A program made the position numbers and the translations under genes. From Vicinamibacterales bacterium (GTDB lineage: Bacteria; Acidobacteriota; Vicinamibacteria; Vicinamibacterales; UBA8438), in the NCBI GenBank assembly GCA_963663195.1, contig OY760136.1, positions 1,146,070 to 1,210,069 of the forward strand: a stretch of DNA of 64,000 bases, in the 5' to 3' direction. Below the pieces are notes generated by a model that worked only from the letters and a program-made list of their open reading frames with translations, did not search any database and was not told the origin of the DNA. Of this stretch, positions 1 through 64,000 are shown piece after piece (the stretch's first letter is position 1; the number at the start of each line of letters is the position of its first letter).

Positions 1-497
1 GTTGCGATGTCGGTCAGGTCCGGGCCCGTTCGCGATCCGTCTCCGCCGATGCGGTGGCAGCTCGCGCAATTCCCCTTGCCTCGGTACAAGGCCTCGCCGT
101 TCGCGGCGTCGCCCACCGTCACGTCGCCCGGGTCCAGGCTGCCCATCATGCGGAGATAGGCGACCAGACCGGTCAGCTCCGCCTGGCTGTAGTCGCCGGG
201 AAGCATCGCCGTATCGGGGATGCCGTTCGAGATGATCTCCATCAGGCCCCGGTCGGACGACGCCGCCCGGAACTGCCCGCTGCGAAAGTTCACGCCGTCG
301 ACGCCGTCGCCGCCCGGACCGTGGCAGCTGACGCAGTTGTCGCCGTACAGGCTCATGCCGAAGTTGATGTCGGCCTGGGAATACTGTCCCGCGTGCTCCG
401 TTTGCGCCTGCGCCGTCCCGGGCGCCGCGGCCAGCGCACCGGCTGCCGCAAGCACCGAAACGAGCACCAGACGCCGAGCGCCCCGCCATCGTCGCAT
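1..497 (-). CDS. c-type cytochrome, two haem-binding motifs (C-terminus runs off the window)
   Basis: Absent from the ORF track because there is no stop in the window. Reverse-strand translation from ATG at 495-497 reads MRRWRGARRLVLVSVLAAAGALAAAPGTAQAQTEHAGQY... (signal peptide). It contains two CXXCH motifs (NCVSCHGPGGDG and NCASCHRIGGDGSRTGPDL). Confidence 0.8.
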   Translation of the reverse strand, partial: MRRWRGARRLVLVSVLAAAGALAAAPGTAQAQTEHAGQYSQADINFGMSLYGDNCVSCHGPGGDGVDGVNFRSGQFRAASSDRGLMEIISNGIPDTAMLPGDYSQAELTGLVAYLRMMGSLDPGDVTVGDAANGEALYRGKGNCASCHRIGGDGSRTGPDLTDIA

Positions 498-582
498 ATC
501 CGCCTCCTCTACTTCGCGCATTCTACTGCCTGGACCGCGGGCGGGCGCCCATCGGAGCAGACCGGCATGCGATCAGCGTCGA

Positions 583-1959
583 TTACGAGCCGCTGCGCGC
601 GCTCCACGCCGCGCGGAGCGCCTCGCGATCTACCGCCTCGCCGTCCAGGTAGACGCCGGCGATGCGGCGCGTCGCGGTGATGTCGTCGAGCGGGTTGGCG
701 TCGAGCACGACGAAGTCGGCGCGCGTGCCGAGCGACAGCCGTCCCGCGTCGACCTGGCGCAGCCGCAGCGCCGGGCGGCTGGTTGCGATTGCCAGGGCGT
801 CCATCGGCGGCAGCCCGGCGGCGACAAACAGCTCGAGCTCGCGGTGCGCCGCAAACCCCGGGAAGTGGTCCTGCACGCCGCCGTCCGAGCCGAGGACCAG
901 GTCGGCGCCCGCGGCATGCAGCTTCCGCAGGCTGCGCTCCATCCCGGCGTACTGCGCGGCCCGGGCGGGGGCGTCCGCGGCGAACCCGGCATAGCTGGCC
1001 GCCGCCCGTTCCAGCACGGCCGGCGCGACCGTCGACGCCAGCAACGGCTCGCGCAGCCACGCTGGCGGCTGCGTATGCCGGCGGCGCTCCGAGACGCCCA
1101 GGTTCGGCATCACGAAGACGTCTTGCGCGACGATGGCCGCCACGAGCGCGTCGTCCATCTCGCGATCGCGCACGAGGTGGGCGAAGCCGTCGACGCCCGC
1201 CGCCACCAGATCCTCGGCGTCGTCGTGGTAGAACACGTGGGCAATCACCTGCAGGCCGCGGCGGTGCGCCTCGTCGATGATGGCGCGGTAGAACGCCGGG
1301 GCCAGCTTCTCGACCGTCCCGCCGCGGTCGTCAACCCAGATCTTGACGAACGACACCCGCTGCGCCGCCAGCTCGCCGACCAGCTGCCGGCCCTCCTCCT
1401 CACTTGTAACTCCGGCCGCCGACGGCCGCAGCGCCGGCGAGCCCGGACCGGCGTTCGGCGCGGCCAGCCCGCGGCCGGCCGTGTAGAGTCGCGCGCCGGC
1501 GTGCTGTTCGCGCTGGATCTGCTGCCACAACTCGCCCGCGTCCGTGCCGAGCGACACGACCGTGCCGACGCCGTGGTAGAGGTAGCGCCGCAGCTCGTCG
1601 ACGATGTTCTCGCGGGTGTAGTTGGCCGCGTCGTAGGTCAGCCCGCGTTGGAAGCCGACGTGGCCGTGCAGGTTGATCAGCGCCGGAATCAGCGTCTTGC
1701 CGCTCAGGTCGACCGTCGTCGCGCCCGCGGGCGCCGCGACCTCGTCCGGCGTCCCGAGCGCGGCGACGCGGCCGCGGTCGACGATCATCACGGCATCCTC
1801 GACCGCCGGCGACCCGTCGCCCGGAATCACCCGCATGCCGTGGAAGACCACATCTGCCGACGTCACCTGGACTGCGGGTTCGGGCGGCGGCGGCTCCCCG
1901 GCGCAGGCGGCGGCCAGCAAGGCGGAGCACCCAAGCGCGGCGCATCTGAGAGAACTCAT
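583..1959 (-). CDS. amidohydrolase family protein, probable lipoprotein
   Basis: 458-aa ORF. N-terminal lipobox-like signal (ALLAAAC). Metal-dependent hydrolase signature NLHGHVGF, later AHVFYHDD, GFAHL and LGSDGG, typical of the amidohydrolase superfamily. Confidence 0.8.
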   Translation of the reverse strand: MSSLRCAALGCSALLAAACAGEPPPPEPAVQVTSADVVFHGMRVIPGDGSPAVEDAVMIVDRGRVAALGTPDEVAAPAGATTVDLSGKTLIPALINLHGHVGFQRGLTYDAANYTRENIVDELRRYLYHGVGTVVSLGTDAGELWQQIQREQHAGARLYTAGRGLAAPNAGPGSPALRPSAAGVTSEEEGRQLVGELAAQRVSFVKIWVDDRGGTVEKLAPAFYRAIIDEAHRRGLQVIAHVFYHDDAEDLVAAGVDGFAHLVRDREMDDALVAAIVAQDVFVMPNLGVSERRRHTQPPAWLREPLLASTVAPAVLERAAASYAGFAADAPARAAQYAGMERSLRKLHAAGADLVLGSDGGVQDHFPGFAAHRELELFVAAGLPPMDALAIATSRPALRLRQVDAGRLSLGTRADFVVLDANPLDDITATRRIAGVYLDGEAVDREALRAAWSARSGS

Positions 1960-1992
1960 CGGGTCACTGTCGCTCCTCCCGCATGATAGCCG

Positions 1993-2739
1993 CTACCCGG
2001 CCGCCCACACGTCGTACAGCAGCTTGACCGCGATCACCAGCAGCGCGGCGCGGACCACGCGGAAGAACGTCTCGTCGCTCACGAAGCGGTGCAGGCGGCG
2101 GCCGATCGCCACTCCCACCGGGGCCAGCGGCAGCAGCACGAGCGCAGTCAGCAACGTGCCGCGGCTCCACTGGCCGAGCCACGCGTAAGGGAACACCTTC
2201 GACCAGTTCACGATGAAGAAGAACACGACGCTGGTCGCCTGGAACGTCGTGCGGTCCGCGCAGCGCGGCAGCAGGTACGCCTGCAGCGGCGGACCGCCGG
2301 CGTGGATTGAGAAGCTTGTGAATCCGGACGTCGCGCCCCACAGCGACGCGGCGACCGGATTCGGCCCCCCGGCGGCACCCGCGCTGCGCCGGACGTCGAC
2401 CGCGGCGTACGCCAGCGCCACCGCCGCCACCAGGATGCGCAGCCCGTCGGGAGAGATCGAGCGGGCCGTCAGGAAGCCGAGCAGCGTGCCGGCCAGCGAC
2501 GCCGGTATCAGCACCCGCAAGAAGCGCCAGTCCCACAGCCGCCAGTACGCGCGCAGCGCCAGCGCGTCCATCACCATCAGGATCGGCAGCAGGATGGCGG
2601 CCGCCTGCACCGGGCTGATCACCATCGCCATCAACGGCACGGCGATCACCCCGATGCCGCCGCCGAGGCCGCCCTTCGCCACGCCGACGACGAGCACCGC
2701 TACCGACGCCGCCAGATAGAACCAGGGATCGACGATCAA
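1993..2739 (-). CDS. TauE/SafE family sulfite/anion exporter-like membrane protein
   Basis: 248-aa polytopic hydrophobic ORF. N-terminus VGVAKGGLGGGIGVIAVPLM is characteristic of the TauE/SafE (DUF81) family. Confidence 0.8.
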   Translation of the reverse strand: MIVDPWFYLAASVAVLVVGVAKGGLGGGIGVIAVPLMAMVISPVQAAAILLPILMVMDALALRAYWRLWDWRFLRVLIPASLAGTLLGFLTARSISPDGLRILVAAVALAYAAVDVRRSAGAAGGPNPVAASLWGATSGFTSFSIHAGGPPLQAYLLPRCADRTTFQATSVVFFFIVNWSKVFPYAWLGQWSRGTLLTALVLLPLAPVGVAIGRRLHRFVSDETFFRVVRAALLVIAVKLLYDVWAAG

Positions 2740-2908
2740 CGGCTGCCGGTGGCTGGAGGGACGGGACTATTCGGCCGGCGTTCGCTGCGTTGCACACGCG
2801 GATTGTACGTGGATTGGCCGATGGAAGCTGACCGGTAGAAGCCGCGCGTGACCGGAAGCGTTACGCTGTTCGTGAAATCCGCGCAACCGCGGACGGCGAA
2901 AGGGCGGC

Positions 2909-3718
2909 ATGTCACTCAGGGATCGCTACGGCGACTGGGCGCTGGTGGCCGGGGCCTCGGAGGGCCTGGGGAAGGCCTGGGCGCGCGGCATTGCAAGCGC
3001 CGGACTCAACTTGGTGGTTATCGCCGAACGCCGGGAGCCTCTGGAACAGGTCGCCGCCGGCATTCGCAGCGACTTCGATGTAGACGCCCGGGTGGAGGTC
3101 CTGGATCTGGCGGCCCCGGAGCTGGCGAGGCGGCTGGCGGCGCTGGACGAAGAGCTGCGCATTGGCGTCGCGGTCTACAACGCCAGCTACTCGCCGGTCG
3201 GCACCTTCCTGGAAGTGCCCCTGGAAGACAAGCTGACGGTGGTCGACGTGAACGCGCGCGGGCCCCTGATCTGGTCGGATGTGCTCGGCCGCCGCATGGC
3301 CGGGCGGGGCCGCGGGGCGCTCGTGCTCATGTCGTCGCTGTCCGGCTTCACCGGCTCGGCGCTGGTCGCTACCTACGCGGCGACCAAGGCTTTCGACACG
3401 GTGCTCGGTGAGGGTCTCTGGGAGGAACTGGGGCGGCACGGCGTGAACGTGATGGTCTGCGCCGCCGGATTCACGCTGACGCCCGCGATGAAGACAGCCA
3501 CCCCCGCAGACAAGCTGGCCGGTCTCTTTCCGATGGAGCCCGAGGAGGTAGTCCGCGAGGCCCTTGGCGCGCTCGCGCGCAGGTCGGGGCCGACCTTCAT
3601 TCCCGGACGTTTCAATCGCTGGTCCCGGCAGGCGGTCGGCCGCCTGCTGTCGCGGCGCGCGGCCGTGCGCATCTTCAGCAACCGCATCCGCAGCACGTAC
3701 GGAAAACAAGGAGCGTAA
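2909..3718 (+). CDS. SDR family short-chain dehydrogenase/reductase
   Basis: 269 aa. Rossmann motif ALVAGASEGLGKA. Catalytic YxxxK present as YAATKAF. MSSLSG upstream serine. Confidence 0.85.
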   Translation: MSLRDRYGDWALVAGASEGLGKAWARGIASAGLNLVVIAERREPLEQVAAGIRSDFDVDARVEVLDLAAPELARRLAALDEELRIGVAVYNASYSPVGTFLEVPLEDKLTVVDVNARGPLIWSDVLGRRMAGRGRGALVLMSSLSGFTGSALVATYAATKAFDTVLGEGLWEELGRHGVNVMVCAAGFTLTPAMKTATPADKLAGLFPMEPEEVVREALGALARRSGPTFIPGRFNRWSRQAVGRLLSRRAAVRIFSNRIRSTYGKQGA

Positions 3719-3723
3719 GCACT

Positions 3724-4152
3724 ATGGCGACAGCACACGTAGAACAGGAACTTCCCGCCAGCGCCGACAAGGTCTGGTCGCTCATTCAGGACTTCACGGA
3801 CATGTCCGCGTGGGCGCCCCCCGACCTGTCCCTCATCCGCGGCGAAGGCTCGGGACAGGGCGCCCTGCGCCGGCTGAAGACCGCCCAGGGCGAGTTGGTC
3901 GAGCGCTGCGAGACGCACGACCCGTCGACCCGGACCTTCAGCTACTCGATCACGGAGGGGCCCGGGAACATGAAGCGCTACCTCTCGACAGTCTCGGTCC
4001 GGCCCGCGGGCGACGAACGCTGCACCATCACCTGGGGCTGCGACTTCGAGCTCGAGGGCGTGCCGGAGGCCGCGGCCGTGCAGATGATGGAGGGCGTCTA
4101 CCGCGACGGCTTCATCGCAACCCTCGCGCGGACCCTGACCGCCGCGTCATGA
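3724..4152 (+). CDS. SRPBCC (Bet v1/polyketide cyclase-like) family protein
   Basis: 142 aa. N-terminus ...ELPASADKVWSLIQDFTDMSAWAP is typical of SRPBCC ligand-binding proteins. Follows the SDR gene after 5 nt. Confidence 0.65.
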   Translation: MATAHVEQELPASADKVWSLIQDFTDMSAWAPPDLSLIRGEGSGQGALRRLKTAQGELVERCETHDPSTRTFSYSITEGPGNMKRYLSTVSVRPAGDERCTITWGCDFELEGVPEAAAVQMMEGVYRDGFIATLARTLTAAS

Positions 4153-7100
4153 GACGCCCGCCAGCGGCTCCTCCTCAGCGGTCTCCGGCGCGCCGGCGCG
4201 CCGCCGCAGGTCCCGGCCGCGCCAGATGCAGTAGATGACCGGAAACACCAGCAGCACGACGAGCGCCGTCGTCACCACGCCGCCTACCATCGGCGCGGCG
4301 ATCCGCTTCATGACGTCGGCGCCGGTTCCGCTGCTCCACATGATGGGGAGCAGGCTGAGCGCGGTCGTCGCGCTAAGCATCACCACCGGCCGGACCCGCC
4401 GCGAGGCGCCGTCGAACACGGCCTGACGGAGCTCGGCGAGCGTCCCCAGACGCCCTTCGGCGCGCGCGGCGTCGCAGGCGCGGTCCAGGTACAGCAGCAT
4501 GACCATCCCGGTCTCGGCGCTGAGACCGGCCAGCGCGATGATGCCCACCCACACGGCGATGCTGAGGTTGTACTGGAGCGCGTCCAGCAGCCAGAACGCG
4601 CCGGCCAGCGACAGCGGCACGGCCGACAGCACTATCAGCATCCTGGGCACCGACTGCGTGCTGCCGTAAACGATGAGCACTATCAGCAGGATCGTCACCG
4701 GAACGACGACCCGCAGCCGCTCCTGCGCGCGCACCATGTACTCGTACTGCCCGCTCCAGCCGAGGCTGTAACCGGCCGGAATGTCCACGCCGGCGGCGAC
4801 CGCCCGCGTGGCGCGTTCCACGTAGGTCCCGACGTCGACGTCCTGAATGTCCACGTAGACCCAGGCATTCGGGCGCGACTGCTCGCTCTTGATGACCGGC
4901 GGGCCCTTGACGAACGACATGTCCGCCAGCAGGCCCAGCGGTATCTGCTGGCGCGTCGGCGTCTGCACGAGGATGTCCCGCAGGTCGGCGGGATTGTCGC
5001 GGAGATCGCGGCTGTAGCGCAGGTTGACGGGGTAGCGTTCGAGGCCCTCCACGGTGGTGGTGATGTTCATGCCGCCGATAGCCGACTGGATGACGTCCTG
5101 TACGTCGCCCACCGTCAGTCCGTAGCGGGCGATCTCCTCCCTGCGGATCGCGAAGTTCAGGTAGTTGCCCCCCATGGTGCGCTCGGAATAGACCGAGCGG
5201 GTGCCGGGCACCTGGCGCAAAACCGCTTCTACATCCTGGCCGAGATCCTCAAGCACCCGCAGGTCGGGACCGGAGAGCTTGACGCCCACCGGGGTCTTGA
5301 TGCCGGTCGACAGCATGTCGATGCGGGTCTTGATCGGCATGGTCCAGGCGTTGGTCACGCCGGGAAAGCGGATCGCCCGGTTCATCTCGTCGGTCAGCCG
5401 CTCGGGCGTCATGCCCGGCCGCCAGGCGTCCTCGGGCTTGAGGCTGATGGTCGTCTCGATCATGCTCAGCGGCGCGGGGTCGGTGGCCGTGTCGGCGCGG
5501 CCGACCTTGCCGAATACCTGGTCGACTTCCGGAAACGCCCGCAGGATGCGATCGGTCTGCTGCAGGATCTCGCGGGCCTTGCCGATCGACACGCCCGGGA
5601 GGGTCGTCGGCATGTAGAGCAGGTCGCCTTCCCACAGCGGCGGCATGAACTCCGATCCCAGGCGCGCAGCAGGCACGGCGGTTGCCGCCAGCCCCGCCAC
5701 CGTCCCGGCAACGACCAGCCAGCGCCACGCCAGCAGGCGGCGCAGCACGGGCTGATAAACGGCCAGCAGCACGCGCGTCAGCGGGTTCGCCCGCTCCGGC
5801 CGGATGCGGCCGCGAATCCAGTAGCCGGCCAGCACCGGCACGAGCGTGATCGACAGCAGGGCCGCGGCGGCCATCGCATAGGTCTTGGTGAACGCGAGCG
5901 GCCGGAACAGCCGGCCCTCCTGCGCCTCCAGCGTGAAGATCGGTGCGAACGAGACCGTGATGACCAGCAGCGCGAGGAACAGCGTGGGGCCGACCTCCGT
6001 GGCGGCGCGCGCGATGACCCGCCAGTGGGGCAGCCGGTCCCGCTCGCCGGCGAGGTGCCTGTGGACGTTCTCCACCATCACGATCGCGGCGTCCACCATC
6101 GCGCCGATGGCTATCGCGATGCCCCCCAGCGACATGATGTTGGCGTTGATGCCCTGCAGGTACATCACGACGAGCGCCATGAGCACCGCCAGCGGCAGGG
6201 TCAGCACGGCGACGAACGCCGATCGCACGTGCAGCAGGAACAGCGCGCAGACCAGCGCGACGATGGCCATCTCCTCGATCAGCTTCTGCTGCAGGGTGGC
6301 GACCGAGCGCTCGATCAGCAGTGTCCGGTCGTAGACGGGGACGATCTCGACGCCGGCCGGCAACCCCGACCGCAGGTCCTCCAGGCGGGCCTTGACCCGT
6401 TCGACCACTTCGTGCACGTTCGCGCCGTAGCGCACGATGACAATGCCGCCGACCACCTCGCCTTCCCCGTTCAGCTCGGCCAGCCCGCGGCGGATGTCGG
6501 GGCCGAATTGCACCGTCGCAACGTCCTGGACGGAGATGGGCGTGCCCGACGGGTCCACGCCGAGCGCGACGCGCTTCACGTCGTCGAGGCCCTGGATGTA
6601 GCCTTCGCCGCGCACCATGAACTCGGTCTCGGACATCTCGAGCACGCGGCCGCCGACGTCGTTGTTGCTGCGCTGCACGGCGCTGCGGATGCGGTCCAGC
6701 GAGATGTCGTAGGCGCGCAGCCGGTTCGGGTCGACGGTTATCTGGTACTGCTTGACGAACCCGCCGATGCTGGCAACCTCGGAGACGCCCTGCACCGCCG
6801 TCAGCTCGTATTTCAGGAACCAGTCCTGCACGGACCGCAGCTCCGCGAGGTCGACCCGGTCGGACCGCAGCGCGTACATGTACGCCCAGCCGACGCCCGT
6901 GGCGTCGGGGCCGAGGGTGGGGTTGACGCCCGCCGGCAGCCGGCCGCTCACGTAGTTGAGGTATTCGAGGACACGGCTGCGCGCCCAGTACAGGTCGGTG
7001 CCGTCCTCGAAAATGACGTACACGAACGAGAAGCCGAAGAACGAGTAGCCGCGGACCACCGTGGCGGAGGGCACCGCCAGCATCTGGGTGGTGATGGGAT

Positions 7101-7299
7101 AGGTGACCTGGTCTTCGACCACCTGCGGCGCCTGCCCCGGATAGTCGGTGAAGATGATCACCTGGACGTCGGAGAGGTCGGGCAACGCGTCGAGCGGGGT
7201 GGCCCGCACCGCGTAGGCGCCGGCGGCGGCCACGAAGATCGCCGCGAGCACTACGAACAGGCGGTTACGAATCGACCATTCGATCACACTGGCAAGCAT
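4147..7299 (-). CDS. cusA: CusA/CzcA heavy-metal efflux RND pump, Cu(I)/Ag(I) type
   Basis: 1050-aa 12-TM RND protein. The three Met of the E. coli CusA metal site appear in conserved context (LLYMPTT, APLSMIETT, WRPGMT). Confidence 0.93.
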   Translation of the reverse strand: MLASVIEWSIRNRLFVVLAAIFVAAAGAYAVRATPLDALPDLSDVQVIIFTDYPGQAPQVVEDQVTYPITTQMLAVPSATVVRGYSFFGFSFVYVIFEDGTDLYWARSRVLEYLNYVSGRLPAGVNPTLGPDATGVGWAYMYALRSDRVDLAELRSVQDWFLKYELTAVQGVSEVASIGGFVKQYQITVDPNRLRAYDISLDRIRSAVQRSNNDVGGRVLEMSETEFMVRGEGYIQGLDDVKRVALGVDPSGTPISVQDVATVQFGPDIRRGLAELNGEGEVVGGIVIVRYGANVHEVVERVKARLEDLRSGLPAGVEIVPVYDRTLLIERSVATLQQKLIEEMAIVALVCALFLLHVRSAFVAVLTLPLAVLMALVVMYLQGINANIMSLGGIAIAIGAMVDAAIVMVENVHRHLAGERDRLPHWRVIARAATEVGPTLFLALLVITVSFAPIFTLEAQEGRLFRPLAFTKTYAMAAAALLSITLVPVLAGYWIRGRIRPERANPLTRVLLAVYQPVLRRLLAWRWLVVAGTVAGLAATAVPAARLGSEFMPPLWEGDLLYMPTTLPGVSIGKAREILQQTDRILRAFPEVDQVFGKVGRADTATDPAPLSMIETTISLKPEDAWRPGMTPERLTDEMNRAIRFPGVTNAWTMPIKTRIDMLSTGIKTPVGVKLSGPDLRVLEDLGQDVEAVLRQVPGTRSVYSERTMGGNYLNFAIRREEIARYGLTVGDVQDVIQSAIGGMNITTTVEGLERYPVNLRYSRDLRDNPADLRDILVQTPTRQQIPLGLLADMSFVKGPPVIKSEQSRPNAWVYVDIQDVDVGTYVERATRAVAAGVDIPAGYSLGWSGQYEYMVRAQERLRVVVPVTILLIVLIVYGSTQSVPRMLIVLSAVPLSLAGAFWLLDALQYNLSIAVWVGIIALAGLSAETGMVMLLYLDRACDAARAEGRLGTLAELRQAVFDGASRRVRPVVMLSATTALSLLPIMWSSGTGADVMKRIAAPMVGGVVTTALVVLLVFPVIYCIWRGRDLRRRAGAPETAEEEPLAGVS

Positions 7300-7320
7300 C
7301 GGTCTGCCCCCGGCCCGCTC

Positions 7321-8655
7321 TCAGCGCCCGAGTCCGTCCGGAGCGGCGTCGAGCGTGCGGATCGCCTGCGTCAGGTTGCTCTCGGAGTCGATCAGGAACT
7401 GCGCGGACACGACCACCGTATCGCCGTCGGCGACACCATCCACTACCTCCCACAGACCTTCACCGTTGCGGCCGAGCGTGACCGCGGCGACCTGGAACGT
7501 GCCGCCGCCCCGCTCGAGGACCACCACATCCCGCGTACCGCTGCGGATCACCGCTTCTTCCGGCACCGCGAGGACGCCGCGCGCGACGGGAACGTCGAAC
7601 GTCACGTTGGCGTACATGCCGGCCCGCAGGGTCAGATCGGGGTTCTCCAGCTCTATCGACACCGTCATCGTGCGTGTCTGCTCGTCGAAGTGCGGATACA
7701 GGTAACGCACGAATCCCGTGTACGGACGCCCCGGGAGATACGGCAGCTCGACGTGCGCCCGCTGCCCGACCCGCATCGCCTCGACCTGATGCTCGAAGAT
7801 CTCGACGTCGACCCAGATCGTGGTCAGGTCGGCCATCTTGTACAGGTTCGTGCCGGCCGTGACGTACATGCCGTCGAGCGCCTGATCCATCTTCTCGACG
7901 ACGACCCCGGTGACCGGCGACACGACCGACAGCGTGCGGCGCGGCGTCCGCTCGCGCTCGAGCGTGGCAATCTGGGCCGCGGTTATGTCCCAGTAGCCGA
8001 GCCGCGCGCGGGCCGCCTCGACGAGCGAATGCGCCCGCGAGGCGATGCCGGGGTATTCCGATGCGTCAAGCCGCTCCGCATAGTCGACCGCCTGCAGGTA
8101 TTCCATCTGGGTCGTCACCAGCTGCGGACTGTAGATGTCGAACAGGACCTGCCCCTCCTCTACTGTCTCGCCCAGGTAGTTGACCGCGACGTTCTCGATC
8201 CACCCGTCGTACTTCGTGTTCACCCAGGCGATCTGCCGGTCGTTGTGGGCCAGCGTGCCGACGGTGCGGATGGTCTGGGCGATGTCGCGGCGGCCGGCCG
8301 GTTCGCTGCGGACGCCCACGCTCTGCACGAAGGCCGGGTCGATGCGCACCATGCCGGGCGGCAGGCTGCCGCCCTCGTCCGCGTAGACCGGGACGAGATC
8401 CATGCCCATCGGGGACTTCCCCGGCCGATCCGACGTGAACGTCGCATCCATCGGCGCCCGCCAGTGCAGGATTTCCCGGTCGTCCTCCACGGCGGGCGGC
8501 AGGAACGGCGCGGGCGCCGCGGGCGACGACGACGCGGGTAACGCGGAGAGCAGGTTCGCCGGCCACCGCCAGCCGGCGGGGTTGACTACCAGCACGAGCG
8601 CGGCCGCCAGGCCGAGTCCGAAGCCGATGACGCTGAAAGCGACAGCCTTCTGCAT
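7321..8655 (-). CDS. cusB: efflux RND periplasmic adaptor, CusB-like
   Basis: 444 aa. HWRAPMDATFTSDRPGKSPMGMDLVPVYADE closely parallels E. coli CusB YWYDPM...FDKPGKSPFMDMDLVPKYADE. Lies directly upstream of cusA. Confidence 0.9.
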   Translation of the reverse strand: MQKAVAFSVIGFGLGLAAALVLVVNPAGWRWPANLLSALPASSSPAAPAPFLPPAVEDDREILHWRAPMDATFTSDRPGKSPMGMDLVPVYADEGGSLPPGMVRIDPAFVQSVGVRSEPAGRRDIAQTIRTVGTLAHNDRQIAWVNTKYDGWIENVAVNYLGETVEEGQVLFDIYSPQLVTTQMEYLQAVDYAERLDASEYPGIASRAHSLVEAARARLGYWDITAAQIATLERERTPRRTLSVVSPVTGVVVEKMDQALDGMYVTAGTNLYKMADLTTIWVDVEIFEHQVEAMRVGQRAHVELPYLPGRPYTGFVRYLYPHFDEQTRTMTVSIELENPDLTLRAGMYANVTFDVPVARGVLAVPEEAVIRSGTRDVVVLERGGGTFQVAAVTLGRNGEGLWEVVDGVADGDTVVVSAQFLIDSESNLTQAIRTLDAAPDGLGR

Positions 8656-8664
8656 GACGCCCTC

Positions 8665-9990
8665 CTATTCCGGCGGCACGCGCGTGCCGACCGCCCGTTC
8701 GAGCCTGGTGAGCGCGACGAGGTAGTCGGAGACGTAGCGCACGCGCATGAGCCGCATGTCGAGCAGCGTCCGCTCGCTGTCGAGCAGGTCGAGCACGCCG
8801 AGCTGGCCGGTTTCGTAGGCCGCCTCGGTTGCGCGGAGCGCTTCGTCGGTCTGCGGGATCAGCACGGTGTCGAGCAGGTCGATCTGCCGGTCGAGCGTCT
8901 CCAGGCGCACGAGCGCGTCCTGCACGTCCAGCTCCATGGCGTCGCGCGCCGCCGCGCGGCGTTGCTGATGAGCCCGCAGCTCGTCGGCCGCCTGCGCGGC
9001 GGCGGCGCGATACCTGGCGCGCCGGATCGGCAGAGATACGCCCAGCGACACCGTCAGCGCGTTCTTGCCGTCGTCGGGCTGGATAAGGTTGAGCCCGGCC
9101 GGGCCCCCGTGGCGCCCGACGTTCGTCACGCCGACGCTCGCCGTGAATCCGGGCCGGGCGCTCTTCTGGGCGAGATCGATTGCATGCTCGCTGCCGCGGA
9201 TCAGCGCCGCGGCGGCCCGCAGTTCCTGGCGGTGCCGATCGCCGAGGCGGACCAGCTGCTCTCGCTGCAGCTCGACGGCGGGGCGCGCCAGCGGCCCCAC
9301 GCGCGGCAACGCCTCGTCGGCGGGCCGCCGGCGCAGCGTGTTCAGGCGCGCCTCGAGCACGGCGCGCTGTTGCTCCAGCCCGTGCCGCCGGTTGACGACC
9401 CTGGCGATCTCCGCCTGCAGCCTGATCACCGCCTGCTGCAGGCCCTGACCCGCGGCGTAACGGGCGCTGGCGAGGGTCTCATAGTGCTCCAGCAGGGAGC
9501 GCTCCTCGCTGGCGAGGCCCAGCGCGGCGTCTGCGTAGCCGAGCTCGTAGTACGCCTCCTTCACCTGCGCGATGACGTCCCGCTGGTCCGCCTCGTGCAC
9601 GTGGTACAGCGCCGCTGCCTGCTGCAACGCCACCTGGCCCCTCAGGTCGAGCGTGCCGAACCAGGGAAAGGCCTGGCTCACGGTGAAGCTGTTGAGCTGC
9701 GGTCCGACCCGCGTCTCCACGCTCCGCAGCGCCTGCGTGAACGTCAGGACGGGGTCGGGCAGTGCCGTGACCTGCGGCACCCGCTGGCGGGCGGCGCCGT
9801 AGCGTGCCCGGGACTCCAGGATGGCCGGGTTGTGCTCCAGCGCGCTCGCCACGTAGGCCCGCAGCTCCGCCGCGGCGGCATGGAATTCCGGCGGCGGCGC
9901 AGGCTCGGTGGTCTGGGCGGCCGCCGCCGCCGCAACAAGGCCCGCCGCGGCAACGCCGGCCGCGGCGCGTCGAGCGAGTAAGGCATTCAT
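8665..9990 (-). CDS. cusC: TolC family outer-membrane efflux protein, CusC-like
   Basis: 441 aa, signal peptide, two OEP-type repeats. Sits 9 nt upstream of cusB on the same strand. Confidence 0.85.
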   Translation of the reverse strand: MNALLARRAAAGVAAAGLVAAAAAAQTTEPAPPPEFHAAAAELRAYVASALEHNPAILESRARYGAARQRVPQVTALPDPVLTFTQALRSVETRVGPQLNSFTVSQAFPWFGTLDLRGQVALQQAAALYHVHEADQRDVIAQVKEAYYELGYADAALGLASEERSLLEHYETLASARYAAGQGLQQAVIRLQAEIARVVNRRHGLEQQRAVLEARLNTLRRRPADEALPRVGPLARPAVELQREQLVRLGDRHRQELRAAAALIRGSEHAIDLAQKSARPGFTASVGVTNVGRHGGPAGLNLIQPDDGKNALTVSLGVSLPIRRARYRAAAAQAADELRAHQQRRAAARDAMELDVQDALVRLETLDRQIDLLDTVLIPQTDEALRATEAAYETGQLGVLDLLDSERTLLDMRLMRVRYVSDYLVALTRLERAVGTRVPPE

Positions 9991-10141
9991 GGAACCGTCT
10001 CCGTATTCGTCGAATTCGGGACTCTGGCCGTTCCCCGCGGCGGTCGCAATCGCCTCAGGCGGTGCGGCGCGTTGCTACGCGGTCACGCGCTCCGGCGATC
10101 GCAGGAGCCGGACGGGACGGCAGGATTGACGAACGGGACGG

Positions 10142-10504
10142 TCAGATCAGCAGCGCGGCGTGCTGCAGGAAGAGCGGCGGCGGGGGTGATCCGGGTGCGG
10201 TCCGGTCGTGGTGGCGGTCGAAATGGAGGACGGCGTGCGGCCGCGCGTCGACCGCGACTGGTACCAGCGCAGCGGGCTGCTGCGTCGACGGCAGCGACTT
10301 GACGCCCTTGACGACGGCGCAACAGGCGATCGCCGACGGCCCTTCATCGTGACTGTCGTGGTCGGAGTGTCCGTGGCAGCTCGGCGTCGCCGGCACCGCG
10401 CCGGCAGCCATCAGCGGGCACACGAGGGCGACCGCCACGAGAGCCGAAACGGCCCCGATGCGGGCCCCGAGCGACCGCCGCCATGGTTGCGCCATCAAGC
10501 CCAT
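10142..10504 (-). CDS. small secreted Cys/His-rich protein of unknown family, putative metal-binding accessory of the cus operon
   Basis: 3' 120 codons of track ORF 10142..11269, taken from the internal ATG at 10502-10504 (alternative ATG at 10493-10495). Reads MGLMAQPWRRSLGARIGAVSALVAVALVCPLMAAG (signal/TM), then PSCHGHSDHDSHDEGPSAIACC and HFDRHHD. First gene of the cusCBA direction. Start choice is inferred. Confidence 0.5.
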   Translation of the reverse strand: MGLMAQPWRRSLGARIGAVSALVAVALVCPLMAAGAVPATPSCHGHSDHDSHDEGPSAIACCAVVKGVKSLPSTQQPAALVPVAVDARPHAVLHFDRHHDRTAPGSPPPPLFLQHAALLI

Positions 10505-10599
10505 GCTGGCACAACGCAGCCGTGCATGCAAGGCGCATCGCCCGCGGTGGTTGCGGCGACGATCCGCACCTGCCGCGTGGTTGCCGACCTGCTGTCCTC

Positions 10600-11622
10600 T
10601 CAGCGGGCGGCTTGCTCCGCGGCCTGCTGCTCGGTCCGCCGGGCCCCGCGAAGCATGTTGGTAATCGAGTAGTTGCCTTCGTGGCAGCCGTACTCGTAGA
10701 GCGGTCCGGCGCTGCGCGTCATCGGCAGCTCGAACGTCCACGGCCGCGTCCAGGTGGTCGGATCGTCCACCCGCACTTCGTACAGCAGCTCGCCGGCGGC
10801 GGTGCGCGTGAAGCGCTCTTCGAGGCGCAGCGCGGGGGTCGCGCTCGCGGCGAACATGAACACCCTGGCGTGGCGGGTTTCGACAACCAGTGTGTCGCCC
10901 TCCCAGCGGCCGCGCGAGTGGCCCTGCCACTGCCGGAAAGCGTTCCACGGGCGCCCGTCCGTCGGGATGACCCGGGCGTCGCCTATCTCCGGGCGGATCG
11001 CGACGAAGCCCGGGCTCTGGAACACCTGCATGATGTTCAGCGACGGGCCCGGCGTCAGCGGCGGCCCGGAGTTGTAGCCGGCCATGCAGCGGTCGTGCAG
11101 GAAGAGATCCTCGGGGCCGGCGGCGCGCAGGAACGCCGCGCCCGCCGCCTTCTGCCGCTCCTCCCCCGCGGGCGTCAGCGCCGGGATGCGTCCGTCCGGG
11201 GGATCCACCACCAGCGAGGTGCGCCGCGTGCTGACGACACTGGTGCCGAGGTCCAGCCAGATGCGCCACTCGTACGCGAGTCCCGAATTGTCACAGCCGA
11301 AGAACTCCTCGGGACACTCTTCGCCCACGCGCGGATTGGGCCTGTCCCGCGCCACGGCATGCCGCTCCTCGTAGGCAGCCGCCTCTTCCTCCGTCAGCTG
11401 CGCCTGGTCCGCCAGGCTCTCGGGACGTTCCATCGGCGTCAGGGTGCCGAAGTTCCAGATTCCCTGCAGATCAGGGTCGCCCCACGGCGTGCGTGCAGAC
11501 GTCGACGCACTGCCGCCCTGGCCGGCGACCTGCGCGGGCAGCAGCAGGACGACGACAATGACGCCGCACCAAACGGTCCCGGGACGATGACGCCGCTTCC
11601 ACATGGACGACCTCCTGTTCAC
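10600..11622 (-). CDS. secreted protein of unknown function
   Basis: 340-aa ORF with good GC3. N-terminal signal (VIVVVLLLPAQVAGQ). Mature start TPWGDPDLQGIWN. No family that I can name. Confidence 0.6.
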   Translation of the reverse strand: MNRRSSMWKRRHRPGTVWCGVIVVVLLLPAQVAGQGGSASTSARTPWGDPDLQGIWNFGTLTPMERPESLADQAQLTEEEAAAYEERHAVARDRPNPRVGEECPEEFFGCDNSGLAYEWRIWLDLGTSVVSTRRTSLVVDPPDGRIPALTPAGEERQKAAGAAFLRAAGPEDLFLHDRCMAGYNSGPPLTPGPSLNIMQVFQSPGFVAIRPEIGDARVIPTDGRPWNAFRQWQGHSRGRWEGDTLVVETRHARVFMFAASATPALRLEERFTRTAAGELLYEVRVDDPTTWTRPWTFELPMTRSAGPLYEYGCHEGNYSITNMLRGARRTEQQAAEQAAR

Positions 11623-11656
11623 GCCGGGCGCGCGGCCCGGGCCACTGGCAGGAAAT

Positions 11657-11746
11657 TGGCGGAGGGACTGGGATTCGAACCCAGGAGCGAGTTTCCCCGC
11701 TAACGGTTTTCAAGACCGCCGCCTTCGACCGCTCGGCCATCCCTCC
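11657..11746 (-). tRNA. tRNA-Ser (anticodon UGA), CCA encoded
   Basis: Reverse strand reads GGAGGGATGGCCGAGCGGTCGAAGGCGGCGGTCTTGAAAACCGTTAGCGGGGAAACTCGCTCCTGGGTTCGAATCCCAGTCCCTCCGCCA (90 nt). It has a 7-bp acceptor stem, anticodon loop CTTGAAA, long variable arm and a GGTTCGAATCC T-loop. Confidence 0.93.
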
Positions 11747-11757
11747 CGGCCTGACAG

Positions 11758-13050
11758 CTATTTCCCGCCCGGCTCGATCACTTCCAGGCCCTGCATGTAC
11801 GGCCGCAGCACCTCGGGAATGATGACCGTGCCGTCGCGCTGCTGGTAGTTCTCGAGTATCGCCACGAGCGCCCGGCCGACCGCGACGCCGGACCCGTTGA
11901 GCGTGTGGACGTGCTCCGGCTTGCCGCGGCCGTCGTGCCGGAAGCGTATTCCGGCGCGGCGCGCCTGGAACGCCTCGGTGTTGCTGCACGACGAGATTTC
12001 GCGGTACGTCTCGTAGCTGGGCAGCCACACCTCGAGGTCGTAGGTCTTGGACGCCGCGAACCCCATGTCGCCGGTGCACAGCAGCATCGTGCGGTACGGC
12101 AGCCCGAGGCGCTTGAGCACCTCCTCGGCATGCCGCGTCAGTGCTTCGTGCACGTCCCAGGACGTGTCGGGCGCGGCGTACGCCACCAGCTCGACCTTGT
12201 CGAACTGGTGCTGCCGGATCAGGCCGCGGACGTCCTTGCCGTACGACCCGGCCTCGCTGCGGAAACAGGGCGTGTAGGCGACGTACCTTGCGGGCAGCGC
12301 CCGCCCGTCGAGGATTTCGCCGCGGTGCAGGTTGCACAGCGGCACCTCTGCGGTGGGGATGAGGTACAGGTCCCAGTGCCCTGCGATCTTGAACAGATCG
12401 TCCTCGAACTTCGGCAGGTTCCCGGTGCCGGTCAGGGCGTCGCTGCTGGCCAGGAACGGCGGCTCCACCTCGGTGTAGCCGTGCTCGCCGGTATGGAGAT
12501 CGAGCATGAAGTTGATGAGCGCGCGCGCCAGCCGGGCGCCCGCGCCCGTCAGCACCGCAAAGCGCGCGCCGGCCAGTCTGGCGGCGCGCTCGAAGTCGAG
12601 GATCCCGAGCGCCGGACCGATCTCCCAGTGCGGACGCGGCTCGAAGTCGAATCCGGTCGGCGCGCCGTGACGCCGCACTTCCACGTTGTCCGTCTCCGAG
12701 CGGCCCACCGGGACGCTCGTGTGCGGCAGGTTGGGCAGCTTGAGCGCCCACGAGCCGCGCTCGGCCTCGACCGCTTCGAGCTTCGTCTCCTGCTCCTTGA
12801 TGGCGGCCGCGTGCGCCTGTCCGGCCCGGACCAGCTCGTCCACCGCCTCGCCGCTGCGCCGGGCGCGGGCAATCCGCTCGCCGACGTCCTTGCGGGCATG
12901 GCGGGCCGTCTCCAGCACCGGCAGGATGGCGCGGCGCTCGGCGTCGAGCGCCACCAGCCGGTCGAGATCGCCGCCCAAACCGTCGCCGCGCGTGGCGAGT
13001 CCGGTACGGACAGCATCGAGTTGGTTGCGAAGCAGGGTCGGGTCTAGCAT
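11758..13050 (-). CDS. serS: serine--tRNA ligase
   Basis: Track ORF 11758..13170 trimmed to the ATG at 13048-13050 ([14 protein letters not shown]..., the canonical SerS N-terminus). Class II motifs present ([18 protein letters not shown]). Confidence 0.93.
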
Positions 13051-13103
13051 GGCGTCAGGGCGCTTCATTCTAATGCAGCCATGGTCTGCTAGGATCAGCG
13101 CGC

Positions 13104-13970
13104 ATGGCGGCGCACGTTGGCTCGGTTGTAATACCCGCCGCGGGTCTCGGGACCCGCATCCTCCCGGCAACCAAGGCGTTTCCCAAGGAACTGCTGCCGC
13201 TCGTCGACCGGCCGATCATCCAGTACGGCGTCGAGGAGGCCGTTGCGGCCGGGTGCCGCCGCGTCGTCCTGGTCACCAGCCCGGACAACACGATGACGGC
13301 GGCGCATTTCGCGCCGAACCCGGCGCTGGAGGCCCTCCTCAAGAAGCGCGGCAAGACGGAGACTCTCGCGCTGGTGCGCTCCGTGTCGGCCATGGCCGAG
13401 CTGACCACCGTGCACCAGGCGCAGCCGCTCGGCCTGGGCCACGCCGTGCTGATGGCGGCGCCGGCCGTGCGCGGCGAGCCGTTCGCCGTCGTCCTGCCCG
13501 ACGACGTGATCGATGCCGACCCGCCGGCGCTGCGCCGCATGTGCGACCTGTTCGCCGAGCTCGACGGCCCGGTGCTGCTGGTCGAGCGCGTTCCGCGCGA
13601 CGCCGTGAACCGCTACGGCATCATCGACGCCGCGCCGATCCGGCCGGGCGTCTACCAGGTCCGCGACCTGGTCGAGAAGCCGGACCCGGCGGACGCCCCG
13701 TCCGACCTGGCCATCGTCGGACGCTACATCCTCACCCCCGACCTGTTCCCCGTGCTGGAGCGGACCGGCGCGGGCGCGGGCGGCGAAATCCAGCTCACCG
13801 ACGGTCTGCGGGACCTCATGGCGCAGCGCCCGATCTATGCCTGCGAGCTGTCCGGCGTACGCCACGACGCCGGCAGCCGGCTGGGATTCCTCCAGGCCTC
13901 GCTGTACTTCGCGCTCAAGCGGCCCGATCTGGCGGCGGCGCTGCGCGCCTACCTGCGCACGCTCGACTGA
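13104..13970 (+). CDS. galU: UTP--glucose-1-phosphate uridylyltransferase
   Basis: 288 aa. [34 protein letters not shown] and VEKP motifs are typical of GalU. Confidence 0.9.
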
Positions 13971-13985
13971 CAGGGGGTCGCCGTG

Positions 13986-14327
13986 TCAGCGGTCTGCCGT
14001 CCCGGCGGTAGAGGCCGCGCCGTCCTTGCCGGACGAGGGCTTGGATGATGATTCGGTGGACGCCGCTTTGGTGTCAGGCGAGGACTTCTCTTTCGAGTCT
14101 TTCGATTCGCCGTCCGATTTCGCCGCCGGCCCCTGGCCGGCGCTCGGCTTGCGCGCGTAGTCGGTGATGTACCAGCCGGTCCCCTTGAACTGGATGGCAG
14201 GTGAGGAAACCAGCTTCCGCACCGGCCCGTCGCAGGTCGGACAGCTGGTGACGGGCGGGTCGGAAAACTTGCGGATCAACTCGAACCGCCGCCCGCAACC
14301 GTCACACTCGTATTCGTACAGCGGCAT
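13986..14327 (-). CDS. FmdB family zinc-ribbon protein
   Basis: 113 aa. MPLYEYECDGCGRRFE...CPTCDG (CxxC...CxxC). Low-complexity S/K/D-rich tail. Confidence 0.85.
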   Translation of the reverse strand: MPLYEYECDGCGRRFELIRKFSDPPVTSCPTCDGPVRKLVSSPAIQFKGTGWYITDYARKPSAGQGPAAKSDGESKDSKEKSSPDTKAASTESSSKPSSGKDGAASTAGTADR

Positions 14328-14376
14328 CTCTATCCAAGGGCCAATTCGGCATCGTACCGCCGTCGCTCCGCGACCG

Positions 14377-16047
14377 TCAATCGAGAAGCGTGCCCGGCGC
14401 GCCGAGCATCAGCTGTCGATGCATCCAGAACGGCAGCAGCCCCTGGCCGAGCAGGCGGTCATGGAACCCGCGCAGCGAGAAGGCCTTGCCCTCGGCCGCC
14501 TCGCAGTCAGCGCGCAGCTTGAGCAGAATCTGCTTGCCGAGCGCATACAGCACATACCCCGGGTCGAACGTGCCGCGCTCGGCCTCGCTGCGCGCGCGGC
14601 TTTCCTCGACGAACGCCTCTTCGCGGAAGAAGCGTACGCCCTGCTCGACGGACATGTCTTCCGCGTGGAGGCGGATGCCAACGACCGCCCGTGCCAGACG
14701 GACCAGCGCCTCGGATAGCTGCCCCAGCCTGACTACGGAATTGCCCCGCTCGAACCCCTGCTCCAGCATCATCTGCTCGGCGTAGTGCGCCCAGCCCTCG
14801 ACGACCGACGTCGGGGCGAACAGCGTCGACTTGCGCAGCGGCGCCTCGACGTTCCGGCGGAGATGCTCGAACTGCAGGAAGTGACCCGGATACGTCTCGT
14901 GGATGGACACCGACCAGAGGGTCGCCTCGTTGAAGCCCCGGAGATGCTGCTGCTGCCGCTCCGCCGGCCAGGCCGGATCGACATTGGTGATGTAGAAGTA
15001 GGCCGGCAGCGCCTTCGCCTCGAACGGCCCCGCGGTCGACAAGCTGGCGAACGCCCAGCGTTGGAACTCCGGCGTCGGCGCCACCGCGACCGGCTCGTGC
15101 GCCGGCAGCGATGCGATCCGCTTGCGCTCCACGAACGTCGCCAGCTCCTGGACCTGCCGCCTGACGACTCCCAGCAATTCGCCGGCGGCGGGATGGCCGG
15201 CCTGCACCTCGCGCCACGCCTCGGTCCAGTCGCCGTTCAGGCCGGCGGCCACTTCGCGGAACGCCTCCTGCGTCGCGTTGAGCTCCCGCAGCACGACCTC
15301 GAGCAGCCGGTCCAGCGGCAGATCGATGCCGTCCTCCAGGCGCAGCTTCTGCGCCAGGTGGTCGGCGCCGAGCCGGAACGACGCGCGGCTGCGCGGCGCC
15401 ACGGTGTCCCGCAGGTGCTCTTCGTAGCCGCGCAGCGCGTCTACCGCCACGATCGACGCATCGGCCAGGTCGCCCAGCAGGAACATGTCCTCCAGATCGC
15501 GAAACGCCAGCGGCAGGTCGCGTTCGATGAACGTGACCACCCAGGCGAACGATTCCAGGCCGGCCCGCACGAACAATCCGGGGGGATCCGTGACGTTCTG
15601 CCGCGCGGCTTCGACCAGCCGCGGCGCCTGGCGCAGCTTGGAGACCACGCGGCGGGCGCGCTCCTCGACCGGCGCATGGTCGAACATCACCTGTCCGGCC
15701 AGGCTCTGGCCGAACGTCTCCGCGTAGTGGCGCGGACTGCGGCGCCAGGATGCGATCTCTTCGAGCGCGAAGAGGCGCGCGCGGATGCTGTCCGACAGGC
15801 GGCGCCGATCCAGCTTCTCTTCGTTGGTCAACGTCGATGCGGTGATGCCGTCCAGGCGGCGCACCCAGCCGCCCAGCTCGCGGACCTGCGAATCGATACC
15901 GGACCGGCTGAAATCTTCGACGAGGTCGTCGTGCAGGTGGACGCCGTCGGCCGCGGCCGCCGTCGGGCAGGTCTCGTACAGGTACGAACGGTATTCGTCC
16001 AGGAAGCGGTACAGGGGCTCTGCAGAATGCGCCGGCGGTCGTTTCAT
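14377..16047 (-). CDS. DUF885 domain-containing protein
   Basis: Track ORF 14377..16143 trimmed to the internal ATG (MKRPPAHSAEPLYRFLDEY...). Length and the HETYPGHFLQ motif match the DUF885 family. Confidence 0.75.
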   Translation of the reverse strand: MKRPPAHSAEPLYRFLDEYRSYLYETCPTAAAADGVHLHDDLVEDFSRSGIDSQVRELGGWVRRLDGITASTLTNEEKLDRRRLSDSIRARLFALEEIASWRRSPRHYAETFGQSLAGQVMFDHAPVEERARRVVSKLRQAPRLVEAARQNVTDPPGLFVRAGLESFAWVVTFIERDLPLAFRDLEDMFLLGDLADASIVAVDALRGYEEHLRDTVAPRSRASFRLGADHLAQKLRLEDGIDLPLDRLLEVVLRELNATQEAFREVAAGLNGDWTEAWREVQAGHPAAGELLGVVRRQVQELATFVERKRIASLPAHEPVAVAPTPEFQRWAFASLSTAGPFEAKALPAYFYITNVDPAWPAERQQQHLRGFNEATLWSVSIHETYPGHFLQFEHLRRNVEAPLRKSTLFAPTSVVEGWAHYAEQMMLEQGFERGNSVVRLGQLSEALVRLARAVVGIRLHAEDMSVEQGVRFFREEAFVEESRARSEAERGTFDPGYVLYALGKQILLKLRADCEAAEGKAFSLRGFHDRLLGQGLLPFWMHRQLMLGAPGTLLD

Positions 16048-16103
16048 CGGACTCCCGGGAGAATGGTACAATACGGTCGTTTCTGCGCTTTCCCCCGCGG
16101 CCC

Positions 16104-16997
16104 GTGGCGCAACCTTCCAGCCGGCTGCCCGACCGTCAACCATCCGTGCCGCAGTCCGGCGGCACGCTCTATCTCGTTGCCACCCCCATCGGCAACCTCG
16201 AAGACATCACGCTGCGCGCGCTGCGGATTCTCAAGGAGGTGGCGCTCATTGCCGCCGAGGACACCCGGCGCACCGCCAAGCTGTTGACTCACTACGACAT
16301 TCATACCACGTCCACGAGCTTCCATGTGCGCAACGAGGCGGCAAAGGGCGCGCGCCTGCTGGCGCGCCTGGCGGCCGGCGAATCGGTGGCCCTCGTCTCC
16401 GACGCCGGAACGCCGCTGCTGTCCGATCCGGGCGCGCGGCTCGTGCGCGACGCGCTCGCCGCCGGCGTGACCGTACAGGCCGTGCCCGGCGCCAGCGCCG
16501 TGCTGGCCGCGCTTGTCATGTCCGGTTTCGGCGGCGACTTCACGTTCGCCGGTTTTCCGCCGCCCCGCTCCAGGGGCAGGCGACGGTGGCTGGAACGGCT
16601 CGCCTCCGAGCCGCGGCCGATTGTCATGTTCGAAGCCCCGCACCGTATCAAGGCCACCTTCGCAGACATGGCCAGTGTCCTCGCGGGCCGGCGGGTTGCC
16701 GTGTGTCGTGAAATCACGAAGGCGCACGAGGATTTTGTCTTTGGACCTATTCCCGAGGTGGCGGCACGCCTCGGCGATCCCCGCGGCGAGTACACCGTCA
16801 TTCTGGAGGCGCCGGGCGAGACGGATCGAGCGCCGGCGATCGACGCGCCGGGGCAGCTGCTCTGGCTCGAATTCTGTCATATGACAGACACCTTGAAGAT
16901 GGAGCGTCGCGAGGCTATTCGAAACCTTGCGGCGAAGCACCGGATGAGTGCCCGGGCCGTCTACTCCCGCATTGAGGAGCGCAAGGGCGCGGAGTAG
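16104..16997 (+). CDS. rsmI: 16S rRNA (cytidine1402-2'-O)-methyltransferase
   Basis: 297 aa. GTLYLVATPIGNLEDITLRALRILKEVALIAAEDTR is the RsmI tetrapyrrole-methylase-type signature. GTG start at 16104 is uncertain. Confidence 0.88.
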   Translation: MAQPSSRLPDRQPSVPQSGGTLYLVATPIGNLEDITLRALRILKEVALIAAEDTRRTAKLLTHYDIHTTSTSFHVRNEAAKGARLLARLAAGESVALVSDAGTPLLSDPGARLVRDALAAGVTVQAVPGASAVLAALVMSGFGGDFTFAGFPPPRSRGRRRWLERLASEPRPIVMFEAPHRIKATFADMASVLAGRRVAVCREITKAHEDFVFGPIPEVAARLGDPRGEYTVILEAPGETDRAPAIDAPGQLLWLEFCHMTDTLKMERREAIRNLAAKHRMSARAVYSRIEERKGAE

Positions 16998-17078
16998 CTA
17001 GGTTGAAAGACACACTTGCGCGCACCGATGTACTCTGCTAGCGTTTCCGGTTGTTTCAGTCGTCCACGGCAGTAGTCA

Positions 17079-17717
17079 ATGGACAGACAACCCCCGGCGA
17101 GGAAGAAACCCACCCGCCCGTCCCGTGGCGCCGGCGCCACGAAGAGCGCGGCCGGCACCACGGTGGCCGGGCGCGAAGTCGCTCCGGAGCAGGAGGCCTA
17201 CCTGCAAGCGGTCGCTCTCTACGAGCGCGCCGTCGAGGCGCTTCAGCGGCGCCATTTCCGGAAGGCCGCCACCCAGTTTCGACGGCTGATCGACAACTTC
17301 CCGGACGAGCAAGAGCTCCACGAGCGCAGCCGCTGCTACCTGGCCGTGTGCGAGCGCGAATCACTGCCGCAGCCGCGACCCGAGACCGTGGAGGATCGCC
17401 TGTTCGCCGCAACCCTTGCGCTCAACGCAGGGTCGCAGCGCGAGGCGCTGCGGCACCTGAGGGCGGCTGCAAGAAAGCGGCCGGACAGCGACCATGTGCA
17501 GTACATGCTTGCCGTCGCCCGGGCGGACGGCGGCGACGCACCGGCCGCCTCGGCCCACCTTCTGCGCGCCATCGAGCTCAACCCGGACAACCGGTTCCTC
17601 GCCCGCACCGAGCCGAGCTTCGAGCGGCTACGCGAGATCGACGCGGTGCGGGAGGCGTTGATGACGCCGGGCGACGCGCCGGTCGAGCCGGAGTCCGAGA
17701 GTCCGTCGTCCACGTGA
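17079..17717 (+). CDS. TPR-like helical repeat protein of unknown function
   Basis: 212 aa, ATG at 17079. Basic disordered N-terminus followed by TPR-like helices (AYLQAVALYERAVEALQRRHFRKAATQFRRLI...). Its TGA stop overlaps the glmU GTG (GTGA). Confidence 0.6.
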   Translation: MDRQPPARKKPTRPSRGAGATKSAAGTTVAGREVAPEQEAYLQAVALYERAVEALQRRHFRKAATQFRRLIDNFPDEQELHERSRCYLAVCERESLPQPRPETVEDRLFAATLALNAGSQREALRHLRAAARKRPDSDHVQYMLAVARADGGDAPAASAHLLRAIELNPDNRFLARTEPSFERLREIDAVREALMTPGDAPVEPESESPSST

Positions 17718-19114
17718 GTCCGCAGCCCGGCGCCGGCGCCTGCCACGTCATCGTCCTGGCGGCCGGCCGCGGACGCCGCATGGGCGGGGCGCGGCCGAAG
17801 GTGCTGCACCGTCTGGCCGGACGGCCGCTGATCGGCCACGTGCTGCGGGCCGCCGCAGCGCTTGCGCCGGCCACGACCACGGTCGTCGTCGGCCACCAGG
17901 CGGACGCCGTCATGCGGGCGATCGGAGCGGGTCCCCGTTTCATCCATCAGGCGCAGCAGCTCGGCACCGCCCACGCGCTGTTGCAGGCGGAGCCGGTGCT
18001 GGACGGGCTGCAGGGCAGCCTCGTTGTGCTGTCCGGCGACGTCCCGCGCATCCGGCCGGCCACGTTGCGCCGCCTCGTCGCCGCCCACGCCGCGGCCGGC
18101 GCCGCCGCAACGGTGCTGACCGCCGAGCTCGCGCGCCCCTACGGTTACGGCCGCGTGATCCGCCTGGGCGGCCGGATCGGCCGGATCGTCGAGGAATCCG
18201 AGGCGACGCCGGCGCAGAAGGCGATCCGGGAAGTCAACGCCGGGATCTACGTTTTCGATCTGGGGCCGCTCTTCGAGACGCTGCAGCGGATCCCCGAGGC
18301 CGGGCCGCGGCGCGAGCGCTATCTGCCGGCCGTCCTCTCGCTCTACCGGCGCCGGGGCCTGACCGTCGAGACGGCCGGCGGCGGCGACGCGGACGAGATT
18401 CGAGGCATCAACAGCCAGACCGAGCTGGCGGAAGTGAGCCGCATCATGAGACAGAACAAGAACGAGGAGCTGATGGCCGCGGGCGTGACGATCGAGGACC
18501 CCGCCACCACCTACGTCGACGACGACGTCAGCGTCGGGCCCGATACGGTCATCCACGCCGGGGTGACGCTGGAAGGGACCACCACGATAGGCGCCCGCTG
18601 CGAGCTGCACTCCGGCGTCCGGATTGTCAACTCGGCGCTGGGCGACGACGTGACGGTCAACAACTTCTGCGTGATTACCGCCGCCAGAATCGATGCGGGC
18701 GGCCGCATCGGACCGTTTGCGCACCTGCGGCCGGGGACGATCGTCGGCGAAACCGCCCGCGTGGGCAACTTCGTCGAGTTGAAGAAGGCGACGCTGGGCC
18801 CCGGGTCCAAGGCGAACCATCTCAGCTACGTGGGCGACGCCACGCTCGGCGCCGGCGTGAACGTCGGCGCCGGCACCATCACCTGCAACTACGACGGGGA
18901 GTCGAAGCACCGGACCACGGTTGAGGATGGCGCGTTCATCGGCAGCGGCGCGCAACTCGTCGCACCGGTTACCGTCGGCCGCGGGGCGTACGTGGCCGCC
19001 GGCTCGTGCGTCACGCGGGACGTGCCGCCGGAAGCGCTGGCGGTCGCCCGTGGCCGGCAGCAGAACAAGCCGGACTGGGCAACGCGCAAGCGAAAGCTCG
19101 GAAAACGGGCTTGA
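17714..19114 (+). CDS. glmU: bifunctional UDP-GlcNAc diphosphorylase / GlcN-1-P N-acetyltransferase
   Basis: Track ORF 17051..19114 trimmed to the in-frame GTG at 17714. The upstream part overlaps the TPR gene and is Arg/Pro-rich junk. HVIVLAAGRGRRM and KVLH motifs, and C-terminal left-handed beta-helix hexapeptide repeats. Confidence 0.9.
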   Translation: MSPQPGAGACHVIVLAAGRGRRMGGARPKVLHRLAGRPLIGHVLRAAAALAPATTTVVVGHQADAVMRAIGAGPRFIHQAQQLGTAHALLQAEPVLDGLQGSLVVLSGDVPRIRPATLRRLVAAHAAAGAAATVLTAELARPYGYGRVIRLGGRIGRIVEESEATPAQKAIREVNAGIYVFDLGPLFETLQRIPEAGPRRERYLPAVLSLYRRRGLTVETAGGGDADEIRGINSQTELAEVSRIMRQNKNEELMAAGVTIEDPATTYVDDDVSVGPDTVIHAGVTLEGTTTIGARCELHSGVRIVNSALGDDVTVNNFCVITAARIDAGGRIGPFAHLRPGTIVGETARVGNFVELKKATLGPGSKANHLSYVGDATLGAGVNVGAGTITCNYDGESKHRTTVEDGAFIGSGAQLVAPVTVGRGAYVAAGSCVTRDVPPEALAVARGRQQNKPDWATRKRKLGKRA

Positions 19115-19161
19115 CGCCGCGACGGGGTATGCTGTCCAGAGGCGGTTGAGGGCAGACGCGC

Positions 19162-21006
19162 ATGTGCGGCATCATCGGCTATCTCGGCGACAAGGAGGTC
19201 GTGCCGGTCCTGTTCGACGGACTCCGCAGGCTGGAGTACCGCGGCTACGACTCCGCCGGCATCGCGCTCGCGCGCAGCGGCCGCATTGAGGTTCGGCGCA
19301 GCGCAGGCAAGCTGGCGCAACTCGAGCAGGCGGTCCGCGCGGATCCCGTCACCGGCGACTACGGCGTCGGGCACACCCGCTGGGCCACGCACGGCCGACC
19401 GACCGAAGAGAACGCCCACCCGCACCGCGACTGCACCGGCCGCCTGGTCGTCGTGCACAACGGCATCATCGAGAACCACCGCGAGCTCAAGCGCCGACTG
19501 CAGGCGGACGGCCACCGCTTCGAGACCGAGACCGACACCGAGGTGGTGGCGCATCTCGTCGAGCACGAGCGGCGCGGCGACGGCCTCGAGAGCGCCGTCC
19601 GACGTGCCCTGCCGCAGCTCCGCGGCCTGTTCGGGCTGGTGCTGATCGCCGCCGACGACCCGGACAAGATCATCGCCGTCCGCAACGGACCGCCGCTCGT
19701 CGTGGGCATGGGCGAAGGCGAGTTCATCGTCGCCTCCGACATCCCCGCGGTGCTGGGCCACACGAGGGACGTGGTGTTCCTCGGCGAACAGGAGCTGGCC
19801 GTCATCACCCGGACGCAGGTGGCGTTCACGGACTTCGCCGGCAGCGCCGTCTCGAAGGCGACGCAGCGGATCCGCTGGGATCCGATGCTGGCGGAGAAGG
19901 CCGGCCACAAGCACTTCATGCTCAAGGAGATCTTCGAGCAGCCCTGGGCGATTCAGGAGACGCTGCTCGGGCGCATGTCCGAGGAACAGGGCGAAGTGCG
20001 GCTCGGCGAGCTCGACCTGTCCGACGACATGCTGCGCGCCGTCGATCAGGTGGTCATCCTCGCCTGCGGCACGTCCTGGATTGCCGGGCAGGTCGGGAAG
20101 TTCCTGTTCGAGCAGATCGCCGGTGTGCGCACCGATGTCGACTACGGCTCCGAGTACCGTTACCGCCGGCCGATTGCCGACGAGCGTACGCTGGCGCTCG
20201 TCATCACCCAGTCGGGCGAGACAGCCGATACGCTGGCGTCGCTGCGTGAAGCGCGCTCGCGCGGCACGCCGAGCATCGCCATCTGCAACGTCGTCGGCAG
20301 CATGGTCACGCGGGTCGCCGACGCGGCGCTGTACACGCACGCCGGACCGGAGATCGGCGTGGCCTCGACCAAGGCGTTCACCTCGCAGCTCGTGGCGCTG
20401 ATCCTCCTGGCGTTGCACCTGGGCCGCGTGCGCGGCGCCGTGGACGCCGACGACGCGCGGCGGCACATCGCGGCGCTGAACCAGTTGCCCGGTCTCGTCC
20501 AGCACACGCTCGGGTGCGACGCCGCCGTCGCCTCCATAGCGAAGCGCTTCTACCGGCGCACCGACTTCCTATATCTCGGCCGCGGCATCAACTACCCCAT
20601 CGCGCTCGAAGGGGCGCTCAAGCTGAAGGAAATCTCCTACATCCACGCGGAGGGGTATCCGGCCGGCGAGCTGAAGCACGGCCCGATCGCGCTCATAGAC
20701 GAGAACCTGCCGGTCGTGGCGCTGGCGCCCGGCGGACCGGTGTTTCCCAAGATGATGAGCAACCTGGAGGAAGTGAAGGCCCGCGGCGGCACCGTGATTG
20801 TCGTCACCGACACCGATCCGGAGGCGTTCGCCGACATGCTCGATCCCGAACGGGACGCCGTGGTGCCGATTCCGGCCGCCGCGCCGCACCTTTCGCCAAT
20901 CCTCTCGGTGGTCCCGCTGCAGCTCCTCGCGTACCACATCGGCGTGCTGCGAGGCTGCGACGTTGACCAGCCGCGCAACCTCGCCAAGAGCGTCACGGTC
21001 GAGTAG
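19162..21006 (+). CDS. glmS: glutamine--fructose-6-phosphate aminotransferase
   Basis: 614 aa. MCGIIGY N-terminal nucleophile, two SIS domains, C-terminal ...NLAKSVTVE. Confidence 0.96.
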   Translation: MCGIIGYLGDKEVVPVLFDGLRRLEYRGYDSAGIALARSGRIEVRRSAGKLAQLEQAVRADPVTGDYGVGHTRWATHGRPTEENAHPHRDCTGRLVVVHNGIIENHRELKRRLQADGHRFETETDTEVVAHLVEHERRGDGLESAVRRALPQLRGLFGLVLIAADDPDKIIAVRNGPPLVVGMGEGEFIVASDIPAVLGHTRDVVFLGEQELAVITRTQVAFTDFAGSAVSKATQRIRWDPMLAEKAGHKHFMLKEIFEQPWAIQETLLGRMSEEQGEVRLGELDLSDDMLRAVDQVVILACGTSWIAGQVGKFLFEQIAGVRTDVDYGSEYRYRRPIADERTLALVITQSGETADTLASLREARSRGTPSIAICNVVGSMVTRVADAALYTHAGPEIGVASTKAFTSQLVALILLALHLGRVRGAVDADDARRHIAALNQLPGLVQHTLGCDAAVASIAKRFYRRTDFLYLGRGINYPIALEGALKLKEISYIHAEGYPAGELKHGPIALIDENLPVVALAPGGPVFPKMMSNLEEVKARGGTVIVVTDTDPEAFADMLDPERDAVVPIPAAAPHLSPILSVVPLQLLAYHIGVLRGCDVDQPRNLAKSVTVE

Positions 21007-21008
21007 GC

Positions 21009-23243
21009 GTGCAATTCCTCGAGGAGCTGAACCCGGAACAGCGGCAGGCGGTGTTGCATCGCGACGGTCCGCTGCTGATCCTGGCGGGCGCCGGCTCGGG
21101 CAAGACGCGCGTCATCGCGTACCGCGCGGCGTATCTGATCGGCGACGGACACGCGGCCCCGGACGAGGTGCTGGCCGTCACGTTCACCAACAAGGCGGCC
21201 GAGGAGATGCGCGAGCGGATCGAGCGGCTGCTCGGATCGCGCCCGCAGCGGCTCTGGCTGTCGACGTTCCACGCCTTCTGCGCGCGCCTGTTGCGGCGCG
21301 AGGCGCCGCTCGTCAACCTGTCGCCGAATTTCGTCATCTACGACTCGTCGGACCAGTTGGCGGTGGTGCGGCGGGCCATGGCCGAGCTCGCCATCGACGA
21401 GCGGACGACCAACCCGCGCGCCGTCCGGGCGCGCATCAGCGAGGCGAAGAACCGGATGGAGGACGCCGCCGACATCCGCGCGAGCGGGCAGGGGTTCCGC
21501 GACGAGCAGCTGGCGCGCGTCTACGAGCGCTACGAGGCGGCTCTCGCCGGCGCCAATGCGCTCGACTTCGACGATCTGCTGCTCAAGACGGTGGCGCTGT
21601 TCGACTCGTCCGAATCGGCGCGCAGCCGCTACACCGAACAGTTCCGCTACGTCATGGTCGACGAGTACCAGGACACGAACCGCCCGCAGTACGAGTTGAT
21701 CCGGCACCTGGCGTCCCACCGCAACCTGTGTGTGGTTGGCGACCCGGATCAGTCAATCTACAAGTGGCGCGGCGCCGACATCCGCAACATCCTGGACTTC
21801 GAGCAGGACTTCCCCGAAACGGTCGTCGTCCGGCTCGAGCGCAACTACCGCTCCACGCAGGTGATCCTGGACGCCGCCAGCGGCCTGATCAGCCGCAACC
21901 GCAGCCGCCGGGACAAGCGGCTCTGGACGGATCGCGCGGCGGGCGACCAGATCGTCTGCCACCGCGCCCAGGACGAGCTGGAGGAGGCGGACTTCGTGGT
22001 CCGGCGTCTGCGGCAGGCGCTGGCCCGCGGGAACGACGCGGCGGCGGTCCTGTACCGGACGAATGCGCAGTCGCGGGCGATCGAGGACACGCTGGTGCGG
22101 GAAGGCGTCCACTACCGCATCGTCGGCGGCGTCCGCTTCTACGAGCGGAAGGAGATCAAGGACGCGCTGTCGTTCCTGAAGCTGGCGATCGAGCCGGAGG
22201 ACGACGTAAGCATGCGGCGGGTCATCAACGTGCCGCCGCGCGGTATCGGCAAGGGCGTCATGGAGGCGCTCGATCAACTCGCCGACGCCGAAGACGCGCC
22301 GCTCTTCGCCGACGCCGGCGCGGACCGGCGGCGGCCGTCCCTGTGGGCGCGAATCGGCCGCGCCGTCGACGAGCGGCTGGTGCCGGCGCGCGGCGCCGCC
22401 GCCCTCGGCCGTTTCCGTACGCTACTGCAGGAGCTGGCCGCCATTGCCGCGACCGAGTCCGCGTCGGTCACGCTGGAGCGGATTCTGGAGCGGACCGGCT
22501 ACCTGCAGGCCTTGCAGGAGGCCGGCACGGAGGAGGCGGAGGGCCGCGTGGCCAACCTGGCGGAAATGGTTTCGGCAGCCCGCGACTACGAGGTGCGGGA
22601 GACGGATGCCAGCCTGCCCGGCTACATCGACCAGGTGTCGCTGCGTTCCGAGACGGATGACGAGAACGGCGCCGCCGACGCGCGCGTCTGGCTGATGACG
22701 CTGCACGCCGCCAAGGGGCTGGAGTTTCCGCTCGTGATCATCTCCGGCATGGAGGAGCGCCTGTTTCCCCACGCGCGATCGACCACGGACGACGCCGAGC
22801 TCGAGGAGGAGCGCCGCCTGTGCTACGTCGGCATGACGCGGGCGCAGTCGCAGCTCGTGCTGACCAGCGCGGCGCGGCGGCGTGTGTTCGGCGAATACCG
22901 CTCCACCGAGCCGTCCCGGTTTCTCGACGAGATTCCGCCGGAGTTGGTCGAGACCGTCCCCGGGGCGAGCTTCCAGCCGCCCGAGCGGCGGCGGTCCGGG
23001 GCGTTCGGGCGGCAGTGGGAGCGCACCAACGACGCGGCGGCGGCCTTCGACGACGCCGATGAAGACCAGTCGCCCCCCGACGGCCAGGTCCGGCCCGGCA
23101 TGCGCGTCCGCCACGACACCTTCGGCGTCGGTGTCGTCGCGGCGGTCGAGCCAATTGTCGGTGATCTCAAGCTCACCGTGCGCTTCGACGGCGTCGGGCA
23201 CAAGAAGCTGCTGGCGCGCTACGCCAGGCTGCGGCCCGCCTGA
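21009..23243 (+). CDS. uvrD: UvrD/PcrA family ATP-dependent DNA helicase
   Basis: 744 aa. LNPEQRQAV, AGAGSGKT (Walker A), VDEYQDTN, TLHAAKGLEF and YVGMTRA helicase motifs. Confidence 0.92.
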   Translation: MQFLEELNPEQRQAVLHRDGPLLILAGAGSGKTRVIAYRAAYLIGDGHAAPDEVLAVTFTNKAAEEMRERIERLLGSRPQRLWLSTFHAFCARLLRREAPLVNLSPNFVIYDSSDQLAVVRRAMAELAIDERTTNPRAVRARISEAKNRMEDAADIRASGQGFRDEQLARVYERYEAALAGANALDFDDLLLKTVALFDSSESARSRYTEQFRYVMVDEYQDTNRPQYELIRHLASHRNLCVVGDPDQSIYKWRGADIRNILDFEQDFPETVVVRLERNYRSTQVILDAASGLISRNRSRRDKRLWTDRAAGDQIVCHRAQDELEEADFVVRRLRQALARGNDAAAVLYRTNAQSRAIEDTLVREGVHYRIVGGVRFYERKEIKDALSFLKLAIEPEDDVSMRRVINVPPRGIGKGVMEALDQLADAEDAPLFADAGADRRRPSLWARIGRAVDERLVPARGAAALGRFRTLLQELAAIAATESASVTLERILERTGYLQALQEAGTEEAEGRVANLAEMVSAARDYEVRETDASLPGYIDQVSLRSETDDENGAADARVWLMTLHAAKGLEFPLVIISGMEERLFPHARSTTDDAELEEERRLCYVGMTRAQSQLVLTSAARRRVFGEYRSTEPSRFLDEIPPELVETVPGASFQPPERRRSGAFGRQWERTNDAAAAFDDADEDQSPPDGQVRPGMRVRHDTFGVGVVAAVEPIVGDLKLTVRFDGVGHKKLLARYARLRPA

Positions 23244-23277
23244 TGGTCGTCAGCTGCTGCCCTTGACGGGACCGTTG

Positions 23278-24000
23278 TCAGGAGTCGATGGCCGTGATGA
23301 TCCAGCGGCCCTCGATCATACCGTCGGCGGCGTTGAGCTCCACGCGCTGGAGCGTAATGACCAGAGTCCGGTCTTCCTCGCTGCCGCCCTGCTCCACCGC
23401 GGCGGTGATGGTGACCTCCTTGGTCAACAGCTCTCCGTCGAGGCTCTGCACGTCGATGGGGTCGTTCGGGTCGTAGGCGCTGACGGTCGCCACGGAGCTC
23501 TCGGCGGCCAGATCGTTCTCGGCGTCCGCGACCGCGCGCGAGCGCCCCTGGGAATCCTCGCGCCACTTGGTCCACGCTTCCTGCACATCCCGGTCGCGGG
23601 ACCTGACGTCTTCATCGGCCCGCTCGGCCTCGATGACGCGGGCGATGGCGTCCAGATTCTCGTCCTGATACGTCTTCATCTCGGCCGCGAAGGTGCGCTG
23701 GTCCTGCTGCGCCTGCGCCAGCGCGGCAGTCAACTCGCGCATCCGCAGCGGCCGGCGCTGCTCCTCGGTGATGCTCTCGATGTCGAAGCTGCCGACGGTG
23801 CCATCGGTGTCCGGGTTGAACGCCACCATGGAAACGCCGCCCAGGGTGGTGCGGTCGTTGAACCGCGACGCCCGGAAGAAACTGCTTATCAAGGACTGCT
23901 CTTCACCGCCGCCGCCGCACGCGGTCAGGGATCCGCCGATGGCCAGAACCAAAGAGACGAACAGGCTTATTTTGGCTCTCGACAACTTCCACCCGGACAT
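23278..24000 (-). CDS. lipoprotein of unknown function
   Basis: 240 aa. Lipobox LTAC after a hydrophobic signal. Acidic coiled-coil-like middle. No recognisable family. Confidence 0.55.
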   Translation of the reverse strand: MSGWKLSRAKISLFVSLVLAIGGSLTACGGGGEEQSLISSFFRASRFNDRTTLGGVSMVAFNPDTDGTVGSFDIESITEEQRRPLRMRELTAALAQAQQDQRTFAAEMKTYQDENLDAIARVIEAERADEDVRSRDRDVQEAWTKWREDSQGRSRAVADAENDLAAESSVATVSAYDPNDPIDVQSLDGELLTKEVTITAAVEQGGSEEDRTLVITLQRVELNAADGMIEGRWIITAIDS

Positions 24001-24037
24001 GGTCTGCCTCCCCTCGAGCTACGATCCTGGCTGTCGG

Positions 24038-26545
24038 TTACTGCTGCTGGCGCAAAGACGCCGACGCGTCGGCGTTCTGTTCGCCATTGTCGTCCGTGTT
24101 CTTCTCCACGAGCCTGGCGACCGCCACGACGCCGTCCGCCTGGTCGATCTCGATCAGCCGGACTCCCTGAGTCGTCCGGCCAATGGGACGAATGTCGCTG
24201 GCGACCATCCGGATGATCTTGCCCTGCTGGGTGACCAGCATCAACTCGTCGTCGTCCTCCACATAGACCACGCCGACGACCCGCCCGTTCCGCGGACTCG
24301 GGTGGATGCTTATGATACCGAGTCCCCCCCGCGAATGCACGCTGTATTCGTCTAGCGACGTCCGCTTTCCGTAGCCGCGCTCGGTGACGCTCAGCACCGT
24401 ACCGTCCGGACGAGGAACGGTCACCGCCACTACCTCGTCGTCCGCCCGCAGCCGGATGCCGCGTACGCCACCGGCTATGCGCCCCCTCGTTCGCACGTCG
24501 GTCTCCGGGAAGCGGATCGCCTTGCCGGTGCGCGTGCCCATGAAGATCTCGCCGCCGCCGCCGCTCAGCTCAGCGCCCACCATGACATCGTCGTCGCGCA
24601 GCAGCATCGCGATGATCCCGTTGGCGCGCAGATGCCTGAAATCGTGGAGGTCGACCCGCTTGACCACGCCGCGCCGCGTGCCCATCACGACAAAGCGGCC
24701 GCCGGGCTCGGCCGGAAAATCCCGTACGGTCTCGAGTGCTGCGATCTTCTCGTCGGGACGCAGCGACACCAGGTTGGCGATCGCCTTGCCGCGACCGGCC
24801 GGGCCGACATCCGGGATGCGGTGCACCTTGAGCTTGTACATCCGGCCGCGCGTGGTGAAAATCAGGATGTACGCATGCGTCGACGCGATGAAGACGTGGG
24901 TCAGGAAATCCTCGTTCCGCGTGCGCATCCCGAGCCGGCCCTTGCCGCCGCGGCGCTGGTTGCGGTACTGCGTCACGGCCGTGCGCTTGATGTATCCGGT
25001 GTTGCTGACCGTGATGGCGACGTCCTCGTCGGCGATCAGGTCCTCGATGCTGAAATCGCCTTCCGCCTCGATGATCTCCGTGCGCCGCTCGTCGCCATAC
25101 GACTCCCGCACCTCCCGCAGCTCGTCGACGACGATCTCCATCAGCAGCGCATCGCTCTCCAGGATGGCGCGCAGCCGTTCTATCGTCCGGTGCAGGTCGG
25201 CCAGCTCGTCGAGCACCTTCTGCCGCTCGAGTCCGGTCAGGCGCTGCAGCTGCATGTCGAGGATGGCCTGCGCCTGAATCTCGCTGAGCGGGAAATTGGC
25301 GACCAGGCCGAGCCGCGCCTCCGGCGGCGTCTTCGATGCCCGGATGAGGGAGATCACCGCGTCGAGGTGGTCGAGCGCGGTCTTGAGCCCCTCCAGGATG
25401 TGTGCGCGGGCCTCCGCTTTCCGCAGGTCGTGCTCGGTGCGGCGCCGCACCACGTCGCGCCGGAAGTCGATGAAGCGGTCGATGAGATCGAGCAGCGGCA
25501 GCTCACGCGGACGGCCGTCGGCGATGGCGAGGGTGATGATCCCGAACGACGTCTGCAGCTGGGTGTGCTTGTGCAGGTTGTTCAGCAGCACCTCCGGCAC
25601 CTCGCCGCGGCGCAGCTCGATCACGACGCGCATGCCGTCGCGGTCGGACTCGTCGCGCAGATCGGCGATGCCCTCGATCACCTTGTCGCGCGCCAGCTCC
25701 GCGATCTTCTTGAGCAGCCGGGCCTTGTTGACCTGATACGGGATTTCGGTGACGACAATCGCCTTCCGCTCGCCCTTGCCGCGCTCCTCAATCGCGGTGC
25801 GCGCCCGCATGGTGATGCTCCCGCGGCCGGTGTGGTACGCCTCCGCGATGCCGGCCCGGCCGACGATGAACCCGCCGGTCGGGAAATCGGGGCCGGGGAT
25901 CAGCCGCAGCAGCTCGCGCACCTTCTCGAGTCGCGGCGCATCGGCGTGCTCCGCCACCCAGACGGTGCCGTCGATCACCTCGCGCAGGTTGTGCGGGGGA
26001 ATGTTGGTAGCCATGCCCACCGCGATGCCGGCCGAGCCGTTCACCAGCAGGTTGGGGTACGGCGCCGGCAGAACGGTCGGCTCGCTGGTCGTTTCGTCGT
26101 AGTTCGGGACGAAGTCGACCGTGTCCTTGTCGAGATCGGCCATCAGCTCGTCGGCCAGCGCCTGCAGCCGCGCTTCCGTGTACCGCATCGCCGCGGGCGG
26201 ATCGCCGTCGACCGAGCCGAAGTTGCCCTGGCCGTTCACCAGGGGATAGCGCATGTTGAAGTCCTGCGCCATGCGGACCAGCGTGTCGTAGATCGAGGTG
26301 TCGCCGTGCGGGTGGAAATTGCCCATCACCTCGCCGACGATCTTCGCGCACTTGCGGTAGGTCCGGTTCGAGGCCAGACCCATCGTGCGCATGCCGTACA
26401 CCACCCGTCTATGGGCCGGCTTCAGACCATCGCGTACGTCGGGCAAGGCGCGGCCGACGATGACGCTCATGGCGTAGTCCATGTAGGACCGGCGCATTTC
26501 GTCTTCGATGCTGACGGGAATGTCGGAGCGTTCGATATCGGGCAT
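24038..26545 (-). CDS. gyrA: DNA gyrase subunit A
   Basis: 835 aa. [10 protein letters not shown], the active-site AAMRYTE tyrosine region, C-terminal beta-pinwheel repeats. Confidence 0.97.
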
Positions 26546-26582
26546 GGGGTGCTTCGGCAGCCGGGCTTGCGCGGCTCGTGTG

Positions 26583-29102
<2,520 letters not shown>

Positions 29103-29152
29103 CTAGATCCAGATTCGGCGTTGCTGAGGCACATAAGCCGGGGCGTCGGACA

Positions 29153-30265
29153 TCAGACTCGCATGGGCATGATGACGTAGGTGTAGTCGAATCCGCCGTC
29201 GCCGACCGGGCGCATCACTGCCTGACTCATTTCATCCTTGAACTCGAGGCGCACGCTCTCGGTCTCCGCCACGTTCAGGAAATCCAGGACATACTGCGCG
29301 TTGAAGCAGACATCGAGCGCATCTCCCGCGTACTCGACTGCCAGTGTTTCCGTCGCCTCGCCCACCTCGGGACTGCTGGAGGTGATGTCGATCGTGCCTT
29401 CGGCGAACTTGAACTTGACGGCCCGCGAGCGGTCGCTCGAGAGCAGCGCCACCCTGCGGATCGCGTTCGTCAGCCGGTCACGCTCGAATTCGACCGCCTT
29501 GTCGTTCTGCTTCGGAATCACGCGGTCGTACGCCGGAAACTGCGCATCGATGACGCGCGATACGAGCTGGCGGCCATCGACGTCGAAGAAGAGATGGTTC
29601 TCGCCGCTTTCGAAGCGCACGTCGCCGTCGCCGTCCACCAGCAGCCGCGACAGCTCCCACAGCGTCTTCTTGGGGAGGATGACCCGCACTTCCTCCGCCT
29701 CCTTGTCCTGCGCCTCCCGCTTGGCCGATACCAGCGCCAGACGGTGGCCGTCGGTCGCCACCAGGCACATCTCGTCGGGTCGCAGGATGAACAGTGCGCC
29801 GTTCAGGAAGTAGCGGGTGTCCTCTCCCGTGATCGCAAATTGAGTCCTGCTGACCATCTCGCGGATGGCGTCGCGCGACAACGTGAAGGACGCAGCGCCG
29901 GCCGGCGCTGCGAGCGTCGGAAAATCCTCGCGCGGCAAGGTCTGCATGCGCGAGTCGAACTTCTCCGCGGCGACCCGCACGGCGCCCTTGACCTCCTGCC
30001 GGATGAGGATTTCGGTTTCCGGCAGCGCCCGGACCACCTCGTACAGCTTCTTGGCGGGAACCGTAACCGCACCTTCGGTCCCTATCGTGGCCGCGCAACG
30101 GCTGCGCAGCGACACCTCCAGGTCGGTCGCGAGCAGCCGCAACTGGTCCGCTTCCGCTTCCATCAGCACATTCGCAAGCACCGGGATGGTGTTCTTCCGC
30201 TCGACGATTCCCTGAAACAACTGCAGCTCGCGGAGCAAGTCGGTCTTGCGAACCTTGAGTTCCAT
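29153..30265 (-). CDS. dnaN: DNA polymerase III subunit beta (sliding clamp)
   Basis: Track ORF 29153..30301 trimmed to the ATG at 30263-30265 (MELKVRKTDLLRELQLFQGIVERKNTIPVLANVL...). 370 aa, three clamp domains. Confidence 0.95.
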   Translation of the reverse strand: MELKVRKTDLLRELQLFQGIVERKNTIPVLANVLMEAEADQLRLLATDLEVSLRSRCAATIGTEGAVTVPAKKLYEVVRALPETEILIRQEVKGAVRVAAEKFDSRMQTLPREDFPTLAAPAGAASFTLSRDAIREMVSRTQFAITGEDTRYFLNGALFILRPDEMCLVATDGHRLALVSAKREAQDKEAEEVRVILPKKTLWELSRLLVDGDGDVRFESGENHLFFDVDGRQLVSRVIDAQFPAYDRVIPKQNDKAVEFERDRLTNAIRRVALLSSDRSRAVKFKFAEGTIDITSSSPEVGEATETLAVEYAGDALDVCFNAQYVLDFLNVAETESVRLEFKDEMSQAVMRPVGDGGFDYTYVIMPMRV

Positions 30266-30301
30266 GTGATGAATAACCTTGGTTGAGGGAGCCCGCACCA
30301 A

Positions 30302-30543
30302 CGATCAGGAAGCTTTCCGTAATCGTTGGAAGAAGTATGAAGAATTATAAACAAGATCAAGAGTTGATTCCAAGTGCGGACGGTATCCGCAAAACATTGA
30401 AAACAGGATGTTTAGAGATACGGAAACTGTGGATGTCCGGGACGTTTCCACGGCGCGCGCTGTGGATGCCCGTGGATCCACTATCCATGACACGCCGATC
30501 GGTGTGGGCAGTGTGGAAAACGGGCAGCGCGGACCGCTTTCCA
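30302..30543. other. candidate oriC: AT-rich unwinding island plus DnaA-box cluster
   Basis: 30326-30375 is about 30% G+C by my count, inside an otherwise very GC-rich window. DnaA-box-like 9-mers: TGTGGATGT 30428-30436, TGTGGATGC 30461-30469, TGTGGAAAA 30512-30520 (matches TTWTNCACA on the other strand). Weaker: GTTTCCACG 30444-30452 and CTTTCCACT 30537-30545. Located between dnaA and dnaN. Confidence 0.6.
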
Positions 30544-31644
30544 CTAGTTGATTGACTGCGTCAAGTTGTTGATGTGGGTGTGGAATGTGCGGTCCTGCTT
30601 GCACTGCTTATCGATCTTGCGGATGGAGTGAATGACGGTGGAGTGATGCTTGCCGCCGAAGCTGCGGCCGATCTCCGGGAGCGACTTGTTGGTAAGCGAC
30701 TTCGACAGGTACATGGCGATCTGCCGCGGCAGCGTGACTGCTTTCGAGTTGTTGCGGGACTTCAGCTCGGCCACCTTGAGCTTGTAGTGGCCGGCCACCC
30801 GTTTCTGGATCATCTCGATCGTCACCACCTTCTTGTCGCTGTGGTCGATGAGGTCGCTCAGCACGTCCTCGGCCACCGTCAGCGAGATGGACGAGCCCGT
30901 CAGCGAGGCGAAAGCGATGAGCCGGATCAGGGAGCCTTCGAGCTCGCGCACGTTCGACTTGATGGCGCCGGCGATGTACAGCGCCACGTCGTCCGGGAGC
31001 GGCGCACCTTCGGCGGCCGCCTTCTTCTTCAGGATGGCGACCTTGGTTTCGAGGTCCGGCGGCTGGATGTCGGCGATCAGTCCCCACTCGAAGCGGGAAC
31101 GCAGGCGTTCTTCGAGCGCGGGGATCTGGTTCGGCGGACAGTCGCTGCTGATCACGATTTGCTTCTGCGCGTCGTACAGCGAGTTGAACGTGTGGAAGAA
31201 CTCGGTTTGCGTGCCTTCCTTGCCGGCCAGGAACTGGACGTCGTCGACGAGCAGCACGTCGATGCTGCGGTAGCGCGCGCGGAAGTCGAGAATGCGGTCG
31301 TAGCGCAGCGAGTTGATCATCTCGTTCATGAAGCGCTCGGACGAGATGTACAACAGCTTGATGTCCGGCAGGTGCCGCTGGAGATACTGGCCGATCGCGT
31401 GCATCAGGTGCGTCTTGCCGAGCCCCACGCCGCCATACAGAAACAGTGGGTTGTACGAGCGGGACGGCGCCTCGGCGACCGCCTGGGCCGCCGCGTGGGC
31501 GAACTGGTTCGAGGACCCGACGACGAACGTATCGAACGTGTAGCGCGATCTCAGTCCGGTCGATGCCCGCGGCGCGGATTCACCACCCCCGTCAGCAAGC
31601 GGCGCGCCAGATTCTGTGACCATGTCCGCCTCATTGCCGGTCAC
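30544..31644 (-). CDS. dnaA: chromosomal replication initiator DnaA (domains III-IV; N-terminus anomalous)
   Basis: 366-aa ORF from GTG at 31642-31644. Contains [20 protein letters not shown], Walker [11 protein letters not shown], and the C-terminal DNA-binding helix-turn-helix ([14 protein letters not shown]...[11 protein letters not shown]). Only about 35 aa precede domain III, so domain I is not encoded in this ORF (see findings). Confidence 0.85.
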
Positions 31645-31864
31645 GAACGCAAGCCGGACCCCCGTCCGGTCGAGTTTCGATACCGCCTTGTCGATGATGC
31701 CCCCACGGCATCCGCTCGACCGCTTCCTGAACAGGCTGCCCGAAACCCGAAACCGCGCGCAAAGGCATATGCCTGCACCAACGCGTGAATTCCGTACTCC
31801 GGCATCGCTTCACACGACTAGGAGGTACGGAAATGGCCCAAAAACAGGGCGTTCTTCAACAATT

Positions 31865-31884
31865 TTTTCCACAGGTGTGGAAAA
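31865..31884. promoter_or_regulatory. inverted pair of DnaA boxes upstream of dnaA
   Basis: TTTTCCACA (31865-31873), GG, TGTGGAAAA (31876-31884). Both fit TTWTNCACA, arranged head-to-head about 220 nt upstream of the dnaA GTG. Confidence 0.6.
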
Positions 31885-31973
31885 CTGAATTGGGGTGGAG
31901 AGCGCTCGAGCGGGAGGGAATGTAACATGTTCGTTTCAGGTAAGCAAACCAACCCCCGCGCCGGGGCCCGGCG

Positions 31974-32003
31974 TTGACTCCGTCGCCAGCCGTTCTTTAT
32001 GAT
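31974..32003 (+). promoter_or_regulatory. sigma70-like promoter candidate for rpmH-rnpA operon
   Basis: TTGACT (31974-31979), 18-nt spacer, TATGAT (31998-32003), about 35 nt upstream of the rpmH ATG, in an AT-richer stretch. Confidence 0.4.
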
Positions 32004-32038
32004 ATACGGCTCACAAACAGTTTGAGATACCGACGGGC

Positions 32039-32176
32039 ATGAAGCGTACATACCAGCCGAACCGCCGCCGCCGCGCGCGCACACATGGATTCCGCAAGCG
32101 GATGAGCACCAAGAACGGGCGCCTCATCCTGAAGAATCGGCGCGCCAAGGGCCGCAAGCGGCTGACAGTCTCTTGA
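32039..32176 (+). CDS. rpmH: 50S ribosomal protein L34
   Basis: Too short for the ORF track. Direct translation gives [45 protein letters not shown] (45 aa), the canonical L34 sequence. Confidence 0.97.
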
Positions 32177-32517
32177 ACCGGACTCTGACCCGCCGCGAGC
32201 GCCTGCGGCGCCGCCCAGAGTTCCTGAGCGCGCAACGGACGGGCGTCCGGACCCGCGGTCGCTACTTGACGCTGTTCGTCCTGCCAAACCGCCAGGACGT
32301 TACCCGTCTGGGTGTTATCGCAACGCGGCGGATGGGCGGCGCGGTTCGCCGCAACCGTTCAAAGCGCCTGGTGCGGGAGATCTTTCGCCTCAACAAGAGG
32401 CGTCGGGGTTTTGACATCGTCGTGCTGCCGCACCGCGGATTCAGCGATGCCCCATTCCTTGCACTGCAGGCGGACTACCAGGCCACGCTGCGGCGTGGAC
32501 AGCGCTCTCATGGCTGA
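32173..32517 (+). CDS. rnpA: ribonuclease P protein component
   Basis: 114 aa, basic. Contains [25 protein letters not shown] (the RNase P protein RNR motif). The TTG start overlaps the rpmH stop. Confidence 0.9.
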
Positions 32518-32812
32518 GGTTCGCCGCCTGGCAAACTGGCTGGCGGGCCTGCCCGCCGGCGCTGCATTGGCGGCGATCGCGGCATACAAGACCCTTTTTT
32601 CGCCACTGTTTACAGGTTCGTGCCGGTTCGTGCCGTCGTGCTCGACCTACGCCCGGGAGGCGGTGCTGGTGCACGGCGCGCTGAGGGGCGGCTGGTTGGC
32701 GGTACGACGGCTTGCGCGTTGCCATCCCCTATGCGCGGGTGGCCTGGACCAGGTGCCGCTGCCGGCGCACGCCGCTCCTCGCGGGCGGCCACGTACACCC
32801 GAGGCGCGCTGA
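32510..32812 (+). CDS. yidD: membrane protein insertion efficiency factor YidD
   Basis: 3' part of track ORF 32312..32812, taken from the ATG at 32510. [50 protein letters not shown] is the YidD signature. Overlaps the rnpA end by 8 nt. Confidence 0.9.
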
Positions 32813-32822
32813 GCACGCCGCC

Positions 32823-33069
32823 CTAGCAGCCTGTGTTAAAACCCCACTGCATTCGAGCGGCGATGCGGCATCCGATAGATGGGGCTGCGCCCCAAACCCC
32901 CGCCAGCCACTCGCGGGGACCCCATCCCCCCACTCCGTGGCCGGCGGGCCGCGCCGTGCGCGGCTTGTTCAGCGCTCACATATCTTCGAATATGCTCGCT
33001 CTTCACGCCTTGCCAGCCACGCGCCTCACCGCTCTCGGTGCGACACGGGGTTCTACAACAGGCTGCTAG
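32823..33069. repeat. family-A inverted-repeat element (MITE/REP-like), copy A1, carrying a nested family-B element
   Basis: Starts CTAGCAGCCTGTG...CCCCACTGCAT and ends ...ACGGGGTTCTACAACAGGCTGCTAG (the termini are mutual inverted repeats). Collinear with 43761-43927 apart from an extra 88-bp block at 32877-32964. Confidence 0.8.
32877..32964 (+). repeat. family-B GC-rich multi-hairpin repeat, copy B1 (nested in A1)
   Basis: AGATGGGGCTGCGCCCCAAACCCCCGCCAGCCACTCGCGGGGACCCCATCCCCCCACTCCGTGGCCGGCGGGCCGCGCCGTGCGCGGC. Near-identical to the reverse complement of 44172-44262. Contains GGGGC-TGC-GCCCC and GCCGCGC-CGT-GCGCGGC hairpins. Confidence 0.8.
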
Positions 33070-33070
33070 C

Positions 33071-34101
33071 TGTGATCTTTCAATAGGTTGTCCACTCGGA
33101 CCCGACCGAGGAAACTGAAGGTGGAACCCAAACAGTTTTCCGGAGGAGAGCCCGAGTGGACATCCATAAGAATGCCAAGTTGACCCCGCAGAGTCGAGCC
33201 GATGTCGTGCGGCGGGTTCTCGATGAGGGCCAGACCCCGGCGGCGGTGGCCACCGCCGTCGGGGTCTGCGCGCGCACCGTACGCAAATGGGTAGCCCGCT
33301 ATCAGGCCGAGGGCGCCGCCGGGTTGGTTGACCGCAGCTCGCGTCCGCGGTGCTCGCCACACGCGGTGCCTGGCGCCACGGTGAGCCGCATCATTGCGCT
33401 GCGTCGGTTGCGGTGGACCGGTGCGCAGATCGCCGCCGCCGTCGGTGTGGCGCCGGCCACCGTCAGTCGAGTCCTCCGGCGCCAGGGACTGGCCCGCCTG
33501 GAGGCCCTCGACCCGGCGCCGCCCGTCCGCCGCTACGAGCATCCGCATCCCGGCGACATGCTGCACCTCGACATCAAGAAACTCGGCCGCTTTCGACGGG
33601 CCGGACACCGCGTTACCCGGGACCGCAGCCGCAGCAGCCCACGCGCCGGCTGGGAATATGTCCATGTCTGTGTCGACGACCACTCGCGCGTCGCCTTCAC
33701 CCAGCTCTACCCCGACCAAAGAGCCGACAGTGCAACGGTCTTCCTCACCGCCGCCGTCGCCTACTACCGCCGCCTCGGCATCACCGTCCGACGACTGCTC
33801 ACCGACAACGGCGGCTGCTACCGCTCCAGGGCCTTCAACGCACGCTGCCGCCAACTCGGCATCCGCCATCGCTATACCAGGCCCTTCACCCCCAGAACCA
33901 ACGGAAAGGCCGAGCGATTCATCCAAACCGCGCTGAGAGAATGGGCCTATGCACACGCCTACACCACCTCAGCCCAACGAGCCCAACACCTCCAACCCTG
34001 GCTCCACCGATACAATTGGCATCGGCCACACGCCAGTCTCAAGGCCAGGACGCCCATCAGCCGAATCGGTCTGACCAGGGACAACCTGTTGAGGTACCAC
34101 A
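33071..34101 (+). mobile_element. IS481-family insertion sequence, flanked by a 6-bp GCTAGC target-site duplication
   Basis: Left end TGTGATCTTTCAATAGGTTGTCC and reverse complement of right end TGTGGTACCTCAACAGGTTGTCC (18/23 identical). The left end resembles the Bordetella IS481 terminus as I recall it (TGTGAAGATTCAATAGGTTG). GCTAGC at 33065-33070 and at 34102-34107. One DDE transposase ORF inside. Confidence 0.88.
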
Positions 34102-34106
34102 GCTAG
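33156..34106 (+). CDS. IS481-family DDE transposase (rve integrase core)
   Basis: 316 aa, GTG start. N-terminal HTH (NAKLTPQSRADVVRRVLDEGQTPAAVA...TVRKWVARY). Catalytic regions HLDIKKL, VCVDDHSRVAF, LLTDNGGCY, RPFTPRTNGKAERF. The TAG stop (34104-34106) lies in the duplicated target, outside the right inverted repeat. Confidence 0.92.
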   Translation: MDIHKNAKLTPQSRADVVRRVLDEGQTPAAVATAVGVCARTVRKWVARYQAEGAAGLVDRSSRPRCSPHAVPGATVSRIIALRRLRWTGAQIAAAVGVAPATVSRVLRRQGLARLEALDPAPPVRRYEHPHPGDMLHLDIKKLGRFRRAGHRVTRDRSRSSPRAGWEYVHVCVDDHSRVAFTQLYPDQRADSATVFLTAAVAYYRRLGITVRRLLTDNGGCYRSRAFNARCRQLGIRHRYTRPFTPRTNGKAERFIQTALREWAYAHAYTTSAQRAQHLQPWLHRYNWHRPHASLKARTPISRIGLTRDNLLRYHS

Positions 34107-34116
34107 CGACGCGACC

Positions 34117-35904
34117 ATGGAGAGAAGGGTCCTGCTCGCCGTCTTTCTGTCATTCCTGGTGCTGTACGTGTATCAGGCGCTGTTCGTGCCCCCACCGCCG
34201 CCCCCGGGGGACGCACCCCCAGAGACGCAGGCCGTCGCGCCTTCCCCGCCCGCAGCCGTCGCGGACGCGCCGCTCCAGCCGCTGACCGCCGCCCCGGATC
34301 CGTTGCAGGCGGTCGATGCTGCACCCGATCTCCAGGCGCCGGATCCGGTCGTCGGTGATACGGCGCCGCGGGATATCGTCGTGGAGAACGACCACATGCG
34401 GGCGGTGTTCACGAACCGCGGCGCCAAGCTGAGCAGTTGGCAGCTCAAGGACTACCTGGAAGAAGGTGCGCCGGTGGAGCTCCTGCCTCGCGACTTGCCG
34501 CCGGGCGAGCCGGCCCCCTTCGCGCTGGAGCTTGGCGACGCACGGTTGACGCACCTGGCGGACACCGCCCTGTACCGCGCGAGCGCCGGTCGCCTGCAGC
34601 CGACGAATGAGTCCGAGACGCTGGTGTTCGACTACGAGGACGCCACCGGATTGCGCGTCCGAAAGGCGTTCCGGTTCGATCCCGGCGCCGGTCCCTACCA
34701 GTTCACCCTGACCGTCGAGGCGTCGCAGGAGAGCCAGCCGATCAACCCGGTTCTGCGCTGGGGCCCGGCGCTGGGCGGGGTCGAGCGGTCGGCGTCCGGC
34801 TTCGCGTTCCGCCAGGGTCCGCGGGGGGTCCTCGAGGGCCGCCTGCTCGAGAACGGCGTCCTGGGGGAGATGGACATCACGCGCCCGGCGGCTGACGACG
34901 TCTTGGAGCAGGCGACGTACGAGGGCCCGATGACGTTCGTCGGAGTGGACAACCACTACTTCCTGGCTGCGGCGCTGCCGCACGGCCAGGAGACGACCGT
35001 GCAGTACCGCGCCGTGCCGCTTCCCCCTGTGCCCCCCGACGAGGACACGCGCGAGCTGATGGCGTTCGATCTCGTCCTGCCCAGCGGCTTCGCGGATCTG
35101 CCGTTCTATCTGGGGCCGAAGGACTTCGACGTGCTCGAAGCGGCGGACCCGGCGCTGCCGCAGTCCATCGAATTCGGGTTCCTGTCCTGGCTGGTAGTCC
35201 CGCTGCACCGCTCGCTGACCTGGGTGCATTCCGGCGTCGGCAACTGGGGATTGTCGATCATCATCCTGACGCTGATGATCAACGTCGTCATCTTCCCGTT
35301 GCGGCACAAGCAGGTCGTCTCGGCGCGCAAGATGCAGGAAATCCAGCCGGAGATGAAGGCGATTCAGGAGCGCTACAAGCACCTGAAGGCGACGGATCCG
35401 CAGAAGCAGAAGATGAACCAGGAGGTGATGGCGCTCTACCGCGACCGCGGGGTCAACCCGGTCAGTGGGTGCCTGCCCCTGCTGGCCACCATGCCGATCC
35501 TGTTCGCGTTCTACCGCCTGCTGTCGATGGCCATCGAGATGCGCGGCGCTCCCTTCATGTTGTGGATCACGGACCTCTCCGTGCACGATCCGCTATACAT
35601 CACGCCGGTCATCATGGGCGGCTCGATGGTGCTGCAAACCTGGTTGACACCGACCCAGGTCGACCCGATGCAGCAGAAGATGATGATGGCGATGCCCGTC
35701 GTCTTCACCTTCATGTTTCTCTGGGCCCCGAGCGGTCTCGTGATCTACTGGCTCACCAGCAACGTGCTCGGGATCGGACAGCAGGTGTTAACGAACCGGG
35801 TGATCGGACCGCCCAAGGTGCGCACCGTGCGGCCGCCGGCGGAGCGGCGCGTGAAGAAGCAGGCCAAGGGCGGATCGGGTGGGAGGAGCACGACCGGTGG
35901 CTGA
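34117..35904 (+). CDS. yidC: membrane protein insertase YidC
   Basis: 595 aa. N-terminal TM, large periplasmic P1 domain, conserved C-terminal core (GNWGLSIIILTLMINVVIFPL, MQEIQPEMKAIQERYK, NPVSGCLPLL). Confidence 0.95.
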   Translation: MERRVLLAVFLSFLVLYVYQALFVPPPPPPGDAPPETQAVAPSPPAAVADAPLQPLTAAPDPLQAVDAAPDLQAPDPVVGDTAPRDIVVENDHMRAVFTNRGAKLSSWQLKDYLEEGAPVELLPRDLPPGEPAPFALELGDARLTHLADTALYRASAGRLQPTNESETLVFDYEDATGLRVRKAFRFDPGAGPYQFTLTVEASQESQPINPVLRWGPALGGVERSASGFAFRQGPRGVLEGRLLENGVLGEMDITRPAADDVLEQATYEGPMTFVGVDNHYFLAAALPHGQETTVQYRAVPLPPVPPDEDTRELMAFDLVLPSGFADLPFYLGPKDFDVLEAADPALPQSIEFGFLSWLVVPLHRSLTWVHSGVGNWGLSIIILTLMINVVIFPLRHKQVVSARKMQEIQPEMKAIQERYKHLKATDPQKQKMNQEVMALYRDRGVNPVSGCLPLLATMPILFAFYRLLSMAIEMRGAPFMLWITDLSVHDPLYITPVIMGGSMVLQTWLTPTQVDPMQQKMMMAMPVVFTFMFLWAPSGLVIYWLTSNVLGIGQQVLTNRVIGPPKVRTVRPPAERRVKKQAKGGSGGRSTTGG

Positions 35905-36358
35905 TGATCTCGACGGGCAGCTCGTGCAGTTCGTGCAGTCGGTTACCGACGCGATGGGACTCGATCTGGAAGTCGCCGTCGAGCCGATTGCAGATGGGAC
36001 GCGCATCGTAATCGCCGGGGACGGCTGCGACGTTTTCGTCCGCCGCCGGGCGGCCGCGCTCGACGCGCTGCAACACGTCGTCAACGCGGCGTTTCGCCGC
36101 AAGCATCCGAGCCGGCACATCGTGGTGGACTGCCTCGATTACCGCAAGGGGAAGGACGCCGAGCTGCAGGAGACCGCCGTGCTGCTCGCCGGCCGCGCTC
36201 GCGAGACGGGCGAGCCGCAGGAGATGGGTCCCCTCAACCCGTACGCCCGCCGGCTCGTGCACCTCGCCATCGCCGCAGAGCCGGACGTGTCGTCGGAAAG
36301 CAGCGGTGACGCCTTCATGAAGACCGTCGTGATCTCGGCCGACGACCCGGGCCACTGA
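35879..36358 (+). CDS. jag: Jag/KhpB-type R3H domain RNA-binding protein
   Basis: 159-aa track ORF. The true start may be the in-frame GTG at about 35897 that overlaps the yidC end. KH-like and R3H region (PLNPYARRLVHLAIA). Conserved position after yidC. Confidence 0.8.
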   Translation: MGGARPVADDLDGQLVQFVQSVTDAMGLDLEVAVEPIADGTRIVIAGDGCDVFVRRRAAALDALQHVVNAAFRRKHPSRHIVVDCLDYRKGKDAELQETAVLLAGRARETGEPQEMGPLNPYARRLVHLAIAAEPDVSSESSGDAFMKTVVISADDPGH

Positions 36359-36361
36359 CGT

Positions 36362-36426
36362 GAGCAGCCCGTGGCGAACGCCCCGCTGCATACCAGCGGC
36401 GCGGGGTTTCACCACAGGCTGCTAGG
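36362..36426. repeat. family-A element, minimal hairpin copy A3 (two arms only)
   Basis: AGCAGCCCGTGGCGAACGCCCCGC TGCATACCAGCG GCGGGGTTTCACCACAGGCTGCT forms a hairpin of about 24 bp. It fills the whole jag-mnmE spacer and ends ...GCTGCTAG, 2 nt before the mnmE ATG. Confidence 0.8.
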
Positions 36427-36428
36427 GC

Positions 36429-37793
36429 ATGTACTCACCGGACGACACGATCGTTGCGGTCGCGACGCCGGCCGGCCGCGGCGGGATCGGCGTGGTGCGG
36501 GTCAGCGGTCCGGCGGCCAGCGGCGCGGCCGCCGCGGTGCTGCGCCCCAGCGGTGAGCTACGGCCGCGGCAGGCCACGCTTGCGTCGGTAGTCGCCGCCG
36601 CGGCATCCGGCCGCCCCGTGGATCAGGTGGTGGCCACCTACTTCCCCGGACCGGCGTCGTACACCGGGGAGGATGTGGTCGAGATCAGCGGCCACGGCAG
36701 CCCCGTGCTGCTGCGTCAGATCGTCGAAGCGGTCGTCCGGGCGGGCGCGCGCCTGGCCGAGCCGGGCGAGTTCACGCTGCGGGCATTCGTCAACGGCCGG
36801 ATGGACCTGGTTCAGGCCGAGGCCGTCGCCGACCTGATCGACGCCGTCACTCCCCTGCAGGCGCGGGTTGCCTTTGATCAACTCGAAGGCACCGTCACCG
36901 CCGCGATCGCCTCCATCGAAAGTGCGTTGTTCGACTTGACGGCGCGCTTGGAAGCCTCCGTCGACTTTCCCGAGGAGGGCTACCATTTCGCCGCGGCGGG
37001 GGCGGTGGCGGCCGAGACGCGGGCGCTGGTCGAGCGGACGCAGGCGCTGCTGGCCAACGCCCGCACCGGCCGGCTGGTGCGCGAGGGGCGCCAGGTCGTC
37101 ATTCTCGGGAAGCCGAACGTCGGGAAATCCACCCTGTTCAACCGGCTGCTGGGCGCACCGCGGGCGATTGTGACGGACGTGCCCGGCACCACCCGGGATC
37201 TGCTGACGGAAACCGCGGAGATCGACGGCCTGCCGGTGACGTTGGTCGACACGGCGGGGATCCGGGCGACAGCCGACGCCGTCGAGTCCGAGGGCGTTGC
37301 GCGGGCGCGCGGCGCGCTCGAGGTCGCGGCGGCCGTGCTGCTGGTGCTCGACCGCTCCCGGCCGCTGGAAGGCGCGGACCGCGATCTGCTGCGGGAGACT
37401 GCCGCCACGGACCGCGTGGTCGTCATCAACAAGGCGGACCGGCCGGCGTGCTGGGAGGCAACGGATGTGCCGGCCGCGGGCCCCCGCGTGACCGTATCGC
37501 TGCGTGAGGAGAGCGATCTGTGCGACCTGCGCGGCGTGCTGGCCGAGGTGCTGTGGGGCGGTGAGCCGCTCCGCGATACGCCGACGCTGTCCAACCTGCG
37601 TCACATCCTGCTGGTGGAAGAGACCGCGGCGGCCCTGGCGCGCGCGGCGGATGCGGCGGATGCGGCCGCGCCGGAAGAGTTGATTCTGGCCGACCTGCAG
37701 GAGGCGCGCGGCGCGCTCGAGGCAGTCACCGGGAAGCGTACGGCCGAAGACGTGCTGCAGCGGATCTTCGCCCGCTTCTGCATCGGCAAGTAG
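36429..37793 (+). CDS. mnmE: tRNA modification GTPase MnmE
   Basis: 454 aa. [23 protein letters not shown]1 [17 protein letters not shown]-terminal FCIGK. Confidence 0.95.
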
Positions 37794-37812
37794 ACTCGGC
37801 GGACAGCTTGCG

Positions 37813-39723
37813 GTGAGCATGAACAACTACGACATTGTCGTCATCGGGGCCGGGCATGCCGGCTGTGAAGCGGCGTTCGCGGCGGCGCGCATGGGCGTCC
37901 GCGTCGGCCTCTGCACGCTTTCGAACGCCACTGTCGCGCACATGCCGTGCAACCCGGCGGTCGGGGGCACCGCCAAGGGGCACCTGGTGCGCGAGATCGA
38001 CGCGCTGGGCGGCCTGATGGGTCGGGCGATCGACGCCGTCGGCATCCAGTTCAAGCTGCTCAACCGCAGCCGCGGACCGGCGGTCCGGTCGCCGCGCGCG
38101 CAGGCCGACAAGAAGCTGTACGGCGCCTGGATGAAGCAGGCGCTAGATTGCGAGCCCGGCCTCGACTGGATCATCGGGCGAGCCGGCAGGATCCTTGTCG
38201 ATCAGGGACAGATCGCCGGCATCGAGCTGGAGAACGGCCGGCGGATAGGCTGCGGCGCGGTCGTAGTCACGACCGGAACGTTTCTCAACGGATTGATCCA
38301 CGTCGGACCGGAAACCCGTGCGGCGGGCCGGGCGGGCGAGCCGGCGTCGCACGCGCTGGCGGTGTCGCTCAAGTCGCTCGGCTTCCGGTGGGGGCGGCTC
38401 AAGACAGGCACGCCGCCGCGGCTCGACCGCCGCAGCATCGACTTCGACCGCTTCGAGCCGGCGCTCGGCGACTGCCCACCGGTGCCCTTCTCGTTCATGA
38501 CGGACGGGATCGACCGCCCGCAGGTGCTGTGCCACCTGCTGCACACCACCGCTCGTGTGCGGGACCTCGTCCGGCGCCATATCGACCAGTCCCCCCTTTA
38601 CAACGGTCAGATTTCCGGTATCGGCCCGCGCTACTGTCCCTCGCTGGAGGACAAGATCATGCGCTTCCCGGATCGGGAGCGGCATCACATCTTCCTCGAG
38701 CCCGAGGGGCTCGACGTCGACGAGATCTACGTGAACGGGTATTCCATGAGCCTGCCGCGCGACGTCCAGGAGGCGCTCGTGCATGCCCTGCCGGGCCTCG
38801 AGGACGCGCTGATGCTGCGCCCCGGGTACGCCGTCGAGTACGACTTCATTCAACCGACGGAGCTCTCCCCCACCTTCGAGACGAAACGCATCCGGGGACT
38901 GTTCCTGGCCGGTCAGGTTAACGGCACTTCGGGCTACGAGGAGGCGGCGGCGCAGGGCCTGCTGGCCGGCATCAACGCCGCCCGGCGCGCGCGCCGTCGC
39001 AAGCCGATTGTGATCGACCGGGCCGAGGCGTACATCGGGGTGTTGGCGGACGACCTGACGACGCGCGGCTGCCTGGAGCCGTACCGGATATTCACCTCGC
39101 GGGCCGAGCACCGGTTGCTGCTTCGCATCGACAACGCCGATCTCCGCCTAACGCCGCGCGGGCGCGACATGGGGTTGGTGTGCGACGAGCGGTGGGAGCG
39201 GTTCGAGGCCCGCCGCGCGCGCTACGAGCGGAACCGCATGCGCATCCGGCGGACCACCGTTGCGCTGGACGGTGGCGTGCGCCTGCGGGCGGCGCAGGCG
39301 TTGCGGCGCCCGGATGTGCGCCTCGAGCAGTTGGCGGCGCGGGGCGGGATTGCGCTCGAGAGCGTGCCCGGCCAACGGCACGTCGATCTGGCCAGCGTCG
39401 AAACGGAATTCAAGTACGCCGGGTACCTGGATCGCCAGCAGGCGGCCGTTGCCCGCGTCCGCCGGCAGGAACGCCTGCGCATCCCGCGCGACTTCCGCTA
39501 CCAGGGAGTGCCGGGGCTGTCGCGCGAAATCGTCGAGCGGCTGACCGACACGCGTCCGGCAACGCTCGGCCAGGCCCGCCGGGTGCCGGGCGTGACAGCC
39601 GCCGCCGTCACGGTGATTGCCGCCTACGTTGCGCGCGGCGCTACCGGCCGCCGCCTGCAACCCCCACGCGAGGCGTCTTCCGCGCCGGCGGTAGAGTCGG
39701 AAGCGCGCCCGACCGGCCCGTGA
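37813..39723 (+). CDS. mnmG: tRNA uridine-5-carboxymethylaminomethyl synthesis enzyme MnmG (GidA)
   Basis: 636 aa. [19 protein letters not shown] motif, [41 protein letters not shown]. Confidence 0.96.
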
Positions 39724-40388
39724 CCGACGATCAGCGGCGTGCGCGGCTGGCGGCGCGCCTCCGGCGTCGCGCGTCGCGCGCGCGGCTGGCGCTGCAACCG
39801 GCGTTGGCCGGGCAGCTGTGCGCCTACGTGGAGCTGCTGCAGCAGTGGAACGCGCGCATGAATCTGACCGCGCTCGACGACGGCGACCACGGTCTCGACC
39901 GTCTGCTGATAGAGCCATTGGCGGCGGCGGCCCATGTCGGCGGAGGGCCGCTCAGGATGGTTGACATCGGATCGGGCAGCGGCTCGCCGGCGATCCCGCT
40001 CCGGCTCGCACTCGGGGCCGGGTCCCTGTCGATGATCGAGGCGCGGGAGCGCAAGGCGGCGTTTCTCCGCGAGGCGGTCCGCCGGCTGGAGCTGCCGGAT
40101 GCGTCAGTGGAAACCGGGCGCTTCGAGGAGCTCGCCGGCCAGGCGGGCCTGCAGGGCGCGTTCGATCTGCTGACGCTGCGCGGCGTAAGGGCGGCGCGGC
40201 GCGAGCTGCGGCAGCTTCAGCACTTCGTCCGGGACGGTGGCGAACTGTTGCTGTTCAGGAGCGGCGGCGTTGATGAGCTGCCGCTGGACCTGCCGCCGTC
40301 GCTCGAGCACCGCGGGACCCTGCCGCTCGTCGACAGCCTGGGAAGCCGGCTGTTGGTTTTGCGCAAGGGCCGAACAAAAAGCGAATAA
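39720..40388 (+). CDS. rsmG: 16S rRNA (guanine527-N7)-methyltransferase RsmG (GidB)
   Basis: Track ORF 39180..40388 trimmed to the in-frame GTG at 39720, which overlaps the mnmG TGA (GTGA). [14 protein letters not shown] and [16 protein letters not shown] motifs. Confidence 0.85.
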
Positions 40389-40437
40389 AAAGCAAAACCT
40401 GAACTGCGGCCGGGTTCCCGCGCGCCGCCGCCGGCCG

Positions 40438-41010
40438 CTAGCCTACGCCCCGCTCGCCGGCGGCGATCTGCGGAAAATCGTCCCGCTCGTACAACGCGAC
40501 GTAGTGGGGAACGTGGGCCAATATCGTCTCCGCTCCCCCGTCCTGCCGATCGACCAATGCAATGACACCGACCACCTCGCAACCGGCGAGGCGCGCCTCG
40601 TCAACCGCCTTGAGGGCGGATTTTCCGCTCGTCACGACATCCTCGACGATTACGACTCGCGTACCAGGCGGCGGCGGGTTCTCGATCAGGCGCCGGGTGC
40701 CGTGGGTCTTGGGTTGCTTCCGCACGTAGAAGCCGTCGAGCGCTCGCCCGTGTGCAAAGGCGCGCAGCATGAGGGCGCCGATGATGGGATCGGCGCCGTG
40801 CGTCAGACCACCGACGGCGGTAACGTCCGTGGGCAGGCCGCCCAGGGCGCGCAGGAAGGCGTCGCCGACTAGCGGCGCGCCGGCTGCGCTGAGCGTTACG
40901 GGCTTGCAGTCGAAGTAAAAGGTGGATTCCTTGCCGGAGCTCAGCGTGATGCGCTGTCCGGTGTGGAGCGCCCGTTCGGCAAGGATCGTCCACAGGGGGT
41001 CGTTTGTCAT
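40438..41010 (-). CDS. pyrE: orotate phosphoribosyltransferase
   Basis: Track ORF 40438..41097 trimmed to the ATG at 41008-41010 (MTNDPLWTILAERALHTGQRITLSSGKESTFYFDCK...). PRPP-binding VVIVEDVVTSGKS. Confidence 0.9.
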   Translation of the reverse strand: MTNDPLWTILAERALHTGQRITLSSGKESTFYFDCKPVTLSAAGAPLVGDAFLRALGGLPTDVTAVGGLTHGADPIIGALMLRAFAHGRALDGFYVRKQPKTHGTRRLIENPPPPGTRVVIVEDVVTSGKSALKAVDEARLAGCEVVGVIALVDRQDGGAETILAHVPHYVALYERDDFPQIAAGERGVG

Positions 41011-41849
41011 GGATGGTTCCCTCTCTCGGGTGGATCGAGCTTCACGAATCTGCATGGTATTATCCAGTACCACGGCTTGCCGCCGCGGTCGGCGCATCGG
41101 AGGCTGGTCAAACGAGCATTCAGGCGCGAGAGCGGCTCATCGTCGCGCTCGACTTCCCCAACGACCCCGTAAGTCCCAGGCGCAGCATTGAGCCGGAAGA
41201 CGCGTATCGGCTTGTCGATACGCTCGGTGAGGCGGTGGAGTGCGTCAAGGTGGGCTGGGGATTGTACCTGGCGGGGCACGATACGGTGGTGCGGGGCCTG
41301 CGCGAGCGGGGCAAGCGCGTGTTTCTGGACCTCAAGTTCGGCGACATCGGCGAAACGATCAAGCGACTGGTGGCGGTCGCCGTCGCCAGCGGCGTTGAAC
41401 TGACCACGGTGAACACGACGTTTCAGACAATTCGGGCGGCAGTTGAAGCCGCTCGCGGTTCATCGCTGCAGATTCTGACGCTGACGGTGCTGACGAGCCT
41501 CGACGAAGCGGACCTGCGAGAGCAGGGCATAGGCATGTCGGTGGCGGAGCTGGTTCTGCACCGGGCCGGCAAGGCAAGGGAAGTGGGCTGTCACGGTGTG
41601 GTGGCGTCGGGCCGTGAAGCGCGCGCCATACGCGAACTGGTGGGCCCCGATTTTCTCATCGTCACGCCGGGGATACGGCCGGGTGGGGCAGGAGACGACG
41701 ACCACAAGCGCGCGAGCACGCCGGCGGCCGCGATTGAAGCGGGCGCCGACTATCTGGTCGTTGGGCGCCCCATCACGCTGGCCGCCGATCCGCAGCGCGT
41801 AACGGGCGGTATCCTCGAAGAGATGCAAGCGGCATTCGACCGCCGATAG
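41004..41849 (+). CDS. pyrF: orotidine 5'-phosphate decarboxylase (start codon unresolved)
   Basis: LIVALDFP, DLKFGDIGETI and VVGRPIT motifs. The track start (TTG 41004) overlaps the divergent pyrE start and crosses an AT-rich promoter-like patch (41040-41075). Good GC3 only begins near 41070, with no ATG/GTG/TTG in frame before the LIVALD motif. Confidence 0.8.
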   Translation: MSWMVPSLGWIELHESAWYYPVPRLAAAVGASEAGQTSIQARERLIVALDFPNDPVSPRRSIEPEDAYRLVDTLGEAVECVKVGWGLYLAGHDTVVRGLRERGKRVFLDLKFGDIGETIKRLVAVAVASGVELTTVNTTFQTIRAAVEAARGSSLQILTLTVLTSLDEADLREQGIGMSVAELVLHRAGKAREVGCHGVVASGREARAIRELVGPDFLIVTPGIRPGGAGDDDHKRASTPAAAIEAGADYLVVGRPITLAADPQRVTGGILEEMQAAFDRR

Positions 41850-41861
41850 AGTTGGTGGCGC

Positions 41862-41887
41862 GTGGATGTTCCACGTGGAACATCCAC
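41862..41887. promoter_or_regulatory. parS centromere-like site 1 (perfect 26-bp palindrome)
   Basis: GTGGATGTTCCACGTGGAACATCCAC. The core TGTTCCACGTGGAACA (41867-41882) matches the parS consensus TGTTNCACGTGAAACA with a symmetric change. As I recall, this is the variant reported for Pseudomonas. Confidence 0.8.
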
Positions 41888-41942
41888 GGGGCGCGCAGCG
41901 GGAGGGACGCGCCAGGATTCCAGGCGCGTGCGATTGCTGTCC

Positions 41943-41960
41943 CTGTTCCACGTGGAACAG
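41943..41960. promoter_or_regulatory. parS centromere-like site 2 (perfect 18-bp palindrome)
   Basis: CTGTTCCACGTGGAACAG. Same 16-bp core (41944-41959), about 125 nt upstream of parA. Confidence 0.8.
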
Positions 41961-42082
41961 TTGCGCGACGCCAACGCCGGAACGCGGGATCTGCCCGCTT
42001 CCGGCGCCGGAAACGGGCACGCGGGGTGGCCAATTCTTGCGTTTGGTCATACGACATAATATAGGCCGTTTAACATAATGCG

Positions 42083-42877
<795 letters not shown>

Positions 42878-42897
42878 GGTGGAAGGAGCAAGAGATA

Positions 42898-43764
42898 GTG
42901 GCTGACAAACGCCGCGCACTGGGCCGGGGCCTGAGCGCACTCATAGCAGATTTTCCGTCACCCGCGCCTTCGCCGCCGCCGCCGCCGGCGGGCCCGCTCG
43001 AGGTCGACCTCGATCTCATCGAGCCGAATCGGGATCAGCCGCGGCGCGACATGGACGAATCGCGGCTCGAATCGCTGGCGGCGTCCATCAGGGAGACGGG
43101 CGTGTTGCAGCCTATCGTGGTGCGCCGGCGTGAGGAGGGGTCGTACGAAATCGTGGCCGGCGAGCGGCGCTGGCGAGCGGCCCAGCGCGCAGGCCTGTTG
43201 AAGGTCCCGGTGGTCGTCCGCGACGTACCGGCCGACAAGCGGTTGGAGTTGGCGCTGATCGAGAACGTCCAGCGCGAGGACCTCAACCCTGTCGAGGAGG
43301 CGCGCGCCTACCGGCGGCTCACGGACGAGCTCGGCCGCACGCAGGATCAGATCGCACAGGCGGTCGGGAAGGAGCGTGCGACTGTCGCCAACTACCTGCG
43401 GCTGCTCACGCTCCCCGACGACGTGCAGGCCGACATCGCATCCGGGGCGTTGACGATGGGCCACGCGCGCGCGATCGCCGCCTTGCCGGCGGCCGCGGCC
43501 CAGCGCCAGGCCGCGCGCGAGGTGCGCGCCGGCGGGCTGTCGGTGCGCGCAACGGAAGCGCTCGTCAAGAAGCGCCTTGAACCGCCGCCGCCGCGGCAAC
43601 CGCCGCCGCCGGACGTGCATACGCGCGCGGCGGCCGACAGCCTGCGCGTCGCGCTGGGATCGCGCGTCGAGATCGTGCGCCGGCGGCGGGGCGGGGAGAT
43701 TCGTATCGCCTTCGGCTCCGAAGACGAGCTGCAACGGTTGTTCGAACGCTTGTCCGCCCGCTAG
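42898..43764 (+). CDS. parB: ParB/Spo0J chromosome-partitioning protein
   Basis: 288 aa. RRALGRGLSALI, QPIVVRR...YEIVAGERRWRAA (ParB box/CTPase region), LIENVQREDLNPVEEA, HTH. The TAG stop lies inside the first bases of repeat A2. Confidence 0.94.
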   Translation: MADKRRALGRGLSALIADFPSPAPSPPPPPAGPLEVDLDLIEPNRDQPRRDMDESRLESLAASIRETGVLQPIVVRRREEGSYEIVAGERRWRAAQRAGLLKVPVVVRDVPADKRLELALIENVQREDLNPVEEARAYRRLTDELGRTQDQIAQAVGKERATVANYLRLLTLPDDVQADIASGALTMGHARAIAALPAAAAQRQAAREVRAGGLSVRATEALVKKRLEPPPPRQPPPPDVHTRAAADSLRVALGSRVEIVRRRRGGEIRIAFGSEDELQRLFERLSAR

Positions 43765-43927
43765 CAGCCCGTGGCAAAAGCCCCGCTGCATTCGACCGCC
43801 CATGCATCCCGCCTGAACTGTGTTGTTCGTCGCTCACATATGGTCGAATATGCTCGCTTCTCACGCCTTGTCAGCCGGGCGCCTAGCCGGTCTCGGTGCG
43901 ACGCGGGGTTTCACCACGGGCTGCTGG
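43761..43927. repeat. family-A inverted-repeat element, copy A2 (without nested insert)
   Basis: CTAGCAGCCCGTGGCAAAAGCCCCGCTGCAT ... GCGACGCGGGGTTTCACCACGGGCTGCTGG. The termini are inverted repeats. Core CGCTCACATATGGTCGAATATGCTCGCTTCTCACGCCTTGTCAGCC is shared with A1. Confidence 0.8.
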
Positions 43928-43940
43928 CGGGCCTGCACGC

Positions 43941-43971
43941 TTGCCCCGGCTCGGCGGCGAATGGTATAAAT
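43941..43971 (+). promoter_or_regulatory. sigma70-like promoter candidate for the atp operon
   Basis: TTGCCC (43941-43946), 18 nt, TATAAA (43965-43970). The only AT-rich hexamer pair in the parB-atpH spacer. It would give a leader of about 290 nt containing repeats B2 and B3. Confidence 0.3.
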
Positions 43972-44028
43972 GCCCGTTTGGCTCGCCGCGGATCGCTTCC
44001 GCTTACAAGTGCTGCGTGCGAAGCTCCG

Positions 44029-44098
44029 CAGGCCGCGCACGGCGCGCGGCGAAGGGGCCCCGCGAGTGGCCGGCGGGGGTTTGGGGCGCAGCCCCGTG
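44029..44098 (-). repeat. family-B repeat, copy B2 (shorter variant)
   Basis: CAGGCCGCGCACGGCGCG...CCCCGCGAGTGGCCGGCGGGGGTTTGGGGCGCAGCCCCGTGT. Both ends align with B3/B1, with about 20 bp missing internally. Confidence 0.75.
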
Positions 44099-44171
44099 TA
44101 GCGACGAAGTAGCGAAACCCCTCCGACGGTGAAGAACGGAGGGGGACGGCAACATGAAGGCGTCCGTCCCC

Positions 44172-44262
44172 CAGGCCGCGCACGGCGCGGCCCGCCGGCG
44201 ACGGAGTGGGGCAATGGGGTCCCCGCGAGTGGCCGGCGGGGGTTTGGGGCGCAGCCCCATCT
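44172..44262 (-). repeat. family-B repeat, copy B3 (full length)
   Basis: The reverse complement is near-identical to B1 (32877-32964). Ends 8 nt before the atpH ATG. Confidence 0.8.
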
Positions 44263-44270
44263 AAATAACG

Positions 44271-44819
44271 ATGGCATATCGCGCCGCCGCGAAGCGGTAC
44301 GCACGCGCGCTCTTCGACGTCTGCGAACGTGAGGGCGCGCTCGATCGGGTCGAGCGCGACGTCGCCGAATTCATGGCGTTGCTCGACGGCCATGCGACGT
44401 TGCGCAAGTGCCTGCTGAGCCCGGTCGTCCCGCCGGCAACCAAGCGGGCGGTGGTGGCCGCACTCACGGAGCGCAGCGGCGACCTGTCGCCCATCACGGT
44501 GCGGTTGCTGGCCCTGCTCGCCGAGCGCAACCGTCTGGCGCTGCTCCCGGAGCTGCTCGAGGTGTACCGCGAGCGGTTGATGGTGCACCGCGGCCAGCTG
44601 CGGGCGCAGTTCACGTCGTCGGTGCCACTCCCGGACGATCGCGGGCTCGAGATCGCGCAGCTGATTGAAACCGCCACCGGCCGCGACGTCACGGTCGATG
44701 CACACGTTAACCCCTCCATCATCGGCGGCGCGATCGTCCAGATCGGCAGCACGGTGTGGGACGCCAGCATCGCGCGGCACCTGGCGCGGCTGCGGCAGCG
44801 GTTGTTGGCGGACGCGTAG
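44271..44819 (+). CDS. atpH: F0F1 ATP synthase subunit delta
   Basis: 182 aa. AKRYARALFDV start and OSCP-family length. Immediately precedes atpA. Confidence 0.88.
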   Translation: MAYRAAAKRYARALFDVCEREGALDRVERDVAEFMALLDGHATLRKCLLSPVVPPATKRAVVAALTERSGDLSPITVRLLALLAERNRLALLPELLEVYRERLMVHRGQLRAQFTSSVPLPDDRGLEIAQLIETATGRDVTVDAHVNPSIIGGAIVQIGSTVWDASIARHLARLRQRLLADA

Positions 44820-44849
44820 GAACCCCTGGAGTTCTCACGGAGTCGAAGG

Positions 44850-46379
<1,530 letters not shown>

Positions 46380-46382
46380 GCG

Positions 46383-48733
<2,351 letters not shown>

Positions 48734-48753
48734 GCCGCGCCGAGAGATAGCGT

Positions 48754-49188
48754 ATGGAGCTCCCGTCTTCCCTCACGTTCGAGCTGGTCACGCCCGAGCG
48801 GGCGATCGTCCGCGAGGCGGTGGAGGAGGTGCAGATTCCCGGCGCCGGCGGCTATTTCGGCGTGCTGCCGGGGCATACGCCGCTGCTGGCGACGCTCCAG
48901 GTGGGCGAGCTCTGGTTTCGGCAGGGGAGCGAGCGGTTCTTCGTGTCGGTGGCGTTCGGCTTCGCCGAAGTGCTGCCGGACCGCGTGACGGTACTGGCCC
49001 AGATGGCCGAGCGCGCCGAGGAGGTTGACGTGGATCGCGCCGAGGCCGCACAGCAGCGGGCGCAGGCCCGCCTGGAGCGACGCGCCGCCGACGTCGACGT
49101 CGAGCGGGCGCGCATTGCGCTGCTGAAGTCGCTCGTGCGGCTGCGGGTGGCTTCGAAGGTTCGCGTCCGGCCGTCCGTCGGTCTCTGA
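48754..49188 (+). CDS. atpC: F0F1 ATP synthase subunit epsilon
   Basis: 144 aa. FELVTPERAI...GVLPGHTPLL and a C-terminal helical hairpin. Confidence 0.9.
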   Translation: MELPSSLTFELVTPERAIVREAVEEVQIPGAGGYFGVLPGHTPLLATLQVGELWFRQGSERFFVSVAFGFAEVLPDRVTVLAQMAERAEEVDVDRAEAAQQRAQARLERRAADVDVERARIALLKSLVRLRVASKVRVRPSVGL

Positions 49189-49215
49189 GCAACCGCCCGG
49201 CCGGGCGACTAGATC

Positions 49216-49992
49216 GTGAAGCCTATGCGCCTGTCCTGGGCTGCCCGCACCGATCCCGGCCTGCGGCGCTCGCAGAACGAGGACTGCCATGTGGCGCGGC
49301 CGGAGCTGGGACTGTTCGTGGTGGCCGACGGCGTCGGCGGCCACGCCGGCGGCCGCGTGGCTTCGCGGATTGCCGTCGACGCCATCGCCGCCGCCGTCGA
49401 GGCAACCGCATCCCTGGGGCCCGCGGACCGTTGGCCCCGGCCGTTCGATCCGGCGCTCAGCCCGGGCGCCAACCGGCTGCGGGCCGGGTTCGACCTCGCC
49501 AACCGGCGGATTGCCGAGCGCGTGTCGGCGTCGGCGGCCCTGCAGGGCATGGCGACAACGGCCGTGGCGGTGCTCCTGGACGGCCCTGCCGCGGCGATTG
49601 CGCATGCCGGCGACAGCCGCGCCTATCTGCTCGGGCCGGCCGGACTCACGCGCCTCACGCGCGACCATTCCTGGGTTGAAGAGCAGGTCCGCACCGGCGC
49701 GCTGACGGAGGCCGCGGCGCGCGAGCATCCCTGGCGTAACATCGTCACAAGGGTTCTCTCGGCCGAGGACGGCGCCGATCCCGAGCTGGCGGAGTTGACG
49801 CCGCGCCGCGGCGACCGCCTGCTGCTGTGCACGGACGGGTTGTCGGCGGTGCTGCCCGAGGCCGAGATTCAGGGCGTGTTGGCGGAACGTGGCGATCTGC
49901 AGGGCGCCTGCGACGCGCTCGTTCGCCGCGTCTCGAAGCGCGGCGCGCCGGACAACGTGACGGTCATCGTCATCGACATCGATGCTGGCTAA
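49216..49992 (+). CDS. PP2C-family Ser/Thr protein phosphatase (Stp1-like)
   Basis: 258 aa. RTDPGLRRSQNEDC, VVADGVGGHAGG, HAGDSRAYL, LLLCTDGL, DNVTVIVIDI metal-binding motifs. Confidence 0.9.
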   Translation: MKPMRLSWAARTDPGLRRSQNEDCHVARPELGLFVVADGVGGHAGGRVASRIAVDAIAAAVEATASLGPADRWPRPFDPALSPGANRLRAGFDLANRRIAERVSASAALQGMATTAVAVLLDGPAAAIAHAGDSRAYLLGPAGLTRLTRDHSWVEEQVRTGALTEAAAREHPWRNIVTRVLSAEDGADPELAELTPRRGDRLLLCTDGLSAVLPEAEIQGVLAERGDLQGACDALVRRVSKRGAPDNVTVIVIDIDAG

Positions 49993-50794
49993 CCTTCGTC
50001 GGCTGTTCCGGCATCGGGAGCTGATCCGGACGCTCGTCGCCCGCGAGCTGAAGGCGCGCTACCGCGGGTCGGTCCTCGGCTTCTTCTGGTCGTTCGCCAA
50101 TCCGCTGCTGTTGCTGCTGGTCTATACGTTCGTCTTCTCGGTGATTCTGCCCGGCTTCCGGGGCGGCGAGCTGGAGCCGTACGCGCTGTTCCTCTTCTGC
50201 GGGCTGCTCCCGTGGACCTGGTTTGCGTCCTCGCTGATGGAATCGTCGAACGTGCTGATCGCGAACGGCAACCTGATCAAGAAGGTGATGTTCCCGGCGG
50301 AGATTCTCCCCATCGTCTCCGTGCTGTCGAACATGGTCCACTTCCTGTTCGGCCTGCCGGTGCTCGGAGCGTTTCTGGCGTACTACGCGCTCGACGGCCG
50401 GTTGCCGGGGCCGCTGCAACCGGTCGAGCTGGTCTGGCTGCCCGCGGTAATCCTGGTGCAGCTGTTGTTGACGCTCGGCTGCGCGCTGATCCTGTCGGCG
50501 TTGACGGTCCATTTCCGGGACATCCGCGACCTGCTCAACAACCTGCTGACGCTGTGGTTCTTCGCCTCGCCAATCATCTATCCGATGGCGATGGTGCCGG
50601 CGGCCGGCAAGCCGTTCATGGATCTGAATCCGTTCGCGCACCTGGCCATTTCGTACCAGGAGATCCTGTTCTACGACGGTCCCTTCGGCCATTGGAAGTG
50701 GCTGCTGGCCCTGGGCCTTCTGGCGCTGGCGCTCACGGCGGTTGGCTACCAGTTGTTCGACCGCCTGCGCGATTCGTTTGCGGAGGAAGTATGA
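49982..50794 (+). CDS. ABC-2 type polysaccharide/polyol-phosphate export permease (Wzm/TagG-like)
   Basis: 270 aa. LVARELKARYRGSVLGFFWSFANPLLLLLVY is the ABC-2 signature. Six TM segments. Overlaps the phosphatase gene end by 11 nt. Confidence 0.88.
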   Translation: MLANLRRLFRHRELIRTLVARELKARYRGSVLGFFWSFANPLLLLLVYTFVFSVILPGFRGGELEPYALFLFCGLLPWTWFASSLMESSNVLIANGNLIKKVMFPAEILPIVSVLSNMVHFLFGLPVLGAFLAYYALDGRLPGPLQPVELVWLPAVILVQLLLTLGCALILSALTVHFRDIRDLLNNLLTLWFFASPIIYPMAMVPAAGKPFMDLNPFAHLAISYQEILFYDGPFGHWKWLLALGLLALALTAVGYQLFDRLRDSFAEEV

Positions 50795-52206
50795 ACGCCG
50801 CCGTCGAGCTCGACGCCGTCTCGAAGGTGTACCGACGGTACGTTCCCGGCCGGCGCGCGGGAACGCTCAAGAGTGCGCTCCTGGGCAGGAAGTGGATCGA
50901 CGCCGCGCCGCACGAGGCGCTCCAGGCCGTCGACGAGGTCTCGCTGCGCATCCCGCAGGGCGCCGCCTTCGGCATCGTCGGACGCAACGGTTCCGGCAAG
51001 AGCACGCTGCTGAAGCTGATGGCCGGCATCACCCGGCCGACGTCGGGCAGCGTCCAGGTGCGCGGGCGGGTGTCGGCGTTGATCGAGCTGGGAGCCGGCT
51101 TCCACCCGGAGATCTCCGGCCGCGAGAACGTCTTCATCAACGGCGTGATGCTGGGCCTCACGCGGCGCGAGATCGCCCGGCGCTTCGACGAGATCGTCGA
51201 GTTCGCCGAGCTGGCCGATTTCATCGACGCACCGGTGCGGACGTACTCCTCCGGGATGTACATGCGGCTGGGGTTCGCCGTGGCCGTGCACGTCGATGCC
51301 GACGTGCTGCTGGTGGACGAGGTGCTGGCAGTGGGTGACGAGCGATTCAGTCTGAAGTGCCTGGACAAGTTCGCCGAGTACAAGCGGCGCGGCAAGACGA
51401 CCGTGCTCGTGACGCACGGGCTGGGAATGGTGGAACGCTTCTGTGACGAGGCGCTCTGGCTCGACGCGGGCCAGGTGCGCACGTCGGGCGATCCGCGCCG
51501 GGTGCTGCACGCCTATATCGGCGACGTCGAGACGGAGGAAGAGCACGAGCTGGCCAAGGCGGATCAGAAGGCGCGCGAAGCCGTCGAGCCGGCCGGGGAC
51601 GGCGGGGCAGACCGGCCCCCCGCCGCGGTCGAGCCCGAGCCGGCGCCGCCGGAAGAGGACCCGGAGGCCGAGGCCCCCACGGCCGAAGTCGCGGAGGAGG
51701 CGGAGGTCATCGCGGCGGCGGACGACGGCCCCGAGGATATGTTCAAGGCATCCGCGGGCCGCTGGGGCGACGGACCGGTGCGGATCGAAGACGTGCGTCT
51801 CGAGGACGACAAGGGAGCGGGGCATCTGTTCCAGTCCGGCGCCCGGCTCGCAATCCGCATGCGGGTGAACGCGACCGAACGGGTGACGGACTTCGTCTTC
51901 GGGGTCAGCATCTTCGATGCCGCCGGCGTCTGCTGCTACGGGACGAACACCGACATCGAGCACTACCGCCCGGTCGAGCTCACGGGCGCGGGCGAAGTGG
52001 TGTTCAACATCGACAGTCTCGATCTGGTCGAGGGGACGTACAAGCTCGACGTCGCAGTGCACCGCCGCGACGGCGTCCAGTACGACTACCATCGCCTGCT
52101 CTACACGTTCCGCGTGAAGTCGCAAACTCGAGACGCCGGCATCTACCGGCCGGCGCACGCGTGGACGTTCACCCCGAACATCCGATTCGAGGAGCCGCGC
52201 GGCTAG
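50791..52206 (+). CDS. ABC transporter ATP-binding protein, Wzt/TagH-like with C-terminal carbohydrate-binding-type domain
   Basis: Track ORF 50212..52206 trimmed to the in-frame ATG 50791, which overlaps the permease TGA (ATGA). Walker A GRNGSGKST, signature YSSGM, Walker B LLVDE. An acidic/Pro-rich linker is followed by a beta-rich domain of about 150 aa (VRIEDVRLED...GTYKLDVAV) resembling Wzt C-terminal domains. Confidence 0.88.
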   Translation: MNAAVELDAVSKVYRRYVPGRRAGTLKSALLGRKWIDAAPHEALQAVDEVSLRIPQGAAFGIVGRNGSGKSTLLKLMAGITRPTSGSVQVRGRVSALIELGAGFHPEISGRENVFINGVMLGLTRREIARRFDEIVEFAELADFIDAPVRTYSSGMYMRLGFAVAVHVDADVLLVDEVLAVGDERFSLKCLDKFAEYKRRGKTTVLVTHGLGMVERFCDEALWLDAGQVRTSGDPRRVLHAYIGDVETEEEHELAKADQKAREAVEPAGDGGADRPPAAVEPEPAPPEEDPEAEAPTAEVAEEAEVIAAADDGPEDMFKASAGRWGDGPVRIEDVRLEDDKGAGHLFQSGARLAIRMRVNATERVTDFVFGVSIFDAAGVCCYGTNTDIEHYRPVELTGAGEVVFNIDSLDLVEGTYKLDVAVHRRDGVQYDYHRLLYTFRVKSQTRDAGIYRPAHAWTFTPNIRFEEPRG

Positions 52207-52231
52207 CCGCCGCGGATCCCGAGGCGGAGAC

Positions 52232-55200
52232 ATGCAGGCTACCGCGACAACGTCGCTGACGCTGCGGTCGATCCTCAAGTCGGCCGCCGAACGGGTCGGG
52301 CTGGGCGGTCCGGCGCCGGTCGTCGCCGGCCTGTCGCCGCCGGCGCAGGCGTTCGCGACCGCCGCGGCGGCCGCCGCGACGCCGGTGCTGCTCGTCCTGC
52401 CGTCGGACGGAGACGTCGAGCGGATGGTCGGCGACATCCGCTTTTTCCACGGTGCGCTCAGCGGCGTATCCGGCGCCGAGCTGGAGCGCGGCATTCTGCC
52501 GCTGCCGGCGCCCGAGGTCGATCCGTACCGCGGCATCGCCCCGCACCTCGACGTGGCATCGGCCCGCGGCCGCGCGCTGGCGGCCCTGGCCCGCGGCCGC
52601 GCGCGGGTCGTGGTCGCCTCGGTGCCGGCGTTGTTGCCGCGCGTCAGCCGGCCCGCCCGCCTGCTGGCGGCGACGCAGGATCTTGCCGTCGGGGCGGTCG
52701 TCTCACCGATGGCGCTCGGCGACCTGCTGGCCGACGGCGGATTCACGCCCGCGGATCCGGTCGACAAGCACGGCGAGTTCTGCATTCGCGGCGGCGTGGT
52801 CGACTTCTTTCCGGCCGGCGAGTCCCATCCGCTCCGCGTGGAGTTCGTCGGCGACATGATCGAATCGCTGCGGCGCTTCGATCCGGGCAGCCAGCGGTCC
52901 ATGGCGCTGCTCGACCGCGCCGCGGTCGTCCCGCTGCGGGACATGTTCGAGGACGCCGACAGCGGGGATGACCCGGTCTGGGACCGCGCGGCCAGCGTCT
53001 TCGACTACCTCGTCGGATCGCCGATGCGCATCGTCGTCCAGGATTCTGAGGCGTGCGCCGCGCGGGCGGATCGGCAGCTCGAACAACTCGATCGCACTTT
53101 CCGCACGGCGATGGACAGCGGCCGCAGCGTGGAGCCGCCCCAGGCATTGGCGCTGACGCAGGAAGAGATTGCGAAGCACCTGGCGCCGGCGGCACGGCTC
53201 GAGACCCTCGGTTTCGACGACGACGCGGGCGGCGCACGGCGCATCTCGTGTGAGCCGGCAGTCTCGTTCCACGGCCGGCTGGGCGACTGGGCGGCAGAGG
53301 TACGGACAATCCGGGACGCCGGGGAGACACAGCTGTTCATCGCCAGCACCGCCGGCCGGGCCGAGCGCGTCGGCGAGCTGCTCGAAGAGTACGACCTGCG
53401 CGCAGTGGCGGTCGACCGCGCGGAGATGACGAGCGCGGCGTGGCTCCTCGTGGCCACCGGCCAGTTGTCGCGCGGATTCCGGCTGCCGGAAGCCGGCCTG
53501 CGGATCCATACCGAGGCGGACCTGTTCGCCGAGCCGCGCAGCGCCTCCCGCCCGCCCGCCACGCGGTCGTTTCTGTCCAACCTGCGCGATCTGAAGGTGG
53601 GCCACCACGTGGTGCACGTGGACCACGGTATCGGCGTCTTCGTCGGACTCAAGCGGATGGCGGTCGGTGACGCGGCGCACGAGCTGATGGAGATTCGCTA
53701 CGACGGCGGGGACAAGCTGTTCGTGCCCGTGGACCAGCTCGACCTCGTCCAGAAATACACCGGCAGCCAGCGCCCGGCGCTCGACCGTCTGGGGGGCACG
53801 AGCTGGGAGCGGGCCAAGACGCGCGTGCGCAAGGCCATGCGGGACATGGCGCAGGAGCTGTTGCGGCTGTATGCCGCGCGCCGCGCCGTGACCGGCCACA
53901 GCTTCGCCGCGGATACCCATTGGCAGGAGGAATTCGAGGCGGCGTTCGAGTACGAGCTGACGCCCGACCAGGCGACGGCGGTCGCCGACGTGAAGCGCGA
54001 CATGGAAGCGCCCGAGCCGATGGACCGGCTGTTGTGCGGCGACGTGGGCTACGGCAAGACCGAAGTGGCGTTGCGCGCGGCGTTCAAGGCGGTGATGGAC
54101 GGCAAGCAGGTCGCGTTGCTCGCTCCCACGACCGTGCTCGTATTTCAGCACTTCAAGACGATCGTGGGCCGCTTCGCGGCGTTTCCAATCCGCATCGAGA
54201 TGGTCAGCCGTTTCCGCAGCCGGGCCGAGCAGACCACCATCCTGAAGGACGTCGCCGCGGGCCGGGTCGACGTGATCATCGGGACGCACCGCCTGCTCTC
54301 CAAGGACGTGCGTTTCCACGACCTGGGATTGCTGGTCGTGGACGAGGAGCAACGCTTCGGCGTGGCGCACAAGGAGCGGATCAAGCGCCTGCGGCACAAG
54401 GTCGACGTGCTGACCATGACGGCGACGCCGATTCCACGGACGCTGAACATGTCGCTGATGGGCATCCGCGACATGTCGATCATCGAGACGCCGCCGCGCG
54501 ACCGGCTGTCCATCCAGACAAACGTCGTGAAGTTCGACGGACCGGTGCTGGCCCGCGCGATCCGCACCGAGCTCGAACGCGGCGGCCAGGTGTATTTCGT
54601 CCACAACCGCATCGACAACATCGCCGCGGTCGCGGAGATGATCCGGCGGATAGTGCCCGAGGCGCGTCTGGCCGTGGCCCACGGGCGGTCGGGCGAAGCG
54701 GACCTCGAGCGCATCATGATCGACTTCGTCGCCCGCGCCTACGACGTGCTGCTCTCGACCACCATCATCGAGAACGGCCTCGACATCCCGAACGTCAACA
54801 CCATCATCGTGAACCACGCGGAGCGCTACGGCCTGGCGCAGCTCTACCAGCTGCGGGGCCGGGTGGGACGGTCCGCGCGGCGGGCCTATGCCTATCTCCT
54901 CGTGCCGCCCGCGGACAATCTGTCGCAGGTCGCCCGCCAGCGTCTGGCGGCCATCAAGGAGTTCAGCAGCCTGGGCAGCGGTTTTCGCGTGGCCGCGCTC
55001 GACCTGGAGATTCGCGGGGCGGGCAATCTGCTCGGCGCGCAACAGAGCGGGCATATCGAGGCGATTGGATTCGACATGTACCTGAAGTTGCTCGAGGAGA
55101 CCGTGCGCGAGCTGAAGGGGGAGCCGCCCGCGGACGATCAGCGCGCGGCCGTCAACCTCGGCGTCGACCTGCGGATCGACGAGCAGTACATCGTGGAAAC

Positions 55201-55609
55201 GAATCAGCGCCTGGCGCTGTACCGGCGCCTTGCGGCGGCGCGGGACGAGCAGGCGCTGGCCGCCGTGCTCGACGAAGTCGGCGACCGCTACGGCCCGCCG
55301 CCGCCCTCCGTCCGGCGGCTTGCGGAGTATGGACGGATCCGGATCCTGGCGGATCGGATGGGCGCCGAGGCGGTCGACCGCGAGCGGCATCTGCTCGTCA
55401 TACGTTTCGGAGACCGCGCCCGGATCGAGCCGGCGCGGTTGATCTCGTTCGTGCAGGCCCGTCCGGCGGTGACGCTCACCCCGCCGGCGGTTATTCGCAT
55501 CGACCTCGACGCGCTCGGGCCTTCCGGCGCCGAGGCCGGCGCGGCAGCCGGCGCCAGCGTCCTGGAGCCGATAGAGGCGGTGTTGCGCGAGCTGAGCGGC
55601 GGTGCGTAG
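52232..55609 (+). CDS. mfd: transcription-repair coupling factor
   Basis: 1125 aa. CarD/RID region (VGHHVVHVDHGIG), helicase motifs (GDVGYGKTEVALRAAF, DEEQRFGV), TRG motif region, C-terminal D7. Confidence 0.96.
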   Translation: MQATATTSLTLRSILKSAAERVGLGGPAPVVAGLSPPAQAFATAAAAAATPVLLVLPSDGDVERMVGDIRFFHGALSGVSGAELERGILPLPAPEVDPYRGIAPHLDVASARGRALAALARGRARVVVASVPALLPRVSRPARLLAATQDLAVGAVVSPMALGDLLADGGFTPADPVDKHGEFCIRGGVVDFFPAGESHPLRVEFVGDMIESLRRFDPGSQRSMALLDRAAVVPLRDMFEDADSGDDPVWDRAASVFDYLVGSPMRIVVQDSEACAARADRQLEQLDRTFRTAMDSGRSVEPPQALALTQEEIAKHLAPAARLETLGFDDDAGGARRISCEPAVSFHGRLGDWAAEVRTIRDAGETQLFIASTAGRAERVGELLEEYDLRAVAVDRAEMTSAAWLLVATGQLSRGFRLPEAGLRIHTEADLFAEPRSASRPPATRSFLSNLRDLKVGHHVVHVDHGIGVFVGLKRMAVGDAAHELMEIRYDGGDKLFVPVDQLDLVQKYTGSQRPALDRLGGTSWERAKTRVRKAMRDMAQELLRLYAARRAVTGHSFAADTHWQEEFEAAFEYELTPDQATAVADVKRDMEAPEPMDRLLCGDVGYGKTEVALRAAFKAVMDGKQVALLAPTTVLVFQHFKTIVGRFAAFPIRIEMVSRFRSRAEQTTILKDVAAGRVDVIIGTHRLLSKDVRFHDLGLLVVDEEQRFGVAHKERIKRLRHKVDVLTMTATPIPRTLNMSLMGIRDMSIIETPPRDRLSIQTNVVKFDGPVLARAIRTELERGGQVYFVHNRIDNIAAVAEMIRRIVPEARLAVAHGRSGEADLERIMIDFVARAYDVLLSTTIIENGLDIPNVNTIIVNHAERYGLAQLYQLRGRVGRSARRAYAYLLVPPADNLSQVARQRLAAIKEFSSLGSGFRVAALDLEIRGAGNLLGAQQSGHIEAIGFDMYLKLLEETVRELKGEPPADDQRAAVNLGVDLRIDEQYIVETNQRLALYRRLAAARDEQALAAVLDEVGDRYGPPPPSVRRLAEYGRIRILADRMGAEAVDRERHLLVIRFGDRARIEPARLISFVQARPAVTLTPPAVIRIDLDALGPSGAEAGAAAGASVLEPIEAVLRELSGGA

Positions 55610-55648
55610 CTCGGCGGGCGGGCGGCTGATAAGATTAGTGGCTCGGGC

Positions 55649-56752
55649 ATGGGGGTGATAGACGTGCGGAACTACATTGCGGGCGGCGCGCTCCTCGTTG
55701 CGGCGGCGGTGCTGGCCGGCGGCTCCCCGGCGGCCGCGCAGGTGCCGGCCGCGGCCAATCCGGACCCGTCCCTCCGCGTGATAGAGCGGATCCTGGTGAA
55801 GGTGAACGGCGAGATCATCACGCAGAGCGATCTGGAGGACCGGCAAGTCGGGGCCATCCGGGCGCGCGGCGTCCAGCCGTCGACGAACGCCGAGCTGATG
55901 CAGATCGTCAGGGAGGTGACGCCGGAGGTGCTGGCCGCCGCCGTGGAGGAGCTGCTGCTGGTCGAGCGGGGCAGGGAGCTGGGCTACCAGCTCTCTGACG
56001 AACAGTTCACCGACTATCTGGACAGCCTGAAGGAAGACAACGGCATCGAGTCGGACGAGCAGTTCATCGAAATGCTGAGCCAGCAGGAAGGGATGACGCT
56101 CGATGATTTCCGGCGCATGGTCGAACGCCAGATGCTGGCCGGCCAGGTGCAGCAGATCGAGATCCTGAACCGCGTCACGATTACCGACATCGAGGCCCGG
56201 GAGTACTACGAGGAGCACATCGAGGACTTCACCGAGCCCGCCACCGTCACGCTGCGCGAGATCCTCATCGCCGGCCCGGAGGATCCGGCCGCCAACCTGA
56301 TCGCCGACCGCCGCGCGCGCGGAGAGGCCGACGCGGTGCGGCAGCGCCTGCTCGACGGCGAGGCGTTCGAGTCCGTGGCGCGCGCGGCGTCCGACGCGCC
56401 GTCGAAGGACAACGGCGGCCTGATCGGTCCGTTCCGGATCGCCGAGGTTGCGGAGAGCATTCAGGAGCTGATTGCCACGCTCGAGCCGGGCGAGGTAAGC
56501 GAGGCGCGGCGCACGCCGCAGGGCTACCAGATCCTGCAGGTGGAAGAGTTGGTCGAGGACCTCGTGCGGCCATTCGAGGACGTGCGCGACGAGATCTCCC
56601 AGCTCGTTTTCGGCGACCGGCGGACGGCGGCGTACCGCGAGTATCTCGACGAGCTGTACGCGGAAGCAATCGTCGACTGGAAGAGCGAAGAGCTGCAAGT
56701 GGCGTTCGAACAGTTCCGGGAACGCACGGCGGCCGCCCTCCCGCAGGAGTAG
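55649..56752 (+). CDS. SurA/PpiC-type peptidyl-prolyl isomerase (periplasmic chaperone-like)
   Basis: 367 aa. Signal peptide, SurA-N-like domain, and one parvulin domain (ATVTLREILIA...DNGGLIGPF...PQGYQILQVEE). Confidence 0.85.
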   Translation: MGVIDVRNYIAGGALLVAAAVLAGGSPAAAQVPAAANPDPSLRVIERILVKVNGEIITQSDLEDRQVGAIRARGVQPSTNAELMQIVREVTPEVLAAAVEELLLVERGRELGYQLSDEQFTDYLDSLKEDNGIESDEQFIEMLSQQEGMTLDDFRRMVERQMLAGQVQQIEILNRVTITDIEAREYYEEHIEDFTEPATVTLREILIAGPEDPAANLIADRRARGEADAVRQRLLDGEAFESVARAASDAPSKDNGGLIGPFRIAEVAESIQELIATLEPGEVSEARRTPQGYQILQVEELVEDLVRPFEDVRDEISQLVFGDRRTAAYREYLDELYAEAIVDWKSEELQVAFEQFRERTAAALPQE

Positions 56753-56797
56753 CGGCGCCCCCGCCGCTTTCGAGGAACCCGTGGCGAAAGCCCCGCC

Positions 56798-57868
56798 ATG
56801 ACCATCGGCAACGTCCCGCTGGATCCGCCGTTTCTTCTGGCGCCGATGGCAGGGATGACGGATACCGCGTTTCGCCGCCTGGTGAAACGCCACGGCGGGT
56901 GCGGCCTGGTCGTCACGGAGATGGTCAGCTCCGAGGGTCTCGTGCGCGGCATAGACCGTACGCTCGAGTACGCGGAGTACACGGAGGAGGAGCGGCCCGT
57001 CTCCATCCAGATCTTCGGCGGTGATCCGGACAAGATGGCCGCGGCGGCGTGCATCGTCGAGGCGATGGGCGCAGACATCGTCGACGTGAACATGGGCTGC
57101 CCGGTGCCGAAGATCGCCAAGCACAACGCCGGTTGCAGCCTGATGCGGGAGCCGTCGCACGCGGCGGCCATCGTGCGCGCCATGAGCCGCGCGGTGCGCA
57201 TTCCGGTGACGGTCAAGATGCGCGCCGGGTGGGACGAGCGCGACATCAACGCGCCGGTGGTGGCGCGGCTGATGGAGGATGCGGGGGCAGCCGCGGTCGC
57301 GGTGCACGGCCGGACGGCGGCGCAGTCGTACAGCGGCGTGTCCGACTGGCGGCTGATAGAAACGGTGGCGGTCGGCGTGGGGATCCCCGTCTTCGGCAGC
57401 GGTGATTGCGTCACGGCCCGGCAGGTGGTCGAGCGCACCGCGGACACGCCGGTGGCCGGCGTGCTGGTTGGACGCGGCGCGCTGCGCAACCCGTGGATCT
57501 TCCGGCAGGCGGCGGCGCTGGCCGGCGGCGCGGCGGAGCCCGCCGTGACCGATGCGGACCGCGGACAGTTCCTGCTCGACTATATCGACATGCTGCTGCG
57601 CGAAGGGATGGACGAGCGGCGCGGCTTCCGGCACGTGGCGCCGGGCATGCCGCAGCAGCGCCGCCCGCGGCACGCCGCGGGGCGCGAGCGCTGGGTCGTC
57701 AACAAGCTGCGGGCGCTCGGGTCGTGGTACACGAAAGGCGTGCACGGCGGCTCGGCCCTGCGGACCGCGATCAACAGCGCCGCGTCGGTGGACGAGTTGC
57801 GGGCTGTCATACGGCGTTTTTTCCTTGCCCCCGAGCTGGCGCCGCCGCGCGAGGCGGTGCCGGGCTAG
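56798..57868 (+). CDS. dusB: tRNA dihydrouridine synthase
   Basis: 356 aa. LAPMAGMTDTAFRRL, DVNMGCPVPKI, VTVKMRAGWDE, AVHGRTAAQ motifs. The 19-bp half-copy of the family-A arm (CCCGTGGCGAAAGCCCCGC, 56778-56796) abuts its ATG. Confidence 0.92.
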   Translation: MTIGNVPLDPPFLLAPMAGMTDTAFRRLVKRHGGCGLVVTEMVSSEGLVRGIDRTLEYAEYTEEERPVSIQIFGGDPDKMAAAACIVEAMGADIVDVNMGCPVPKIAKHNAGCSLMREPSHAAAIVRAMSRAVRIPVTVKMRAGWDERDINAPVVARLMEDAGAAAVAVHGRTAAQSYSGVSDWRLIETVAVGVGIPVFGSGDCVTARQVVERTADTPVAGVLVGRGALRNPWIFRQAAALAGGAAEPAVTDADRGQFLLDYIDMLLREGMDERRGFRHVAPGMPQQRRPRHAAGRERWVVNKLRALGSWYTKGVHGGSALRTAINSAASVDELRAVIRRFFLAPELAPPREAVPG

Positions 57869-57978
57869 TCCTCCTTTCTCTCCTGCGCTCCACGCGCACG
57901 GCTGACCAGGCCGCAACAGCGGCGATTTGCACTGCTATGCTGGGTTGTAGGGGGCACAATGCTCCCGGGGAGGTTGGA

Positions 57979-58536
57979 ATGGTATCTGTCGCGTCGCTCT
58001 GGCTGCCGGTGCTGCTCTCTGCGGCGATCGTGTTCGTCGTCAGCTCCGTCATTCACATGGTGCTGACCTACCACAAGGCCGACGCGGGGCCGTTGCCCGA
58101 CGAGGACGGGGCCGCGTCGGCGCTGCGGCCGCTTGACATACCGCCGGGCGATTACGTGATCCCGTACGCGGCGGACTCCAAGGCGATGGGCTCGGCCGAG
58201 TACATCGAGAAGATGAAGAACGGGCCGGTCGCATTCCTCACGGTGATGCCGAACGGCTCGCCGGGCATGGGCAAGAGCCTCGGCCTGTGGTTCGGCTACT
58301 CCGTCGTCGTGGGCGCGCTGGCCGGCTACGTCGCGGGCCTGGCGCTCGGTCCGGGCGCCGAGTACGGCACCGTGTTCCGCATCGTCAGCACGGTTGCCTT
58401 CGCCGGCTACTCGTTGGCGATCCTCCAGAACACTATCTGGTGGCACCGCAGCTGGGGCTATACGCTCAAGACGATGTTCGACGGGTTGATCTACGCGCTG
58501 CTGACCGGCGGCGCGTTCGGCTGGCTCTGGCCCTGA
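57979..58536 (+). CDS. integral membrane protein of unknown function
   Basis: 3' part of track ORF 57406..58536, taken from the ATG at 57979 preceded by GGAGG (57970-57974). 185 aa with an N-terminal TM and 3 further hydrophobic segments. Confidence 0.6.
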   Translation: MVSVASLWLPVLLSAAIVFVVSSVIHMVLTYHKADAGPLPDEDGAASALRPLDIPPGDYVIPYAADSKAMGSAEYIEKMKNGPVAFLTVMPNGSPGMGKSLGLWFGYSVVVGALAGYVAGLALGPGAEYGTVFRIVSTVAFAGYSLAILQNTIWWHRSWGYTLKTMFDGLIYALLTGGAFGWLWP

Positions 58537-58547
58537 AGCCGACGAGG

Positions 58548-60701
58548 CTAGTCGAGGCCGCGGCGGGCCAGCAGCGGGGCGATGTCGGGCTCCCGCCCGC
58601 GGAACGCCCGGTACAGCTCCATGGCGTCGCGGCTGCCGCCGCGCGACAGCAGCATGCCCCGGAAGCGGTCGCCGTTCTCGCGCGTCAGCCCGCCGCTCTC
58701 CCTGAACCACTCGACGGTGTCGGCGTCCAGCACCTCGGCCCAGATGTAGGAGTAGTAGCCGGCCGAGTAGCCGCTGCTCCAGATGTGCGAGAAGTAGGTG
58801 CTGCGGTAGCGCGGCGGCACCGTTTCGAGCGCCACCCCCGCCGCGTCCAGCGCCGCCGCCTCGAACGCCACGACGCCGTCGGCAGCCGGCACCTCATCTG
58901 CCGCCAGCTGGTGCCATGCCTGGTCCAGCAGGGACGCGGCCAGGTACTCGGTAGTCGCGAAGCCCTGGTTGAACGTCTCGCTGGCCAGCACCTTGTCGAG
59001 CAGCTCGCCCGGCATCGGCTCGCCCGTCTCGTGATGCACGGCGTAGTTGCGGAGCACCTCCGGCCAGGTCGCCCACATCTCGTTCACCTGCGAGGGGTAT
59101 TCCACGAAGTCGCGCGGCACCGCGGTGCCGGAGAAATACGGATACCGCACGGCGGAGAAGAAGCCGTGCAGGGCGTGGCCGAATTCGTGGAACATCGTCT
59201 CCACTTCGTCGAACGTCAGCAGCGTCGGCTCGCCAGCCGGCGGCTTCGGGACGTTGAGGCAGTTGGCGACCACCGGCCTGGCGTCGAGCAGGTCCGACTG
59301 CGACACGAAGGAGCTCATCCACGCGCCGCCGCGCTTGGACGGCCGCGCGTAGAAGTCGGCCAGAAACAGCGCGAGCGGCTCGCCGTCGGCGTCGATGACG
59401 TCGAATACCCGTACGTCCGGGTGGTAGACCGGCAGGTCCGTGCGTTCCTGAAACGTCAGCCCGTACAGCCGGTTCGCCGCGTGGAACACGCCGTTCCGGA
59501 GCACGTTGTCCATCTCGAAGTAGGGGCGCAGTGCCGCGGTGTCGAAGGCGAACCGCTCGGCCCGCACCTGCTCGGTGAAATAGGCCCAGTCCCAGGCTGC
59601 GACCTCGTGGTCGAGGCCGCCGGCCGCGGCGATCGCCTGCAGGTCGCCTGCTTCCCGGCGCGCGTTCGCGACGGCTGCGGGCGCGAGGCTGGCCAGGCGT
59701 TCGTTGACCGCCCCTACCGTGCGCGCGGTCTGGCGTTCCAGGCTGTACGCGGCGTGGTTTGGATATCCGAGCAGGGCCGCGCGCTCGGCGCGCAGGCGCG
59801 CGATGCGCGACACGACCGTGCGGTTGTCGAACTCGCCGCCCTGGCTGCCGCGCGCCAGCGACGCTTCCATCACCCGCCGCCGCAAATTCCGGTTCTCGAG
59901 CGACGCAAGCGGCGGCTGGCCGCTCGTGTTCCGCAACGCGATCAGGAACTGCCCGTCGAGATCCCGGTCGGCCGCCGCGGCCGCCGCGGCCTCGATTTCG
60001 CTCTCGGTAAGCCCCGCCAGCGCTTCGCGTGCATCCACGGCCACGGCGGAAGCGTTCACCTCGCTCAACACGTTCTGGCTGAAGGTCGTCTCAAGTCCCG
60101 CCAGCTCCGCGTTGATCTCGCGTAGGCGCTCCTGCTCGGCCGCGGGCAGCTGTGCGCCGGCGCGCACGAAGTCGGTGTAGTACTCCTCGAGGAGCCGCCG
60201 CGACTCGTCGTCGAGGTCCAGCTCTTCGCGCTGCTCGTACAGCGCACGAACGCGCTCGAACAGCGCCGCGTTCAGCAGGATGCGGTCGCTGTGGGCCGAC
60301 AGCTTCGGCGCCATCTCGCTGCGGATCGCGTCCAGCGTGTCATTCGTGTCGGCGGAGGTGAGGTTGAAGAAGACCTGCGAGACGCGCTCGAGCACCCGCC
60401 CCGAGCGCTCCAGCGCCACGAGCGTATTCTCGAACGTCGGCGCCTCCGACGCGTCGGCAATCGCTTCGATCTCGGCAAGCTGTTCGGCCATGCCGCGCTC
60501 GAACCCCGGCCGGTAGAGGCTGTCGTCGATGCGATCGAACGGGGGATAGTGGAAGGGCAGGGGGCTCTCGTCGAAAAAGGGGTTTGCGTCCGTCACGGTC
60601 GCGGCTTCATCCATCGGTATCTCGGGCTCCGGCGGCGCGCAGGCGGCGGCCAGCGCCGCCGCGGCAACGGTCAATCCAAGCAGGTGTCGGTGGCGTCTCA
60701 T
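58548..60701 (-). CDS. dcp: M3-family peptidyl-dipeptidase Dcp
   Basis: 717 aa, lipoprotein-like signal (LAAAC). HEFGHALH zinc motif. Long collinear similarity to E. coli Dcp as I recall it (PYFEMDNVL...VYHPDVRVF..., GGAWM, PRYRSTYFSHIW, GGLTRENG). Confidence 0.9.
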   Translation of the reverse strand: MRRHRHLLGLTVAAAALAAACAPPEPEIPMDEAATVTDANPFFDESPLPFHYPPFDRIDDSLYRPGFERGMAEQLAEIEAIADASEAPTFENTLVALERSGRVLERVSQVFFNLTSADTNDTLDAIRSEMAPKLSAHSDRILLNAALFERVRALYEQREELDLDDESRRLLEEYYTDFVRAGAQLPAAEQERLREINAELAGLETTFSQNVLSEVNASAVAVDAREALAGLTESEIEAAAAAAADRDLDGQFLIALRNTSGQPPLASLENRNLRRRVMEASLARGSQGGEFDNRTVVSRIARLRAERAALLGYPNHAAYSLERQTARTVGAVNERLASLAPAAVANARREAGDLQAIAAAGGLDHEVAAWDWAYFTEQVRAERFAFDTAALRPYFEMDNVLRNGVFHAANRLYGLTFQERTDLPVYHPDVRVFDVIDADGEPLALFLADFYARPSKRGGAWMSSFVSQSDLLDARPVVANCLNVPKPPAGEPTLLTFDEVETMFHEFGHALHGFFSAVRYPYFSGTAVPRDFVEYPSQVNEMWATWPEVLRNYAVHHETGEPMPGELLDKVLASETFNQGFATTEYLAASLLDQAWHQLAADEVPAADGVVAFEAAALDAAGVALETVPPRYRSTYFSHIWSSGYSAGYYSYIWAEVLDADTVEWFRESGGLTRENGDRFRGMLLSRGGSRDAMELYRAFRGREPDIAPLLARRGLD

Positions 60702-60734
60702 ATCAAGCTAACCACTCTACCGCACCCGGACGCG

Positions 60735-61700
60735 TCAGACATGGTTGCGGAGCATCAGCTCCCGGGGATCGGGGTCGAGGTAGCGCTGGCCCAGGAGGTA
60801 CTGCACGTCCAGACGGCGCGCATGGTGGCCAACCAGCGTCAGCGGGACGATCAGCGGAATCAGCCCCCGGCGGTAGTCCTCGATGATGGACGCGAGATCC
60901 TGCCGGGCCGGCGCGTCCAGCGTTCGCTTGAAGTGACCCGCCGCGTGGTTCAGCACGTTTGCGTGCCGCGCGCGCGTAGCCGGCTTCGCCAGCGCCGCCA
61001 TTAGCTCGTCTTCGTAACGCCGCGCGAGCTCCGCGCGGGGAATCTGCGCGGCATCGGCCACCACCCGGCCCAGCTCCCGGTAGGCCGAGACGGAGTGCGC
61101 CATCAGGTCGAGCTTGTGCGCGGTATGGAACGCCACGAGGCCGCCGAGCTTCCACCGTCCCGAGAACAGCGCGCGCAGCGCCTGGTAGACGAATACGCGG
61201 ACGACGAAGTTCTCGCGGAGCTGCGGGTCGTGGAGACGGCCTTCCTCCTCGATCGGCAGGTTCCGGAATTGCCGCCGCAGCTCGGCCGCGAACAGGCCGC
61301 GCCCGGTCCGCTCGCGGGCATCATCGCGGCGCCACACCGCCACCCGCTCCATGCCGCAGCTGGGCGAGTCCTTCTTCAGGATGTACCCGCTCAGGTTCTC
61401 GCCGGCGAGCGCCCGCGCCCGCCGGCGGGCGAAGCGGCGCATGCGCTGCGTCAGGTCGAGGCCGGTCTTGACCGTCACCAGCCGCACGCCGTCCGTCACC
61501 CCGGCGTCGCGCACCAGGCGTATCGGCTCGCGCGGCGTGCCCAGGCCGAGCTCGGCCTCCGGGCAGACCGAGACCCATTCGACGAGCGGACCGAGCGTCT
61601 GGACCAGGAACCGATCGCGCTTGTGGCCGCCGTCGTAGCGCACCTCTTCTCCCAGCAGGCAGCTGGAGATCCCGATGCGCAGCGAAGGCCGGACGGTCAT
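60735..61700 (-). CDS. DUF523 + DUF1722 (YbgA-like) two-domain protein
   Basis: 321 aa. IGISSCLLGEEVRYDGGHK and VCPE (DUF523 N-terminus), then the helical YbgA-like C-terminal half. Confidence 0.75.
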   Translation of the reverse strand: MTVRPSLRIGISSCLLGEEVRYDGGHKRDRFLVQTLGPLVEWVSVCPEAELGLGTPREPIRLVRDAGVTDGVRLVTVKTGLDLTQRMRRFARRRARALAGENLSGYILKKDSPSCGMERVAVWRRDDARERTGRGLFAAELRRQFRNLPIEEEGRLHDPQLRENFVVRVFVYQALRALFSGRWKLGGLVAFHTAHKLDLMAHSVSAYRELGRVVADAAQIPRAELARRYEDELMAALAKPATRARHANVLNHAAGHFKRTLDAPARQDLASIIEDYRRGLIPLIVPLTLVGHHARRLDVQYLLGQRYLDPDPRELMLRNHV

Positions 61701-61742
61701 GATGCAGAGATGTTCTTATTATAGAAAGCAGGAGGGAACGTC

Positions 61743-62642
61743 ATGAACGTGCTGGTCAGCGGTTCGAGCGGATTGATCGGGTCGGCGCTGGCCCCCGCGC
61801 TGAGCGCGGACGGCCGCGCCGTCAGGCGCCTGCGGCGCGCGCCCGGGGGCGGCGCGGACGCGACGTCATGGAATCCGGACGACGGCACGTTCGCCGCGGG
61901 CGCGCTGGACGGCATCGACGCCGTGGTGCACCTCGCGGGGGAGAACATCGCCGGCGGGCGCTGGACGGCGGCCCGCAAGTCGCGCATCCGCGACAGCCGC
62001 GTGGAGGGGACGCGCCGCCTGTGCGCGGCGCTGGCCGCACTCGAAACGCCGCCGCGCGCGCTGGTTGCGGCGTCGGCCATCGGCTTCTACGGCGACCGGG
62101 GAGACGCGCTGCTCGACGAGTCGGCGTCGCCGGGGATCGGTTTCCTGCCGGAGGTGTCCCGGAGCTGGGAGGCCGCGGCAGCGCCGGCCCGCGAGGCGGG
62201 TATCCGCGTCGTGCACCTGCGGATCGGGATCGTGCTCAGCCCGGCCGGCGGCGCGCTGGGGCAGATGCTGCTGCCGTTCAAGCTGGGGGTCGGCGGCGTG
62301 CTGGGGTCCGGCGACCAGTACATGAGCTGGATCGCCCTGGACGACCTGGTGGGCATCGTGCGGCACGCGCTCGCGGACGAATCGCTGAGCGGTCCGGTCA
62401 ATGCCGTGGCGCCCCGGGCGGTCACCAACCGCGAGTTCACGCGGACGTTGGGACGGGTGCTGCGCCGCCCGACAATCCTGCCCGCGCCGGCGTTCGCACT
62501 GCGCATCGCCCTCGGCGAAATGGCGGACGCGCTGCTGCTCGCCAGCACCCGCGTCGACCCGGCGGCCCTGCGCGGCGGGAGCTTCGAGTTCCGGCACCCG
62601 GAGCTGGACGGCGCCCTCCGGCAGGTGCTCGACCGCGCCTGA
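61743..62642 (+). CDS. TIGR01777/YfcH-type NAD-dependent epimerase-like protein (DUF1731 C-terminus)
   Basis: 299 aa, AGGAGG 7 nt upstream. VLVSGSSGLIGSAL Rossmann motif, HLAGENIAGGRWT, C-terminal LLASTRVDPAAL...GFEFRHPEL. Confidence 0.85.
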   Translation: MNVLVSGSSGLIGSALAPALSADGRAVRRLRRAPGGGADATSWNPDDGTFAAGALDGIDAVVHLAGENIAGGRWTAARKSRIRDSRVEGTRRLCAALAALETPPRALVAASAIGFYGDRGDALLDESASPGIGFLPEVSRSWEAAAAPAREAGIRVVHLRIGIVLSPAGGALGQMLLPFKLGVGGVLGSGDQYMSWIALDDLVGIVRHALADESLSGPVNAVAPRAVTNREFTRTLGRVLRRPTILPAPAFALRIALGEMADALLLASTRVDPAALRGGSFEFRHPELDGALRQVLDRA

Positions 62643-62707
62643 TTTCCCTCGTCTGCCGCCCACATTGCCGTCCCGGATCCGGCCGCGGTTCGGTATCATC
62701 GGCAGCC

Positions 62708-64000
62708 ATGCAGATCCTCAACCGCTACTTCGAGCTCGAGCAGCACGGCACGACCGTGCGGACCGAGGTGATGGCCGGCCTGACGACGTTTCTCACCATG
62801 GCCTACATCGCCTTCGTCAATCCGCAGATCCTGTCGGAAGCGGGCATGGACCGGGGAGCGGTGTTCGTGGCGACCTGTCTGGCGGCGGCCATCGGCAGCG
62901 CCATCATGGGGCTGTACGCGAACTACCCGATTGCCCAGGCGCCCGGCATGGGGCTGAACGCCTTCTTCACCTACGGGGTCGTGCTCGGCATGGGCTATCC
63001 GTGGCAGACGGCGCTCGGAGCGGTATTCGTCTCCGGCCTCTGCTTCATGGCGCTGTCGGTGCTGCCGATCCGCGAGTGGGTGGTGAACGCTTTCCCGCGC
63101 TCTCTCAAGCTGGCGACGTCGGCCGGCATAGGATTGTTCCTGGCCATCATCGCGATGCGCAACGCAGGCCTCGTGGAGGGTAGCGAGGCGACGCTGGTGA
63201 CGCTGGGCGACGTCACCGCCGCGCCGGCGGTGCTCGCCGTCGTCGGCCTCGTCCTCATCGCCGCGCTCGAAGCGCGGCGGGTGACCGGCGGGCCGATCAT
63301 CGGAATCCTGGCGGTCACCGTGGTCGGTCTGGCGCTGGGGGTGACACCCTTCCGCGGCGTCGTCGATCTGCCGCCCTCAATCGCACCGACGCTGTTCGTG
63401 CTCGATATCGGCGCCGCGCTCGACATCGCGCTGTTCGGCGTGATCTTCGCCTTCCTGTTCACGGACCTGTTCGACACAGCCGGGACGTTGATCGGCGTGG
63501 CCCACCAGGCTGATCTGCTCGACGCCGACGGCCGCCTGCCGCGCGTGCGGAAGGCGCTGGTCGCCGACTCGACCGCGACGACGCTGGGCGCGCTGCTCGG
63601 CACCTCTTCGGTGACCAGCTACATCGAGAGCGCCGCCGGCGTGAAGGCGGGCGGCCGGACCGGGCTCACGGCAGTGACGGTATCCGCGCTGTTCCTGGCG
63701 ACGCTCTTCCTCTCGCCGCTGGCCGACACGATCCCGGCCTACGCCACGGCAGCGGTGCTTCTGTACGTCACCTGCCTCATGGCGCGCAGCCTCGTCGACA
63801 TCGACTGGTCGGACGTTACGGAGTATGCGCCGGCCGTCGTGCTTGCAGTCACCATCCCGCTCAGCTTTTCGATAGCCGACGGCATCGCGGCCGGCTTCAT
63901 TACCTATGCGGCAATCAAGCTGCTGTCCGGCCGCGCACACGAGGCGCAACCGGCGGTATTGATACTGGCGGCGGTATTCGTGGCCCGCTTCGTCTGGCTG
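62708..64000 (+). CDS. NCS2/AzgA-family purine (adenine/guanine/hypoxanthine) permease (3' end outside window)
   Basis: Absent from the ORF track (no stop in the window). ATG at 62708. MQILNRYFELEQHGTTVRTEVMAGLTTFLTMAYIAFVNPQIL... and ...TSYIESAAGV are AzgA-like signatures. The open frame runs to the window edge (431 codons). Confidence 0.88.
   Translation, partial: MQILNRYFELEQHGTTVRTEVMAGLTTFLTMAYIAFVNPQILSEAGMDRGAVFVATCLAAAIGSAIMGLYANYPIAQAPGMGLNAFFTYGVVLGMGYPWQTALGAVFVSGLCFMALSVLPIREWVVNAFPRSLKLATSAGIGLFLAIIAMRNAGLVEGSEATLVTLGDVTAAPAVLAVVGLVLIAALEARRVTGGPIIGILAVTVVGLALGVTPFRGVVDLPPSIAPTLFVLDIGAALDIALFGVIFAFLFTDLFDTAGTLIGVAHQADLLDADGRLPRVRKALVADSTATTLGALLGTSSVTSYIESAAGVKAGGRTGLTAVTVSALFLATLFLSPLADTIPAYATAAVLLYVTCLMARSLVDIDWSDVTEYAPAVVLAVTIPLSFSIADGIAAGFITYAAIKLLSGRAHEAQPAVLILAAVFVARFVWL

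Follow-up and report, generated by a model that had tools for sequence, protein, structure and literature searches.

A probable three-layer pile-up of selfish DNA at a CTAG site between yidD and yidC in Vicinamibacterales

Several bacterial MITEs, such as Correia/NEMIS of Neisseria, ERIC of enterobacteria, and RUP of Streptococcus pneumoniae, form long hairpins and are moved in trans by DDE insertion sequences. Insertion sequences of the IS5 group duplicate a 4-bp YTAR target (CTAG/CTAA), and the IS1182 family is related to them. In REPs, a palindrome of 20-40 nt is joined by a GTAG or CGTC tag, and these repeats are mainly found 3' of coding sequences (Di Nocera et al. 2013, PMC3733652). The region described here is, with good probability, a three-layer pile-up of selfish DNA at a rare CTAG site, composed of a copy of a MITE (family A), a G+C-rich repeat (family B), and an IS481-family insertion sequence.

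The window is the whole 64-kb stretch of DNA that was analysed. Element A1 and the nested element B1 are located between yidD and yidC, which are both essential and adjoin the replication origin of this soil acidobacterium. The stretch 32823-33069 begins with CTAGCAGCCTGTG and ends with CAGGCTGCTAG. It comprises a left CTAG target-site duplication (32823-32826), recognized from the sequence and from the flanks of 101 copies, the decayed family-A MITE A1 itself, and a right CTAG duplication (33066-33069), which was reused as the target of the IS481-family element (GCTAGC, 33065-33070). A1 (CAGCCTGTG...CAGGCTG) lies on the plus strand at 32827-33065 and was delimited by alignment and fold; its 239 bp include the B insert. 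The original prediction described the termini as inverted repeats of each other. The ends are indeed mutually inverted, but CTAG is a target-site duplication outside the repeat because other copies have non-palindromic direct flanks (CTGA, CTAC, CTGG, and CTAT). The predicted placement between yidD and yidC also holds in part: yidC is not abutted by A1 but is separated from it by the 1,031-bp IS481-family insertion sequence (33071-34101), and its ATG at 34117, assigned from the YidC Pfam match, is 3' of the second GCTAGC. The yidD stop codon is the TGA at 32810-32812, 10 nt 5' of A1 (Pfam match on ORF 32312-32812); therefore, the TAG of the left CTAG is not the yidD stop codon.

A1 is collinear with the stretch 43761-43927, as had been noticed from the sequence. 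Its right 106 nt are 83% identical to A2, and the left ~50 nt are alignable as well. A2 (43765-43923, plus strand, by alignment) is a canonical copy of 159 bp flanked by CTAG (43761-43764), the TAG of which is the parB stop codon, and by CTGG (43924-43927). A third copy, A3 (36365-36421, 57 bp, by repeat alignment and fold), is reduced to the hairpin by an internal deletion. It is flanked by TGAG (36361-36364) and CTAG (36422-36425) and is located between the jag stop codon (36356-36358) and the mnmE ATG (36429). A1 and A3 are both inside the conserved co-oriented gene string rnpA-yidD-yidC-jag-mnmE. The RNA fold of A1 has a dG of -114.6 kcal/mol (z = -5.2), and that of A3 has a dG of -42.4 kcal/mol (z = -6.2). 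Both terminal arms of A1 carry substitutions relative to the family consensus, and because the arms are degenerate, A1 is now probably immobile. A3 and the IS481-family insertion sequence in the right CTAG of A1 were absent from the first account of the locus.

The family-A unit is ~160 bp long, has the ends CAGCCCGTGG.../...CCACGGGCTG, and duplicates a 4-bp CTAG target. Terminal inverted repeats (CAGCCCGTGGYRAAA.../...TTTYRCCACGGGCTG) are found in 101 copies with paired arms. The length has its mode at 160 nt (37/101), and the remaining copies differ by internal duplications or deletions, namely tandem duplications, small hairpins, a 43-bp minisatellite, and deletions of 60-100 nt. This composition ruled out a reading of the size variants as nests of B. 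Among the A copies examined, B is joined to A only in the window copy and in two others (L024 and L130). The original prediction had suggested a search for further copies. With a right-arm pattern and one genome per species, A was found at at least 115 loci in more than 20 genomes; for the source genome, copies were counted within the 64-kb window. B was found in other genomes too. Among the matches listed, at least 17 loci occur in a single genome, and nearly all hosts are Vicinamibacterales or Vicinamibacteria genomes. Copies are also present in a genome labelled Gammaproteobacteria. The A arm was sought in viral contigs and was not found there. Family A has no coding capacity, with no Pfam match and with frame-breaking insertions or deletions between copies.

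The 4-bp flanks are identical in 62/101 copies. Eighteen of these pairs are direct and non-palindromic (CTGA in five, CTAC and CTGG in four each, CTAT in three, and CTAA and CTTG in one each), which excludes CTAG as a part of the inverted repeat since the flanks are direct, not inverted. A TA duplication within CTAG, in the style of IS630, was also considered. It was rejected because changes in the first base of the element go together with changes in the base that follows the right TA and because CTG-type flanks are duplicated too; a 4-bp duplication accounts for every variant. CTAG is a rare word, occurring 22 times in the window against expectations of 184 (composition) and 51.5 (Markov model), so that it is about eight-fold rarer than the composition expectation. 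In 27/101 copies, the duplicated TAG is the stop codon of a long, high-GC3 ORF. Counted by the distance to the stop, 29 matches are found at distance 0 and only 1-2 at any other distance. The concentration of A at gene 3' ends is thus explained by a target that is rare and often holds a TAG stop, and the copies appear to lie exactly between cistrons because the target overlaps the stop codon. The prediction that A copies sit exactly from stop to start applies to two of the three window copies; A2, however, is 344 nt from atpH. This position had further been taken as a sign of an intercistronic RNA. The position is no evidence for such a role because target choice explains it, and the copies show no orientation bias with respect to the upstream gene (16 vs 28).

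An autonomous insertion sequence with matching ends was found. It is represented by ten copies of 1,465-1,487 bp (~1.47 kb), one at L115:3904-5368 and nine in L180-L188, with ends CAG[C/T]CCGTGGTRAARGTC... and ...CCACGGRCTG. Its flanks are CTAG in the nine L180-L188 copies and GTAG in the L115 copy, and its product is a 456-467-aa transposase with DUF772 and DDE_Tnp_1 domains. The best NCBIfam models for this transposase are IS1182 (164.9 vs a cut-off of 270) and IS5_4 (86.5 vs a cut-off of 140). Both scores are below the curated cut-offs; therefore, the assignment is one of superfamily. The best plasmid relatives are 53% identical and are annotated as 'IS5 family transposase'. A and this insertion sequence have only the outer 13-20 bp in common, in addition to the CTAG duplication, and in L180 and L184 an A-type MITE adjoins the insertion sequence via a common CTAG. 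Because the match is limited to these outer base pairs, mobilization in trans is proposed from the ends and the target: A is most likely moved by the DDE transposase of the 1.47-kb IS5/IS1182-like element. The terminal inverted repeats, the 4-bp duplication, the dispersed loci, and the autonomous insertion sequence identify family A as a true MITE. Exact-protein look-ups with YidC, MnmE, and ParB gave no match, those with AtpD and AtpH gave only short contigs, and no empty site was recovered; the case for mobility of A is therefore built on the variety of target duplications, the number of copies, and the partner insertion sequence. The claim of two families of non-coding, structured, non-autonomous repeats is borne out.

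The block that interrupts A1 (32876-32967) recurs twice in inverted orientation, as was claimed. B1 is a three-hairpin element on the plus strand (covariance model, 92.9 bits; alignment) with the 22-nt head GGGGCTGCGCCCCAAACCCCCG at 32881-32902. It matches 44172-44263 over 92 nt (95%) and 44054-44103 over 50 nt (90%), both inverted. The former is B3, a full copy on the minus strand (alignment; 94 bits), the head end of which is followed after 12 nt by the atpH start codon (44271). The latter belongs to B2 (44029-44100, minus strand; alignment; 48 bits), a shortened copy in which half of the central hairpin is deleted and whose fold does not surpass that of shuffled sequence (z = 0.06). Between them, at 44112-44171 on the minus strand, are two accessory hairpins (CCTCCG..CGGAGG and GGGGACGG..CCGTCCCC), which were identified by their recurrence beside B and are also present in L024, L139, L146, L169, L177, and L189. 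A candidate atpH promoter, TTGCCC-18-TATAAA (43941-43972), was seen by eye and was not called by the promoter scan.

B comprises three G+C-rich hairpins in ~92 nt. It has neither terminal inverted repeats nor a target duplication, and it bears no marks of a known transposition mechanism. A 24-mer at the head occurs three times, compared with an expectation of 0.00. Next to the head hairpin are TAGAT or CCTT on one side and AAACCCCC on the other; hairpins are present at both ends of B, and TAGAT is found before the head in only about half of the copies. The head was found in 59 metagenome stretches, and it is also present in otherwise unrelated repeats in different sequence contexts. It was not found in viral contigs, and no consistent gene was found beside the heads in metagenome contigs. 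B1 (plus) and B2/B3 (minus) all lie to one side of the dnaA/rpmH origin region; these three copies thus lend no support to an orientation rule tied to the replication strand.

The 1,031-bp element at 33071-34101 (plus strand) is an ordinary new member of the IS481 family. It has inverted ends TGTGATCTTTCAATAGGTTGTCC / TGTGGTACCTCAACAGGTTGTCC, scores 324 bits with NCBIfam IS481 (cut-off 224), and carries the Pfam domains LZ_Tnp_IS481 and rve. The transposase ORF (33156-34106) ends with a TAG stop within the duplicated target, the second copy of which (GCTAGC, 34102-34107) was located from the sequence and the flanks of other copies. There are five identical copies, four of them beyond 33071-34101, and all five are flanked by GCTAGC. 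Two of the five sit inside B elements, at the internal GCTAGC of B. The CTAG sites in which the element lands are provided by other repeats, namely the duplication of A and the internal site of B.

The order of events can be read from the copies. B arrived after A because 47 canonical A copies carry no B and are uninterrupted, while B is found on its own in at least 15 places. The original prediction, that B was mobile after A had arrived, is supported by these numbers; however, the junction is not clean, as B1 replaces ~11 nt of the A consensus and shows no target duplication. We propose that A first inserted just 3' of yidD, duplicating CTAG, most likely moved in trans by the partner transposase. 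B then entered the left half of A1 with the replacement of ~11 nt. Finally, the IS481-family element, with the target NCTAGN, inserted into the right CTAG of A1 and made the GCTAGC duplication. The A and B copies of the window, three of each, are all within 12 kb of one another, which could be taken to mean that the repeats arose by local segmental duplication within the 64-kb region and are not dispersed families. We regard the probability of this as negligible because A is at at least 115 loci in more than 20 genomes, full B copies occur in other genomes and the B head in 59 metagenome stretches, and no relation is seen between the sequences that flank the individual copies. The dispersed copies elsewhere refute segmental duplication.

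The hairpin of family A deserves separate consideration. A is a nearly perfect palindrome and folds end to end as a rod with 48 pairs, in which 97.2% of the cells are paired; this pairing was reached by none of 500 shuffles, and slid registers pair in 34-49% of cells. The covariation analysis suggested in the original prediction gave compensatory changes in 20 of the 48 pairs. Covariation thus extends over the whole 160 nt, and a number of conserved T-G pairs would read as A-C mismatches if the opposite strand were folded. In addition, A1 and A3 are within the co-oriented gene string, in which no terminator was predicted, and the right arm of A3 covers the mnmE ribosome-binding region. These observations could be explained if A were chiefly a functional structured RNA, for example one that controls processing or stability between cistrons or regulates translation, with the palindrome selected as RNA. 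We judge this to be improbable because A makes target duplications and is matched by an autonomous insertion sequence, neither orientation is preferred with respect to the gene reading into it (p = 0.10), and copies tolerate internal tandem expansions, minisatellites, and 60-100-nt deletions. Copies also exist between convergent genes and in the Gammaproteobacteria-labelled genome, and compensatory change in a palindrome may stem from correction between the arms without selection. No described RNA family matched A or B: the Rfam scan at gathering thresholds returned only a tRNA, and permissive scans of A and B gave only noise (E >= 0.77). A promoter flagged by a scan on the minus strand of A2 (CTGACA-16-CATATT) was rejected because it is not conserved; its '-10' columns covary as the tip of the hairpin and read CCTCTT in some copies. 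Under the preferred reading of A as a MITE, a presumed transcript crossing it would hold a very stable hairpin, and the A and B hairpins may affect the operon. The compensatory changes deep within A exceed the needs of transposase binding, which leaves room for selection on the single-stranded fold.

For B, the position relative to genes raises a different question. At about 15 of the 22 loci that could be evaluated, the start codon of a real gene follows the head end of B within 2-35 nt, always in one orientation, and the stems covary while the loops and the head are invariant. B might accordingly be an immobile cis-acting 5'-leader motif (RNA or DNA) common to many genes, with B1 being an accidental non-functional duplicate in A1. 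We consider this doubtful. The genes 3' of B, which include atpH, moaA, a fur-like gene, rpsJ, a peroxiredoxin-like gene, and an acrB-like gene, are functionally unrelated, B1 points the other way and has no start codon close by, and there was no Rfam match. Moreover, B exists in truncated and miniature forms, in tandem duplicates, and in fusions with A; in front of two genes, the central hairpin of B holds the IS481-family element, apparently with no harm; and contigs break at B in the way seen at dispersed repeats. A more speculative reading, which we think unlikely, is that B and its relatives are an undescribed class of mobile leader modules, placed in one orientation before start codons and influencing downstream expression, with the head as a recognition site. 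That the head is common to unrelated repeats suggests a recognition site of a conserved protein or RNA machinery. Another reading is that the repeats encode small proteins, either the MGLRPKPPP... ORF or a 36-codon ORF (44155-44265) preceded by GGAGGGGGA. An ATG and a ribosome-binding-like sequence are conserved in the accessory hairpin beside B, and the window copy of the 36-codon ORF ends 5 nt before the atpH ATG. However, the candidates have no Pfam match, the frame is lost after codon 6 by 1-2-nt insertions or deletions (L139 and L024 vs the window), the conservation pattern of B is that of paired stems, and B is present in both orientations. With a frame that is not conserved between copies, the small-protein reading of B was rejected, and coding by the repeats in general is very improbable. 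The earlier statement that they encode no plausible protein agrees with the lack of a Pfam match for ORF 32879-33118.

The pile-up of A, B, and the IS481-family element has several implications. A rare CTAG linked to stop codons gathers three unrelated mobile elements, stacked, at gene ends. The repeats create spurious ORFs in annotation, such as MGLRPKPP..., and disrupt assembly from short reads, as in L178 and L179, two contigs with an end inside B. The little-studied Vicinamibacterales gain a matched pair of a MITE and an insertion sequence. The fixed place of B before start codons and its widely common 22-nt head could matter more than the rest. Literature searches found no description of the B hairpin sequence or of MITEs in Vicinamibacteria.

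Compared with known systems, A resembles Correia/NEMIS, ERIC, and RUP in being a non-coding element of 100-200 bp with terminal inverted repeats and a rod-like fold, which is known here from sequence. It is likewise present in tens of copies per genome, has size variants formed by internal deletion or insertion, and is located between genes, often within operons. Unlike Correia and RUP, which duplicate TA, A duplicates the 4-bp CTAG. Its sequence is unrelated to those of the three families, its partner is IS5/IS1182-like, and its hosts are Vicinamibacterales (Acidobacteriota). The 1.47-kb partner is similar to the IS5 group in its DUF772 and DDE_Tnp_1 transposase and 4-bp CTAG-type duplication, but its termini begin with CAG, whereas those of IS5 are GG/GA. 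Like IS481 of Bordetella pertussis and its family, the element at 33071-34101 has termini starting with TGT and duplicates a 6-bp NCTAGN target.

B was originally grouped with A as MITE/REP/BIME-like. Both are structured and non-coding and A is a MITE, but B is not one, as it has neither terminal inverted repeats nor a duplication. It is similar to REP/BIME/REPIN sequences in that it is a short, G+C-rich, imperfectly palindromic, extragenic repeat, sometimes in tandem, and lacks those two features. The REP/BIME comparison fits less well with regard to location, since B lies upstream of start codons; in addition, no GTAG or CGTC tag adjoins the head hairpin, no RAYT tyrosine transposase was seen in association with B in the 64-kb window, and B has three different hairpins, not a single repeated unit. 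IS200/IS605-derived palindrome-associated elements would be expected to have subterminal hairpins, neither terminal inverted repeats nor a duplication, a fixed 4-5-nt sequence 5' of the left end, and an orientation tied to the direction of replication. B has hairpins at both ends and neither of the two terminal features, TAGAT stands before only about half of its heads, and the orientation of its three window copies is not tied to the direction of replication. A is a further MITE and B is a further REP/BIME-like repeat, and both are known kinds of selfish DNA.

The interval between yidD and yidC (32823–33069) had been read as an intergenic repeat, family A, interrupted by a second repeat, family B. 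Re-examination of the window bore out every coordinate of the original prediction. The interval starts with CTAGCAGCCTGTG and ends with CAGGCTGCTAG, as had been described, and its family A copy A1 (32827–33065, plus strand) is indeed collinear with A2 (43765–43923, plus strand): the right 106 nt of the interval are 83% identical to 43823–43928, and the left ~50 nt align with 43761–43812. The interrupting block, which was said to recur in inverted orientation, comprises 92 nt (B1, 32876–32967, plus strand) that are not found in A2; it recurs inverted at 44172–44263 (B3, 95% identity) and partly at 44054–44103 (90%). Its first 24 nt occur three times, against no expected occurrence. The block also appears to be non-coding, as proposed, and the ORF that spans it has no Pfam match. 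The claim that B entered a resident copy of A is borne out by 47 canonical A copies that lack B and by the occurrence of B alone elsewhere. B1 and the TAGAT before its head stand in place of ~11 nt of A (consensus positions ~47–57), and B is joined to A sequence at two other loci (L024 and L130). Absent from the prediction were a third, short A copy (A3, 36365–36421) and a complete IS481-family insertion sequence that separates A1 from yidC. It also overlooked that the yidD stop codon is a TGA (32810–32812), not the TAG of CTAG.

The window has a G+C content of ~69% and holds the neighbourhood of the chromosomal origin. gyrB, dnaN, and dnaA lie on the minus strand up to ~31.6 kb. The plus strand carries rpmH (32039), rnpA, yidD, yidC, jag, mnmE, and mnmG, in this order, and mnmG is followed by pyrF, two parS-like palindromes, parA, parB, and atpHAGD. 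The GC skew reverses at ~32–34 kb, and the nearest public sequences are metagenome-assembled genomes of Vicinamibacterales (Acidobacteriota). The palindrome TGTTCCACGTGGAACA occurs twice upstream of parA (41851–41882 and 41944–41975) with a spacing of 60 nt, and both copies resemble parS centromere sites. A tRNA-Ser (11657–11746) was called by both ARAGORN and the Rfam scan; a tRNA-Arg with the anticodon GCG (49872–49951) was called by ARAGORN and not by the Rfam scan at the gathering threshold.

Family A proved to be widely dispersed, as its first description had anticipated. When its right-arm pattern was scanned against one genome per species, matches were found in at least 115 stretches, nearly all of Vicinamibacterales or Vicinamibacteria, and a single 6.4-Mb chromosome carried up to 17 A loci among the matches listed. 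Pairing of the inverted arms across the matched loci and the window gave 101 A elements, with a modal length of 160 nt (37 elements). The short forms are hairpin-only deletion derivatives of 53–91 nt, the type to which A3 belongs. Longer forms arose from internal tandem duplications or small added hairpins, with a 43-bp minisatellite in a single element; insertion of B accounted for no case among those collected. In L034, a locus from the comparison set, one copy (5834–6456) has grown to 623 bp, with about ten tandem 43-bp units (GAACAGGGCAACCACAAGGGTTGCCCCTACAGGTCTTGCGTA) inside the element. Two A copies were found at L064 (1906–2065 and 5252–5443), which comes from a complete chromosome under the label Candidatus Rariloculus (Gammaproteobacteria), and one of them is 87% identical to A2 over 169 bp. 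Elements with A ends but different interiors occur at L068 and L090, labelled Myxococcota or Nannocystaceae. If the genome labels are taken as given, family A may have spread across phyla.

The element proper runs from CAGCCCGTGG to CCACGGGCTG, and the four bases flanking it are the same on both sides in 62 of the 101 copies. These identical flanks are CTAG (43 copies), CTGA (5), CTAC (4), CTGG (4), CTAT (3), CTAA (1), and CTTG (1). The non-palindromic pairs are direct repeats, which identifies the flanks as target-site duplications rather than a continuation of the inverted repeat. The same pairs rule out an IS630-type TA duplication. By all of the structural criteria testable here, family A is a MITE. 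At L006 (5881–6202), two A copies stand back to back as a direct tandem with a common target. In such back-to-back elements (L006, L180, and L184), the duplicated CTAG of one insertion is the target for the next.

A candidate autonomous partner was found at L115 (3904–5368). This 1,465-bp element runs from CAGCCCGTGGTGAAAGTCCC... to ...CTGCCACGGGCTG between two GTAG flanks, and its product is a 459-residue protein with DUF772 and DDE_Tnp_1 domains. The highest NCBIfam scores of this transposase, 165 bits for IS1182 and 86.5 bits for IS5_4, fall below the cut-offs of 270 and 140; it belongs to the superfamily of these models, outside every curated family. Its top plasmid relatives, annotated as "IS5 family transposase", are 53% identical, and its close metagenome relatives number in the thousands. 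Through three transposase relatives we reached nine more copies of the partner (1,466–1,487 bp) with the same termini, all nine with CTAG on both flanks. In two of them (L180 and L184, near 1997–2159), an A-type MITE adjoins the insertion sequence via one common CTAG. Mobilisation in trans by an insertion sequence with matching ends is the standard inference for MITEs. The partner transposase would likewise move A in trans; A and the partner match only over the outermost 13–20 bp, and we infer this step from those ends.

The placement of A precisely between a stop codon and the next start codon, noted in the original prediction, can be put down to target choice. The 64-kb window contains 22 CTAG sites, against 184 expected from base composition and 51.5 from a Markov estimate; the other orderings of C, T, A, and G occur 63–651 times each. 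In 27 of the 101 copies, a long, high-GC3 ORF terminates at the TAG of the duplicated target, as parB does at A2, and the TAG-to-stop distance gives 29 matches at zero and one or two at each other distance. Therefore, the choice of CTAG explains the stop codon–element–start codon layout, and no function is required. Relative to the gene reading into the element, the asymmetric A core shows no orientation bias, with 16 cases in the same direction and 28 opposite (p = 0.10).

Family A also self-pairs end to end, beyond its termini. RNAalifold predicted 48 pairs from 45 canonical copies, with standard pairs in 97.2% of the cells and two-sided changes in 20 pairs. None of 500 shuffles reached any of the measures, and sliding the partner by 1–3 columns reduced pairing to 34–49%. 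The folds of A3 alone (−42.4 kcal/mol, z = −6.2) and of A1 including its insert (−114.6 kcal/mol, z = −5.2) lie far below those of shuffled sequences. The full-length pairing could result from selection on a single-stranded fold, and correction between the palindrome arms could also produce it. Within 36405–36431, the hairpin of A3 closes its right arm 3 nt short of the mnmE ATG; therefore, the ribosome-binding region of mnmE lies within a predicted stem (ΔG −42 kcal/mol). Rfam scans returned no family for A or B, in line with the expectation that neither is a described ncRNA.

Family B consists of three hairpins. The head is a 13-nt hairpin (GGGGCTGCGCCCC) followed by AAACCCCCG; the centre is a long hairpin whose stem covaries among copies (CCGGCCAC/GTGGCCGG, GGCGGCTGC/GCGCCGCC, GGCAAGCCC/GGGCTTGCC, and GCAGCCGC/GCGGCTGC); and the terminal hairpin has a CGT loop. 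Family B has neither terminal inverted repeats nor a target duplication. Variants include the half-deleted B2 (44029–44100, minus strand), tandem pairs, and, in a 96%-identical relative, a miniature of terminal hairpin and head; two accessory hairpins often lie alongside. When L177 (1–300), from a 96%-identical relative, is compared with window positions 43770–44070, the sequence 5′ of the atpH-proximal B is unrelated and lacks parB and A2, and the B cluster marks a break in gene order. The short-read contigs L178 and L179 terminate within B.

In about 15 of the 22 loci that could be evaluated, the head end precedes the start codon of a real gene by 2–35 nt, and there the head is always the gene-proximal end. 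The downstream genes include atpH (in the window), moaA, rpsJ, and fur-like, peroxiredoxin-like, and acrB-like genes. Exact matches to the 22-nt head occur in 59 metagenome stretches, and in many of these the repeat otherwise bears no relation to B. Such repeats (L133:4045–4301, L154:1–200, and others among L118–L176) include perfect 96-bp tandem arrays as well as copies near TTCACAAATCCGATAGGATTGCTATAGG-like promoter sequences in lower-GC contigs. A covariance model of B added none in the window and few across 780 kb of Vicinamibacterales loci; the hairpin sequence was absent from the viral contigs and from the literature searched. A small protein from the ORF spanning B 5′ of atpH was rejected because the frame is not kept between copies. 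B1 is opposite in orientation to B2 and B3 (44172–44263, minus strand) on one replichore, which argues, from three copies only, against a replication-strand rule.

The third layer is the IS481-family insertion sequence at 33071–34101 (NCBIfam 324 bits, cut-off 224), whose inverted ends start with TGTG. GCTAGC flanks it on both sides (33065–33070 and 34102–34107); therefore, it targeted the CTAG at the right end of A1. Its transposase ORF (33156–34106) extends across the right inverted repeat as far as the TAG of the duplicated GCTAGC, and thus the insertion site provides the stop codon. yidC starts 10 nt past this ORF, so its transcription must pass through the element or begin within it. GCTAGC also flanks each of four other copies that encode an identical transposase. 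Two of these, identical to the window copy (L189 and L190, both 1416–2446), lie within B elements of a subfamily that has GCTAGC in the central hairpin, the site of insertion, with an acrB-like gene and one further gene immediately downstream. The stacking of elements arises because the repeats themselves provide CTAG targets in a genome that avoids CTAG.

Family A, family B, and the IS481-family element are kinds of element already known. The last is an ordinary, newly found member of its family. Family A works in the same mode as the classical hairpin MITEs Correia, ERIC, and RUP; what is new about it is the sequence, the CTAG duplication, the host clade, and the partner insertion sequence. 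Family B is like REP/BIME elements in form, but two REP/BIME features that were tested are absent from it, and we class it as REP/BIME-like in operation, outside that family proper. REP elements are reported chiefly downstream of genes (PMC3733652), whereas B lies upstream of start codons. Of all three elements, only the start-codon-proximal position and the invariant head of B might open a new direction.
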